DNA of 64,000 bases, from assembly GCA_051294905.1 (NCBI GenBank), contig CM119372.1:2854001-2918000 (forward strand), read 5' to 3'. The stretch comes from Botryllus schlosseri (Eukaryota). This document shows, one piece after another, positions 1 through 64,000 of this stretch (positions within the stretch are counted from its first letter, which is position 1; each line of letters begins with the position of its first letter). A program made the position numbers and the translations under genes. Below the pieces are notes generated by a model that saw only the letters and a program-made list of their open reading frames with translations, was not told where the DNA came from and ran no database searches.

Positions 1-1681
1 TTCCGAGACCGAAGTTCCGAGGCTGCTGTCCTTAGTTCTTCAAAGACCATTCAAATTGATGTTCTGGATTCAATATGACAGGCCCAATCTATGAGATAAC
101 AATTGCGTATGTGTCCGAAGTCGTTGACCTTTGCAGTTAGGCTTACGCAATCTCTCGAGTTCTAGTCATTGGAATTAGTCTGGTCAAGTCAAGTGCGAAC
201 ATGAATCGTATTAAATCTTTGCTCCGTACGTAGGCTAGTTTACGCAGTTGCCTTTAGAGCGAAAATTAAAGGTCTAGAAGACTACTCCTTGTCGCTTCGA
301 CATATTCCTGTCTTTTCATTGTATCGCATTTTTGTGGTGTATTGAACTGATAAAATTGCTAATAAACCAATGATGATGATGATAGAAATTGTCCAGTCCA
401 TTGATCCAATCGTACGCCGGGTACCTCCGCTTTGGTTGCCTATCACCTGGTCGTAACTCGTAACCACCAGCTCAGTGGTCGTAACACACCAGGATCGTGT
501 ACGAAACACTTTCGGACGGCCTATCGATTTGAGTAATCTCTAACTCTACCATTAAATCATAACGCATGCTACTAAGGATGACCTGATAATTGATTCGTGG
601 CATAGGGACGATTCTTAGTTCACGTGCATTATGTAAAATAATCCTTTGATTAAAAAAAAATGAATAAAACATTTGTTACCACACTTCAAGTCACGGCTCA
701 CCGGCAAACCTCTCGCGGCACCTATACGTTAAAATCACTGTTGTCGGGAAATTCATGTGACCATCATATTAAAGTTACTTTTTTACGTTGGAAAACGCCA
801 TCGTGACGTCATGTTGATAAAAGTCGCTCGCAGCCCTTGCCCCACCACCCGATATTGTCACGAGCCGCCACTGATATAATTTCACATCGCTACAATCATT
901 TTGCGACAGCCGATCAAATGTCAAATTTCCTCGCCAATCTGTGGGTCCAACACTCACACTTATTGGCATCATTAGCCAACAGCAGGATGTCCATTTTTTT
1001 TATCATAGACAACCAGGTTTTATGAAGTTACAATGCGTGTTGGAGGCCGGCATCTCGTAACGTTGCTCCAAGACAAGCTACATATATTTTTGAATTGCGA
1101 TGGTGGTTATGTTAAATGGATATTGCGTGATAACCATTCTACCAAATCGCAGAAAATTCATGTCACTGGTAGCTACATTCTTAGAGTCTACGATTTAAAA
1201 ACTCGCTTGGTAGTTTACGGAGTAGAAGTGACGATAAGCGAAATGCAAGTTGTATCGCGACAGCGGTTTATGATATTTATATAGGAATATTTATCATTAA
1301 TATTACTTTTATTCATATGCGCGTTGCGCAACTTTGTCTTCAAATAGACGTCGACCGGGGTGGGTGAGTCATGAATCACAATATTAGATATGAACGTAGA
1401 CAGTGAGCGATTTTCTGAGTTATGCAATCAATTTGACAAATCGAATGAAAGATCATTATCACGGTTTTGGCAAAACTGTAAACGTATGGAAAAAGTATGG
1501 AAGTATGGAAAATCAATTCCATACCATACTTGGGAAACTTCCATACCATACCATACCATACCATGCCCTGAGTACAAGGCCCTTCGTTCTGTCGTCACAC
1601 TTAAGCTGTCGTAATCCACAATCTGAAAGTTGCAAAGTATCTACGAGATAGTACTGTTGTAAACCAAAATACTTTCTTCAG

Positions 1682-4600
1682 AACTGGATAGAGACTTCTT
1701 GGATTCGGTAAAAAAATTTGTCGAGGAGATCGCCAACCCAGAAAAGCTCAAGCCCAAAAGATCTCGTCACAGGCTCTTGAATGCGAGGGAGATAGTCAAC
1801 ACTATTGCAGGATGCGATCAATTGTTTGCGGACAAAATGTTTAAAGCAAGCATGATGGTTGAGGTAAGAAGCTCTGGACCGAAAAATTAAGATTACAATA
1901 TATGTTCTATATAGACGTATGCCCTAGCTCAGGGGTGGGCATACGGGTATACGGGCTCAGGTATTTGATTATATAGTGAGGACATGCAGATAATATGTAT
2001 GCTTATTTGAAACAAACCTAACACTGTGTTGATGATATCGTACACGTGTCAGAAACAGTGGCGAGATTTCATAGATTGTTCAACCTCAATCACCAATTTG
2101 TCAAAACTATAGAAATGAAAGTCGGTTGTCCTGATTCTTAGAACAGGATTTAAATATGTGAGCAGCGATATGTTCATAGATTTACTAATTCCACTTTTGG
2201 TTCAGTTCCAGGACGCACAATGCTGACTGCATCATAACCATGTTAGCGACAAATACGCTTCTACTATGTGTATATAAAATATAAATACCCTAATTCCTCG
2301 CATACAGAGAACGAATCTACCTAAAGCACGCGCGAATCGCATTTTATAAGCATATCGCTTGAATAATTGAAACTGGAGAAGCAAATTTGAAATCACACTC
2401 GTGTTCCGAATTATGCCAATCTCGTTTAAGATTTCTGTGATATTTAGCAGTTGAAACCTTTCAAACTGCGTGGGGCTTGAGATCGGGATGTCGCGTCAGA
2501 AATTAAACATAAAAAATGATATAGGAAGTATTTACCTTAGAACCAGTGGTTCTCAAACTTTTTAAGATAAGTCCCTTCATGATGGTGAAAGATTTCGCGC
2601 CCTCCTCATCGTCTTATAACAAAACGCGCAACCAGGATGTTAGCAAACCTAACGGTAAGTTTGATGGCATGGAAGGTTACGACTGTGGATGAGAGATTTT
2701 AAAATATGAAATTAAGACTAAATACAGAGCAATAAATATGAATTGGATGTAAATCGCGCATAGCGCGAAAAATATTTCGCGCCCTCCTTCAGACGCTTTC
2801 ACGCCCCAACGTGGGGCGCGCCTTCCCCCCAGTTTGAGAACCGCTGCCTTAGAATTATCATGGTGAAATATAATAAGAAAAAGTTTAATCAAATCCCTGC
2901 AATAATTCGATTTTTAGTACGAATTTTATCATTAGTTTTAATTAGGCTCTTTAGACTCTCGCGGGCTGCACAGAACGGTGTTGCATGCCGCATGCGACCC
3001 GCGGGCCGTAGTTTGCCCACCCCTGCCCTAGCTAGACAAAATAATTCTTTTTAGGGCCAACAGTCCACACAAACAGCTAACCCATAGTTTACGTGTGTCT
3101 CTACTTCGTATTTAAATCGTTTGTTATTTCTCCATGATAAAAGCTAAAAATCAGAAATTCAGCGTTTACGACAGTAAGTGCTGGATGCAAACATGACTCG
3201 TGTATACCGCATGGGCATTGGACAACGGTGAATGTGCCAAGAGCGGTATGGCCATCTTTTCTTGAAGGAGTATGAATGAACCAGGGTTGTAACCAAGTCA
3301 CAAGGTTCCAAGTCACAAGTCAATCTCACTTTTATAGTTTCGACTCGAGTCAAGTCGAGTCATTTTAAATTCACGACTGAGTCAAGTCCGAGTCCAAGTC
3401 ACGCAGTTGAGTGTCGAGTCCGGGTCATGGTGTTTTGACTCGAGCCCGAGTCCAAGTCCTTTATTGACTGTTCAGTTCCGATATGATGTCATGTGGAACC
3501 CACTTTTTACAAATCTGCTCGTTGATATCGAATGCTTCGTATTCATAACATACTGGTTTTCCTTACTGTTAACACTTTCTGGCAGCATTTTCAAGTACCA
3601 GTATTGATAGACGCAGTATCTATATTGTGATAGCTTTACTATTCTTCGAAATTACAATGAAATGCCTGTCTTTATAGATCCAGTCTCGAGTGATATGACT
3701 TGGTCCGAGTCATGCGCAATGACTGAGTACAAGTCGAGTCAATAGACAAATTGACTCGAGTGGAGTCGAGTCATTTTTCATTTTCAGGAGTTTCAGGAAA
3801 ATGACTCGAGTCAAGTCGATTCACCGAAAAATCGCGACTACTCGAGTATGACTCGAGTCACTACAACCCTGGAATGAACCCTAATGAGTGTTTTGCAGAA
3901 CTCATTTTTCAATTATCTTTTCTAAATGGCCTGTGCTGTGCTGTAGTATACTCTCAATGCCACGCGCTTCCCAAGTTCGAGGCATAAAATGCAGCTCTGA
4001 CATAGGGTTGCCAAACGTCCGGAATTTCGTGGACATTTCCGTTATTTCACTGTAAAAACTGTGTCTGGGAGGAAACTCTAAAATATGACTAAATGTCCGG
4101 AATTCTGAAGGCTTGAAGTAGGCTGAATTCTTTTTCGCAAATCAACATAAACAATATGATTTTTATGTGGATTTATGCAATTTGAAATTTTTATTCGCGC
4201 TATGCGCGATTTATTCTAATGTATATTGATGTTAATATAGGGGCCATGCACCACCCTCTCAAAAATGAAATCAAAAGTAAATAAGAAATAACCAGCATTT
4301 ACTGAAATAAGTGTAATTGTAATCGCCTTTATATGATGACGGTATATTCCTACAGTTGGTTATGGCCGTTTGCATGCTTTAGTCAAAGACGGGTATGTTC
4401 TTTTTCTTTTATTCTGGGTATCGCGAAGATATTGGACGTTATCAGCTTCCAAAATAGACCATGAGTTAGTCTGGGTAAAATGACCTTTTTTAGTAATCAG
4501 GCTCTCAATTTTTGGGTTAGACCACGGAACCCTTTCAAATTTTAAATGAAATCACGACCTTAAAGGGTTGGAAACCACTGGATGTGCCACCAGCTGGTGA

Positions 4601-7600
4601 ATTTTATAGTTATATATGGAATGGAAGAACAAATATTATTGACAGAATTCATTCACAAAATTTAACAACCAGATACATATAATAAGCCCCAAGAAGTTGC
4701 TTCGATTACCCTATGGTTAGCCAAAGATAAGTGCTTTTTTGGCGGAAAGGGGGGGGGGTGGAGAGAAATGTTGTTTCGGATCTGGTTACCCTTACAACAC
4801 ACAACCAGATAATTGCACCGACCTAACAGTATTGAAGAGTTGTCAAACACAACACCGACGGACCGGATATGTTCCGCCACACGATTTCATCCAGCCCGCG
4901 AAGAAATCTGTTGCAGACCCAAGCAATCGTCAGAGCTCACATTAGAGTGGGTCCACCTATCTGTTCCACTCCACTTCCGTATACCAGTTTTAGATATCCC
5001 TGTCGTATACAGTCGATAAGCGCAAAGCTTTGCTGGTGTGACGTCATATTGACTGACAATGTGTTCATACCTCATAGTAAATCCCGCTAGTAGGCGCTAA
5101 AGAGTGTCCGGAACTTGAGCCACAAAAATATGGTAACCCTGCTCTGGCACCAAACAAGTTTTAGAACCACTATTCTGCACGTTACATATGCTATTAGGTG
5201 TAGACTATGTAGCCTATATATAGCTGTATGAAGTTTGACTCTCAGATCAGGACTTTATATTCCTAATAAAATTATTATTCTAGAAAAATGTGGAAGGATA
5301 CTATGCGTCTGAATGCCAGGAAGCAATCACCGAATACGCAAAAATGTTGGAGGTAAGGCACGTGCACTGTTGGACCAAGCGACACTGCAAACTAACCTTA
5401 TATACAGCCTATCTTCCGATATACGTAACCGTATAAACTTATCGTATAAATCTGATCCCACAGAAAATTCCCCTTCCTTTTCATTTCCAGCAACGATTGG
5501 TGAAGGCAGGGTTGGACCAGGTGGCGAGGAAAACGGCGGAGACGGAAACAAGAAAGCACGCTATGAGAAGATACGACGTTGCGCCGTCTATGGGGTCAGA
5601 AAAAATACGGAAAAAGTATAGCACCGAACTGCAACGAAGCATTGGAGAATGTTACAACAATACCATAAAACGGTTGGAAACACAGCAGGTATGTACTCAT
5701 CGACTAGGATCTGCATCAGCTTGAGAGTATTGGAATTTAATTCGTATACCTGTTCCTCAGAAACTGCGTCAGACTATGGTTAAGGAGCATACCGAAGCCG
5801 CAACACAGCAGTATTCCAAGTTTATGGAGGTGAGGGATGTAGACCGATCGCTTTGATCCCTATGGCAATATCTGTTAGGGTCAGTCTGATATTTGCTTTT
5901 CGATGTTCGTACTCGTTCATCATTGTACATTGGGGTTTGCAAGTGATCGAATAAGTTGTTGGCCAAGCGGTTGGTCTCTCCAAGCGAGATAGTGCAATGG
6001 AGATGGGTCCGGCTTTATGGAACGGTATGTCGTTGGTTCGGTCCCCGACCGGGTCGGCGGTTAAGACCAAAAAATCGAAAGCTGGAATCCGCGGTAATCG
6101 TGCTAGGCGCTCAGCATCCACAGATAGCTTGGGGGAGTAAAAACGGAGGTGCAGACTAACTGACCATACTGTCGTATCGCATCTCCATCGTAAAAAACAT
6201 CTCGATACATTCTTTTTCTCTTCTTTCTCTCCCCTAATGACATTTGCAATAGGATGATTGTAACTGCTCCTAACGCAAGGAGAGTTATTGAATCCAATTT
6301 TAATTGAACTCAAATCCCACGATCGATCCTGACAAATGATGATCCGTTGATTAAGGTTGAAATAATATATTCGAATGAACGATGTAACAAATGAATGTCC
6401 CAAATACAGCAAATAAGGTAGGTCGTGAAACTAGGTTTTAAAATAGTGGTCGCCTGCGGTTAGAGTTATAATAATGCAGACAAGCCTGCATGAAATAGAA
6501 CACAAGTTAAGGACTATAGCGACCACACACAACGTAAGCAACAACGTACATTCAGCTAACCGAATAAACTAAGAGGCGACGCCTTAACAACATATATAAA
6601 GGACGGAACACGTTGCGCATAATCAACTAATGAATATAATTACTACACTAAACACTGCAGTAACATGGCTCCTCCGAAACTGCAATTTGATGAAATTGTG
6701 GTTTCGCAAACAAATTAATTCAACAAAGGCCCGCATCGTCGGGGATCGACCCACAAATACATACTACATTAAGATCTAAAGACACGTATACGTACGATAA
6801 GCATACAGTATTAAAAGAATTCAACCATTGCCACGATACCAACTAAGCGAGATTTAGACAATCATTTCAATGGAACAACTACGGTTCTGGTTTAACCGAC
6901 TGACAGTGCGACTCAACTAGTATGAGCTTGTGTTTTGGCCGTTCCAGACAAGTCGGCTTTCCGTTAGCGTCTCTTCGCCAAACGAGTATCCTTGCTTTCC
7001 TCACCAACCCATCTTCTGAAGGATAAACGGAGTCGATTCTGCCCAGTTCCAGCGATGTCGTGGCAGATTTTCTTCCGACAGCAAGACGACATCACTGACT
7101 TTCAGATTCCGTACGACGCGTGTCCACTTTTGTCACCGTTGCAGAGATTGAACGTACTCTTTTCTCCACCGATTCCAAAATTCGTTGGTCATATATTGGA
7201 CTCGGCGCCACCTGCGTCTCAAATCAAAACCATCTTTTTGATACACGCCAGGTGGAGGCAGAACAATGGTGGATTTCAAAGTCAATGTGATTCGGAGTCA
7301 AAGGTTCGGGAGCAGAAGGGTCATTAATGCCTGAAACATCTAATGGTCGCGAGTTAACGATACATTCAACTTTACAAAGAAAAGTTCTGAAGGATTCGTC
7401 TGAGAATGTGACCAAAATTATTCAACAATGGGTCAAGAGCAGATTTTATCGCTCTAATCTGACGCTCCACATATCCAGACATGTGGCTGGCATGCGGTAT
7501 CGTAAACTTGAACTCGAAATAATCACAATTTTTCGACAACAGAAATTCACTTATTCTTTGCTGATTCATCGCCTTCAATTCTCTTTCAAGCTCGTTACTC

Positions 7601-10600
7601 GCGCCGACGAAATTGGTCCCACAGTCACAGCGCAATTGCTTGATTACTCCTCTCCGACAGATGAACCTTCTCAAAGCATTTATGAACGAATCCGAGGTTA
7701 AAGTATTCAGCGGTTCCAGATGAACTGCTCTCGAAGACATACAAGTGAAAACGACACAATACCTCGCGATTTCAGGGCATTTTTTCATTCTTCGGCTCAA
7801 ATGTTCAGTACTTTCTGAATATCTTGCATTTATTTCTTTGTTCTTACTGCATGTCGCCACCGGCCGCTTCTTCATTACATCAGACGGTCCTTCACCGTCA
7901 TGTTAGCCTGCATTGTGGTCGTGGCGCGGTACATCAGCGTCATTAACGGACGTTGCGCCCACATGGGCGGTTCCATGAGCTTTATCGGATGCCTTTGCAT
8001 CAGCGGACGTTACATCCACATGCGTGGTTCCACGAGATTTATCGGCGTCATCAGCGGACGTTGCATCCACATTCGCGGTTCTATGGTCGTCATCGCATGC
8101 CTTAACATCATGATTATCCATCTCGTGATCGATTGGCGTGTCTTTCGAAGCCATCTTCGAAATTGCTTCAGTCTCCCGTTCTTACGACAAGCGTATATTA
8201 TAAAACCGTAACTGCTCCTAACGTAAGGAGAGTTATTGAAACCACTTTAAATTGAACTCAAATCCCACGATCGATCCTGACAAATGATGATCCGTTGATG
8301 AAGGTTGAAATAATATATCCGAATGAACGACGTAACAAATGAATGTCCCAAATACAGCAAATAAGGTGGGTCGTGAAACTAGGTTTTAAAATAGTGGTCG
8401 CCTGCGGTAAGAGTTATAATAATGGAGACGAAATAGAATACAAGTTAAGGACTATAGCGACCACACACAACGTAAGCAACAACGTACATTCAGCTAACCA
8501 AATAAACTAAGAGGCGACGCCCTAACAACATATATAAAGGACGGAACACGTGGCGCCTAATCAACTAATGATTATAATCACTACACTAAACACTGCAGAT
8601 TATTGCAGTAACAATGATAATTTATACCCTATTGACGCTACTCTGCAAGGAATCACGGAATTGAGGTTGTCAAGTGAAGTTCCTTCCTGGCTACGTCAGC
8701 AATGGAGCTACTCCTCGGGTTTCATACCTACATTTCTTCCATGCGTTTCCGTATTTATGCAATTCATTGAGTTATTTGTACAATATCTAAACTAGGAATT
8801 ACCGACAATAGGCTGTAATGTGACGCTGTTATGAAGATTGTATTTTTATTGTATTTAGTTTATTGTTGTTAACGTGTTGCAACTGCTAATTAAAATTAGC
8901 GATACCATTACATTAGGGTGACCATTACATTACCTTCCTGTCTGTGAACATTGACAGTGTGTCAACGGTAGGATTGGATCGGTATAAGTGTGAATACCAG
9001 CAAGCTATCTGGTGCAACCAACTTGGCCAGATTCTCGACTATAGCCAAACTTTATATAATTGAATTTCCAATAAAAATGTAACGTGTGTTCGTTTGACTA
9101 GTCAACGAATATACGTATGTTACAGGATGTTCGTTAGGCCATATAATTCCGTGTATATTGCTCATTCGAACACGTTTCTCGAAGATTTTGACATGCCCAT
9201 TCTGGGTTTGTCCAACAGATCAGTATACTGGACAGAGAGAAACCGTCCACTAGTAGCTATCTATATCTTGGCCTATGGGTAAATATGTTATTATAAGTTC
9301 CAGTTTATTTTACTAAGGATGAAATATTCAACGCTACGGGTAATGAATCATTGGAAGAGATTCACCAGCGTGTGACGAAAACCATTGCGGTATCATTGGG
9401 CGACAAACTCAACACCGATGTGTTCCGGAAGCAAGTCACTGAAAGTTTTGGACGTTCGCGGGATGAATATGCCAAACAAATGGAAGAGAGTATTCAGTCA
9501 AAGGTAAATATTAACGCGATCACATCTTACGCCGTATAGTTAGAGCAATATGGCATTGACCTCCTCGTACTGTATTCTTGGAAAATATGATTGAACCTGG
9601 ACCGCCTTATTGTGTCGCATAATATTAAATCAGTATGTCAGGCAACTGTCAATATCACTCGAATAAGATCAGCTTCTTTAACAAATGTAAATTTGAGAAG
9701 ACTGTTCCTTAATATTTTGAATTGTGCATAGTAGATGGGAAACTTCATAATTGTGGTATCCGTCTGTATACGCCGGACAATCTGTCATCTTGTAATGCAT
9801 TTCTATGCTTTTCATCGTGGATGTCGTTTTTCAGACTGATGCAGAAAAGAGGCTGTTCTCACTTGTACAGCAGGAGCTCCGAGAAGAATGCGAAAACATG
9901 TGGATCGAGGTGCAAATGTTTTCCAGTTACAATATAATACTACAGTTAACTAACCTACGGATAGATGCGCATCACGTGATTCACGGTCGAGTGATGCTAC
10001 AGTCACAGATTTGTTGTCGCTTCATAGCATGAAACGGCAACGTAATTGTTAATCCCATAGATGACGACCTGACCGCTCAAATTTATTAACGTTGATATTA
10101 TTCGAAAGCTACAATCGCGCTGATTCTGATAATATACATTAGAGTTTCATTGAGGCAATGGAACCACCCCGAAATAGCTTTCAAAATCTGAAAATCGGCA
10201 TTGTTCTAATCCAGTGGTTCCCAACCTTTTTCGACTCATCGCCCCCTTTTCAAGCTCAACACCGATCATCGCCCCCCTAATTTTGTGAAACGGGTTGACT
10301 AAAAAAAAAGGTCAACTTTTCGGCTCGATGTCGAATTTTACACTTTTGCAACTAAATTTCCGTGGGTTGACTAAAAATAAAAGAAGGTCATTTTTCCGAT
10401 TTGACTCCAATACAGCCGTTTACCGCGTCATCGCCCCCCCTGTCGCCCCCTTCGGTATTTTCGCCCCCTGTCGCCCCCTTTGTTCATTTTCGCCCCCTTT
10501 CGCCCTCTTCGTCATTTTCGCCCCCCTAGACCGCCAAATCGCCCCCTGGGGGGCGATATCGCCCACGTTGGGAACCACTGTTCTAAACAATCGCAACGAT

Positions 10601-13600
10601 GCAGCACAAGTACCATAACAATGGTCTTTGCCTGGTTTGCGATTGTTCAGAACAATGCCGACTTTCAGACTTTGAGGGGTATTTCGAAGGGGGTTCCATT
10701 GCCCTGATCAGATTTTGATGTATATTATCAAAATCAGTGCGACAGTAGCTTTCAAATATGATCAACTTCATTAAATTTGAGCGCTCGGGTCGTCATCTAT
10801 GGGATTAGTAATGACGTTGCCGTTTCATGCTATGAAGCGACAACAAATCTGCGACTGTAGCATCACTCGACCGTGAATCACGTGATGCGCATCTATCCAT
10901 AGGTTATTTATTTATAATAATACGACTAAGCTCTAAGTAGGATGACGTCACAGTGATACTAAATAATCTCTCGGTATTACGTGAAAGATCTCACGCGTAA
11001 CGATTAGAGCTGGGTTAAATCCAGTACCTGAGTGATTCGATTCTTAATCACGTATTACGGTTCGAGTCGAGTCGAGTATTCGAGTATCCCGCATTATGAC
11101 GTCAGAACAGAATGTAGTATGTCAAATCCAAATATGTACCTTTTATGCCACCACAAAGAACATATTGCCTGTTATCAGCCACATTAGAGATACTTTGGTA
11201 TTTTTTCAACCATACCGATTTCATTGCACATCTTGACAATGTTGTGGGATGATCGTGACGTCGGAAATGTGTTATTTCCAGTAATGTGCGTAGCTTTGTG
11301 CTATGTCTCGTATGCTGCGACACGGCAAATCAAGGTTTCAAGCCCCCCTCAGTAGAAAATATTATCAAAACTACAAACCTCGCTAGTAAATTGACTTTCA
11401 GTTGCTCGGAGCATGTAATTTTAGTACTCGAAAAAATCGTATTTTACTACTCGACTCGAAACATTGAAATTAATACTCTGTTCGGGTTCGAGTACTCGAA
11501 TCATTGTGCCCAGCCCTAGTGACAATATGAGTCACGAAATGTTTTTTCAGAGAATAAGTAAATTTAAATCCGATCGTGGTCCACATATACTCCGTCATCT
11601 CGGAAGCAGGGCTGAACACTGCGATTCAAGTAATCAAATCCGAATCGAATAGTAATCGTAATTACTCAATTCGAGTAGTGAGAAACTAAGTTTCCGAATA
11701 TACTAAATGCTTAAGCCGCTTTTGGGAATGATGCTAAAAACGTTACGTGCCATTCCAACTATCGTAATACGATTTCAGATGAATAGATGCGCCCTCGCTC
11801 AGACTATAGGACAGCTGGATAATTCTAGTTGACTAAATACTATAACTTTTTTGCAGTAATCTTAATTCTAATTTAATTTCTGTATATTTTCTTAAAATGC
11901 AACGGGATAACTGTGTAGAGTACGACGTGTATCCAACTTAGTGTACAGATATTTGCTATTCTCATGATTATGAGCATTAACTCTGATTTCATAGTAAACT
12001 AATTTGATTTTTGTTGCATCTGTTTCTTATTCTGAATTTAATTTAATTTCCAATTGTTCAAACTTTGAAGGAATTTGTACAAAATGTTTGGTTATAATTC
12101 TAATTCCTATCTGATTTGGATAACTTGAAAATATTCCATTTCATCTCTACCTCCATCATTTCTCAGAGGCTGATGAAGTATTTTCAAGAGGACGAGCTGG
12201 ACAAACACAAAGACGACATCGACGCTCAAATCGCTGATAAGTTCTGGAGGAACGCTGTGAACGCTACTGAATACAAATACATTAGACGTTTGTACGAGAG
12301 AATGGAAGCTGAGAGAGATGTTATTAAAATTGAGGTGAGAACTCAAATATATTAGAAACTTCGCGTAAGCGCTAGGCGTAAGCTATTGGCGGGCGTGGTC
12401 GCAATGGAAATGGAAGCAGCAATAACTGATAAGGGTATTACCATCGTTTCCGCAGGCTGGATGGTGCGTTGCGTCGAAACAAGATAAAAAGCATCACACC
12501 ACGGTAAGCACTCTATCTTCGTTTCTCCAAACCACCAAAGGCTTACAGGTAGAGTTTCCATCGACATGGATGGAAAATTCATGATCAGGGTTGTAACCAT
12601 GTCAAAAAGTTCCTAGTCACAAGTCAATATCACCCCTCAGTGAGCAGAGGGTCAAATCCGAGTCGTAGTGTTGTGACTCGAGTCCGAGTGCAATCACTGT
12701 GTTCACTGTTCAGTTTCAAGTCCGGGTCACGTTCAATCCCATTTTTTACAACTCTGCATTAATGATATCGAATGCCTCGCATTCATAATATACCAACTTT
12801 CTTGACTCTTTTTGACCGTTTCTGGCCATATTTACAAGTAGTTCTACCAGTACTGATAGAAAAAATACAGTAATTTGGAAACTTTACTGTTCTTCGACGT
12901 TACAATGAAATGCCTTTATTGCCTATCCGAGTCCCGAGACATTACATCCTTGCTAAGCACACCAAAAACGTATAAGTCATTATCCATTAATTTCAACACT
13001 AATTAGTAATTATTAAAAAGGTCTCTATTAATTCGCCTAATAGTCTTAATCACGCCTATTTCCGTTTTTGGTAAGCTGGCGACTACAAAAGGGTTGTCAC
13101 TTCCATGCAGTTCTAACCGTGGCCTCGGTATCAAAATGAGGACACACTTAGGACAATGAACAATGTGGACATCGCTCATCAAAATAAACACAATCTGACA
13201 AATATGGACGACATGAAAACCTCCGTTATATATGTCAGGATTCATTCGGGTCACATTTGACTCGTTTGGACTAGACTGACTGCTAACTATCTCTATTCCG
13301 ATCGCAGTGAAGTTTATGTGCGACCTTTAGTGAATTCTCCTTTACATTGTCAGGTTGACAGCGATCAGCACTACGCCGCAAAGCTGAATGAGCTTGTGCA
13401 CGACTACAGCGAGAAATTAAAAATTGGAATCGTAAGGGATTTACATTCGGAATATTGTTGTTGCTTCTTTCATAGCCGAAGGCGTTGAACGATGGAAAAT
13501 TTGTTATAGACAAATCATTCGGAGGACTCTGAAGAATACGACAATTTCGAAAACGAACTCGATCGTTCGATCGAAAGGGATTTCTACGATTTCTGTAATC

Positions 13601-14205
13601 CTGACTGGAATCCAGCACTGGATAAACTGGATCACATGTTGGAAAAAGAATATTTCAAAGCACGAGAGATGCACAGCAGTCTTTGGGTAAGATACTTGAT
13701 AGTTATATTTGTATAATGCGGTTTTACAGAATGAATTATACAACTATAAATTTATTTTATTTCAAGGAGCAATTCAAGGAATCAGTGGAACTCGTTGTTA
13801 GTCATGTGGTTTTGAATATAGAAAAGGATTTTCAAGAGGTAAATTGTTGTTTTGTGTTTCTCTTGATACCCTGCTAGTAACTAAATGAACGTTTAGAAAA
13901 TGACCGACAAACATCTCGAACCTGGTGATTTCGCCGTGTACTTCGAACAGGTCATCCTAATTACAAAATTGATGCCCGAAGAGCCTATAAAGGACGCTGT
14001 AGAAGTGTCCAAAATTGCGAAGGAGCATTACGAAGCTGTACTGGAAGACAGGATGAATCAGTTAAGGTTGTTATTGGAAGAGGCGAATGAGAGAAATAAA
14101 GAACTGCGCCCGATGCGTTACTGCAGCACCCCACCACCGAAAGAAAACTCATTACAGAAACTTATAGGATTTTTCAGAAGCGGGAAAAAACGATCGAGAA
14201 AATGA
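1682..14205 (+). CDS. Atlastin/GBP-family (GB1/RHD3-type) large GTPase-like gene, 3' portion: end of G domain plus five tandem helical modules; most of the GTPase domain is presumably upstream of the window
   Basis: Eleven AG/GT-bounded exons splice in frame without stops: 1682-1863, 5284-5352, 5491-5688, 5761-5829, 9318-9503, 9835-9909, 12167-12334, 13354-13431, 13510-13686, 13767-13838, 13897-14205 (about 527 aa). The start, LDRDFLDSVKKFVEEIANPEKLKPK..LLNAREIVNTI..SMMVE|KNVEGYYASECQEAITEYAKMLE|..AMRRYDVAPSMGSEKIRKKYSTELQRSIGECY, aligns by eye with atlastin IDEDF..L.PENL..K..PKSMLQ|ATAEANNLAAV..A.D.Y...ME|..F...KKMGG.EF...Y...LE..I.E.Y. An AATAAA lies near 14364. Confidence 0.8.
1930..3025. 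mobile_element. hAT-Charlie-type MITE with a second MITE nested at 2544-2846
   Basis: CAGGGGTGGGCA ... TGCCCACCCCTG; perfect TSD CCCTAGCT. Nested CAGTGGTTCTCAAAC ... GTTTGAGAACCGCTG. Confidence 0.9.
3282..3871. mobile_element. hAT-type MITE rich in GACTCGAGTC motifs (related pieces at ~12587-12940, ~23390-23450, ~35840-36071)
   Basis: CAGGGTTGTA ... TACAACCCTG; perfect TSD GAATGAAC. Confidence 0.9.
4003..5141. mobile_element. hAT (Tip100-like) MITE
   Basis: TAGGGTTGCCA ... TGGTAACCCTG; TSD CTCTGACA/CTCTGGCA. Confidence 0.8.
5980..6250 (+). mobile_element. SINE family 1, degraded copy
   Basis: Collinear with the reverse complement of 21790-22048. Confidence 0.75.
6259..8613 (-). mobile_element. 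BEL/Pao LTR retrotransposon, internally deleted (non-autonomous), antisense in an intron of the GTPase gene
   Basis: Direct LTRs at 6259-6665 and 8207-8613 (TGTAACTGC...GCAGTAACA); 5-bp TSD ATGAT (6254-6258 and 8614-8618). Minus-strand integrase motifs FTCMSSRAVHLE, FINALRRFICRRG, DCGTNFVGA, VECIVNSRPL, EPLTPNH. Purine tract GGAGGAGCCA abuts the 3' LTR. Confidence 0.92.
9953..10904. mobile_element. Foldback MITE with ~260-bp TIRs and TA flanks, hosting a hAT MITE at 10212-10580
   Basis: ACCTACGGATAGATGCGCATCACG... and its reverse complement ending ...CGCATCTATCCATAGGT. Nested CAGTGGTTCCCAAC ... GTTGGGAACCACTG with TSD TTCTAATC/TTCTAAAC and internal TCGCCCCC repeats. Confidence 0.88.
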
Positions 14206-14977
14206 ATGTAGTCAGTTTCAAATGTCGGAGCTATAACCTATACCCATACACTACTTTCTTCCAAATCATGCAATATTCTTCATGATGAACTGCGTTACAA
14301 CGCGAAATAAGATTGGATCTAATTATTTAGAACTGTCGTGATTCGCTTTTATTTTTATCAATTAATAAACAGAAAATGCCAGCACACACAAGCTAAATTT
14401 CAGATATTTATTAAGGAAACTCGAAGCCTATAATTCAATACGACTGCGGAAGCCCGTGAATCCAGTTCGTAATATCCAAAAGAAACGTTCGGTGTACAGC
14501 GAGTTAATAATATTTTTCCATTACCCTACTAATATTGTCGATCAATATCAATAAATAGAATAATTAATTGGATATACGCGGAAATGAAAACGTGCTATTT
14601 ACATCTCAGCATCTCATAGTATGATAGAGTCTCGATTATTTTATGTCGAACGGGCGTTCCAGAAGAGCTAGGCAATGTCATCACTCGGTCTCAGTAAATA
14701 CAATTTGTCATCTTTCTTCGCGCGAGTATACCTATCCCAACTAAAGCAGACATGGACCGGAGCCGGACTGGAGTCTGGTACTGGTCGGCACCGGATTCGT
14801 ACTTTTTCATGCGGTCAGAATCGCTATTGAGTCCATTAATGAGCATGACAGTCGCAACTATACCAACCACACGCCAGTAGCTGCCAATACTAACCTATGT
14901 TAAATACAGACCTATTTGTTTTTATAGTCATGTTTCTTTTGTTGCAATATCCAATATATAACCTGAACCGCACCGTA

Positions 14978-16337
14978 CACTCTCAACAAATAGAGTGTGC
15001 ATTCACACCCGTGTAACACCCGTGATATATTAGTGTGATTGTACACCCTTGTGCGCGGGAAAAAGAACATAACTTGGAGTTACACCACGGTGTAAATCAA
15101 ACAAAACATTTTAATCCAAATGATGCCTGTACGCAGGGACGTAGGTGGACCAATTACATCAATTCACTTCTATTACAATTACATTTACATGCAAAAATTA
15201 ATTAATTGCATTTGGCTCAACAACAAATTACAATTGATTCAACTCTGATGGGCACATAGCACTTATATAGGGCTGGTGTGAACCTCTGAAAGGTTCAAGT
15301 TCGTGTGAGCGCGAACCTTTTTGGAAGGTTCTGTGCGAACGCGAAAGCGAACCTCATGACGTCACGTGACGTCATATTGCTAATTCCAACTCTACATTTC
15401 AGTGAAGTGATAGCCTATATTAATATACACGATACCTTGCGACGACTCGAGCCAGATGATGCCACAACCCTGAAGTACATATTGACGTTTTGAACGTCGC
15501 CAAATGTATCAATTGGGGCAATCAAATGATATATTAATCCCATAAAATCAATATCTTTCGTCGCTTTGCCAACAATTTCGACGAAGACTTACAAGGGAAT
15601 ATAAGCTTACGCCTTAACGGTCTATGCTAGACCGGACAATGTATTCGGCGTCGAAGTATTGCTACGTTGATATTGTGCAGAGTGTAAAACGAGTTTCTAT
15701 ACATGCTACCGATATTACCCCAGTAACAAGTGATACAGCAGTAGCCATCACCCCAACAGCACGGATTTGGTTTTCATGATACAATAAACATATGAAGTCA
15801 TGATTGACCCCGTACACTTGCTAGATTATTTACATCAGACAACGATATCAATTTCATTGATTGATTGAATAAGCATTATTCGGTGGCTATGTGTATTTCG
15901 CTCATGATGTTGTGTGATTGCGGGTCAAGCTGACAGCATAGAGAGTCACTAAATGTTCACAAACGGAGAGCTGGATATTTCGAGCGAACTTTTGTCACAA
16001 AGTAAGTGAAATATTTGAGATTTTCAAGGTGCTCGTTGATTTTTTATGCTGCCAGCGCTATGCATAGAGTGGCCCGCAGTTGAAATACAATAAATTTCAA
16101 CCAAAGATGTTATAATGAAGTGAAAATTGTAATACATGAAAAAGGTTCACAGTGCCGAACCTACCCAGGTTCGTTTGTGAAAATGAACCTCTAAATTTGT
16201 GAGGTTCACACACAGAACGCGAACGTGAACCTCTCGTTCACACCATCCCTACTTGTAACCGCGATATAATTTTGAGTTGGATTCTTTTTTCGTTTACCGC
16301 CTTGATGTGTGAATACACACTCTTTTCGCTAAGAGGG
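14978..16337. mobile_element. CACTC-ended (EnSpm/CMC-like) MITE with TA flanks, hosting the MITE at 15269-16250
   Basis: CACTCTCAACAAATAGAGTGTGCATTCACAC versus GTGTGAATACACACTCTTTTCGCTAAGAGGG form imperfect TIRs. Confidence 0.6.
15269..16250. mobile_element. ~1-kb MITE family (AGGG(C/A)TGGTGTGAAC TIR); further copies at 55936-56612 (partial) and 57513-58484 (inverted)
   Basis: TIRs and internal sequence are shared among three copies; the 57513-58484 copy has an 8-bp TSD CTATTCAC. Confidence 0.85.
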
Positions 16338-17129
16338 TATGATCTACTGTTTTTGTAGGTTACTAGAAATAGGTATGCTCGTAGATGATTTTTTTTAGTA
16401 TTTCATTCTTCACAGATCTGCTATGAAAAAAAAGAAGAAAATGTGCTTCCGGCTCTGCCTTCCCCCGTAAATAGTTTTGACAATCATAAAGCTATATTCC
16501 CCTTCTGGGTGAATGACTGTCGGTTAAAAATCTCTGATCTAATTTTAACATCACTGCTTAAAGGGGCACTGCACTCTAAAATGATGTGATTTCAAATTGA
16601 AGGGCAAAACGAACAAAAATTTTTGGCCGCAGCCATTTTCTTCAGAACGCCACCGAAATAGAGCTGCAATTTATTGAAATTCCCACAAGTGTTTCACGCT
16701 CCAGCAGTCACGCAGAGATCGAACATTATATAGTTGTCAGCCGATGTTATGAAGGAAATCTTTCATAATGAAACGATGATTTCAACCGAATACTATAGAG
16801 GCCACATTGTATGTTGCCCAGGTCATGTCATATCAAATCAGAGTTCATTGTCATGAGCATGGGAATAGCAAACCTGTGTACAGCAAGCTGGACTCGTTTC
16901 GCACAATACAGTTCTCCGGTAGCATTTTGAGGAATAAAAGTTCGATTAGAAATAAAATTGAAGCATAAAAACATTTAACAAATTAGATTGCAATTAGAGC
17001 AAGAAACATTCCACAAATTACACAGGGATTAGATGACCAGCGTTTCGCTTTAATTATTCTAATTAGACAAGAAGAATTATCTAGTTGTCCAAGTCTGACT
17101 GATGCCTATGTAATCTATATTTTATATGT

Positions 17130-18434
17130 CAGGGGTGGGCAATTATCTTCCTTCGCGGGTCAAATGAGAAGTAGAAAATACGTTGGCGGGCCGAGTGAAA
17201 AATTTAAGCTATATTCTCGAGCGTATTTTAATTTTATTTCTAAATTACATTGTTAATAAATGCTGCTCAGTGAATGGGTTGATGCTAGGTAATGAGAAAG
17301 TGGTGGTTAATTAAAAATTAACTATTTGCCGTCATGATTCGAAACAATGATAAACATGATACATTTTTAACTTTCTTTAGACCCTTATCCACGTTCTTCT
17401 ATTAAGGAACTAAAACATTGGTTCTCATACTTTTTTTTAGGCACGCCCGCTTCATGATAGTGAGAAATTTCGCACCCTACCCCCTCCTATCATGATATCA
17501 CAACATATTAAAAAGAGCAGCCAGAGTGCTAGCAATCCCAACGACTGGTTTGGTGGTATGGAAGGTTATGGTTGTTGATGAGATAATTATATAATATCAA
17601 AGACGGACAATACATGGAGCAATAACTATACCATGAACTGGGGGTAAATCGCGCGGAGCGAGGAAAAAATTTCGTTTAACTTCGACTTCGAGCCTCGCTT
17701 CGGATGCTTTCACGCCCCCCCAGTTCGAGAACCCATGTACTGGAATTTATATGGGATAGTATAAAGGTTGTCTTGGTCACTGCATTCCGAGCAGTGTGCA
17801 GCTCAAATAGCTTTGATGTTGAGCGAATTTCGAAGTTTTCGATTGTTTCGTGTTGTTTTTTTAATAATTAAAATTCCTAATCTGGGCGACATGCTCGGCA
17901 AAACCTAAAAAGACCGGTTTACCCCTAACGCCAGTATACAAATATTTAGTGCTCTAAACCTTCTTTGAATTTCAGCTTTCGTCTTTCTCTTTTTGACATT
18001 CCCGTTCATACTTTATGGGCGATAGATATGATGAGTCATACAGTAATCACGAGCACTGATTGACTTTTTTTACGTAACAATTTGAAACACGTATCATATA
18101 ATGAGGAATGTGACAATGGCGTCAAAGAAGGTTTGACTTAAACTATATGGAAAGAGTGATTTCTTGTTTTTTTTTTAATTGTTTCTCATACTTTGCCACA
18201 TTCCTTTATTTTGAATCCGGATTACACATGCGAGGTAGCCTACGTAGGCAACGTAATCGTAGCATAGTAATGAACAGGCTTCAAAGTAAACGAAGTTCCT
18301 GTTTAGTTGATACAGCCTATGTGGTTTTAGTCCACGCAACAACATTCAAAAAGCAGTTTTAATGTTATGAAGTCCAAGCAACCTTTCGTGGGCCGCAAAG
18401 AATAGCTTCGCGGGCCGCACTTTGCCCAGGTCTG
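17130..18434. mobile_element. hAT-Charlie-type MITE with a nested MITE (~17417-17737)
   Basis: CAGGGGTGGGCAA ... TTTGCCCAGGTCTG; degenerate TSD TTATATGT/CTATATAT. Confidence 0.7.
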
Positions 18435-18544
18435 CTATATATATAGGTGTAATGTTTCCAATATTAAATTACCTTGAGTATGTCTCTTTTATCGTACAGT
18501 CAAATAACTTGTCGGCTGCAAATCAGGCTTTAAGCACGCTTACC

Positions 18545-19668
18545 ATGAACATCTCGACTTCTGAGCACGCGTTCGACCCGAATATGTTACTTGTAACAAC
18601 TGCACCTCCCCAACTTCCACCCGACATTGGGGAAATAGAGCTATAGTTGATTTCGGCTGTTTTCGGAGCGACGTGGACATTCGGACTCACTTCGAATATA
18701 ATCGCACTGATCGCCATTTGCAAAATGAAAGAAACGCCTCTCAATGTATTCATCATTGACTTATGCTGTATCAATTCTTGCTTCGCCTTTCGTCATAACA
18801 CAGCTTGTGTATACCACCATCTGGAGGAATTATCCTTGGAACAGAGCAATTTGCGAGGCGACGTAGGCTATCCCATGGTGACGGTCGCACCGGCTGCGAC
18901 AGTTCATCTATTGCTCGTTCTCTCAATTTGGTGGATGTACGCTATCCATCGCCTCCACCGAGCCAGCAAGGTCATGACTGTCAAACTAGCCAAGAAGATA
19001 ACGGCTGCTATATGGCTAATTGCTATTATAGTTACTGTACCGCACAAGTTTACAATTTGGAAGTCAGATACCATGCTAATTTGACGATAACATTCTGCTT
19101 TTTCCGAGCGCAGCACAAATGGATGGTGCGTGTTTACAATTTCGTTGATGCCGTGGTCATAATCTTTGTCCTGGTAACGTTGATCATCATTCTGTGTATT
19201 GCTATCCGATTGTCGATGCGTGTGCAGGAATCGAAAAGACAAAAACTCTCCACAGATCACGAACTCCGTAAAGAAGACAAAAAGGCGTTACTGCAGCTTG
19301 CTTTGATCATTGCCTCTTTCCTGTTCGGTAACGTTCCCAGGATTTTCTATGTCTCCACAACTCTACTACACGACAATCAAAGTATTCGCTTCCACGCAGC
19401 AACCTTTCTGACTTCGTGGTTCCTGTTGAACTTCGTGGAATCCGTCAACCCCATTGAGTACAATCTCGGCTCGAAGTCTATACGGGAATCGACAAAACGC
19501 ACTTTGCACGGCATCTTCTGCAGATGCAGACCGCCTGCATCGCACGAAAACAGAAGCAACAGACCGCGACGGGCGAAAATAACGAAATGGCGGAGAATGA
19601 CGGGGCGAAACCTAGCTCGGATCAAGCTGTGTCATAACGGAGTTCCATGCCACTTGCAAATACTTTGA
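18545..19668 (+). pseudogene. Intronless class A (rhodopsin-like, peptide-receptor-type) GPCR pseudogene
   Basis: TM1 GLTSNIIAL, TM2 NVFIIDLC, ECL1 YPWNRAICE (in a shifted frame), TM3 end LSIWWMYAI (DRY position), TM4 W, TM6 FLFGNVP, TM7 NPIEY, then helix 8 and CRC. In-frame TAG stops at 18644 and 18864; frameshifts near 18785, 18870 and 19060-19080. Confidence 0.85.
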
Positions 19669-19811
19669 ACGATGCTTCGATTAATTTTCTTCTATGTGAT
19701 CACTGTATACACAAATCACTTCTAACCGCGGGAAGCGGCAAAATAAACACAGTTAATGAATGCATTTTCTCAATAAGATTTGTACGTGTATATTCTACGT
19801 CTAGGCTACAG

Positions 19812-20963
19812 CAGTGGCTCCCAACCTTTTAGGATGTCGGCGACGCATTTCAAACTGCAGAGTACGTATAGAGCCGCATGAAAACACTGGACTAGGCTAC
19901 TTATAACGAAAATTTTGAGGTGGCTAGCCTACCCCGGATCTCGCCATCCAGCTATGTCACAAGCCTGCACAAGTACACAAACTGCACATGGACTTCTATA
20001 GATTCTATATCGGGTATTTTAGTATTGATAAACGCAGATTGGCGAGTACTATACATTGAAATAAACGGAAAATGCATATCATTACTACAACATACCCATA
20101 TATCTAGGGTTGCATTTAAAATAAACGGTGTTTTAAAACACTTTGTTTTAAACATGTTTTAAACAGTGTTTTAAACAAAGGCCTTTTAAAAAAAGAACAA
20201 AATTATGTTTTTGTTAAGTTGTAAAATTATGCCATAATTGTGTAAATACTTTTCATAAAACATGTTGTATGAGCCTACGGGCAATTATACCTCGATATAG
20301 CCGACGTATATCGATATGGGATGGTTGGAACCCTCAAAATAGTCGGTTCAACATTTATATAGTACAGATATTTCGTCAATGGAGCTATTTTTCCCTATAT
20401 TTTCAATTATAATCTATGTCATTCCACTATGGCTTTAAAAAAAAAAAAAAAAACATGTTCTAGATGAGGACCTTGTTTTAAACATGCTTGTTTTAAATTA
20501 ATTTTTGTTTTAAATGCAACCCTAATGATGTCGCTGTGACAGCTTTTCATACATTCTAGTACTTGATGCAAAAGTTTGCGGGGATTATACGCAGAGTAAT
20601 ATTGGACTTATTGCAATTTATATTTAACTATGAGTCGTTATTTTGATATTAGTAAAATTTTACCGAAATTTACACTTCACAGAGACGATATGACCAGCAG
20701 AACTCAAGATATATCCTTGTCGGACGGGTATTCATCCATTCCTTTGACGCTAGTCTGCAAGAATTCTCTTTCTCGGTTTACAGAAGCGGCCTTGGACGGC
20801 TTTAGACATATCTAATATCCCACATTTAATTATTCATATACAGAAATTGACTATAACCATTCATAGAAACAAACCACACCGTCGTCTATTATATTTTTGT
20901 TGCATATTTAGAGGTCAAAGAGCCGCAAGCAAGCTAGCTTGTAGCCGCGGTTGGGAATCACTG
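19812..20963. mobile_element. hAT MITE with a nested TAGGGTTGCATTTAAAA element (20105-20524)
   Basis: CAGTGGCTCCCAACC ... GGTTGGGAATCACTG; TSD GGCTACAG/ATCTACAG. Inner TIR pair TAGGGTTGCATTTAAAA / TTTTAAATGCAACCCTA. Confidence 0.75.
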
Positions 20964-21789
20964 ATCTACAGTAACCTATCATATCCCAGCCCAAGTGACC
21001 AGATTTACCGGTAGAGCTGACTTCAAACATTTAGGGCTTGCCATTGTGCAATGTAGCCTACTATTGTACAAATGTAGTTCTTAACCGATGTTCATACCAC
21101 ACGGAGAAGTGTGGTCGTTAGTTTCTTGCGGGTTGGCACCGAGCGGTCCCACTGTTATTTATAGCTGCGTAGAAGCATGCTCTTATTCCGTGACCTTCAG
21201 GAAAGATTGTCGCCACTCAAAGGGTATTGGCATCGCTTACACGCACAAAAACAAACTAAAAAGCAAACTCCTTTCGTTAGATGCGCTCGATTCCATTTTC
21301 ACTTGTCGTATGCTGGGCGGAAATAAAAGATCACTAAATACTGATGACTAATAGTCGTAATTGGGGGGGGGGGGGCAGTTTCAGTCTTGCATTATAATAA
21401 AGACATATTGGCAACCTATGTTGACGCAATAGGGATGACTTTTATGCTTTTCTTTTGATTTTGCTTTTTACAGTATAAGCGAGCAAGAGCACTAGAGTCG
21501 AGACTTGATTCTATCGTAAAATAGCCCTCATAACTTATATTTGCGATCGAAAGTACTTTATGTTTGTCATCTTTGCGAATTGTTGTTAGTCTTTTTATGA
21601 TTAGCCTATGACACTGGGAACAATACGTTAGTGATAAATCGTTGCATCTTTCTCGTTTTCCTCTTGCGTTAGCATTCCATTATCTGCAGATTGGTTAACC
21701 AATGTCTCGGTTACATGATTATCTCAAATTCTCATGATGAATTATTTCAGCATATCTCTCAAACGACTTCTAAGATTGAACAATATTGA

Positions 21790-22048
21790 TTGCGGCCAAA
21801 GGGAGATGATATTCTTTTTCGCCTGCACCATCGAGATGCTTTGACGACGGAGTTGCGATACGGCCGTGAGGTCATCTAGTCTGCGCCGCCGTTTTTTTCT
21901 CCTCCATGCTATCCGTGATTGCTGAGCGCCTAGCAGGATAGCTGCGGATACCAATTTTCGAGTCTTTGGTATGACCCGGCCTGGGATCGAACCCACGACC
22001 TACCGATCGAGAAGCCGGACACATAACCATTACACTATCTCGCTCGGT
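21790..22048 (-). mobile_element. tRNA-derived SINE family 1 (other copies + 5980-6250 and + 34001-34145)
   Basis: A box TAGTGTAATGG and B box GGTTCGATCCC, then a conserved body GGGTCATACCAAAGAC..CTGCTAGGCGCTCAGCA shared by three copies. Confidence 0.85.
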
Positions 22049-23019
22049 AAAGCAAAGTACACTACAGTTTCAATGTCGAAAACTATCGCTGCATGTATGT
22101 TCAAGTTCAATGAATATGTTGATGTGTATAGCTCAATATAGAATGCAGTCGGCAATAATATACATCCTCAATCCCAGATGTTTTCACTTTCGATTGACAG
22201 GTATAAGCCCACGAACTGGTCACAATCAACTTTTGAGATCTTCTCCTTTGTGTAATTATTGGAACACGCATTATCTGTGTCTGGTATAACTGAGTAATAT
22301 TTCCTGAGATTAATTTTTCTTCTGGAATCAACGACTACGTCGACCAATTCTGAGAGTGAGATGCTATATTACGTCAGTACATTGACGTTGCAACTTCCAT
22401 TTACATTACCTTTGTGATTATGATACACGAAAATTTCAGGCAATATAATGTAATTGTAAAATATTGTTTATTGCTCCATGCTCCGTTTGTTCATTGATAC
22501 CGTGTACAACGAGATTAGTTATTTCTTACGTACAAATAATACCCACAGATATCGACCCACTCGAGCAATTACAAATACCGAAGGAGTGTACGATAAAGGG
22601 ATATATGAACGGGAAAACTAAACATCGGATGTAGCCTCCGCACGGCCATGAGTGTGGATATGGCTCCGGCACAATCCTATCAATGAATGAAGTGAGCTTT
22701 GTGTTATTTTCACGTTATATTGAGGTCTAAGTATGGCGGATTACGATGAGAACCCCTGCCCAGTTTGGCTTTGTCTCGTATAGCCTGCTGTAGCGATGTA
22801 GAAGTTTTGGTGTTGGATTATAGGTACAGTGGCTAGTAGGATAGGATAGTTAGTCAGATAGATAGAAATGGTATTTCGACTACTTGTTGCAGGCATATAT
22901 ATCAGTGGATTCCAAACTTTTTATCAAAATCACCTGACGGTAACCTAGTCACGATGGATGCGACAGTTTCTGATGAGCGGTTTGGTGGCCAGCAACATAT
23001 TCGTTTCACTTTCGAAGTC

Positions 23020-23102
23020 TGTTCAGCAGTGGGATTCGAACCTACGCGACCTAAATGAATAATGCCCATAACCTTCGCCTTAGACCACTAAGCAGTATCG
23101 TC
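23020..23102 (-). pseudogene. Degenerate tRNA-Leu-like sequence (tRNA pseudogene or SINE head)
   Basis: AGTGGTCTAAGGCG (A box/D arm) and GTAGGTTCGAATCCCACTGCTG (B box/T arm) with long-variable-arm spacing; acceptor and anticodon stems do not pair. Confidence 0.6.
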
Positions 23103-24086
23103 AGTACAACCACCATTATCCACATATACCCAAGAAACGAGTGAATGGTATGGAATGGTGATGAGCTGGAATGATACTTTCCACTTATTCGTACCATAGA
23201 ACAAAGATACCGACCTTACACATATGTTGTTGTTACGCAATACAGTCAGACCTGACACATACTTGGGGCATCTGTTCGTCAAGAGGTGGAATCTAAAACT
23301 ACATTACTTATAGTTTATTGAAATGTATTTCTTTGAATTTATTGTCCATTCTAGTCCATACATAGCTTCATAGTGGATATTTTTAAAAAAATGACTCGAA
23401 TCAAGAGAACAGTTTGATCCGAGCTGACATGATTCGAGTCATTACAACTCAATGAGTTGCGTATATCAATCATAGATCATAGAGCAGGGGCTCCCAACTT
23501 GTGTGTCAAAGTTGCTAGTCGGAAGACCGAGTCGAATTCGTCTCACGTCCTGGTGCCGATGACGTCACAATCATGCGATTTCAGATCCACCATAAAAATT
23601 GTAAAATCATACTTTTTAAAAAATTTATTATCTCTAAATCCAGTCCGCTATAATTTTATACCCCTGTTTTTTATTTAAAATGTCATTTTTAAATCTTCCG
23701 AAGGTTTGAAAGTAATAGGGGAGCATAAGTCTTTAAAATTTCCAAAGGGGGCCACGGAGTGAAAAAGGGCGGGCACTACTGACATAGAGCAACCTCCTAA
23801 CTAATTCCACCTCGGTCGTACTCTAACTCCCTATATCAATTGGCGTTGCAACTGTCGCACATACCATTGCGCTATCTTGCCTTGGACAGTAGGATATATG
23901 CTAAAGAAAATCAAATATACCAAGAAGCCTGATTCAAATCGTTGGAGTCGGCAAGTCGGCAAAAACTGCGATCGAGGTTTATTCATATTTATTTGATTAC
24001 GCTACCACTGTAGCCTATTAATATCAATATTGATTGTAACAATTGCTTCTTCCGTGGAAATGAGAACGTATATCGTGCCAAAGCCA

Positions 24087-27000
24087 CTACGGAGAAACTG
24101 AAAGAGAAAAAAGAAAATTAGCTTGGAAGCTGACTTCTACTTTCCGTCAGAGTTAGTGTATCGGTTAGTACAGATGTCAAACATTCTAGTGAATAACCCC
24201 GGTATTTTGAAAATATTATTGCGGCAACGTTATTACGAATGCAAACCTTCAACAACCGCAACTCCGGTGATCATGTGCGCTTCCCCGTCAATATGATTGA
24301 CTGCTCGACAACGGTAAGCTTTCCTATTTTCGGAAGTTACATTGCTCAGATGGAGCACTGCGCGATCCTCAAAAATGCTCTGCGTTTCCACCAGAGAATC
24401 ATTGTCGTACCAAGCTACGCTGGGAGAAGGATAACCGGAAGCGGTGCACTCAAGGACAACGTTGGAGCCAACTTGGAGAATTGGTCGTTCGTTCGAGATA
24501 GTAATAGAATTCGGAGTAACTACGAAAGAGACGTATAGTTTCGATATAAAGATACAATTCCTTTTGATGTATATAATATACTAACCTCCTTCACAGATGA
24601 ATGGTAAACTTGCGTTGCATTCCTCCGCGGAAATGCCGGACAATGAAGCGGCAAAGCAGTCAGATGTTTTTCTCGCGTCGTTGGTCCAATACCCCAGCGG
24701 CGAAGCGCTTAACAAGATGATAGCCTATATCTCGTAATTGATTTATAGCGTCGTAGAAAGACAAGCGCGCATATATTGGTAAATGTTGTAGCAAATCATT
24801 CCGACTGACTGTATATGTTTACTCAATAATGCTGCATACGTAACTAAAGGATTTGAAGCATAAATCAATATTGTGGATCCGTAGGACATTCCGTGCGTTG
24901 ACAATGGATATCATCTGATATGAATCATATAAGACGTGCATACTCGCTTAATTTCCGAAACAGATCTTTATAATCTTCGGTATCGTCGATTTCCACCAAT
25001 CTCTTACGTTTCGAGGCGCATTGCGATTTGGCTTCTTCGAACGTAGCCGGCTCGTCCGATTTCGACAGCACGCTGTAATCGTACTTTCGGAGAGAGCTTG
25101 TTGCTGCGAGGATAGATAGTATGGCATTGCAACGATGTACATTGCACATGTCCAAGTCTATCTATTTATCAGTTGTTTTTATTTTTAATGAATATTTTTG
25201 CCGTCACTTCCTTGCTTCAAATGTTTGATTTCATTTATGATGTAGTCTGAAACTTATCAGTGTAGAGGGCTTGTAGGTAGATGATGCATTAGACCAGTGG
25301 TTCCCAACCTGGTGGCGTGAAAGCATCTGAAGAGGGGCGCGAAGAAGCGGTCAACTGAAAAAAAAACATTCGCGCACTGAGCGATTTACATCCAATTCAT
25401 GCGTGTTTCTCCATATATAGACCGAATTTCATATTTTCAATTCTCTCATAAATAGTCATAACCTTCCATGCCATCAAACAATTTGTTAAGGTTGCTAGCA
25501 ACCCGTGGGGATTTTATGATATCACGACAAGGGGGCGCGATATTTTCACTGTCATTAAGCGGAGCGTGTCTAAAAAAAGGTTTGGAACCACTGCATTAAA
25601 CCATTGCACCAATACCCGCGTTATCCTCTGAATTGTCAGGTAGGACCCGCATCTCAGCAAATTTAAGAATTGTCTTGAAGCAATCGACCTTCAATCATGT
25701 TTCCCAGACTACGTTATTCTATTCTGGAAGTAGGCCTACTCCGACTGATTGTATCAGAGTTTCAAAACGCCGGTCACCATAAAGGCATCAACATAAATTG
25801 CGTACGGAATTGGCAGACGTATCCGGTTTCTTCGCAGCAAGAGCGGTCGTTCCATTCCCCTGCACCTCCGTAATTGATTTCAATACAGTCTTCATTGTTC
25901 TTGTTATTCGGGTTTCCGTTGTCCCTGAAATTTTGCATGTTTCTATGCGAAATTGCCTACAGGTTACGTCAATGGTTTTCAACTGACGGTGCGCGACTAC
26001 GCGAGGCATCTGCAGGGGTCCGCGAAACATGAACATGGACATGACTGATATAACTAGGGTGATATTTTTATACTTAAAACACGGAATATTTTGACCTTAA
26101 AATCAACGTTTTGACATTTTATTACCTTAAAAAACTTAATATTTACAAAATCTTGCCCACATGTATGTAAATCAGGTGTCTCCGCACATAATGTTAAAAT
26201 TGTACTACTCATCTTCATTTCTTGTTGGAACTGTCTGTCCTTACTAACTTTAGCCTGAAAAAACTTTTTGGACTTAAAACCTGACAAATTTTTACATGAA
26301 AAAATTTAATTTAGTAAAATCTGGACCTCTGAAGAATTCCAGTAGTTACATCACGTATTATGGTAAAAATAATTAAAATTGGTGAAAGAAAGAAAGTGTC
26401 TGGCCTTACGAAGTACCTTGCCAAGAATGGACAAAGAACGTTCAATAGCAGCGGTTGTTGGGTGGCAACACTGAAGTTGTGCGTACACCGCTGGTGACAC
26501 ACCGTGTTGCTTCATTCTGACAGTGTTGTCTACAATCTACATCACAATTTTCCATCATGCCCATCTTGATATAGGAGCCAATGCCCAAATTTGACTTTAT
26601 AAACAATTTTGACAATTTTTTCACCTGTCGCTAAATTGTCAAAAAAAATCGCCCTACTGATAACCCTATTTCCGATTTTCTAATCGAGGATAGCTCATAA
26701 GAAGCGGTTAGCTCACCAGTTCGACCATTGAATAAACGTGTTGTCCAACCAACGAAATTGGTCTTCAGCCATAGAGTCACTCCCTCCAATCCACGCACGT
26801 TGGTTACTGAATATCACATCTATATCAGTCTCCAAAGAGATGAAAACACGCGTCGAAATTATGGGGGAGCTGATTGCAGAAACATGTCATCGCCTGTGGT
26901 GCCTCTAACTATAATATCGGTTTCGTAATCGGGTTCTTGGGAACCCCAGGGGTTGCCGGAGCCAGTATCCGGTGTTACACCGGAGTTCAATACACACACT

Positions 27001-30000
27001 CATCTCATTTACTACATATGCTGTGTGATAATACGCCTGTCTTGACCATGATTGCCTGCAGGCAATTAGGCACGATCAGTAGTCGAAACACTGTGCCTGT
27101 TGTTGTGCTAGCACTTCCTATGCAGTGACGTGCCCAGAGGGTTGGGGGGTTGGGGCTTGACATCGATGCAACCGGAACAACCCCGTCAATCTGAAATGCC
27201 GATTCCATCACCGATCTTTACCAGAATATTTGTCATTATGAATCTGGTATTAGGCTTGTACGTTTCGACCGAACAATACCAAGTCACTTTCTAAGGCGAA
27301 ATTCCATTATTGTATATTACCAGAAGGTATAATTTTCGTGTTCCGAACAGGCTATGCGACGTAGAATCACAGAAATATAGACCGAAAATATATTCGATTA
27401 CGATCATGTACGTTACTGATCGAGGCAGATCACTGTCTCTAAATCAGTTGTTCTCAAACTGGGAGGCGTGCCCCCCTTGGAGGCGTGAAGCATCTGAAGG
27501 GGGCCGTGATGCTGCGGTCGGCTTCGCGCGATTTACCTACAATTCATAGTTATTGTTCTGTGTATACCCCATCAACAGTCATGACCTTCGACGCCACCAA
27601 ATTATCCTTTAGGATTGCTAGCATTCTGGTTGATTTTTGTAATATGAAGATATGAGGGACGCGTCAATCTTCAAAATCATAAAGGGGGAGTGTCTAAATA
27701 AGTTCGAGAACCACTGCTATAAATTGTACGGAACGGTGAACAGTGAACAAAGACGCAAATTAAACATTCTGCAATCGTGATCAGTAAAATATTCATGCCT
27801 GTAATTAACTCTACTAACCTGGTCATACCAGTAATAGCAACATTTTTTGCATAGTCTTTTGGCATTGCGAGTATGCCATTCGCTCGGTCGGGATAGATTT
27901 CACACTTCTGCGTTGCGCCGGAAAAATTTATGGTGTCGTGACTACCGGCAAAGTACCTGTATTCATAATTGCCGTAAACGTGGATACTTTTCAGGTCTGA
28001 AAAAAGATTCTGATGATTATAAACCTCTTTGTCTCGTTTCTCTGATGGGACGAAGTGGATTCTTCGTGAGTATTTGAATACTATAAGTGATTACCAATAG
28101 TGTGGTGGAGGCCTACTAATATTGGGCAGGCCTATACGTTTCAAGTCGTCGAAAATGGACTGGAAATAACTGGAGACTCTTACAAAAAATAATGCTGGCA
28201 CAGCACGGCCGGTTTCAAGCCAGAAGCGTTTATCTGCCTAAATCAGTGGTTCTTAACCTTGCCTCCAGCGCCCCCCAAGGGGCGCTGGCGATTTTGAAGG
28301 GGGCGGAAACGCTCAGGGGGCGATATGGGGGGCGCTGGCCTCAGGGGGGCGGTATGGGGGGCGCTGGAGAAAAATGGCTTCGCAGTAGATGATGTAGTGG
28401 TAGGACATATCCTTAATGAGTATTCAGAGCAAATTAACACCGAAAACATCGTTATATATAGCCTACAAGAGACATATAGGTTTAATTGTCCATGGGCGCC
28501 TAAATGACTGGCACCGAATGTTCCTGTCTTGGCAATCTGAACCCCAGAAGACGACTTCCATCTGGCAGGGAAAAATTATATGCCAGTGAAGAAATACCAA
28601 TTTGAAATCGTGTGCGTCTTTTAGTTTAGTACGATGGGCGACAGGGATATCTAAAACTAGATATTCCTGTCGGGCGATATCCCTGTTGGGCGATTCTATA
28701 TTTTTTGATATAGCAGACAGGAGGTCACGAAATAACATCATGCAACGAAGTCATACCAACGGGTTCGCCCGCCCGAATATGTTTAATTGTTAGTTACGGG
28801 CCCTACAGTTTCCAAGACACCTCACAATGTTCGCTCTAAGTTTTGATGAGTCTGCGCCACTCAATAACTCACTACGCTGACCCTTGGACAACAGTGCGTA
28901 ACGACTAAAAAAAGGTCATAACTTCGGATTTTCTGTGCGCAGAGACCGTATCAGCACTGCGCACGTGCGCAGCTTAGAGAGAACATTGCGCCTCGGGGGG
29001 CCTGACGAAGTGCCGTTTCGTTCCTGCCAACGGGTATACGCCCGAAGATGAATAATTATTGTTGAGGTGTTCTACCTTTTCAATCACACATCACTCAGCT
29101 CTACCGGTAAATCTGTTTACGTGAGCAGAGAGAGGATAAAAATTGATCTCAATATACATGCAATTCCCGATCATATTGACCAATTCAATCATTAATTAGT
29201 GAAATTTGTCGCGCTTGGCGCGTCTAGGCGAGAATAGCTGCCTCAGTAAATGCACACCCAATGTAGATGACTAGTATCAGCAAATAGCGGTTAGCCAAAG
29301 GGGGGTCTGGGGGTGAATCCCCCCGGAAGTTTGGTTTATCACCCGATGGGAGGCCCAAGACCAACGTTTTTTTTTTGGGGGGGGGGTGGCTGACGAAGAG
29401 CTGTTACGGCCCTGGTAACGAATTAATTGTACCTACGGGCACGCCCGAATATGTTCAATTATTAATTACGTGCTCTTTATTTTCCCATACAACAGCTCAC
29501 TCAGCGCTACTGGTAAATCTGATTACGTGGGCTGAGAGGATTAAAAGTTTATAGCGACTTATATATGTAATTACCACCTATTCATTCATGCATTATAGAA
29601 AATTTTAGTACCTAGGGCGACCAGGCCACACAAACTTTGCTGACCATCGGAATCCCGCTACGGGGTTCTTGGGGCGAAGCCCTCAGAAGTTTGGTTTATC
29701 ACGCTATGGGTGCGCAAGGCAATCGCTTTTAGGGGGGTTGACGAAGTGCTGTTACGGCCCTCCCTCTTACTCATTGTCTTTATTACATTCCTTACAATAT
29801 AAGGTTGGGGGGCGCTGGAGCACGATAATTTTTGAAAGGGGGCGCTGGAGGAAAAAAGGTTAAGAACCACTGGCCTAAATCCTTCCAAGAAAAGCTGTAT
29901 ATGTTTATCACATCGGTGCAGATATTTTCCAGCATGAAAACCGATTGTTATCTGAGTTATCTTTCAATTTTTGCCGAAGTCGGATCAGAGCCGGATCATT

Positions 30001-32366
30001 ACTTTTTTGATGCGGCCAGGATCGGAGGTGGACCAGAGAATTGAAAAACGGGATCGGAGTCGGACCAGAGAATTTGTCGATCCGCTCCGCACTAGCCGCG
30101 GGCCGCGTGAATTCAACATCGAGATAAAATAGGCCACACAGATTATCAACCACTCTTTTAAAACGTTACACCAGTACAACGCTGTGCTCTCTAACATGGG
30201 CTTCGGGCATGCTTGCAACGATGCAAATAATATCTAATTAAAGAAATAAAAACACACAAACAATATCAATATCATCACTTTCATTATATTTTTCACTATG
30301 AACGGAGCACGACACTTGTAAACTCTTTTCACCAGCGGCTAAAGAATCGATAATGGGGTTAGCTAGACACGGTACTTGCTGGATAACTATCTCCTCGTAA
30401 TGCTTGATCTTGTGAGGAAGCCCAAATTCGTTTTCTAAGCGACTTGGTCTTGGCAATGTCTCGGCCATTGCACATCAAAGCGCTACGCCAATTCATAACA
30501 GCTAGTTCTTCCTCCGTGGAATGCTATTGCCACAGTTGAAGCCGTTTCAGGTAGTGAGGAATAGTGATGTTGGACACAGAGAATAGATTGTTTCGAACAG
30601 CAACAACAATATTTTGAAACTGAAATCATCAGCATTTCAAAATGCCTTAGCGTTCTTTCGAAATCTCAAATCAGGCCGCGGGCTGCAAAGTAGGGGAGAC
30701 CGGGGACAATTGTAACACTTTTCGTATTTTCCAACATTACGTGTATTTCTCGTGGAAATTTCACTTCCAAAGTTTTATATAAAGAAGCCAACAACTCGAT
30801 AGTTGATATGAAAACTAAATTGGAACTCAATCAACAATCAATCATGGAAATTTTGGGTCACAAAAATCGCTGCTCAAATGTTACAATCGCCCCGTACCCA
30901 GGGGCAATTGTACCACCATTGCGGGGCAATTGTAACAGTGTTATTTATAACTAAACACAAACTAAATGAACAACGAAAACGGAAGCACAAATTGTAATAT
31001 GGCATGAAACTAAAGAAAGAGACGTTTGATCGCTTCCAGGCTACGCCCCATCGCATTTATGGTATCTGAATGCAATATCACCCTTCGTGTCTTGCTCAAG
31101 CTTAAATTGTACAAGAGACACATTCATTCCATCATCTCCCTACACATATTCGGCCTCTTCTACCAAGGTTCTGTTGTTCAGCGGGCATAATGGGTTGGTC
31201 ATTCGGTCACCTGCGAAGGTGCGAAACCGACCTGGTTGAATGGGCCGATGATAGTATAGTAAAACGAGGACGCAACATTGTGTGGCGTCAAAGCTATAAT
31301 GACATTTATTTGTGCTGTAGAAAATTAACATAAATTGTTCATATCAAATATCAAAATGTAAGTGCATGGGCCATGATCAATGTCAGAGGACGAGAATTAA
31401 GCCATGACTATTGAAGTTCGACACACTAAAGGTCGATCAACATGAGAACGGGTGGTTGAATCACGAAAATAACCGAACCCTCAGATTCGCATCACCACTA
31501 TATATTGTATGGCCGTTTCGACAGATGATCATGTTAGAATTGGTATCGCAAGGCAATATCTGTTCTGGTGAACGTCTGGCTGTTGCAAGATTATTCTGCA
31601 GTAGATGAATGGTAATACCAACATATGAACAAAGACATTCAGAATTGATTACATATTGTAACGGGGCAAAAGTAACAGAGTGTTACGATTGCCCCTGACA
31701 CGCTCGACCATGATTAGTGTCTCAGTATGGTACCTTCCCGGCGATGCAAGTCCTGTTCTTTCTATCACCACGGTAGACTATAGTAACATTGTTCCAGCTA
31801 CACATATTACGTTGTAACTACTTGAAGTACTATTCGTCTAGACAAATTATTCCAGACCAGAAAAACTTTACTCAAGGGTCAAAAATTTCGTTTTTTGCAA
31901 ATTATTCCGGGGTTTCGAATCGTAGCTCAACGTAACTCCAGGTATAATAGGAGGGACAACTACTGCATGCGCACTTAAAATATCAAGCTGATTTCTCCAT
32001 CCTACTAGCGGTGAGGTCGATTGTTACATTTGCCCCTAGTTACATTTGTCCCCGGTCTCCCCTATGGTCTCAAGGGCCGCGTGTTGGTGACTCCTGATCC
32101 AAGGCTTGCTGCTTTAGTCAGGGCATGAACCATAAGCGAAGTGACCACACGTAATATATTAATTGTTTGCACACTCCGTACTTTTTTCGTCGAACTTCCG
32201 ACATAAAACATGCGAATAGCTGCATACCACCAACAGTCGAATGAATATCAGGGTTAGAACTCGGAAAGAAGAAAGTATATTGTGCCAAGATTAGGAACAA
32301 GTATTAAATTCATTTACCAGCATTAGCCAAACCCAGTAAGGCTATGATTCCAACCAACTTCAGCAT
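24087..32366 (-). CDS. Secreted C-type lectin-Ig protein, paralog A (signal peptide, CTLD with NPN/WND, degenerate CTLD, I-set Ig), 333 aa, BsCLT-like
   Basis: Minus-strand exons: 32366-32318 (MLKLVGIIALLGLANA, signal peptide), 27996-27819, 26806-26717 (WIGGSD..FRWLDN..WSNW), 25924-25806 (NPNN..EDC..WND..CC..YVC), 25103-24944, 24707-24586, 24519-24247 (LECTASGYPSPSVAW..LHLSNVT..AYRCRAVN), 24097-24087 (VSP*). All junctions are GT-AG with compatible phases; 1002 nt, no internal stop. Confidence 0.9.
25295..25593. mobile_element. ~300-bp hAT MITE family (also 2544-2846, ~17417-17737, ~27444-27716, 63906 to window end)
   Basis: CAGTGGTT... / ...AACCACTG TIRs and a shared internal GCATCTGAAG(A)GGGG motif. 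Confidence 0.8.
26054..26655. mobile_element. TAGGGCGATTTTT-ended MITE (second copy ~53512-54422)
   Basis: Imperfect TIRs; internal 26440-26580 matches 54005-54140. Confidence 0.7.
28244..29872. mobile_element. hAT MITE with internal degenerate tandem repeats, in intron 1 of paralog A
   Basis: CAGTGGTTCTTAACCTT ... AAGGTTAAGAACCACTG; perfect TSD GCCTAAAT; GGGGGCGCTGG subterminal repeats. Confidence 0.88.
30693..32062. mobile_element. Tc1/mariner-superfamily (pogo-like) deletion derivative, copy 1, inserted into a hAT MITE in intron 1 of paralog A
   Basis: TIRs GGGGAGACCGGGGACAA; TA on both sides. The uninterrupted host MITE sequence with a single TA is at ~42950-43000. Confidence 0.85.
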
Positions 32367-33265
32367 ATTGCATGTACTGTGCCTTCCTTCGAACTCTTTG
32401 TTGCAACAAGTATGCACTATAAAATTAATAATATATCAATAAATGATAAGCTTTTTTTTTTACATATATCGATTTCCGATGATCACCGCTACATATCGCA
32501 CTGCGAGGATCATAGGAAGTTTTGCGCGTGAACTGTAACGCAACTGCATCCTAGCAAGTTTCAATGCACTGCAAAATGATTTTAATGTTATGAGCCTCCA
32601 ATCTCAACTTTGAAACCGTAACACTGCAACGTAATTTATAGCTTCGTTCAGCATCGCTGGCGCTACCATGTATGTGACGTATGTGCGATTGCAACGTATC
32701 TGATTAAATACGACTTTTTCCCTACTGAGAATATTCCGCCATGACAGCTGGAGTACGAAACATTCTGCTTGGATTCCTTTCTGAGGACTTGGTGGTTTGC
32801 ATCACAGGTGTCACAAATTGACGTTTAAAAGTCAGTATATATAGGCGGCATTGTATCACCTGCGAGAAGCATGTCCTGAGCAAGATCTCTTGTCAAAACA
32901 GCTATCATATATTGACCTTATCAATGCAATAACACCATAAGCAAACGGGAAGAGTTTCTGGAATGTGGCTGAACTCCGTTTGAAATAGATGTGTTACGAC
33001 CTTAATGACGTTCGCCCGAATATGCAACAATCTGCATGGATGACGAAATTATAACGCGAAATAAGAATGTATCAAGTTTTTTTTTGCATTTGTGTTACGC
33101 TTTGCTTTTTATTCACTAATAAGCGGCAAAGCAACACACAGGGAACATTTCAATTGTTTACGATGTTATTACAATAGTTCACATGATAAATATATATATA
33201 TATATATCGACTTTCAATTAAATAATTAAATAAAAGGGCAAAAGAAAACAGGAAACAAAAGAACA

Positions 33266-33640
33266 TCAAGATAATCCGTTTTGGGACCTTGTTAAGCGCC
33301 TCCAGCGTGGGCGGTCGTGGGCGTCTTCGAGCGAAAGCCCGCGTTGCGCTAGCTCGGTCTCTATTGTCGAGCGCCATGTGGTTCTATTCCAGCCACCTCT
33401 GCGCCATGGCTCCGTCGGAATGTGGTTGATGATGGCGGCGGCTGGTTGATCGTCTTGATGCCGCACTAGATGACCGATTAGGCGGAAGTAACTGTTGCTT
33501 TTAGGCTAATCCTCAGGGATCTTGTTTGAGGCTTCGGGTCCCCGGCGCCGCCCGGCAGATCCCCGTCTTTCTGTTGATATTGCACCCCTCGGCGAGTACG
33601 CAGTAGCTTAAGGTAGTAAAGTCTTCGTCGTACTTTGCGA
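33266..33640 (-). mobile_element. LINE ORF2 C-terminal fragment (RTE-like)
   Basis: LRLIGHLVRH..RRGG..TTWRSTIETEL..AHDRPRWRRL resembles RTE-clade ORF2 C-termini. Confidence 0.65.
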
Positions 33641-34000
33641 CTTGGTCTACTCTGTTATGATAAATGGAAAAGTCTTAAAACCTGTAGAATTTTACAAGAG
33701 GAATATGTCTAGAATCGTGTTTGCTCGAATGAAGTTCCGTCTATAGATCATCATACGTTCTTGTTCAAACTCATATCTTCCGCTCGGTTGCAATATCTGT
33801 CTGGCCAACTACCGCTGACATTGGTGTAGGGAGGAGCTACTTTTGAGGATGCGAAAACACTTTTGCCCAAATTGGGACAGTAAACCAGAAACGCGCTTGA
33901 AATCATAATTGGTGCTGGGAAAAATCGGGAAGACCTAACCGCGTTATTCGATTTGGAAATGAGTAATAATGTTCAAGTTTAGTCGATGTTCGAGTAAGTA

Positions 34001-34145
34001 ACCGACAAGATAGCGTAGTGGTGGAGCGTCCGGCTTCTTGATCGGTAGGTCGTTTGTTTCAATACCCGGCCGGGTCAGACCAAAGACATGATATCCATGG
34101 CTTCCTCGCTTGGCGCTCAGCATTACCGAGGTAGCATGGAGGGGT
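34001..34145 (+). mobile_element. SINE family 1, divergent copy
   Basis: tRNA-like head plus GGGTCAGACCAAAGAC..GCTTGGCGCTCAGCA. Confidence 0.75.
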
Positions 34146-34969
34146 GTTGCAACAGCTAGAAATCCTCTCAAGTCTATCTGTACCTTCCTTGTCCAGTGGC
34201 ATATGCACATCATCCACTCATGGTATGCATATGCACAGTTCGTGTGTATGTCTATCATGAGTCGGTGTATGCCGAAAAAAACATCAAGGACAAAAATACA
34301 TACCGATTTATTCCTATTCCCGTCATTCATTATGTATACCGCGTAGAGTTTAAATATGTAGGCTACTTTTTTGTGACTGCAAAGAATATAATGCCAGAAT
34401 TTGGTATTTTGTTGACCATTCCTATTTCATTGCACTTTGTGACAATGCTGTGGGTTGATCACGACTTCGCGGATATGTCATTCCCACTAAAGTGCGTAGT
34501 TTTGTACCGCATGAATCGTATGCGGCGATACGAGAAATATAAAATCCAGCCAAGAGGCTGCTTTATGTAGCCACAAAGAGATAACTTTACGCAACCACTA
34601 CTAGCAGTTACTCTCTGTTGCTTCATTTTATTGATACTATTTGTCATAAACCATTGATTGTTATTGCCGAAAATTTACTGCAGACACCGGTTGCATTGAA
34701 TACACATCTTGCATATTGGCCTGCCGTATAGTGTTTTTTTGGGGCGCTTCTTCAATATATGGCCCATATCAAACCAGTGCTGCCCATCAAACCCATAAAT
34801 GTTCTCCATGAACACCTAGCGTAAAATTTATAAACTTCAAAATTTATTGTGTTTTGGGGGAGGGAGAGGCACATTAGGATTAGGGTTATACCGTTTGGGA
34901 TATTGGGGTTGGGGGATGACTGATATTAGGGTTGGGGAAGGGGAATGCTATTGTTATTAGTATGGTAAA

Positions 34970-35439
34970 AAGTTGTAGTGCTGCTAATCTCCCGTAAGGG
35001 TCTGGTGCGCCACGGTCTGTAATTATCTTCTGGTATAAGTACCTTTGCAATGTAATTCAACCTCGACTATATACGGATCAAAAATTAAAGGATTCTACGA
35101 CATGATATCACGAATTCAGCCACAGGGGTCAATAGCTCGGGCTGGATCAAGACTCAAGAGGTTATAAGTCGTGAATGGGATGCCATGATTACGACATGAC
35201 TCAATGAGAAAGCACCGTTGAAAATCATATCTTGCACAATTCAGTAGAAAATGGTCGACGGTTTCGACGATATTACAATGAAGACATAGCGAAGTATCTG
35301 AACATCCTATTTTGAACGAATGAGCGTTAAGCCTACAGTGGCCGGAGCGCAGACGGAACATGATGACCTCAAATTGCCGACATGCATGCATTGACGGGAA
35401 TTTAGTTGAAATGCAACTATGGAAGCGCTTATAATGCAT
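34970..35439 (-). mobile_element. 5'-truncated 3' end of a related RNase H-type LINE
   Basis: RLRSGHCRLNAH..C..C..ETVDHFLLNC zinc-knuckle region followed by a GTGGCGC-type 3' UTR motif. Confidence 0.8.
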
Positions 35440-36952
35440 CTTCGTTTCAGTTCATTCAAGCTTAGTAGATTGGCTAATCAAGAGAAGTGTCCGACTAGAA
35501 ACTGACGCTTTGGCGTAGCCAGATATGGATATGGAGACAAGTTCCTTCGCAAAGAGGAAGTCTTCAACTAACTTAACTTCTTCTGAGGAAGAATGCGAGG
35601 ATGGGGAGTGGTGCGAAGTAAGAGAAAAAATACTTGCCAAAAACTTTGCGCTGAGGGATAATGTTGTTGGGAAGGAGCGGGAATCTAATAGCCAAAAAGC
35701 AACAGATCATCAACTTGACGTGCTGCTATCCGGGTCTGATGGAAAACGCATGGGACACCAACATCCTACAAAGGTATGTGCCGCACTTAAGATAAACATT
35801 GGCAATTATGGAAGATACGTAGATTGCCTTCTTGAGATCTAGTTGTAACTAGTAAAACCAAAGAAGAGGCTGATAAGCTGATAAGCCAAGTCGATGACTT
35901 GAGCCGAGTCATGCGTAATGACTCGAGTACGAGTCGAGTAAATCCAAATATCGACTCGAGTCGAGTCATTTTCCCATTTCAAGAAAATGACTCGAGTCAA
36001 GTCGAGTCACAAAAAAATCGTGACTCGAGTCTAACTCGAGTCGAGTCATGACCCGAGTCATTACAACCCTGGTGTCAACAATCAGCAACGATCAACAATC
36101 AACAACCCAAGTGACTGAGCTACCATCAGGAAGATTCCGTGACGAACAACCGCGAATCACATAAACAAAGACAATAAAAGTAACGATCCTAATAAACCAA
36201 ATAATCCATCCTCGCTATCGTATATTGATCCGATTCATCTTATCGCACTACTGGCTGCAATAGTGAAGCTTACATTGGCGGCCTGCAACTCTGACACGGA
36301 GTGCGAAGTATACAATAATATAGTATCTAAAGTTTCATTGAAGTATCTCGGTCAACAGGCAGATGTTGTCACGATGAGAAACATTTTCGAACCCTTCCAT
36401 GATATCAATGACACCAATCCGATGACAAATCCCATAAACGATGGATAATATAGGACTAAAGTTTTTACAGTGGAATTGTCAAGGATTATATAGGAAGCAT
36501 AACGAACTAAAACACTTTATCGTGACTATGGAACGTGCTCCAGATGCGATAATTCTCTAGGAAACACACCTTATCGAAAAATACTCTCCGAAATTTCCAG
36601 GATATCACTGTCACAGAAAGGACAAATCCCTTCATTCTGGTGGATTGGCGATCTTTATTCAATCTTCCCATAACTCCAGCATCGAAGCAGTCGCTGCAAC
36701 CGACATCGAATTACTTTGTGTGAAGCTTCACGGCCTATCATTGTACGTTGTACAATGTGTACATCCCACCCGACTGCCGCTTACGCGACAGTGATGCGAA
36801 CATTTTCGAGACGTTACCACCAAAATCCATCATCTTTGGCGACTTCAATGCACATCATTGGTCGTGGAGTTACCATACGAACCAACGAGGGACTTAACTT
36901 GTTAATGTCCTCGATCACGCAAACTTAGTCATGTCACACACATATCAATCGA

Positions 36953-37108
36953 TGCAAAACAAATTTGACTCAATTCCAACTAGTAGAAGCGGAGTTATTG
37001 GAGTTTTTCGTAGATAATCCGCGGATCCAGGGATAATCCGAGATTATCAACGAAACACTCCAATAAGTCCGCTTCTACTATTTGGAATTGAGTCAAATTT
37101 GTTCTGCA
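36953..37108. repeat. Inverted repeat (~60-bp arms), probably a small foldback MITE inside the LINE
   Basis: ACAAATTTGACTCAATTCCAACTAGTAGAAGCGGA.. versus ..TCCGCTTCTACTATTTGGAATTGAGTCAAATTTGT. Confidence 0.85.
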
Positions 37109-37334
37109 ATGTCTCTGAAGACAGCTCAACAATTTCATGGGGCTGACGGGAAAATTTGAATTTTTTTTTTTAATTTTACATTATAAATTAAAAATTTTAA
37201 TTGGATCTGCGGAGCCTTACACTTGACAGAATTTAACCAAATTTGGTGCGCAGAGTTTTTTAGGGTAACCTGACAATTTAATGCCTGAATGGCTCCAATC
37301 CAGAAGAAAAAGTTATTTTTGAACAGCCCTAATG

Positions 37335-37873
37335 CGCAGCAGCTATGAAGGTTGCAAGCATGTTTGGTTCAACTTATCGTTGTGAATCAGCCTTTGCGGA
37401 CATGAACTTCATCAAAAACAAACACAGAAGACGCCTCACTAATGAACCTCTGGAACACTCACTCAGAGTTGCAGTGTCAAGTTACATACCAGAGTACAAC
37501 GCACTAGTTGATAGCATGCAATGCCAGGCCCCCCATGACTGATATAGAAACAGATAACATGATGTCCAGTCTAACGTGTGACATGATTTATTTTAAAATT
37601 TGAGCTCACTGTTGTTGTATAATTTATATAAACCTGGCACGAAGTAATTCGTGATTTCTTAAAAAGTCTTGGTGGCTAGCTAGTTGAAATGAGATGTTGT
37701 GATTTAAAACACTCTCTTAGACGTCTTACCGCAATGTGAATCCTGCCCAGTGCTTTGAATATCACAGCGGAAATTCAGTCTGGCACGGGTAAACGGCGAG
37801 AGTAAATGGTGGCCCGTCGATTCAATCAGTACCCAAAAGTATCCCGTGGTTGCAAAAAAGTTGGTGACCCCTG
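37335..37873 (+). mobile_element. hAT (Charlie/Buster, GTF2IRD2/EPM2AIP1-like) transposase 3' end with right TIR, inserted in the LINE
   Basis: SMFGSTYRCESAFADMNFIKNKHRRRLTNEPLEHSLR is the hAT C-terminal dimerisation motif; terminus GTTGGTGACCCCTG at 37873. Confidence 0.85.
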
Positions 37874-37973
37874 CTCTAGACCATATACTTCGCCTACATG
37901 ACACCATTTATAAAGCACTGAACAATCAGAGATCAGTAGTTGCAGTCTTTCTCGGCATCGAAAAAGCCTTGGA

Positions 37974-39450
37974 CAGTGGTTCTCAACCTTTTTGGCTTTG
38001 CGGACCCCTTTTGACTGTCACGGACCCTCGCGGACCCCCTCAAGTTTTAGTTCAATTTTAGCTCTATTATGGTGCAACCTTCATCGGCCTTGTACAAATA
38101 TGAACTGTAGGCTTGTGATAAACAGCAAAATTATGATTTTTCTTGAAAATAACATCATACTATTTATGTAGAAATTAGTAGACCTTTATTATTCCAAAGC
38201 TAATTTTGCTGCTGTATTTCTTAAAGTACGTGGTCGTGTCTTGAAAATCCGCGTCTTCGTTTTGATATGAACGAGGAGTGCCGAAAACCATTTCCGCAAA
38301 GATAGATGGATGCTAATGCAATATTAACGCATAACGCTTCCGACGATACTTTTGGTGTGATCGCAACATTTAGGGCACCAAAATGAATAAACATATATTT
38401 TATGAACATATCGCGTCCAGCATCTAGCGCAGGGACAGGCAACATACGGACCGCGGGCCGGATTCGGCCCGCGACGGCATTTTTATCGGCGCGCAGAGAG
38501 TTTCTACCGTCAAAGTAAAACCCTAATCTAAAAGTATAAACAAATTTTATGCGCCAAAGAATGGATCCAAGTTTTCCAACCTGACAAAGACTGTCATGAA
38601 ACGACTTGTTCTGTTCGGGTTTACATATATATTTAGGAGAAAACATTTTCGACCATGAACAATTGAACATTAACAAGACAAGGCTGCATGCCAATATTAC
38701 TGGTGATATGAATTTCAGGGTCGGAGCGCAATGCTTGATAGCAACGATACACTCCTTGTTCATAAAAAATCAACCTTGTCGATAGGGCATCCGCATCCGC
38801 AATAAGAATGTGTCAAATCTGATAGCTGAGCTTTAAGAGCAGGTATATCAATAATATCATTGTCCGATTTATGACGAGTGTCAGCCGAAAATTTTCGGGT
38901 TCATTTTAATATGAATATACTATTCAATTGTATATTGAAGTTCTGTACCTCCAAGAAGCTGTTCAATTATGTATATCACCGGATAAAATGGATTTCGTGG
39001 AGAGGTTTCAATCCCTGCATTGGGACAAATTAGAGAGATACTTCGGAAATTTTTATTTCAAACGACTGTTTACTAATTTGATGAGATTGACAACTTCAAA
39101 TAGAGAAGGTTTCGCAGACATGACGAAGTCACCCTGATTGACGTTACTATCTCCATATTTTTATTTTTTCCTCAAACCCCAACAAAACGTCTCTAAACGG
39201 CAATATGTTCGTATCAGACGGTTATTGGAAAATTGGCAATGAAAATGAATCTCTACACTACGATAGTTCATGTCAGACGATTATTATGATGATAGGAGTC
39301 ATGAGGTTTTAGCAGTTGTGGTGCGAAACTGCCACATGCTTTCTCAAATTATTAAATAAAATAAGAATTAGGTTTTCAACTATTGGAAAAATTTAGAGGT
39401 CTCGCGGACCCTCTGAAATTTTTTCGCGGACACCCGGTTGAGAACCGCTG
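37974..39450. mobile_element. hAT MITE (with internal fragments of other repeats) inserted in the LINE RT domain
   Basis: CAGTGGTTCTCAACC ... GGTTGAGAACCGCTG; the RT motif EKA.D|MVW resumes on either side. Confidence 0.85.
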
Positions 39451-42400
39451 CCTAGGATATGGTATGGCGAAATGGTTTGCTCTATAAATTGTCTGCCCTC
39501 GGCATACATGGGAGGATGCTGAAATGGATATCAGATTTTCTTCGCGACAGATCGTTCTCGGTTCGCATTGGTTCCCCGCTATCCACCCCATTTCAACTTA
39601 AAAATGGTCTTCCGCAAGGTAGCGCTATATGCCCCATCCTCTTTGCAGAGATGACAAATGATTTGGCGACCTTATTGCAGGTGGGAAATGGTCTTTTTGC
39701 TGACGGCTGTGCAGTATGGGACAGTGAGTTGTCAATAACTAACGCAGCGGCGGAAGTTCAAAAATCATTAGTCGTGATTATCAAATGGTGCCCCGAGTGG
39801 GGTTTCAAGATCTCTACTGACAAGTCAATTGCCGTGATTTCACCAGAAAAATTAAAGTTGGTAATCATACGCTCGATTTCGGTGGAGTTCCGTTACGATT
39901 TGAAGATAAAGCGAAGTATTTGGCAGTCACATTTGATAGAAGACTAACATACAAATATCACATTGAAAATATTGCCTCGAAATGTACGAAGCGTTTGAAT
40001 ATGATACGACTCCTAACCGGTACTTCTTGCGGGGCAAGTCGATCTTCTCTATTACAATTGTAGCGAGCGATAAATAGGAGTACAATCGATTACGCGATGC
40101 CAGCATACTTTTTTGCCGCAAAGAAACATTTGGATAAACTGAATATCATACATAATCAAGCTCTGAGGCTCCGTTGCGGTGCAATGCGAAGCACTCCGAT
40201 TTGCGCTTTAGAAGCCGAATGTAACGAGATGCCGCTTCACACCTGGCATTTAGACCTTTGCCTTAATTATCGCTGTTTTTTTCTTGCTCATTCCGCCGAC
40301 AACAATCCAGCAGAGGAATTATTAGATGATACCTGGCACGAAATATACTGTTTGACAAATCCGAAATTTTGAACCTTCAACCTTCTGTCAAAAATCGACT
40401 TGCTCCAGCATTTCAGAATAGATACGTATCGACACACAACTGTGCAACCATGGAAAATTCCTGTTCCCTGGGTAGATTTTCATCTACTACATTTCAAGCG
40501 GTCAAATATTTCATTTGAACAGATACGTCAGGATTCCATGTCATATATAAAAGAAACAGACATTGGATACGACCATATTTATACGGATGGCTAAAAAAAC
40601 GACTTTGGAACGTTATGTGCAGTGTATATCCCAAACCACGTCGTGTCGATAACCAAACGATGTTCCTTGTATTCGTCAAGCTTCACAGCTGAACTAACTG
40701 CAATCTCCGAGGCACTGAGGTGGATTTTAGAAAACGGTTCGTATGTCCAGAAATATTTACTACTGTCGGACAGTTTCAGTGCATTGCAACATCTACAAAA
40801 AGCGCGTTTCCGAAGGATGAGTAAGATATCAAATGAAATTTTTACTAATCCACTTGAGCTTGAATTCCAGAAAGTACATATTATCTTCGTTTGGATACCA
40901 GCACGCGTCGATATTAAAGGCAACGAGACGGCAGACCAATTGGCAAAGTCCGCAGCAACGTCATCTGAAGGGCGGAATCCTACAATTACAGTTTTGACGA
41001 GGCATGAAGCGAAGCAAGTCATACTGAAATATTGCAAGCAAATTTGCAACCAACATTACCTCGAAGAAGATAAAGGCTATCATTTCAAACTTTTTCGTGA
41101 ATCCCTTCATCATAGTACACCACCTCTTGAATATCGCCTAAGCGACCGAATATTATTTCGATTGCGCTCAGGTCATTGCGGATTGAACGCACACTTGTTC
41201 AAGATTGGATCGCACCATCACCAAATTGTAGCTCCTGCAATGAATCTGAGACGGTTGAGCACTTTATATTATATTATATTATATTATATTATAAAGTGCT
41301 CAAGCGTCTCAGATTCATGCAAGGGGCAGTTCATTATAAAGTTTATAATGAACTGCCCCTTGCATGAATTTCATAGAACGTTCCTGCGTCGTGCTTGTGT
41401 TTGTATGAACATTCCATTTCGCCTCGTGAACTTACTAACGGTTCCAACCATTTTGAAATACGTGGTAGAATATGTGCTGAGTTGTGATCGATATATTTGA
41501 ATTGCTGCTAATTAAAATTGAGTATTGTCGTGGCGCACAAGACCTAATGGTGATAGGCGCCACTCTTTTTCTTCTTCCAATAAATAAATAAATGATGTGG
41601 TCTCAAATTAAAGATAAAATCTGGAAACTGTTTTTGCCAGCAACTATTTCCCTAGAAAGCTGTCTTTCGCGGCCACATATTATGGAACATTCATTTTGTA
41701 ATTATTAATACAATGTTGATGCATCACTTTCATAAAAATAGTGATAACATTTATTTCTAGGGAAACTTTTTTACAGCATGCGGGAGCTTCCTAACTTATC
41801 AGAATTTATTTAGTATGATGTTTTAAGCTGTTTTCTGGAATTTTGATCGCAACTTTCTGAACCTTTTTCTACATCCTTTATCCAGTATTGCGCAAAATGT
41901 GAAGAAGTCATTTAAAAAAATGCTATAAAACTATTTCTAGTATGGGTCTATTCCTTTCGATTTGCATAACAAAGATCTATGTGTTGGTGCATCTTAATAT
42001 CATCTGTGACGCAATAGTTGGCTCGCAAGCTAGAAGTTCAGCAGCCCCAGCCAAGCACGGCAGCGCCCGAACTAACTTAGAAGTTGAAGTATGACTTGGA
42101 TTTTGGCCAAGCCCGCGCAAACGGAAACCGATTGTGTCTCGTCTTTCGTGGACAAGTTTTGTTGAGACAGCTTAATTAGTTTAACGCTGTGTTTATAAAA
42201 GTATACATTCGGTATTTTGCAGGTAAGAAGTGATAATCTTGATATATGTGAAATAACAATCTAAGGAAGTGGATATCCAACTTGCGACTGTTACAACTGT
42301 TGGGTTATACAACGGAACCTTTCGAATATCTCATACCCTAATATTTTTTTTTTAAATTTGCGCATAAATTCAACTTATGTTAACATAGGTGCAACTATGT

Positions 42401-43242
42401 CACGATTTCAGTGCAAAAAAAACTTGGCCTAGTTATTACGTTTCTGTTGACGAATTCACCAAGTGACCGAATTTAGTTGTACTTAAAAAAAATAGTTTTT
42501 TTAATTTCAAAAAAAGTCAAAATTTTGATTTTTAGGTCAAAATCTTTCGTTTTTAGGTCAAAAAATTCGCCCAAATGATTTTTTATTTATTTTGAACTAT
42601 GAGCTGCGCACGATAGGCTACCTGATAACATTTTCAGCGACTATGAGGAATCGATATAGGGACTAGCGAGAGACTGCTATCTACTCGTAAAGCGTGATCT
42701 TATGGGGAAACCCAAAGCCGCTTTCTAAGCGGCCCTGTCTTAGCCGTGTCCGGGCCATTGCACGTCAAGGCTGATTCTCTCTCGATGGAATGCTGCTGCC
42801 ATTGCTTATGCTGGTTCAGCTAGTGGGAAGTAGTGATGTTGGGCACAGGAGAATAGCTTATTTTGAAGCAACAACAACCACAACCATATTTTAAAACCGA
42901 AATCAATTCCATCATTTCAAAACGCGTTCTTCCGAAATCTCAAATCAGATCGCGGGCTGCATAATATGACCTCGCGGGCCGCATGTTGGTGACCTCTGAT
43001 CTAATGTGGCTGGCCGACTGCCCCTGCAAGTTTGGACATCGGGAATTTGACTTATAGCATTACATCGGTGTTTCGACGAATTTTAAAGCGCTTTTCATCC
43101 GTGTTTTTAACATTGCTGTGCGCATAGAATATAGTCGTAGTAGGTATGGTAAGTAGGCTATATATTATATGTGGGATATACTGTTTCCCATTCCGTGCCG
43201 AACGCGCTGAGTGCATGTCATCTACTATATACGGTGACGATG

Positions 43243-43709
43243 TTGTTATTATTATTAGCTGTTGTTATTATTATTATTATTGATGAAAATATGAGTGACG
43301 CTTTTCGCCTGTGAGGCCAGGTGCGTCACGGACTAGAATGATCGATCGATATACCAAAATGTGGGCAAGAACCGATTTACAAGTAAGCACCACAGGATAG
43401 AACAAATTCTGCAACATGGGATAACATTTCGGGGATGATCAGTAGATTTTCGAGTGTTGCAGCGATCCCGAGCTCGCGCGCCCTGTCGAATAAGAAGTTC
43501 CGATGAAAATCATATCGATCGCAGTGCAGCAAAAAAATGCTCGACTGTTTCAGGTACTGTACAAGTGTACAATGGTCCCATAGGTCGGTGTCGCTACATC
43601 CAATTTTATATAAATGCGCTTTCGGGCGGCAATGACCTGAACGAAGCCGAAATATTAATCGTTCGTAAAGCCTATGTCGACGCATCGATGGAAAGTGGCC
43701 ATCAGTCAA
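43243..43709 (-). mobile_element. 5'-truncated 3' end of a related RNase H-type LINE with (TAA)n tail
   Basis: RLRSGHC..HLYKIGCSDT..FLLHC..LENLL..EFVLSC; 3' UTR GTGACGC..GCGTCAC stem; (TTA)n on the plus strand at 43245-43282. Confidence 0.8.
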
Positions 43710-44157
43710 TGTTGTTATTGATGATGCTTCGAGGATCTCAGGTAATACAATATTGTATTTCGGTATCCTATACAGTCAACGAAACGTACACTTTTCTAAT
43801 TACGTTACTTGTCCGGGTAAATCTGGGCGTCTGGCAACTTACTACATATATTACATTCTTAAATCAATACTATAAGATGAGGGATAGGGGAGACCGGGGA
43901 CCAATGTAACACGGGGCAAATGTAACAATCGACCTCACCGCTAGTAGATGAAGTTACGTTGAGCTAAGACGCGAGACCCCGGAATAATTTCAAAAAAACG
44001 AAATTTTGGACCCTTGAGTAAATATTTTCTGATCTGGAATAATTTGTTCCAAAGAATAAAACCTCAAGTTGTGACAAAGCAATATATGTAGCTGGAACAA
44101 CGTTACCATAGTCTACCGAGATGATAGGGAAACTATAGGTCTCGCGTCGCCGGGAAG

Positions 44158-46257
44158 CAGGGCTGTGGAGTCGGTAAATTTTACCACCGACTCCGGCTCC
44201 GACTCCGACTCCACACATTTTCAATATACCGACTCCGACTCCGACTCCGACTCCCGAGTCTTTAAACGTACCGACTCCGACTCCGACTCCTGGGTCTTTA
44301 AACGTACCGACTCCGACTCCGACTCCCGACTCCGACTCCAGCATTATTACCAATTTACTTCCAAAATTATACGCCACATTGTCGGTTGAATGACTATCAT
44401 ACAACCATTAAACATATGCAAACATATGATTAACGGTGGCATGCTAAATTGTTTCATTGTGGCACAGCTCGAATTATCCACTATGCAATTAACATGAAAG
44501 AAAGATTTGCTAAATATCCTTATTTTTTAAAGTTTTTATAACATAGACTCTCTAATATCCTGAAATGTATGAATCGTTCAAATATGGCAGATATCCAATC
44601 CTGTATAATAAAAATGTAGATTAAAAATCCAAGTGTAGCTCTTGTGTATGAGTCAGCAACTAATAAAGAAATTGAACTTACTAATTTTGTCATTGCACAC
44701 TATCCTGATTACAAACACAAACACACTTACTACTAATAGACGTTGGTCACTCATAAATGGAATTCAGTTAAGTAGTCAAAGACCATAGCCCAGTATAGTC
44801 CATGTCTAGTCTACATGTACTTAATCAAGTATTCAAGGATCTGAACTTGCAGTCTTTCTTAGTCATTTTTTCGACCCAAGCAGCTAAGCTACACTACAAA
44901 TATTTTTAATTCTGTCAAGTAGGAAGCATCGTTTGGTCATATTTACATCATTTTTACAATTTTACAAAACCAGCCGATGCATTTTCTCTGTCACAGTATC
45001 ATGGTATTCCAAAAATTACATCAATTTTGACTGCATCGCGAAAACGCATCTTGCGATTTTCTTCCCCTATGCAACTGAGTTGTAATTTGCAAGTAATGTC
45101 TAATTTTATCTATATCAGGGGTGGGCAACTTTTTAGGCGAAAGGGACACCTGAGATTTACGAACCATTGCGCGGGCAACTGGAATGTTGATAACCTTTTT
45201 TTAGTCGTCGATAAGAGCGAACCGAATTAGGTAACAATAAAAACAAGACTTATATTAATACGCTCTAAAATTGATAACAATATGTCATGAAACTGTGCAG
45301 TGCGCAATCAGGCCCTGGTCGCGCGAAGCGCGAATTTTTTTTTTGCAAGATAACGACTGAATTAGGCTATATCAATAAATATGTCGCAAACATACATTGG
45401 GGGGCGCATTGTATACCACTGGGCTCATTTGGAAAGGACAGGATTATTCGACGTTTAGACATAGCAAAATCGACAGTATAAGTGAACATGCCTCTATCAT
45501 TGAGTGAAGTTGTTTTGTCGATGATCTCGCTGCGAGTGCACAAGCTAAGCCGCATGTTGGACGACACGTTCTCTCCTAATTGCAAATATAGTTAGACTCA
45601 ATTTCGTGAATTTATAATTTTCAGAAGGGGGCTCAAATACTGAATGCAATAAATCTAGTGACAATGAATCATGCGAAGTACCGAGAAAAATTTCAAGTCA
45701 AATAAATCTGCTATAAGATATTCTACTTTATGGTCACATACGAAAATCAGGGATAAATGTGGCTGGCACCTGGATACGTCAATGCGTCAGAACTGTTGCT
45801 TTAGTCATCATCAAATTTCGCGGTCATGCTAATCAAATTTTGGTTGGCCTTGCAATTGTACCTGATGTCATAAATAATTTCGAGAATTACGTTGCAGGCC
45901 ACACCTAACCTTCTCGTGTGCCAAATTTGGCCTGCGTGCCACGGGCTGGCCGCACCTGATCTGTATGGTTATTAATAACAGCGATTGGTGGTACATAAAA
46001 ATTCTATTGAAAATTCTTTGAAAGCAAATGTTTTCATGATAGAGAAGTTGGAGTCGGAGTCGGAGTCGAAGTCAGGGTCATTCTCACAAACTCCGACTCC
46101 GACTCCAGTCAGTATTTTTCCACCGACTCCGACTCCGACTCCGACTCCAGCTATTATAGTTTTCACGACTCCGACTCCGACTCCGACTCCATCAAGCGAA
46201 AATTACCCCGACTCCGACTCCGACTCCACCGACTCCGACTCCGACTCCACGGCCCTG
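44158..46257. mobile_element. hAT-type MITE with (CCGACT)n subterminal arrays
   Basis: TIRs CAGGGCTGTGGAGTCGG / CCGACTCCACGGCCCTG; perfect 8-bp TSD CCGGGAAG. Confidence 0.9.
45116..45958. mobile_element. hAT-Charlie-type MITE nested in 44158-46257
   Basis: CAGGGGTGGGCAAC ... GGCCGCACCTG; TSD ATCTATAT/ATCTGTAT. Confidence 0.8.
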
Positions 46258-46612
46258 CCGGGAAGGTACCATCCTGAGACATTAATCACGGTCGAGCGTG
46301 TCAGGAGCAATTGTAACACTCTGTTACTTTTGCCCCGTTACAATATCTTTCCAATGCTGAATATATGTGTTCATTTGTTAGTATACCCATTTATCTACTG
46401 CAGATTAATCTTGAAACAGCCAGAAGTTCAATAACACAACAGACTCTACCTGGTCATACCAATTCTACCATGATGCTCTGTCGGAATGGACATACAGAAG
46501 TGGTGATGTGAATCATAGGGTCCGGTTAGTTCCGTGATTCTACTACCCTATCTCATGTTGATCGACTTTTGTTGATCGACCTTCAATGGCCACTTAAGAA
46601 GTTGCTCATGAC

Positions 46613-46808
46613 CAATGTTCCCACTAAGCTGCGCACGTGCGCAAATGCGCAGTGCTGACACGGTCTCTGCGCACGGAAAATCCAAGTTGCGCACAAAAAA
46701 TCCGAAGTGATGACCTTTTATTTTTTATATTTACGCACTGTTTTCCAAGGGTCTGCGCAGTGAGTTGGTGAGTGTGCGCAGACTCGTCCAAAATTAGAGG
46801 GAGCATTG
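46613..46808. mobile_element. Short hAT MITE (second copy at 28825-28988)
   Basis: CAATGTTCCCACTAAG ... TTAGAGGGAGCATTG; perfect TSD CTCATGAC. Confidence 0.85.
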
Positions 46809-47907
46809 CTCATGACTGAATCCTCATCCCCTGACTTTGAGCATGGGCAACTTACATTTTGTCATCTGGTGTGAACAATTTATTTTAATTTTGTACAGAA
46901 CAGGAGAATACCATTAGCTTTGATGCCACGCAATGTTGTGTCCTCGTTTTGCTACACCATCATCGGCCCATTCAACCAATATATTTTAGCCAGGTCGGTT
47001 TTGCATATTCGCAGGTGACCGAATGCCCAACCATTATGCATTATGCACGCTGAACTACAGCACCTTGTTAGAAGAGGCCGAATATGAGTAGGGAGATTAT
47101 GGAATGAATGTGTTTTTTTCTGCACTTTGAGCTCATGCAGAAGGCGCGAAGGATGATAATTTATTCAGATGCCAAAAATGCGATGGGCGTAGCCTGGAAG
47201 CGTTCAAACTTCTCTTTTTAATTTAATTCAATAGTACAATTTGTGCTCCCATTATTGTTGTTCATTTCGTTTGTTTTTAGCTATAAATAACACTGTTACA
47301 ATTGCCCCGCATGATGGGCGTTACAATTGCCCCGGGGTACGGGGCGATTGTAACAGTTATGCGACGATTTTCGCGACCCAAAATTTCCATGATTGATTAT
47401 TGATTGAGTTCCATTTTAGTTTTTATATCAACTCTCGAGTTGTTGGCTTCTTTATATAAAAGTTTGGAAATGAAATATCCACGAGAAAAATACGTAATGT
47501 TCGAAAATACAAAAACTGTTACAATTGTCCCCGGTCTCCCCTACTGCAGGGATGAGAAAAATAATCCACTACCTTGATGCTATGGCGATCGGGCATAGCT
47601 AGACCCGACGACCGTGGTTGATAGAGTGTCCGCACTTTCCGTTTGACGCCATTTTACCAGACCGCCAATGGAGAGCTTATAGTAACTGAGACCAACTGAA
47701 AGCCATTATTTTACGAAGTCCGTGTAAGATGAATTGCTACGACTGGTGAATAATTTATTGAACCTGCTTTAATTCGACTGTCCGTCAATCTGGTGCGCAA
47801 TAAGTGCAAGCAACTTTCGAAGCGATTACTTTATTATCGAACAACATCAATAATGGTGAAAATTAATTAGCTGCTTTATTCGTCGGTTGACCATACCAAC
47901 GTTTGAT

Positions 47908-47940
47908 TATAGATAACTAACCGTAGGTTAGTTATCTATA
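47908..47940. repeat. 33-bp perfect hairpin flanked by a 7-bp direct repeat (micro-MITE)
   Basis: GTTTGAT|TATAGATAACTAACC-GTA-GGTTAGTTATCTATA|GTTTGAT. Confidence 0.8.
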
Positions 47941-47987
47941 GTTTGATTCAATAGACAAGTGAAGAGAGACATCTTCCGGCCGAACCA

Positions 47988-50900
47988 CTACGGCGAAACT
48001 GAAAAGGAAATAGAAAGATTGGTTGGGAATCCGATATCTACTTCTGTATAAACTTGAAACTTATGAACATGTTTATCTATAATAAATATTAATTATACCT
48101 AATATTTTGATGGTTTACCTGTTGGTCGTAGAAATGTTCAACTCGAGATGCCAACAGCTACAGATGCCAAATATTATAGTGAATAATGAGTCAAATTTAT
48201 TTAAAATATAACTGATATAACTTTATGAAGTATCCTCGGGAAGCTATTGCATCGAAATTGAGGCAATATTATTAAACAAACGATATAATCTTTTTTAAAT
48301 TAATTGATCCATGAAAGTTCCGTAATAAAGGAATTATCATAAATCCAAACCTTCAACAACCGCAACTCCGGTGATCATGTGCTCTTCCCCGTCAATATAA
48401 TTGACAGCTCGGCAATGGTAAGCCTTGTTATTTTTGGAAGTTACATTGCTCAGATGGAGCACTGCGCGATCCTCAAAAATGCTCTGAGTTTCGACCAGAG
48501 AATCATTGTCGTACCAAGCCACGCTAGGAGAAGGATAACCGGAAGCGGTGCACTCAAGTTCAACGTTGGAGCCAACTTGGAGGATTGGTCGGTCGTTCGA
48601 GACAGCAATAGAATTGGGGGCGACTGCGAAGGAGGCGTATTTTCGATATGAAGGTACAATAACTTTTGATGTATAATATACAGACCTGCCTCACAGATGA
48701 ATGGTAACCTTGCGTTGCATTCCTCCGCGGAAATCCCGGACGAGGAGGCGGTAAAGCAGTCAGATGATTTTGTCGCGTCGTTGGTCCAATACCTCAACTG
48801 CGAAGCGCTAAAGAAAAAGACAATAGAAGCTCATATGAAGAATATGTAGATTTTCAGACCTCGTATTAACAATAGTTCACGTCTCAAAGTCACTTTCTAA
48901 GATAGGGCCTCATTTATGTATTGGGAAAGCATATCGGACATACATACTCGCTTAATTTTTGGAAGAGATCTTCATAATCATCCGTGTCGTCGATTTGTAC
49001 CAATCTCTTACGTTTCACGGCGCATTTCGATTTGGCTTCTTCGAAAGTAGCCGTTTCTTCGATTTTAGACAGCAAGCTGTAATCGTACTTTCGCATAGAG
49101 GAGTAGGCTGCAAGGAGACACAGAATAATAGCCTTGCAGCGCTGTACAGGTTCAGTGGCCACTGCCAAGGCTTGAACAACTACACTGCGGACAAAATGCG
49201 AAAAAAAATTGGCAGAACTATTAGGAGTCGAATCTGTGGTTTTCAAGATTGCTGATTACGAATATCACATTAGTTTTGCCAAATTGACTCTAGTTTAGGA
49301 GATACGCATATCCCTAAAAAAGCCCAATTTACTGTATTCACCCACTAAATATTTCTATTGGTAGGAAGTAAATCGTAGTTATTCTTACTTTATACTGCGC
49401 ATAAATAGATAAGTGAGTATGAAAAACCCCTATGGGTCATGTCGTCCTCAGTTATTCAATCAATAATAGCATGACATCATGCGAGATCTTTGTTTTTCAA
49501 AAAAGACTTCTGTCAAGCCTAAAAACTGTACTTTTGCATATCGGTAATATATTTTCTCATGTACCAATTTGTCATTATGTCAAGATGAAATAAGTGTATA
49601 AAGATATCTAATTTTTCCATGAAAAAATTAACTACAACACTCATATGTCTCTCATCTCGTTTGACTTGTATGGACAATTTTCTGCTGACTCAACAAAGTG
49701 GATATATCGATATATCAATGAGAAGCTGGTATCTTTGATTGACCTCGGAATTGAATACAGATGAAAGATTCCGATTCCATATTAGGAGAAGAGCTTACTG
49801 TATGAAATTCCTTCAAGGATGCAGAAAAATAAATTTGGAAGATTAGAAAGCACCAAACTACAAACAGTCGGTCCGAATATTAGTATCTGCGTGCTGAAAA
49901 CTCGGAGTAAACATCAGTATTAAAGTTCAATTCCCGTTCAGTCATCTCGATACATTTCCTGATCATCTTGGTGATTTGAGTGAAGAGCCCAGGAAAAGGT
50001 TCCACCAGGACATCAAAACAACAAAAGAAAGATATCGGGGCAGATGAGATGAACATATTATAGCAGATAATTGCTACAATCTTACGAGAGACTGCACTAA
50101 ATCGCTTACAAGAGAAAATCGTAGAAGAAACATATTTTTCCAAATAAATTATTCATATTATAATCCAACTGATTATTTTGAATTTACAAATAGATGGCTG
50201 GGATAAAACTGATTGAGTTAATGTATCATAAATTTGAGTATTTAGGTAGATATATATATGATTGTAGCTTATTTATGTACATGATATCCGTGAAATCCTT
50301 CGACTAGGATAAATCTAATACCCCTGAATATACCGATCTCGCCGTATTTTATTTAAAACAGTCTTCAGTGGGTATAAATAACGAGTAGATTGAATTTATG
50401 AACTTGTAATACGATTGAGTTGTTATTCTTTATCCAACCCATACAGCGAAAATATGAAATTTTAATCAAAATAGGCCCATAGGTTATTTACGAAACCAGA
50501 GCCTATTCGAAAGAAGACTGAGGTCATATTCGAAATTAGTGCAATTCAAAATCCCCAAAACCACTCTTACTTTATCTGCCTAAAAATATGTGTTGACCAG
50601 TGCTATAGATAATTCCGGTTGTCTCCTCGACTACTGAGAGGGGAATGCCGGTAATCCCTCCCAAATCTAATTTGTGAAATGCTTCTATGCTTTAATTTTA
50701 ATTCTGCTCCAATTTCTAGTATTTCTGAAAAAGCTTATAGGAGAACTGTATAGTGCGAAACTAGCCCGCTTTGCGTGCAGACATTTGCCGACCGTATATG
50801 CGCAGTGCACTCTGATTTGATACGAAATGGATTTTATATATATTCTGAACTTAATTCAATTTCAAAGTTTTTTTCTAATTCCGTAATTTTAATTAAAATC

Positions 50901-53900
50901 GAATTTGGAGAAAAAACTATTCATCATTGTAGACTAATTTCAAAACACAGAAAAATTTTTAGCTGTCCCACCCTGCGAGTGGCATCGTCATCGCGCGAAA
51001 GGAGATAATTTTTCTTTGTACTTTTACTTCGCTACATGTACATATAGTTATGATATTCGCCGGATGAACGATAGGTCATGGTGTTCATGAAGTCTGGTTT
51101 AAACTGCATTCTAAAACGTCGGTCGGTCCCCAACGTAAATTACGTACGGAATTGGCAGACGTATCCTAATTCCGAGCAGCAACTTTCATCGTTCCATCGC
51201 CCTGAGCCACCGTGATTAATTTCGATACAATCTTCATTCCCGTCGTTATTTGGCTCCCCACTGTCCCTGAAATTTAAAATGTTTCCGTCGTAATGTGCCT
51301 ATAAATTAGGGTTACCATACGTCCTCTTTTTTACTTTCTTGAAAGTGTCCTCGGAGGACGCTAAATATTCTCTTTTTTGAGAATTCGTCCTCTTTTTTGA
51401 GAATTTTGGTAAAAGTACGTGGAAATTGGCCACGATATAGGAAATCAGCGGCCAAGTAACGGACCGACGGGTTTTTCGGGACTCGAGCCAGAACATTGAC
51501 CATTTTTTAGTCAACCAACGGAAAATTTCATAGGACACCGGTAATTCTGGTAAGATGACCATTTTGTTACTCAACCGACCACAAAATCGGTAAACATTTA
51601 CAATTTTTTCAGGATTTCACTCCAGCATTGTAAGTGTGAACATTTTGAAAAAGTGTCCTCTTTTCAGATTTCCAAAATATGGTAGCCTTACTATAACTTA
51701 TCCAAGCCTAATAATTTTAGCGAAGGTTCGTGCACAATTCATATAGATCCGTTATAACTTTTATCAAATAATTTACATTCACTCAAATGCAACAAGGTAT
51801 CACTTTAAAAACAATCCGTTAAAGCGTTATTAACAAAATAATAAAGCGATATGTATTTATTGTGCGTTTAGTGATAGCTATCGGGAAAATTACCAATGTA
51901 CGGCTCTATGTTTTTGCGAATCAACGATAATGAATTTGGTATTGTTTAACAAACGACACAAATACTGAGACGGATAAGGTCGGGATTCAACGCAGAAAAG
52001 ATCCGATTTCGGACCGCGGACTGGCAGTTGGGTATAGTCCGGGTATGCACTGATGCGAGAAGTGATTACAGTTTCATCCGCTAGAGCAGTGGTTCTTGAC
52101 CGGACACTAAGAGTTTCCTGGGCCAGTGTCCGGAGTTCCTTAGAGGTCAGTCAAGACGCACATTCAACTTATGCATATGATTTGTGATGATGCGATTATC
52201 TTGGCCATCTTTGTTTGCAAGTAATTAGGAACGATCAGTATGGTATTTGCAGTAAATATTCATTACCATATTTCCGTTCTGATTGCAAATTATATTTTAA
52301 TGGTTATGTTATTCCAATCCTATGTTTATGCACAGCTCATTTTTTGCAGTAGTAATCCATGGTAATGTAAAGAATTTGTATTTTGGAATCTATTGTATAG
52401 GACTCAGCAATAATTACTGGGCAATGGGCATTGGTGATACGCATATCAGTCTTAATAGGTGAAGTAGCATTTCTATTGGTTACTTATACAAAATGAGGAT
52501 CGGTGTGTTTTCACTTTCGGTGTACATGTTAATTAAGTAAACATTAGCAGTAGGCACTGTGATGCAGCACGCACATTATAGCCTATAGTCCTGTCAAAAT
52601 CGACCGCCGAACACATGTTCAACTCACCAGTTTGACCATTGAATAAACGTGTTGTCGACCCAACGGAATTGCCCTTCTGCCATGAAGTCACCGCCTCCAA
52701 TCCATGTTTGTTGGTTACTGCACATTACATATATATCAGCATACAAGGAAATGAAAACATTCATAATAATTGTCGGTAAGTAGTCAAGTACGTTGCACCA
52801 ACATGCAATCACACTTATATAGCTCGGGAGTGTTACTGCCATTACCACCGCTGTCTAGCCCACCATACGACACACAGAAACAATATCCCATTTTTAATAA
52901 TTGAGCATGCTTTGCCGCAGGGGTTCTCAGAAATCGAATTTGGAAATATATTCATTCTTTGTTAATGTATTCGGGGGACGAGGCAGAATGCTGACTATGA
53001 ATTAAACCGAACACCAAACGGTAATAAATATTATAAATGGAAATAAGAAGGAATCATGACCTGTGAAGATCGACATGCTTGTAATGGGCCTTACTAACCT
53101 TGTCATGCCAGTAATTGCAACGTTTATTGAATAGTCTTTTGCCATTGCGAGTTCCCCATTCGCTCGATCAGGATAGGTCTGACACTTTACCATTGCTCCG
53201 GCAAAACTGATGGTGTCGTGATTGCCGGCGAAGTACCTGTATTCATATCCGTTGTAAACGTGGATACTTTTGAGATCTGAAAGAGGACTCGTTATTAATA
53301 ACCTTCTCCTTGTATCATTTCTGTCGATTGATACGAAGAAGCGGATTCTTGATTAATTTCTGCATTATTCGTAATTTACCATTACTGTGACACTGGCAAA
53401 CGACTGAGAAATGTAGTCATATTCGCTTTAATGAACAGATAGAACGTCATTTCTTGTCCAGTTGCAAATAGTAACATAATTCACAACTGGCATACTCGAA
53501 TTGGCGATGATTAGGGAGATTTCTTTTTTGACATAAAACACTGAAGTTGTTGACCTAAAAAATTAAAATTTTGACAATTTTGTACTTGAAAAAACGTAAT
53601 TTTGACCAAATTTTGACCTAGCGTAGGCAAATTAGGTGTCTTCACACATATTGTTAGAATTAAACCAATATAAAGTCCCTCAACAATGTCATCAAGTGTA
53701 ATAAAATCAGTATGATCGAAAAAATACCAAAGTATCTTTAATGTGATGAATAACCGCCATTATATTCTTTGTGGTGGTAAAAAAAAGTACATATTTGAAC
53801 TTTCACCTATCACGTTCTGTTATGGCGTCATAATGAGTGATATTCGATTACTCGACTCGACTTGAAGAATTTTACGTGATTCAGAATCGAATCACTCAGC

Positions 53901-55529
53901 TACTCGATTTTGCCCAGCCCTAACTACAACGAACGATACACTCCTACATTCTCGGGTGGAAAGTGTCTGTTTTTGCTAAAGTAGCTAGCCAAGAATGGGG
54001 AAAGCACGTTCAACAGCAGCAGTTGTTGGCTGACAACACTGAAGAGAAGCGTATACTGCTAGTGACACACCGCAATGCTCATCCTGACAATGGTGCCTAC
54101 ATCACAATTTTTCATCATGCGCTTCTTGATATAAGAACCATGCAATGCCAACGCAGTCTTGCTTCAGTTAGGATATTGCGCTACGTTGAGCATAACACCA
54201 TGTCAACCTATTTGTTTCATTTGAATGTTTATGATTCACAATGAGCAGACAATGGGCCTTCTGCAACGGTAGGCCTATAAAGTAGGCTACAAGCTGTCGA
54301 ATGTCAAATGAAATGAAGGTTGGAAAAATATTTTGACTTTGAAACCAATTTTGACATGTTTTGACCTAACGGTACAATTTTGACCTATGTTTGACTTTTT
54401 TGACATGTAAAAAATCGCCCTAGCGATGAGTAACTCGTCTGATAAGAAATTAGGAAAACACTATATCTTTATTCATTTGTACAGATTAAATATAGGCCTA
54501 CCTGGCGAAATGTAATAATATCAAAATTTCAAATAAAGTACTGTTACGGGAAGTAAAACACCCACTACATTTTTTATCAGAATGCGGTTATCCTGGGCTT
54601 ATATCAAATATAGGCTATCAGATCCTGTCTTTCAACATATCCTAGCGAGAAGAAGTTTCTTTGTTCTTGGCTTTTAACCCTCCTCCCCCAAAATACATTA
54701 TAGCCACTGGTGGTGGCATATCCACAGCCACTAGTGGCTCTGTAGTGTGATTACCCGTTACTGCGATAACAGTGTGCTACGGACACATTTCAGCATTCAC
54801 AGAGTCTTCCATATCGGCGATTTGGGTCACAATGGTGTTCGAATGTGTTAGTAACTCTTGGTAACACTTCAAAAAACAATGTTGTCTGAACACCGGAAGG
54901 TGTAAAACCGTAACCGTTTCTTCCCGTCGTTGCTGTCGAAGAAATATTTCGATCTGGTGTATTTGTGATCCATTGCGATACTCAAGACCAATTTCTAACA
55001 AGAAAACACGGTCCGAAGTGATATTCGGGTGAATGAGAACTACCACTCTTTTCTTTCCTCGATAGGAATGTACAAACTTTACACTTATACGACATATACG
55101 TACCCGGTAGAGGATCTTATGGATTATATCCTAAAACTCCTCATCATGTCATAGCGTGAAGCATCAATAAATAAGTGACCTCCTGGTGTTTCAAGCGTTG
55201 AGCAGATGTTATCTCGAGTATACTACATCAATCGGATCATGATACTTAGTGACATCGAACATATGCTTTCCGATAGGTGCCGTTCTGTTACCGAATTATG
55301 CTGGAGGCTTGCGGTTTCCGAAACAAACTATCCCCCCCAGTCTCTTACGAACAATGTTCGATTGAATATTGGGAATACAATTCAGAGCGACCAAGGTCCA
55401 TTTATATTTTTGCGCGACCAAATGCTAATTATATTGATAATAATTTCAATAACAATAATTGTATTATGATATTCATTTACCAGCATTAGTGAGACCCAGT
55501 AAAGTCAGGATACCGAAAAACGTCAGCAT
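47988..55529 (-). CDS. Secreted C-type lectin-Ig protein, paralog B (signal peptide, CTLD with EPN/WND, degenerate CTLD, I-set Ig), 333 aa, BsCLT-like
   Basis: Minus-strand exons: 55529-55481 (MLTFFGILTLLGLTNA), 53276-53099, 52717-52628, 51266-51148 (EPNN..EDC..WND..CC..YVC), 49107-48948, 48807-48686, 48623-48351, 47998-47988 (VSP*). Exon lengths 49/178/90/119/160/122/273/11 are identical to paralog A; no internal stop. Confidence 0.9.
49280..50602 (+). mobile_element. Chapaev3 (CMC) DNA transposon relic in an intron of lectin-Ig paralog B
   Basis: Degraded transposase motifs SLKTVLLHIGN..VPICH (~49515-49580) and KLGVNISIKVQFPFSHLDTFPDHLGDLSEE..RFHQDIK..RYRGR..ADNC (~49898-50075); right terminus TGTGTTGACCAGTG at 50602. 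The left boundary is approximate. Confidence 0.8.
51307..51690. mobile_element. hAT (Tip100-like) MITE in an intron of paralog B
   Basis: TAGGGTTACCATA ... TATGGTAGCCTTA; TSD CTATAAAT/CTATAACT. Confidence 0.8.
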
Positions 55530-55598
55530 AATGCACGCACTGGTACTTCCTTCGAACGAATTGTCGCAAAAAGTATACACTTAACATCTCAAAGAAGG

Positions 55599-55606
55599 TT
55601 TATATA
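55599..55606 (-). promoter_or_regulatory. Candidate TATA box of lectin-Ig paralog B
   Basis: TATATAAA on the minus strand about 70 nt upstream of the ATG at 55529. Confidence 0.5.
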
Positions 55607-56744
55607 TTTTTGTCAGAAATTATCACAAAATGACGTTAAAATGTGGGATTATATCACCTGTGAGAAGTAGGCTATATCCTGCGACAAGGTGTCTTTTTAA
55701 AACAGCTATCTTATCTTCGAGTTTTTATTGTCATCTGCCCATGAGCAAACGACAAGGGGACATTTATCGATGGGAAACAACAGCTCTCGCACACATTGAA
55801 GCATTGTTGCACACACTGGCAACTTCGAGTGAAATATAGCAGGTCCGCTGTTATTTGCTACATGACAGTAATATTTCACTCACTGTCTCACTCAGCATAC
55901 TTACTCAGTTAGATAATGCCAATTGTCTAATTACTAGGGATGTCGTGAGTCCCTGGAAGGCTCAGGTTCGTATGAACGCGAACCTTTTTGAAAGGTTCTG
56001 TGTGAATGCGAACGTTAACCTCATGATGTCAAGGGACGTCATATTATTAATTCCAACCCATCATTTCAGTGAAGTGATAGCCTATAATAATGTACACTAC
56101 ACCTATAGCGACGACTCGGGTCACATAATGCCACAATGCTGCGGTACATATAGACGTTTCGAACGTCGCCAAATGTATTAACTGGGGAAATCAAATGATA
56201 TAATAATCTCATAAAATCAATATCTTCTGTCGCTTTGCCAGCAATTTCGACGATGACTTGCAAGGGAATATGAGCTTACGCTACATCCCAAGTTATACAG
56301 CAACACCCCAATCGCATGGATTTGATTTTTATGATACAATAAAAATATGAAACCATGACTGACCCCGTACGTCTGCTAGATATTTTATATCAGACGACGA
56401 TATCAATTTCATTGATTGGTTGAATATGCCTCATTCACTGACTATACCTACATGAAGTGTATTTCGACCTAACTTTTGTAACAAAGCAAGTAAAATTTTT
56501 GAGATTGTCAAGATGCATGCTCGTTTAGTGTTGAGTTTTTATGCTGCCAGCGCCATGCATAGAGTGGACCGCAGTTGATATGCAATAAATTTCAACGAAA
56601 GATGTTATGATGAACGATTATTTTTTGTTTTTACAATGACCATGATATAAACTGAACAATGGACATTCGTGAGCAATGTATAGTGCGATTTAAAACTGGT
56701 TATGGATAGAAGAGCTTCTTGGAGGTACAGAACTTCAATATACA

Positions 56745-57256
56745 ATTAAATAGTGTATTCATATTGAAATGAACCCGAATATTTTCGGCTGACACTCGTC
56801 AGGGGTAATCGTCAGCAGCTAGTAGAGAATTGGAAAGAACATTGTATATCAACAATCGTATCACAAAATATGACGTCACCAGCATGAAATTTCGAATGAG
56901 AGAGCGTTCAATGTACTATTTTTAGGTGATACACGAACTCCTTTTGTTGACAGAGTTTTGGTTGGTGTATTTTGATAAAAGTTGATTCCAAGGCACACAA
57001 ATGGAATCAATGGAATCAACTTTTATCAAAATACACCAACCAAAACTCTGTCAACAAAAGGAGTTCGTGTATCACCTAATAATAGTACATTGAACGCTCT
57101 CTCATTCAAAATTACATGCTGGTGACGTCATATTTTGTGATACGATTGTTGATATACAATGTTCTTTCCAATTCCCTACTAGCTGCTGACGATTACCCCT
57201 GACGAGTGTCAGCCGAAAATATTCGGGTTCATTTCAATATGAATATACTATTTAAT
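56745..57256. repeat. Near-perfect palindrome: 246-bp arms, 20-bp spacer
   Basis: 56745-56990 is the reverse complement of 57011-57256, with about five mismatches by eye. Confidence 0.95.
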
Positions 57257-57512
57257 GGTTATGAATAGCAGAAACTTCGGATTTTCAAACGCCACTGCTT
57301 ATTATTGCGACACAAATATTAGCTTGGTTCGTCATTGGGTAACGCATTATCCCAGAGGTCTCAAACTCAAACGTACTCGCTGGCCGCGGGCCGCAGCAGC
57401 AAATAATAGGGATATTCAATGTATAATTTCCAAGTAGACCTTTGTGACGGGAGCTTGCAGACAGGCATTCCACAAACATCGTGAAAACGTAATTCACTAT
57501 TGTACTATTCAC

Positions 57513-58484
57513 AGGGATGGTGTGAACGTGAGGTTCACGTTCGCGTTCTGTGTGTGAACCTCGGAAATTTAGAGGTTCGCGTTCACAACAAAACCTTGGT
57601 AGGTTCTGCACTGTGAACCTTTTTCATATATTACAATTTTCACTTCATTATAACATCTTTGGTTCATATTTATTGCATTTCAACTGCGGGCCACTCTATG
57701 CATGGCGCTGGCAGCAATAAAAATTAACACTAAACGAGCATGCACCTAGACACCTGTCAAAAGTTTTACTTGCTTTGTTACAAAAGTTTGCTCGAAATAT
57801 CCAGCTTTCCGTTTGTGAATATTTAGTGACTCTCTGCTATGAGTTTGACCCGCAATCACACAACATCACGAGCGAAATACGTAGTCAGCGAATGATGCTT
57901 ATTCAATCAATCAATGAGATTGATATCGTTTTCTCGTGCAAAAAATCTAGCGGGCGTACGGGGTCAATCTTGACTTCATATCTTTACTCAGTTTACTGCA
58001 TCATTAAAACCAAATCCTTGCAATTGAGATGTTGGCTACTGCTGCATAACTTATAAATGGGGTAATATTGGTAGCAAGTGTAGATAGTAGAAACCCGCTT
58101 TACACTCTGCTCAATATCAATGTAGCGATACTCAGACGCCGAATACATTGTCCGGTCTGGCCTATATTCCCTGGTAAGTCCTCGTTGAAATTGTTGGCAA
58201 AGCGACGGAAGATATTGATTTGACAGGAGTAATATATCCTTTGATTGCCTCAGTTGATACGTTTAGCGATGTTTAAATCGCCAACATGGAGTTCGATGTG
58301 GCCCGAGTCGTCGCTAGGTATCGTGTACATTAATACCGTCTATCACTTCATTGAAAGATAGGCTTGGAATTAGCAATATGACGTCACGTGACGTCATGAG
58401 GTCCACGTTCGTGTTCACACAGAACCTTTCAAAAAGGTTTGCGTTCACACGAACCTGAACCTTTCAGAGGTTCACACCATCCCT
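57513..58484. mobile_element. Inverted copy of the 15269-16250 MITE family
   Basis: AGGGATGGTGTGAAC ... GTTCACACCATCCCT; TSD CTATTCAC. Confidence 0.88.
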
Positions 58485-60767
58485 CTATTCACGCTTCACA
58501 CGTAAAAAAAAATCACATTTTCAAATATTTGAGTAAAATTGTTTTTGTGCAGTACATAATCTGTTAAAATAATGACAGACATCCTATGCGAGAGGATGCA
58601 TCATGATTCATGACATCGTCAAACTGTGGGGATATAATATTGCAGCTAGTGGACCTTTGGCGTGCCACAATTTTATGTGGAATATTTTAAAATCTACTGA
58701 AGATTGATCTGATATCAGATAATTTGAGCGGTAGCCTAATCCGGGTATTGGTATAGCCGTGATAAGTAGGCTATTGTTACTGTCATTGCCAAATTAAATC
58801 AGCGTTCGATTTTGTTTTCGATTTTTATTGGAACATATCAATAACAACTTAAATATAATCATCCTTGGGCCATAATATTAGCATTATTATTTCTTAACCT
58901 TAGCGACCGTACCCCTCGTGCTTCCAATAGAACTTCTCGCAGCCCCTGTTCATTTTCAACACAATTTCTGATGGTATACCTATATTGAAATCAGAAAACC
59001 CATTCACATAAAACATCGCGCGGCGCGAAGACCATTTTCCAGTTGAATAACTAAGCCAAAAACATATTCCACCGCATATAGGCCTAATTCCACAATCCAT
59101 CTCGTACCCCTGAAGTGGTGCTTCGTACCCCGAATGGGTCTACGGACCTTGGTTAAGAACCCATGGAATAGAAATGTCCAATCGCAGATGAATTCATTGG
59201 TGTCACAGCTGTAGAGCGTATTATACTACCTCACTCGCCGCCGATAATAGCAAGGATAAAGACAACAAACAACACCCAGCATTTAACCAACTATACGTCA
59301 CGGAGGTCACATAATGCCGATGGTTGCCATACTGACGTGATTAGATAGCTCTACCCAACGTAACGCAAGCTACGACCTTTTGATATATTATTATTCCCCA
59401 TGACGGTTTCATAGATTGTTGCGTCCGCAGAATTACCAAGTCACCGTTCCAGGTCGCAAGTCTTTCTCGGATTTTGACGGTTGACCCAACTCTACTCGAG
59501 TTATTTTTATTTAATCACCCAGTCAATCGGAAATCGAGTAATTTTACAAAATGTCGGACCAAATCAAATCTTAGTTTTCAGTCACGAATCATCAACGGGT
59601 CATGTTTTATCATCATGAACTAGAAACGTGACGTAATAGCTGATCTTCTACCGCATGCTGGTAGCTTTTCAATGTGCTGCGATGGTGTAGTTTTTTAGAT
59701 TTCAGTGATTTTTATGGTAGTTTTAGGGTGAACCAAAAAAACTGGGATCTGCCTGTATAGCTATCTGCTTACAAAGCATGTTAGCGTGGGTTGCAACCAG
59801 AATCAGTAGCCTACCCAATTCCGAGAAGGCAAAAAAGTGCTATGGACTAAAACAAGTTATTCACAAAATCGAAAAAGCCAATACGAAACCGTTATATGCA
59901 GGATATATAGAGAATGTATTGCATACACTGTATTATAAATGAAATATATGTGGTCGTACTACTGTATCATTTCTGACTCAAACGATCCCGGCCTCCAGAG
60001 CTCCCCGAATCGCGATTTAAAAATATATAATGGTCTTCAAATGGCCAATCACCGTATTTCTATAGGTTCAATTAGTTTGTTTGCGAATAAAAATGTTGCT
60101 GGAATTAAACCTTGATCGTCCGTAATAACAATGTACTAATATGCTATATAGGCTTGATAAATAAGTAGGCTGTTCAATGAAAAACTAGGGCATGTATTTT
60201 GAGGTAACATTTTGGTCCGTCCCGCGAGTGATCTGAAGTTTTGAATCCGGCCCGCGACGCAAGTTGAGTTTGACGCCCTGCTATAAACCATACAATGGCC
60301 AATGGCCAATGGGCATATTATGGCATGAGCAGCAAATGACGTCATGACGTCTCAATTAAAAGGGAGAACTTCTCCGATGAGGCCTTTTCATCGCAATCGT
60401 TGTATTGTCTTCCAAAGATAAGTTCAAAGAAGCAAAATTAATGTAATCGTGAGTAATCGTGATTACTTTTCCAAAGTAATCGTAATCGTAATCGACTACT
60501 TGCTGGTTTTGCTGTAATCGTAATCATAATCGCGTGATTCAGAAGTAATCGTAATCGCAATCGATTACATTCATGAAGTGATCACCCCATGTCTGATGTC
60601 GAGTAAACAGCAACGATAACCAACAAAGATGTTGGTAATTTGCTGACTGCTGTACGAACAAATGATATCACTTTCGCTTGGTATGGGCGCCAAAATGTTA
60701 GGAATCGAATGATGGATTTCAGGAAATACCGAAGCAAGGACAGGCCGGCGATGCAACAGAGCAAGCA

Positions 60768-60768
60768 C

Positions 60769-60814
<46 letters not shown>

Positions 60815-61082
60815 GATTGTTTATTCGTGGTATTCATGGTGTTTGTCGACCACTGGTGGTTCATTCACACCAGGTCAATTTTCTTTTTTTTTCCTCTGTA
60901 GCTTCCGACTTGTAGCACGGCCAAATTCTAGGCCTTTTTATTAGACACCGCTTACACGGATGATATGGCGAGGAGGAGCTTAGATAAACCTCCAACACTT
61001 AGGTAGGAATTCTGGGGTCGACCGAGGTCGGACTCGAACGCACAACCCATTGGTGTCGTAACTGTGGATTACACCGCTACGC
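60768..61082 (-). mobile_element. SINE family 2 copy with (CAA)n tail; a partial third copy lies at ~62240-62385
   Basis: Reverse complement is collinear with 63169-63430; the (GTT)n run at 60768-60815 is its tail. Confidence 0.88.
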
Positions 61083-63168
61083 ATTCTGTACACATCTGCC
61101 ATTAATAGCGCATTGTTTTTCTGCGACGTGACACATATGAGCAATGACCAATGAGCATTGCCGATTGCCTTGCGGCCGAGTGAACAGTCTGAACACTCTC
61201 GTCGCTGTTGTTACATACTCCTCATCTGCGGCATGAGTAATACAGAGGCCTTGTTTCGTCACAATGCACAATTCTAGGCTAATTGTCGGGGCTTCCAGGA
61301 CCACAAACAGAATGAAAGTTATATTTTCGTAATCTGTATCCCAGTAGCTTCCGATTTATGCCAAATTTATCAAATTTCGCTGTCGGCAAAGCCGGTCTAA
61401 ATAATGCCGTATATTGCTTTTGGTCAAATGAAAAGAGTAGTGAGCTATGCGATTTGCTTGTGTTCAGCTGTTCACACCACTGTATAGGACACTATTATCA
61501 GACCGAAGGGCAGGTACAACGCGAAACATCACTACTGCAACTGTCACAAAGGGAGTAGTATGGAGCACATCTGCCACATACAAAATTAGTTAATATTAAT
61601 CAATATTTCTGATATTCGCGGATCGCGGCTATCCAATAGTGAAGGGATTTTCTGCCAACGGCATTTCTTGTTTCTGAAGCGACAGTATAGTAAACTGATT
61701 GCTGCTGCGTTACGTCCGGAAATGTAGTTGAAGGTCATAATTCGGCCTCCGTTTCTATGAACTTCCTACAATACACGGGAACACGGCAAGTCGCCTGACG
61801 CTTACAGTTACAATGATCGGCGCCCGGGGCTGGGAAAACCAGACATGGAATTACTGAATTAACATTGACCAAAGAGCGTCAACATCCATCATAACTGCGT
61901 TTATATCTTGCTGAGAGTCACAAAAGGCAACGCTGCGAATGTGATGGGACGAGCCAAGAAAGAGTTAATGTACTTTGGTTCATCAGTTCATGATGTAAAC
62001 TAGAAGACTGGTAAAGTATCTCGAGTGCGCTGCAGTACCAAGAGAGGCGTCGGCATTGCAGATGTGAAGCGAACCTGTATCTGCGTGATTGCCACTAGCT
62101 TGCGAGTTTCATCGACAAGCGTTTAATATGCAATGGGCCAATGTATCCGTTAGCGATGTTGTTGTTTTCGTATTCAGGGTGTTTGTCAGTTTGATCAAAC
62201 GGCTAGTTTATACAAGACTGATATTAGTCATTGTTCCTTATCTGCCGACTTTTAGCGCGGCCCACTTCCGATATAGGCTTTTGTAGGACACCGTTTACGC
62301 GTATACGGGATGGCGAGGGAAAACATTGATAAACCTCAACCCTCAGTAAGGGATTCTGAAGTCCGGCCTAAATCCACAACCCATTGATGTTGCATGCCGT
62401 GAACCTGAAAGTAATATCTCGCCACGTTGGTCAACTATATATTATCAAACACGCTGTCTTAGAAGCTTTGCATCACCGCGGGCACATAGCCGCAGGTAAA
62501 CAAGTTGTTTTCTCGGACTCAATTTCAGCTGTTGACAACATGGCAGCAGGTCAGGTGATGATGGATAAAGCTGTGATAATATTTGACTAGTATTTTTATT
62601 GTATATTTATTGAATGCAGTATGCATGACCATCTGCAGGGGTGATCAAATAAGTAGGCATATAGTCATCGGTGTTACTCAGACAGATGTGGTCGCAACGT
62701 CGTAGCATTTTATCGCATTACCATTAGATGTTGCGATTTTCAATAAGTAGGCCTACAAATGTGAGTGATCCTGGCCTAGTTTTGCATAAAAACCAGTAGA
62801 AGTAAAATTAGTGGAAAATCATAACCACTGATGGAGAAAGTAGTGCACGTAACCAAAACCTACTTGAGTACTCCAGCAAGGTATACGTAGGCAACTTCGC
62901 TACTGACCACCTTTGATTTTATGTTTGCCTTGCCGAAACGACCCTCACAACTTAAGCAACGTTCTGATATGTTCGTATGTGGATGGTACTTATGGCGGAA
63001 ACATCCGCACATTTCATAGACGTGGGCTAAAATTTTCCAACGGCAATTGAGATAAATATATTGAGATCGAGGCGTATTATTACTTTGATTTATGTTGCGA
63101 TGTTCTAAATTTTTGACATTGGGCCTACTCGATATTTCTTTGGCTTTTCGCGATTATGAACCCGCGAA

Positions 63169-63451
63169 TGTGGTGAGATAGCGCAGTGGTATAATCCGCG
63201 GCTGCAACACCAATGGGTGCGGGTTCGAGTCCGACCGAGGTCGACTTCCGAATTCCGATACCTAAGTGTTGGAGGTTTACCTAGGCTCCTCCTCGCCACC
63301 TCATCCGCGTCAGCGGTGTCTTACAAAAGCCTAGAGGTGGGCCGTGCTATAAGTCGGCAGTTACGGATATTAAGAAGAATATCGGCCTGGTGTAAATGAC
63401 CATAGTAGTCGACAAACACCATGAATACCCCAAAAAAAAAAAAAAAAAAAA
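63169..63451 (+). mobile_element. tRNA-derived SINE family 2, full length with poly(A) tail
   Basis: A box TAGCGCAGTGG, B box GGTTCGAGTCC, A-tail of about 22 nt, 13-bp TSD ATGAACCCGCGAA (63156-63168 and 63452-63464). Confidence 0.92.
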
Positions 63452-64000
63452 ATGAACCCGCGAACTGAAGAACCTAAACGAATTATAGCGAGCCGGAATG
63501 TACCGTGACTTTTTCGAAGTTATGCCAAATCACTCGACCTCAAACCATTTGGTGCATTAAATTTGGACGTTGGACATATTAAGGCAGGGGTGGGCAACAT
63601 ACGGCCCGCGGACAGTTTCCCGTATTACATGATAATGTGGCTACTACTTGCTTAAACGTCAAATTTTAGTGACTGTTATGTTATTATATACGTGTGTGCT
63701 GCGACAGTAGAGCTTGCGCGTAAGTTCGTCGAAGCGAGAAGACTAGCATTATCGGCATTTACCGTGTACTCAACCCTAATGAGTTGATTGGATGGCACCG
63801 TGTGTTAATTGATCAGAGAGAAGCAGACATGGTGGCGCCTTTATGACAATGCTGTTCTCAAATCGACATTGTCTTCGTCATTATCTGCGAGAAATTGCTT
63901 TAAAGCAGTGGTTCTCAAACGGGGGGAGGGGGGTGTGAAAGCATCTGAAGGGACGCAAAACTGCTGTCAACTGAAATAAAACGTTCGCGCTTCGCGCGAT

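Follow-up and report, generated by a model that had tools for sequence, protein, structure and literature searches.

The window, a stretch of 64,000 nucleotides (64 kb) of Botryllus schlosseri DNA, contains on its plus strand the final (3') two-thirds of a gene that is expressed and encodes a protein of about 820 amino acids (aa). All 11 exons named by a first-pass annotation are found where it had placed them. They have the canonical splice borders, AG at the acceptor and GT at the donor, and share one open reading frame. The first of these, E0 (1682..1863, 182 nt), encodes the end of a G domain, i.e. its last helices and a linker; it is entered in phase 1 and left in phase 0, and all boundaries beyond it are in phase 0. 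It is followed by five modules, each encoded by a short and a long exon. In module 1, the short exon (5284..5352, 69 nt) encodes helix 1 of an atlastin-type three-helix bundle and is the counterpart of a 72-nt exon in this genome's canonical atlastin gene, and the long exon (5491..5688, 198 nt) encodes helices 2 and 3. The corresponding exons are 5761..5829 (69 nt) and 9318..9503 (186 nt) in module 2, 9835..9909 (75 nt) and 12167..12334 (168 nt) in module 3, 13354..13431 (78 nt) and 13510..13686 (177 nt) in module 4, and 13767..13838 (72 nt) and 13897..14205 (309 nt) in module 5. The last of these exons also encodes a C-terminal tail of basic and aromatic character, and the frame stops at a TGA codon (14203-14205). 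The 3' untranslated region (14206..14500) extends at least to 14500, because a transcript contig from run X1 continues that far or beyond. Once the translations were checked, the endings of the short exons read as previously quoted, and the first four modules measure 89, 85, 81, and 85 aa.

As assessed with RNA data, nine of the 10 junctions implied by these exons, starting with 1863->5284, are used as GT..AG joints. The tenth (12334->13354) is unused and is replaced in runs X1, X3, and X18 by two joints, 12334->12456 and 12503->13354, and these delimit a further phase-0 exon (12456..12503, 48 nt, 16 aa) absent from the first-pass annotation. This exon encodes a variable linker, aligning to a longer, low-confidence linker in proteins of Styela clava, and lies between modules 3 and 4. 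The exon pairs are therefore not strictly consecutive, as had been proposed. Evidence for the joints comes from a 2929-nt contig of X1 (depth 59), a 1606-nt contig of X3, and the raw RNA-seq reads of X18, in which depth is low (2-8 reads per joint); the raw reads of X22 give zero depth on all exons. Runs X1-X9 were presumed by guess to be RNA, no run being on record as such. Transcript sequence extends 948 nt upstream of exon E0.

The introns bear many transposon insertions, as the first-pass annotation had noticed. The intron between 5829 and 9318 harbors, outside the gene product, the remnant of an LTR-like retroelement on the minus strand (6260..8598). It is flanked by direct repeats of ∼400 bp (6260-6660 and 8208-8598), which are 95-96% alike, and its minus-strand ORF (7372-7902) contains an integrase-core (rve) fragment with an E value of 1e-4, below the Pfam cut-off. 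There are also a 234-nt inverted repeat (9935-10922) and high-copy repeats (2905-3872 and 10165-11616). A repeat search yielded transposon repeats only, with no DNA-level repeat among the module exons. That the locus is a mere remnant, decaying or non-coding, whose frame is open by accident is extremely improbable: although its introns are large and full of transposons, and depth is low in X18 and nil in X22, 12 exons keep one reading frame across 1.6 kb with all borders canonical, spliced transcripts occur in three runs of three studies, and the product is colinear over its full length, catalytic motifs included, with conserved Styela proteins.

The exons for the bulk of the G domain, including the P-loop and RD motifs that the first-pass annotation had expected upstream, as well as DTQG, are present 4-11 kb 5' of the window, on the same strand as the stalk exons and in fitting phase. 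On the contig (G000:C2), they comprise a P-loop exon with its arginine (2842713-2842925), a switch I exon with the motif TTG (2843084-2843230), a DTQG exon (2843944-2844099), a candidate 60-nt exon obtained by an AG..GT scan and alignment with Styela proteins (2847758-2847817), and an RD-motif exon that ends in phase 1 (2849923-2850175). These five exons, counting the candidate, total 829 nt. The joint between the RD exon and position 1682 is predicted; the RD exon ends with one extra base, which is compatible with the phase-1 entry of E0. When the 5.8-kb intron was searched with a segment of protein P0001 for a missing piece of the G domain, no convincing match was found. Directly 5' of the first G-domain exon, there is a possible ATG-TTT start followed by a 35-nt intron, which is a candidate only. 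All four motifs looked for are present, namely a G1 P-loop (G-x-x-R-x-G-K-S) with the catalytic arginine, the switch I threonine, G3 (D-T-Q-G), and G4 (R-D), and they line up with invariant columns of the Styela relatives. These four motifs define the atlastin subfamily of GB1/RHD3-type GTPases. The atlastin-type G domain is apparently catalytically competent.

That the gene derives from an atlastin, as first proposed, is borne out by its G-domain exons, which match atlastins better than guanylate-binding proteins (GBP). In phmmer searches against PDB sequences, the DTQG exon matches atlastin-1 with an E value of 1e-6 and GBP1 with 0.012, whereas 13 of the 14 matches of the RD exon are atlastins and none is a GBP. 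The family profile matches canonical atlastins at about 1e-75. Atlastins are also the best structural match of the model of P0006, a Styela protein 30% identical to the product of the window's gene; it superimposes on the G domain and bundle of ATL1 with a Foldseek E value of 9e-26 (rmsd 3.2-3.5 Å over ∼410 columns). Overall, the G domain is nearer to atlastins than to GBP, RNF112, or Sey1p. Moreover, three successive introns are identical in position and phase to those of the gene on contig C11 that encodes this genome's canonical atlastin: one in phase 1 before a D/E-x-D-x-x-F motif, one in phase 0 before helix 1, and one in phase 0 after helix 1. The gene compared was that on C11; the first-pass annotation had referred to human ATL1. 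Searches for protein homologues returned no match for exon E0 and a single one, P0001, for the DTQG exon.

It is very improbable that the locus is a GBP orthologue and not an atlastin derivative. Such an assignment would fit the match of an upstream exon to PF02263 (GBP N-terminal domain), the C-terminal region, which like that of GBPs is long, helical, and devoid of transmembrane segments, and the appearance of GBP1, GBP2, and GBP5 among the structural matches. PF02263 is likewise the only family in the precomputed Pfam annotation of the Styela relatives, and the 11 exon translations, scanned one by one, match no relevant Pfam family. For PF02841 (GBP_C), there is no match on single exons, and a genome profile search was silent, as it was in all control genomes. 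The C terminus is a basic run lacking a cysteine at the fourth-last position, i.e. there is no CaaX box.

The first-pass annotation had further claimed that the stalk arose by serial duplication of the bundle. Tandem repetition of the bundle module is seen at the profile level for modules 1-4, and the case for module 5 is weak. Module 1 is the three-helix bundle of atlastins itself; against a profile built from 24 canonical atlastin bundles, hhalign gives 98.5% and an E value of 3.3e-15, with 80 columns in register. Module 2 matches both module 1 (85%, E 5.8e-6) and the atlastin bundle (78%, E 1.9e-5), and module 3 matches module 4 (66%, E 5.7e-5, 73 columns). When the profile of the whole stalk was aligned to itself with a shift of one module, modules 2-4 fell onto modules 1-3 over 257 columns with a score of 60.1 (E 5.9e-7), compared with 32.2 for the reversed control and a mean of 15.5 (sd 2.7, maximum 23.8) for 30 column shuffles. 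Four module-to-module alignments, as well as those of modules 1, 2, 3, and 5 to the atlastin bundle, are in register, and the phase-0 intron inside each module lies within ∼3 residues of a common module position.

These data have to be weighed against the possibility that only module 1, perhaps with module 2, derives from the atlastin bundle, and that the remaining stalk is an unrelated charged helix with coincidental exon sizes. Indeed, of the 10 module pairs compared as single sequences, two reach a z of ∼3 and eight are no better than shuffles, and HMMER with an atlastin bundle model finds module 1 alone significant in the protein. Module 4 matches the atlastin bundle at 4% and out of register, and the matches of modules 3 and 5 to it (E 3-5e-4; for module 5, 38%, E 3.3e-4, in register) are at the level once reached by a reversed control (E 6.5e-4). 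We nevertheless consider this explanation unlikely, because the shift alignment lies well over both of its controls, modules 3 and 4 match each other, register is kept in the alignments (module 4 against the atlastin bundle excepted) along with the intron positions, the pattern of secondary structure is identical across modules in the P0006 model, and two further Styela proteins, P0029 and P0049, each have three tandem significant HMMER matches to the atlastin bundle. The inclusion of modules 4 and 5 in the repeat rests on the chain from module 3 to module 4, the shift alignment of the whole stalk, and the predicted structure.

In the P0006 model, which is that of a relative and not of the window's own protein, and was computed from a 10-sequence alignment (mean pLDDT 79, stalk mostly 80-95, pTM 0.51), the stalk consists of five three-helix units joined by continuous connecting helices. 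Within each unit, helix 1, a loop, helix 2, and a second loop precede helix 3, which runs into helix 1 of the next unit. The equivalent of module 5 is itself a three-helix unit, and residues 585-603 form a disordered stretch. Across the whole predicted protein encoded by the window's gene, we found no transmembrane segment; Kyte-Doolittle means over 19 residues peak at 1.28, within the G domain, compared with 2.46 at residue 463 of Ciona atlastin-2 (P0103). The product is predicted to be a soluble rod, and the lack of transmembrane segments marks it as an atlastin-derived paralogue rather than a canonical atlastin fusogen.

The suggestion that this gene represents an undescribed class finds no support. 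Five annotated Styela clava proteins have the same colinear five-module stalk, and tandem bundles occur in moth and barnacle proteins. The Styela relatives (XP_039255813, XP_077967345/6, XP_039268286/8, P0022, and P0024) are annotated "atlastin-1-like," "atlastin-like," "golgin subfamily A member 6-like 22," or "uncharacterized." With sizes of 812-839 aa, they are colinear with the predicted spliced protein at ∼30% identity, sharing its five modules, linker position, and type of tail, but have a linker longer by 20-45 aa. A quick tree (34 rows, unrooted), which has long branches and does not include the silkworm homologue discussed below, groups the window's protein and its Styela relatives in a seven-row clade (SH-aLRT 99) on a long tunicate branch apart from Ciona and vertebrate atlastins; the terminal branch measures 1.43 changes per column. 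Moth and barnacle atlastin-like proteins display three to five tandem matches to the atlastin bundle. Two moth proteins, P0056 and P0071, have five such matches and a hydrophobic stretch in the fifth module, and they are separate from the tunicate clade in the same tree, so the multiplication in moths looks independent. The genome carries at least 10 atlastin-type loci, all seven G3-exon loci examined in it were atlastin-type, and Styela has at least five paralogues. Searches of the genome with E0 and the long exons of modules 1 and 5 matched only the gene itself, indicating that no close stalk paralogue is detectable in this way. In the portions of the literature on ascidian or tunicate atlastins and on tandem three-helix bundles in atlastins that were available, we found nothing on this family. 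This architecture is therefore shared, similar repeats being present in sea-squirt, moth, and barnacle proteins of the databases. Taken by itself, the locus is an ordinary member, and an expressed one, of a gene family that is annotated but, as far as our searches show, unstudied.

When compared with canonical atlastins (ATL1-3, Drosophila atlastin, P0103, and the C11 copy), the protein shares a G domain with the P-loop arginine, DTQG, and RD, the module 1 bundle, and the three intron positions and phases, but it lacks the transmembrane hairpin and possesses, in addition, four bundle-like modules and the 16-aa linker exon. Its tail is basic and aromatic, whereas canonical atlastins have an amphipathic helix after the transmembrane segments. 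A parallel in design is BmAtlastin-n of the silkworm, described in the available part of the report as a cytoplasmic 770-aa atlastin homologue with an atlastin-family G domain, a long helical "coiled-coil" middle region, no transmembrane segments, and an antiviral role (PMC4926086). By that description, to which the comparison is confined, the two proteins have in common the atlastin-type G domain, the long helical middle, and the absence of a transmembrane segment, and the antiviral role is, by analogy, a functional precedent. Sey1p is membrane-anchored, and in sequence and G-domain structure it is much farther from the window's protein than atlastin is. To our knowledge, its bundles are not known as exon-module repeats. 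Multi-bundle stalks are already known in Sey1p and GBP1 from the accessible sections of PMC4576867, according to which fusion by Sey1p requires its long stalk; the likeness to Sey1p/RHD3 is in design only, i.e. several three-helix bundles joined by continuous helices in the P0006 model. The same sections state that the helical region of vertebrate GBPs begins with two three-helix bundles (PMC4576867). Vertebrate GBPs are also soluble large GTPases of the same superfamily with a long helical region and a C-terminal membrane-targeting element, but they differ by a CaaX lipid anchor and an α12/13 hairpin, and their G domain is clearly farther away than that of atlastin. Ciona is stated to lack canonical GBPs in the part of PMC4926086 at hand.

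We conclude that the gene probably encodes an expressed, soluble, atlastin-derived GTPase with a multiplied bundle stalk. Its product is likely to be a paralogue of the ER-fusion GTPase atlastin that has lost the two transmembrane segments and acquired four further bundle-like modules. Each module is coded like the original, with helix 1 on a short exon and helices 2-3 on a long one, and the modules would stem from tandem duplication of this exon pair that took place before the lineage diverged from that of Styela. The G domains may dimerize upon GTP binding, as in atlastin, Sey1p, and GBPs, and the long rod and C-terminal tail could then bind, tether, or coat membranes peripherally. By analogy, we tentatively place the likeliest role in GBP-like cell-autonomous defense or organelle tethering, rather than in ER fusion.

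With the same architecture, the role might be a housekeeping one, the soluble protein regulating or tethering membranes of the ER and organelles, for example in heterodimers with membrane-anchored atlastin. The G-domain dimer interface would be of the type common to atlastin, as the structural matches suggest; the gene is expressed in several RNA data sets that are unrelated to one another and involve no known challenge, and Sey1p fusion depends on a long stalk, as stated in the accessible text (PMC4576867). But the number of paralogues and atlastin-type loci in the two ascidians, together with the long terminal branch, would be a birth-and-death pattern more typical of immune GTPases, and the silkworm homologue without transmembrane segments is antiviral in the available account (PMC4926086). 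We therefore hold a housekeeping role to be possible but rather unlikely. A bolder proposal, which is speculative and in our view doubtful, goes further than the defense or tethering role favored above: ascidians would have made of atlastin a growing family of their own, composed of immune GTPases that are soluble and rod-shaped, by multiplying the bundle five-fold and replacing the hairpin with an amphipathic tail, and moths would have arrived independently at the same design. If true, stalks like those of GBPs or Sey1p would have been re-invented convergently from one block, and the mechanism visible here would be exon shuffling.

The gene illustrates how a stalk of the dynamin superfamily can be built, with a bundle encoded by one exon pair copied in tandem into a rod and the anchor lost. 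Considering that the same multiplication can be detected in atlastin-like proteins of moths and a barnacle, evolution seems to have used the atlastin bundle as a building block repeatedly. Long atlastins of the soluble kind may have an immune effector role, which has been suggested for BmAtlastin-n. In that case, the niche of GBPs would be theirs in animals that have none, and ascidians would offer a tractable system for understanding how stalk length tunes the tethering or coating of membranes.

We read positions 1-15000 of the window, C2:2854001-2918000 in the 495-Mb assembly of this animal, and checked all 11 exons that the first-pass annotation had listed for the atlastin-like GTPase gene at 1682-14205, i.e. 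exon E0 (1682-1863) followed by five modules of one short and one long exon (the stalk). All 11 have an AG acceptor, a GT donor, and the expected length, and they form a single open frame to 14205. When reads and contigs of four sequencing runs were mapped to positions 1-14500, nine of the ten proposed splice junctions were recovered as GT..AG joints in runs X1, X3, and X18. They are supported by a 2929-nt contig of depth 59 in X1, a 1606-nt contig in X3, and two to eight raw RNA-seq reads per joint in X18; X22 has zero reads on every exon in this interval. X18 is RNA by record, and X1 and X3 are RNA by guess only but can hardly be anything else, because their contigs are intron-less with GT..AG gaps. 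The tenth junction, 12334->13354, is unused; an overlooked 48-nt phase-0 exon lies between joints 12334->12456 and 12503->13354. Save for this exon, the earlier observation is essentially right.

The annotation had also anticipated GTPase exons further upstream. A Pfam GBP-domain model matches the same strand of the same contig 10 kb upstream of the window (C2:2843944-2844117), and we examined the 30 kb upstream by tblastn and manual reading, guided by the database protein P0001, our sole relative at that stage. This revealed a P-loop exon, with an arginine in its G-x-x-R-x-G-K-S motif, as well as switch I and D-T-Q-G (G3) exons, all on the same strand, and an R-D (G4) exon, which ends with one extra base, as suits exon 1682-1863, which starts in phase 1. 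In the intervening intron, a 60-nt AG..GT candidate exon aligns with a block kept in the Styela relatives. The five upstream exons total 829 nt, which is consistent with the 948 nt that the X1 contig carries upstream of exon 1682. The first recognisable coding exon lacks an ATG, and the sequence before it (region G000:C2:2842670-2842712) contains a stop in the same frame; there is a possible ATG-TTT mini-exon 35 nt upstream.

An atlastin origin of the gene is supported by several searches. Against PDB sequences (phmmer), the D-T-Q-G exon matches atlastin-1 at 1e-6 and GBP1 at 0.012, and the R-D exon has 14 matches, 13 to atlastins and none to GBPs. When the R-D exon was used to search 1.84 billion representatives exhaustively with HMMER, nine proteins were recovered, three of them from Styela clava (753-839 aa), with automatic names including "atlastin-1-like," "uncharacterized," and "golgin subfamily A member 6-like 22." A profile of these Styela matches added two Styela paralogues and one Logan-contig protein at 84-98% coverage, followed by canonical atlastins at ∼1e-75, aligned over the N-terminal half only. 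The spliced window protein has 819 aa, counted from the first exon that could be recognised; along its whole length it is colinear with the Styela proteins, at ∼30% identity. In a quick, unrooted tree of 34 rows, the window protein lies on a long branch within a 7-row clade (SH-aLRT 99), nested in a 10-row group (nine Styela proteins and one Logan-contig protein). This tunicate group is separate from the canonical atlastins of Ciona and vertebrates and from long forms of moths. In the B. schlosseri genome, the G3 exon reads D-T-Q-G in all seven loci read. Contigs C1, C4, C6, C10, C11, and C13 carry at least ten more loci with an atlastin-type G domain, and several of these loci are clustered (C6 at ∼9.85-10.36 Mb, C4 at ∼25.26-25.32 Mb, C10, and C1). 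GBPs are reported as not found in Ciona in an excerpt of PMC4926086, a point repeated in an excerpt of a review (PMC9005921).

Gene structure agrees with this origin. The match to atlastin introns, which the annotation proposed for human ATL1, holds against this genome's own canonical atlastin (C11:27383363-27394524, read from its 3' part): the window gene has three introns in common with it, identical in position and phase. In the C11 gene, a phase-1 intron lies immediately 5' of the D-I-D-P-E-F motif and a phase-0 intron 3' of the helix closing the G domain; a 72-nt exon then encodes helix 1 of the bundle, and a long exon encodes helices 2-3 and continues into the transmembrane region.

We then compared the modules with each other. 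In single-sequence local alignments, z reaches ∼3 for just two module pairs, 1-2 and 1-4, the other eight of ten pairs not rising above shuffles. With profiles built from seven family members, modules 1 and 2 (85%, E 5.8e-6) and modules 3 and 4 (66%, E 5.7e-5) match, the remaining pairs scoring 0.2-4%. In comparisons with a profile built from 24 canonical atlastin bundles, module 1 (98.5%, E 3.3e-15) and module 2 (78%, E 1.9e-5) are followed by module 5 (38%, E 3.3e-4), module 3 (32%, E 4.9e-4), and module 4, with a weak, out-of-register match (4%). Since E 6.5e-4 was attained by one reversed-profile control, none of modules 3-5 is secure on its own. The best self-alignment of the stalk profile after identity is a one-module shift over 257 columns, placing modules 2-4 on 1-3 (score 60.1, E 5.9e-7), versus 32.2 for the reversed control and 15.5 ± 2.7 (maximum 23.8) for 30 column shuffles. 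Register is kept in all four printed module-module alignments and in those of modules 1, 2, 3, and 5 with the atlastin bundle, and the module-internal phase-0 intron falls at the same position each time, within ∼3 residues. The proposed multiplication of a bundle module is strongly supported for modules 1-4 taken together, and more weakly for module 5. A repeat search found no DNA-level repeat between module exons, so the copies are old, and since Styela has all five modules, the multiplication predates the split from Styela.

Structure was predicted for Styela P0006, a relative at ∼30% identity, from a 10-sequence alignment (mean pLDDT 79, pTM 0.51; stalk blocks mostly 80-95). Mapped onto this model, the short exons are wholly helical and extend the final helix of the module before them, each long exon forms a loop, helix 2, a loop, and helix 3, and the 48-nt linker exon matches the sole disordered stretch (585-603). 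Foldseek ranks ATL1 top (E 9e-26, rmsd 3.2-3.5 Å over the G domain and module 1), and the modeled stalk has the topology of Sey1p, whose four bundles are described in an excerpt of PMC4576867. Transmembrane-level hydropathy is absent along the window protein, its maximum being 1.28, in the G domain, compared with 2.46 in Ciona atlastin-2. The tail is basic, with aromatic residues conserved across the family alignment and a moderate to high hydrophobic moment (0.5-0.9), from which we infer that it may bind membranes peripherally.

The introns and flanks carry other features. The direct repeats of an intronic LTR-like retroelement remnant (6260-8598) are ∼400 bp long and 95-96% alike, and its minus-strand ORF contains a fragment of an integrase core (E 1e-4, under the Pfam cut-off). 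A foldback or MITE-like element (9935-10922), in which 234-nt inverted arms of 86% complementarity flank a C-rich core of short repeats, shows very high read depth in RNA-derived contigs. High-copy transcribed repeats, with summed X1 contig depths in the thousands, occupy 1-484, 2905-3872, and 10165-11616; near 368-383 there are reads whose loose ends resemble poly(A). A plus-strand open frame of 289 aa (18799-19668), downstream of the GTPase gene, matches the rhodopsin-family 7TM model weakly (E 1.4e-5, under the Pfam cut-off) and may represent a GPCR, as a gene or a pseudogene. Plus-strand open frames at 39456-41500 that encode reverse-transcriptase and RNase H domains indicate a retroelement.

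Finally, the suggestion of an undescribed class of GTPase was too strong, as annotated proteins of ascidians, moths, and barnacles already have this architecture. With an atlastin-bundle model, HMMER places five full-length matches in tandem in each of two moth proteins of 750-770 aa (P0056 and P0071), three matches in barnacle P0039, three each in Styela P0029 and P0049, and two in P0001, which also has a transmembrane segment. P0056 and P0071 have a hydrophobic 19-residue stretch within the fifth module. Two or three complete atlastin-like G-domain and bundle units occur in tandem in each of P0005 and P0008 (Macrostomum), P0028 (tick), and P0032 (tsetse); these proteins could be genuine fusions or else products of merged gene models. 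At the level of listings, we found no literature on the tunicate family for atlastin with ascidian/tunicate or tandem-bundle topics. Novelty is also countered by a studied insect analogue, a silkworm atlastin homologue of 770 aa described in an excerpt of PMC4926086 as cytoplasmic and antiviral, with a middle domain termed coiled-coil and no transmembrane segments, and by the multi-bundle stalks of Sey1p and GBP, which the architecture of the window protein mirrors. Our best inference is that its G domains would dimerise in a GTP-driven manner while the tail would bind membranes peripherally, possibly in GBP-like defence.
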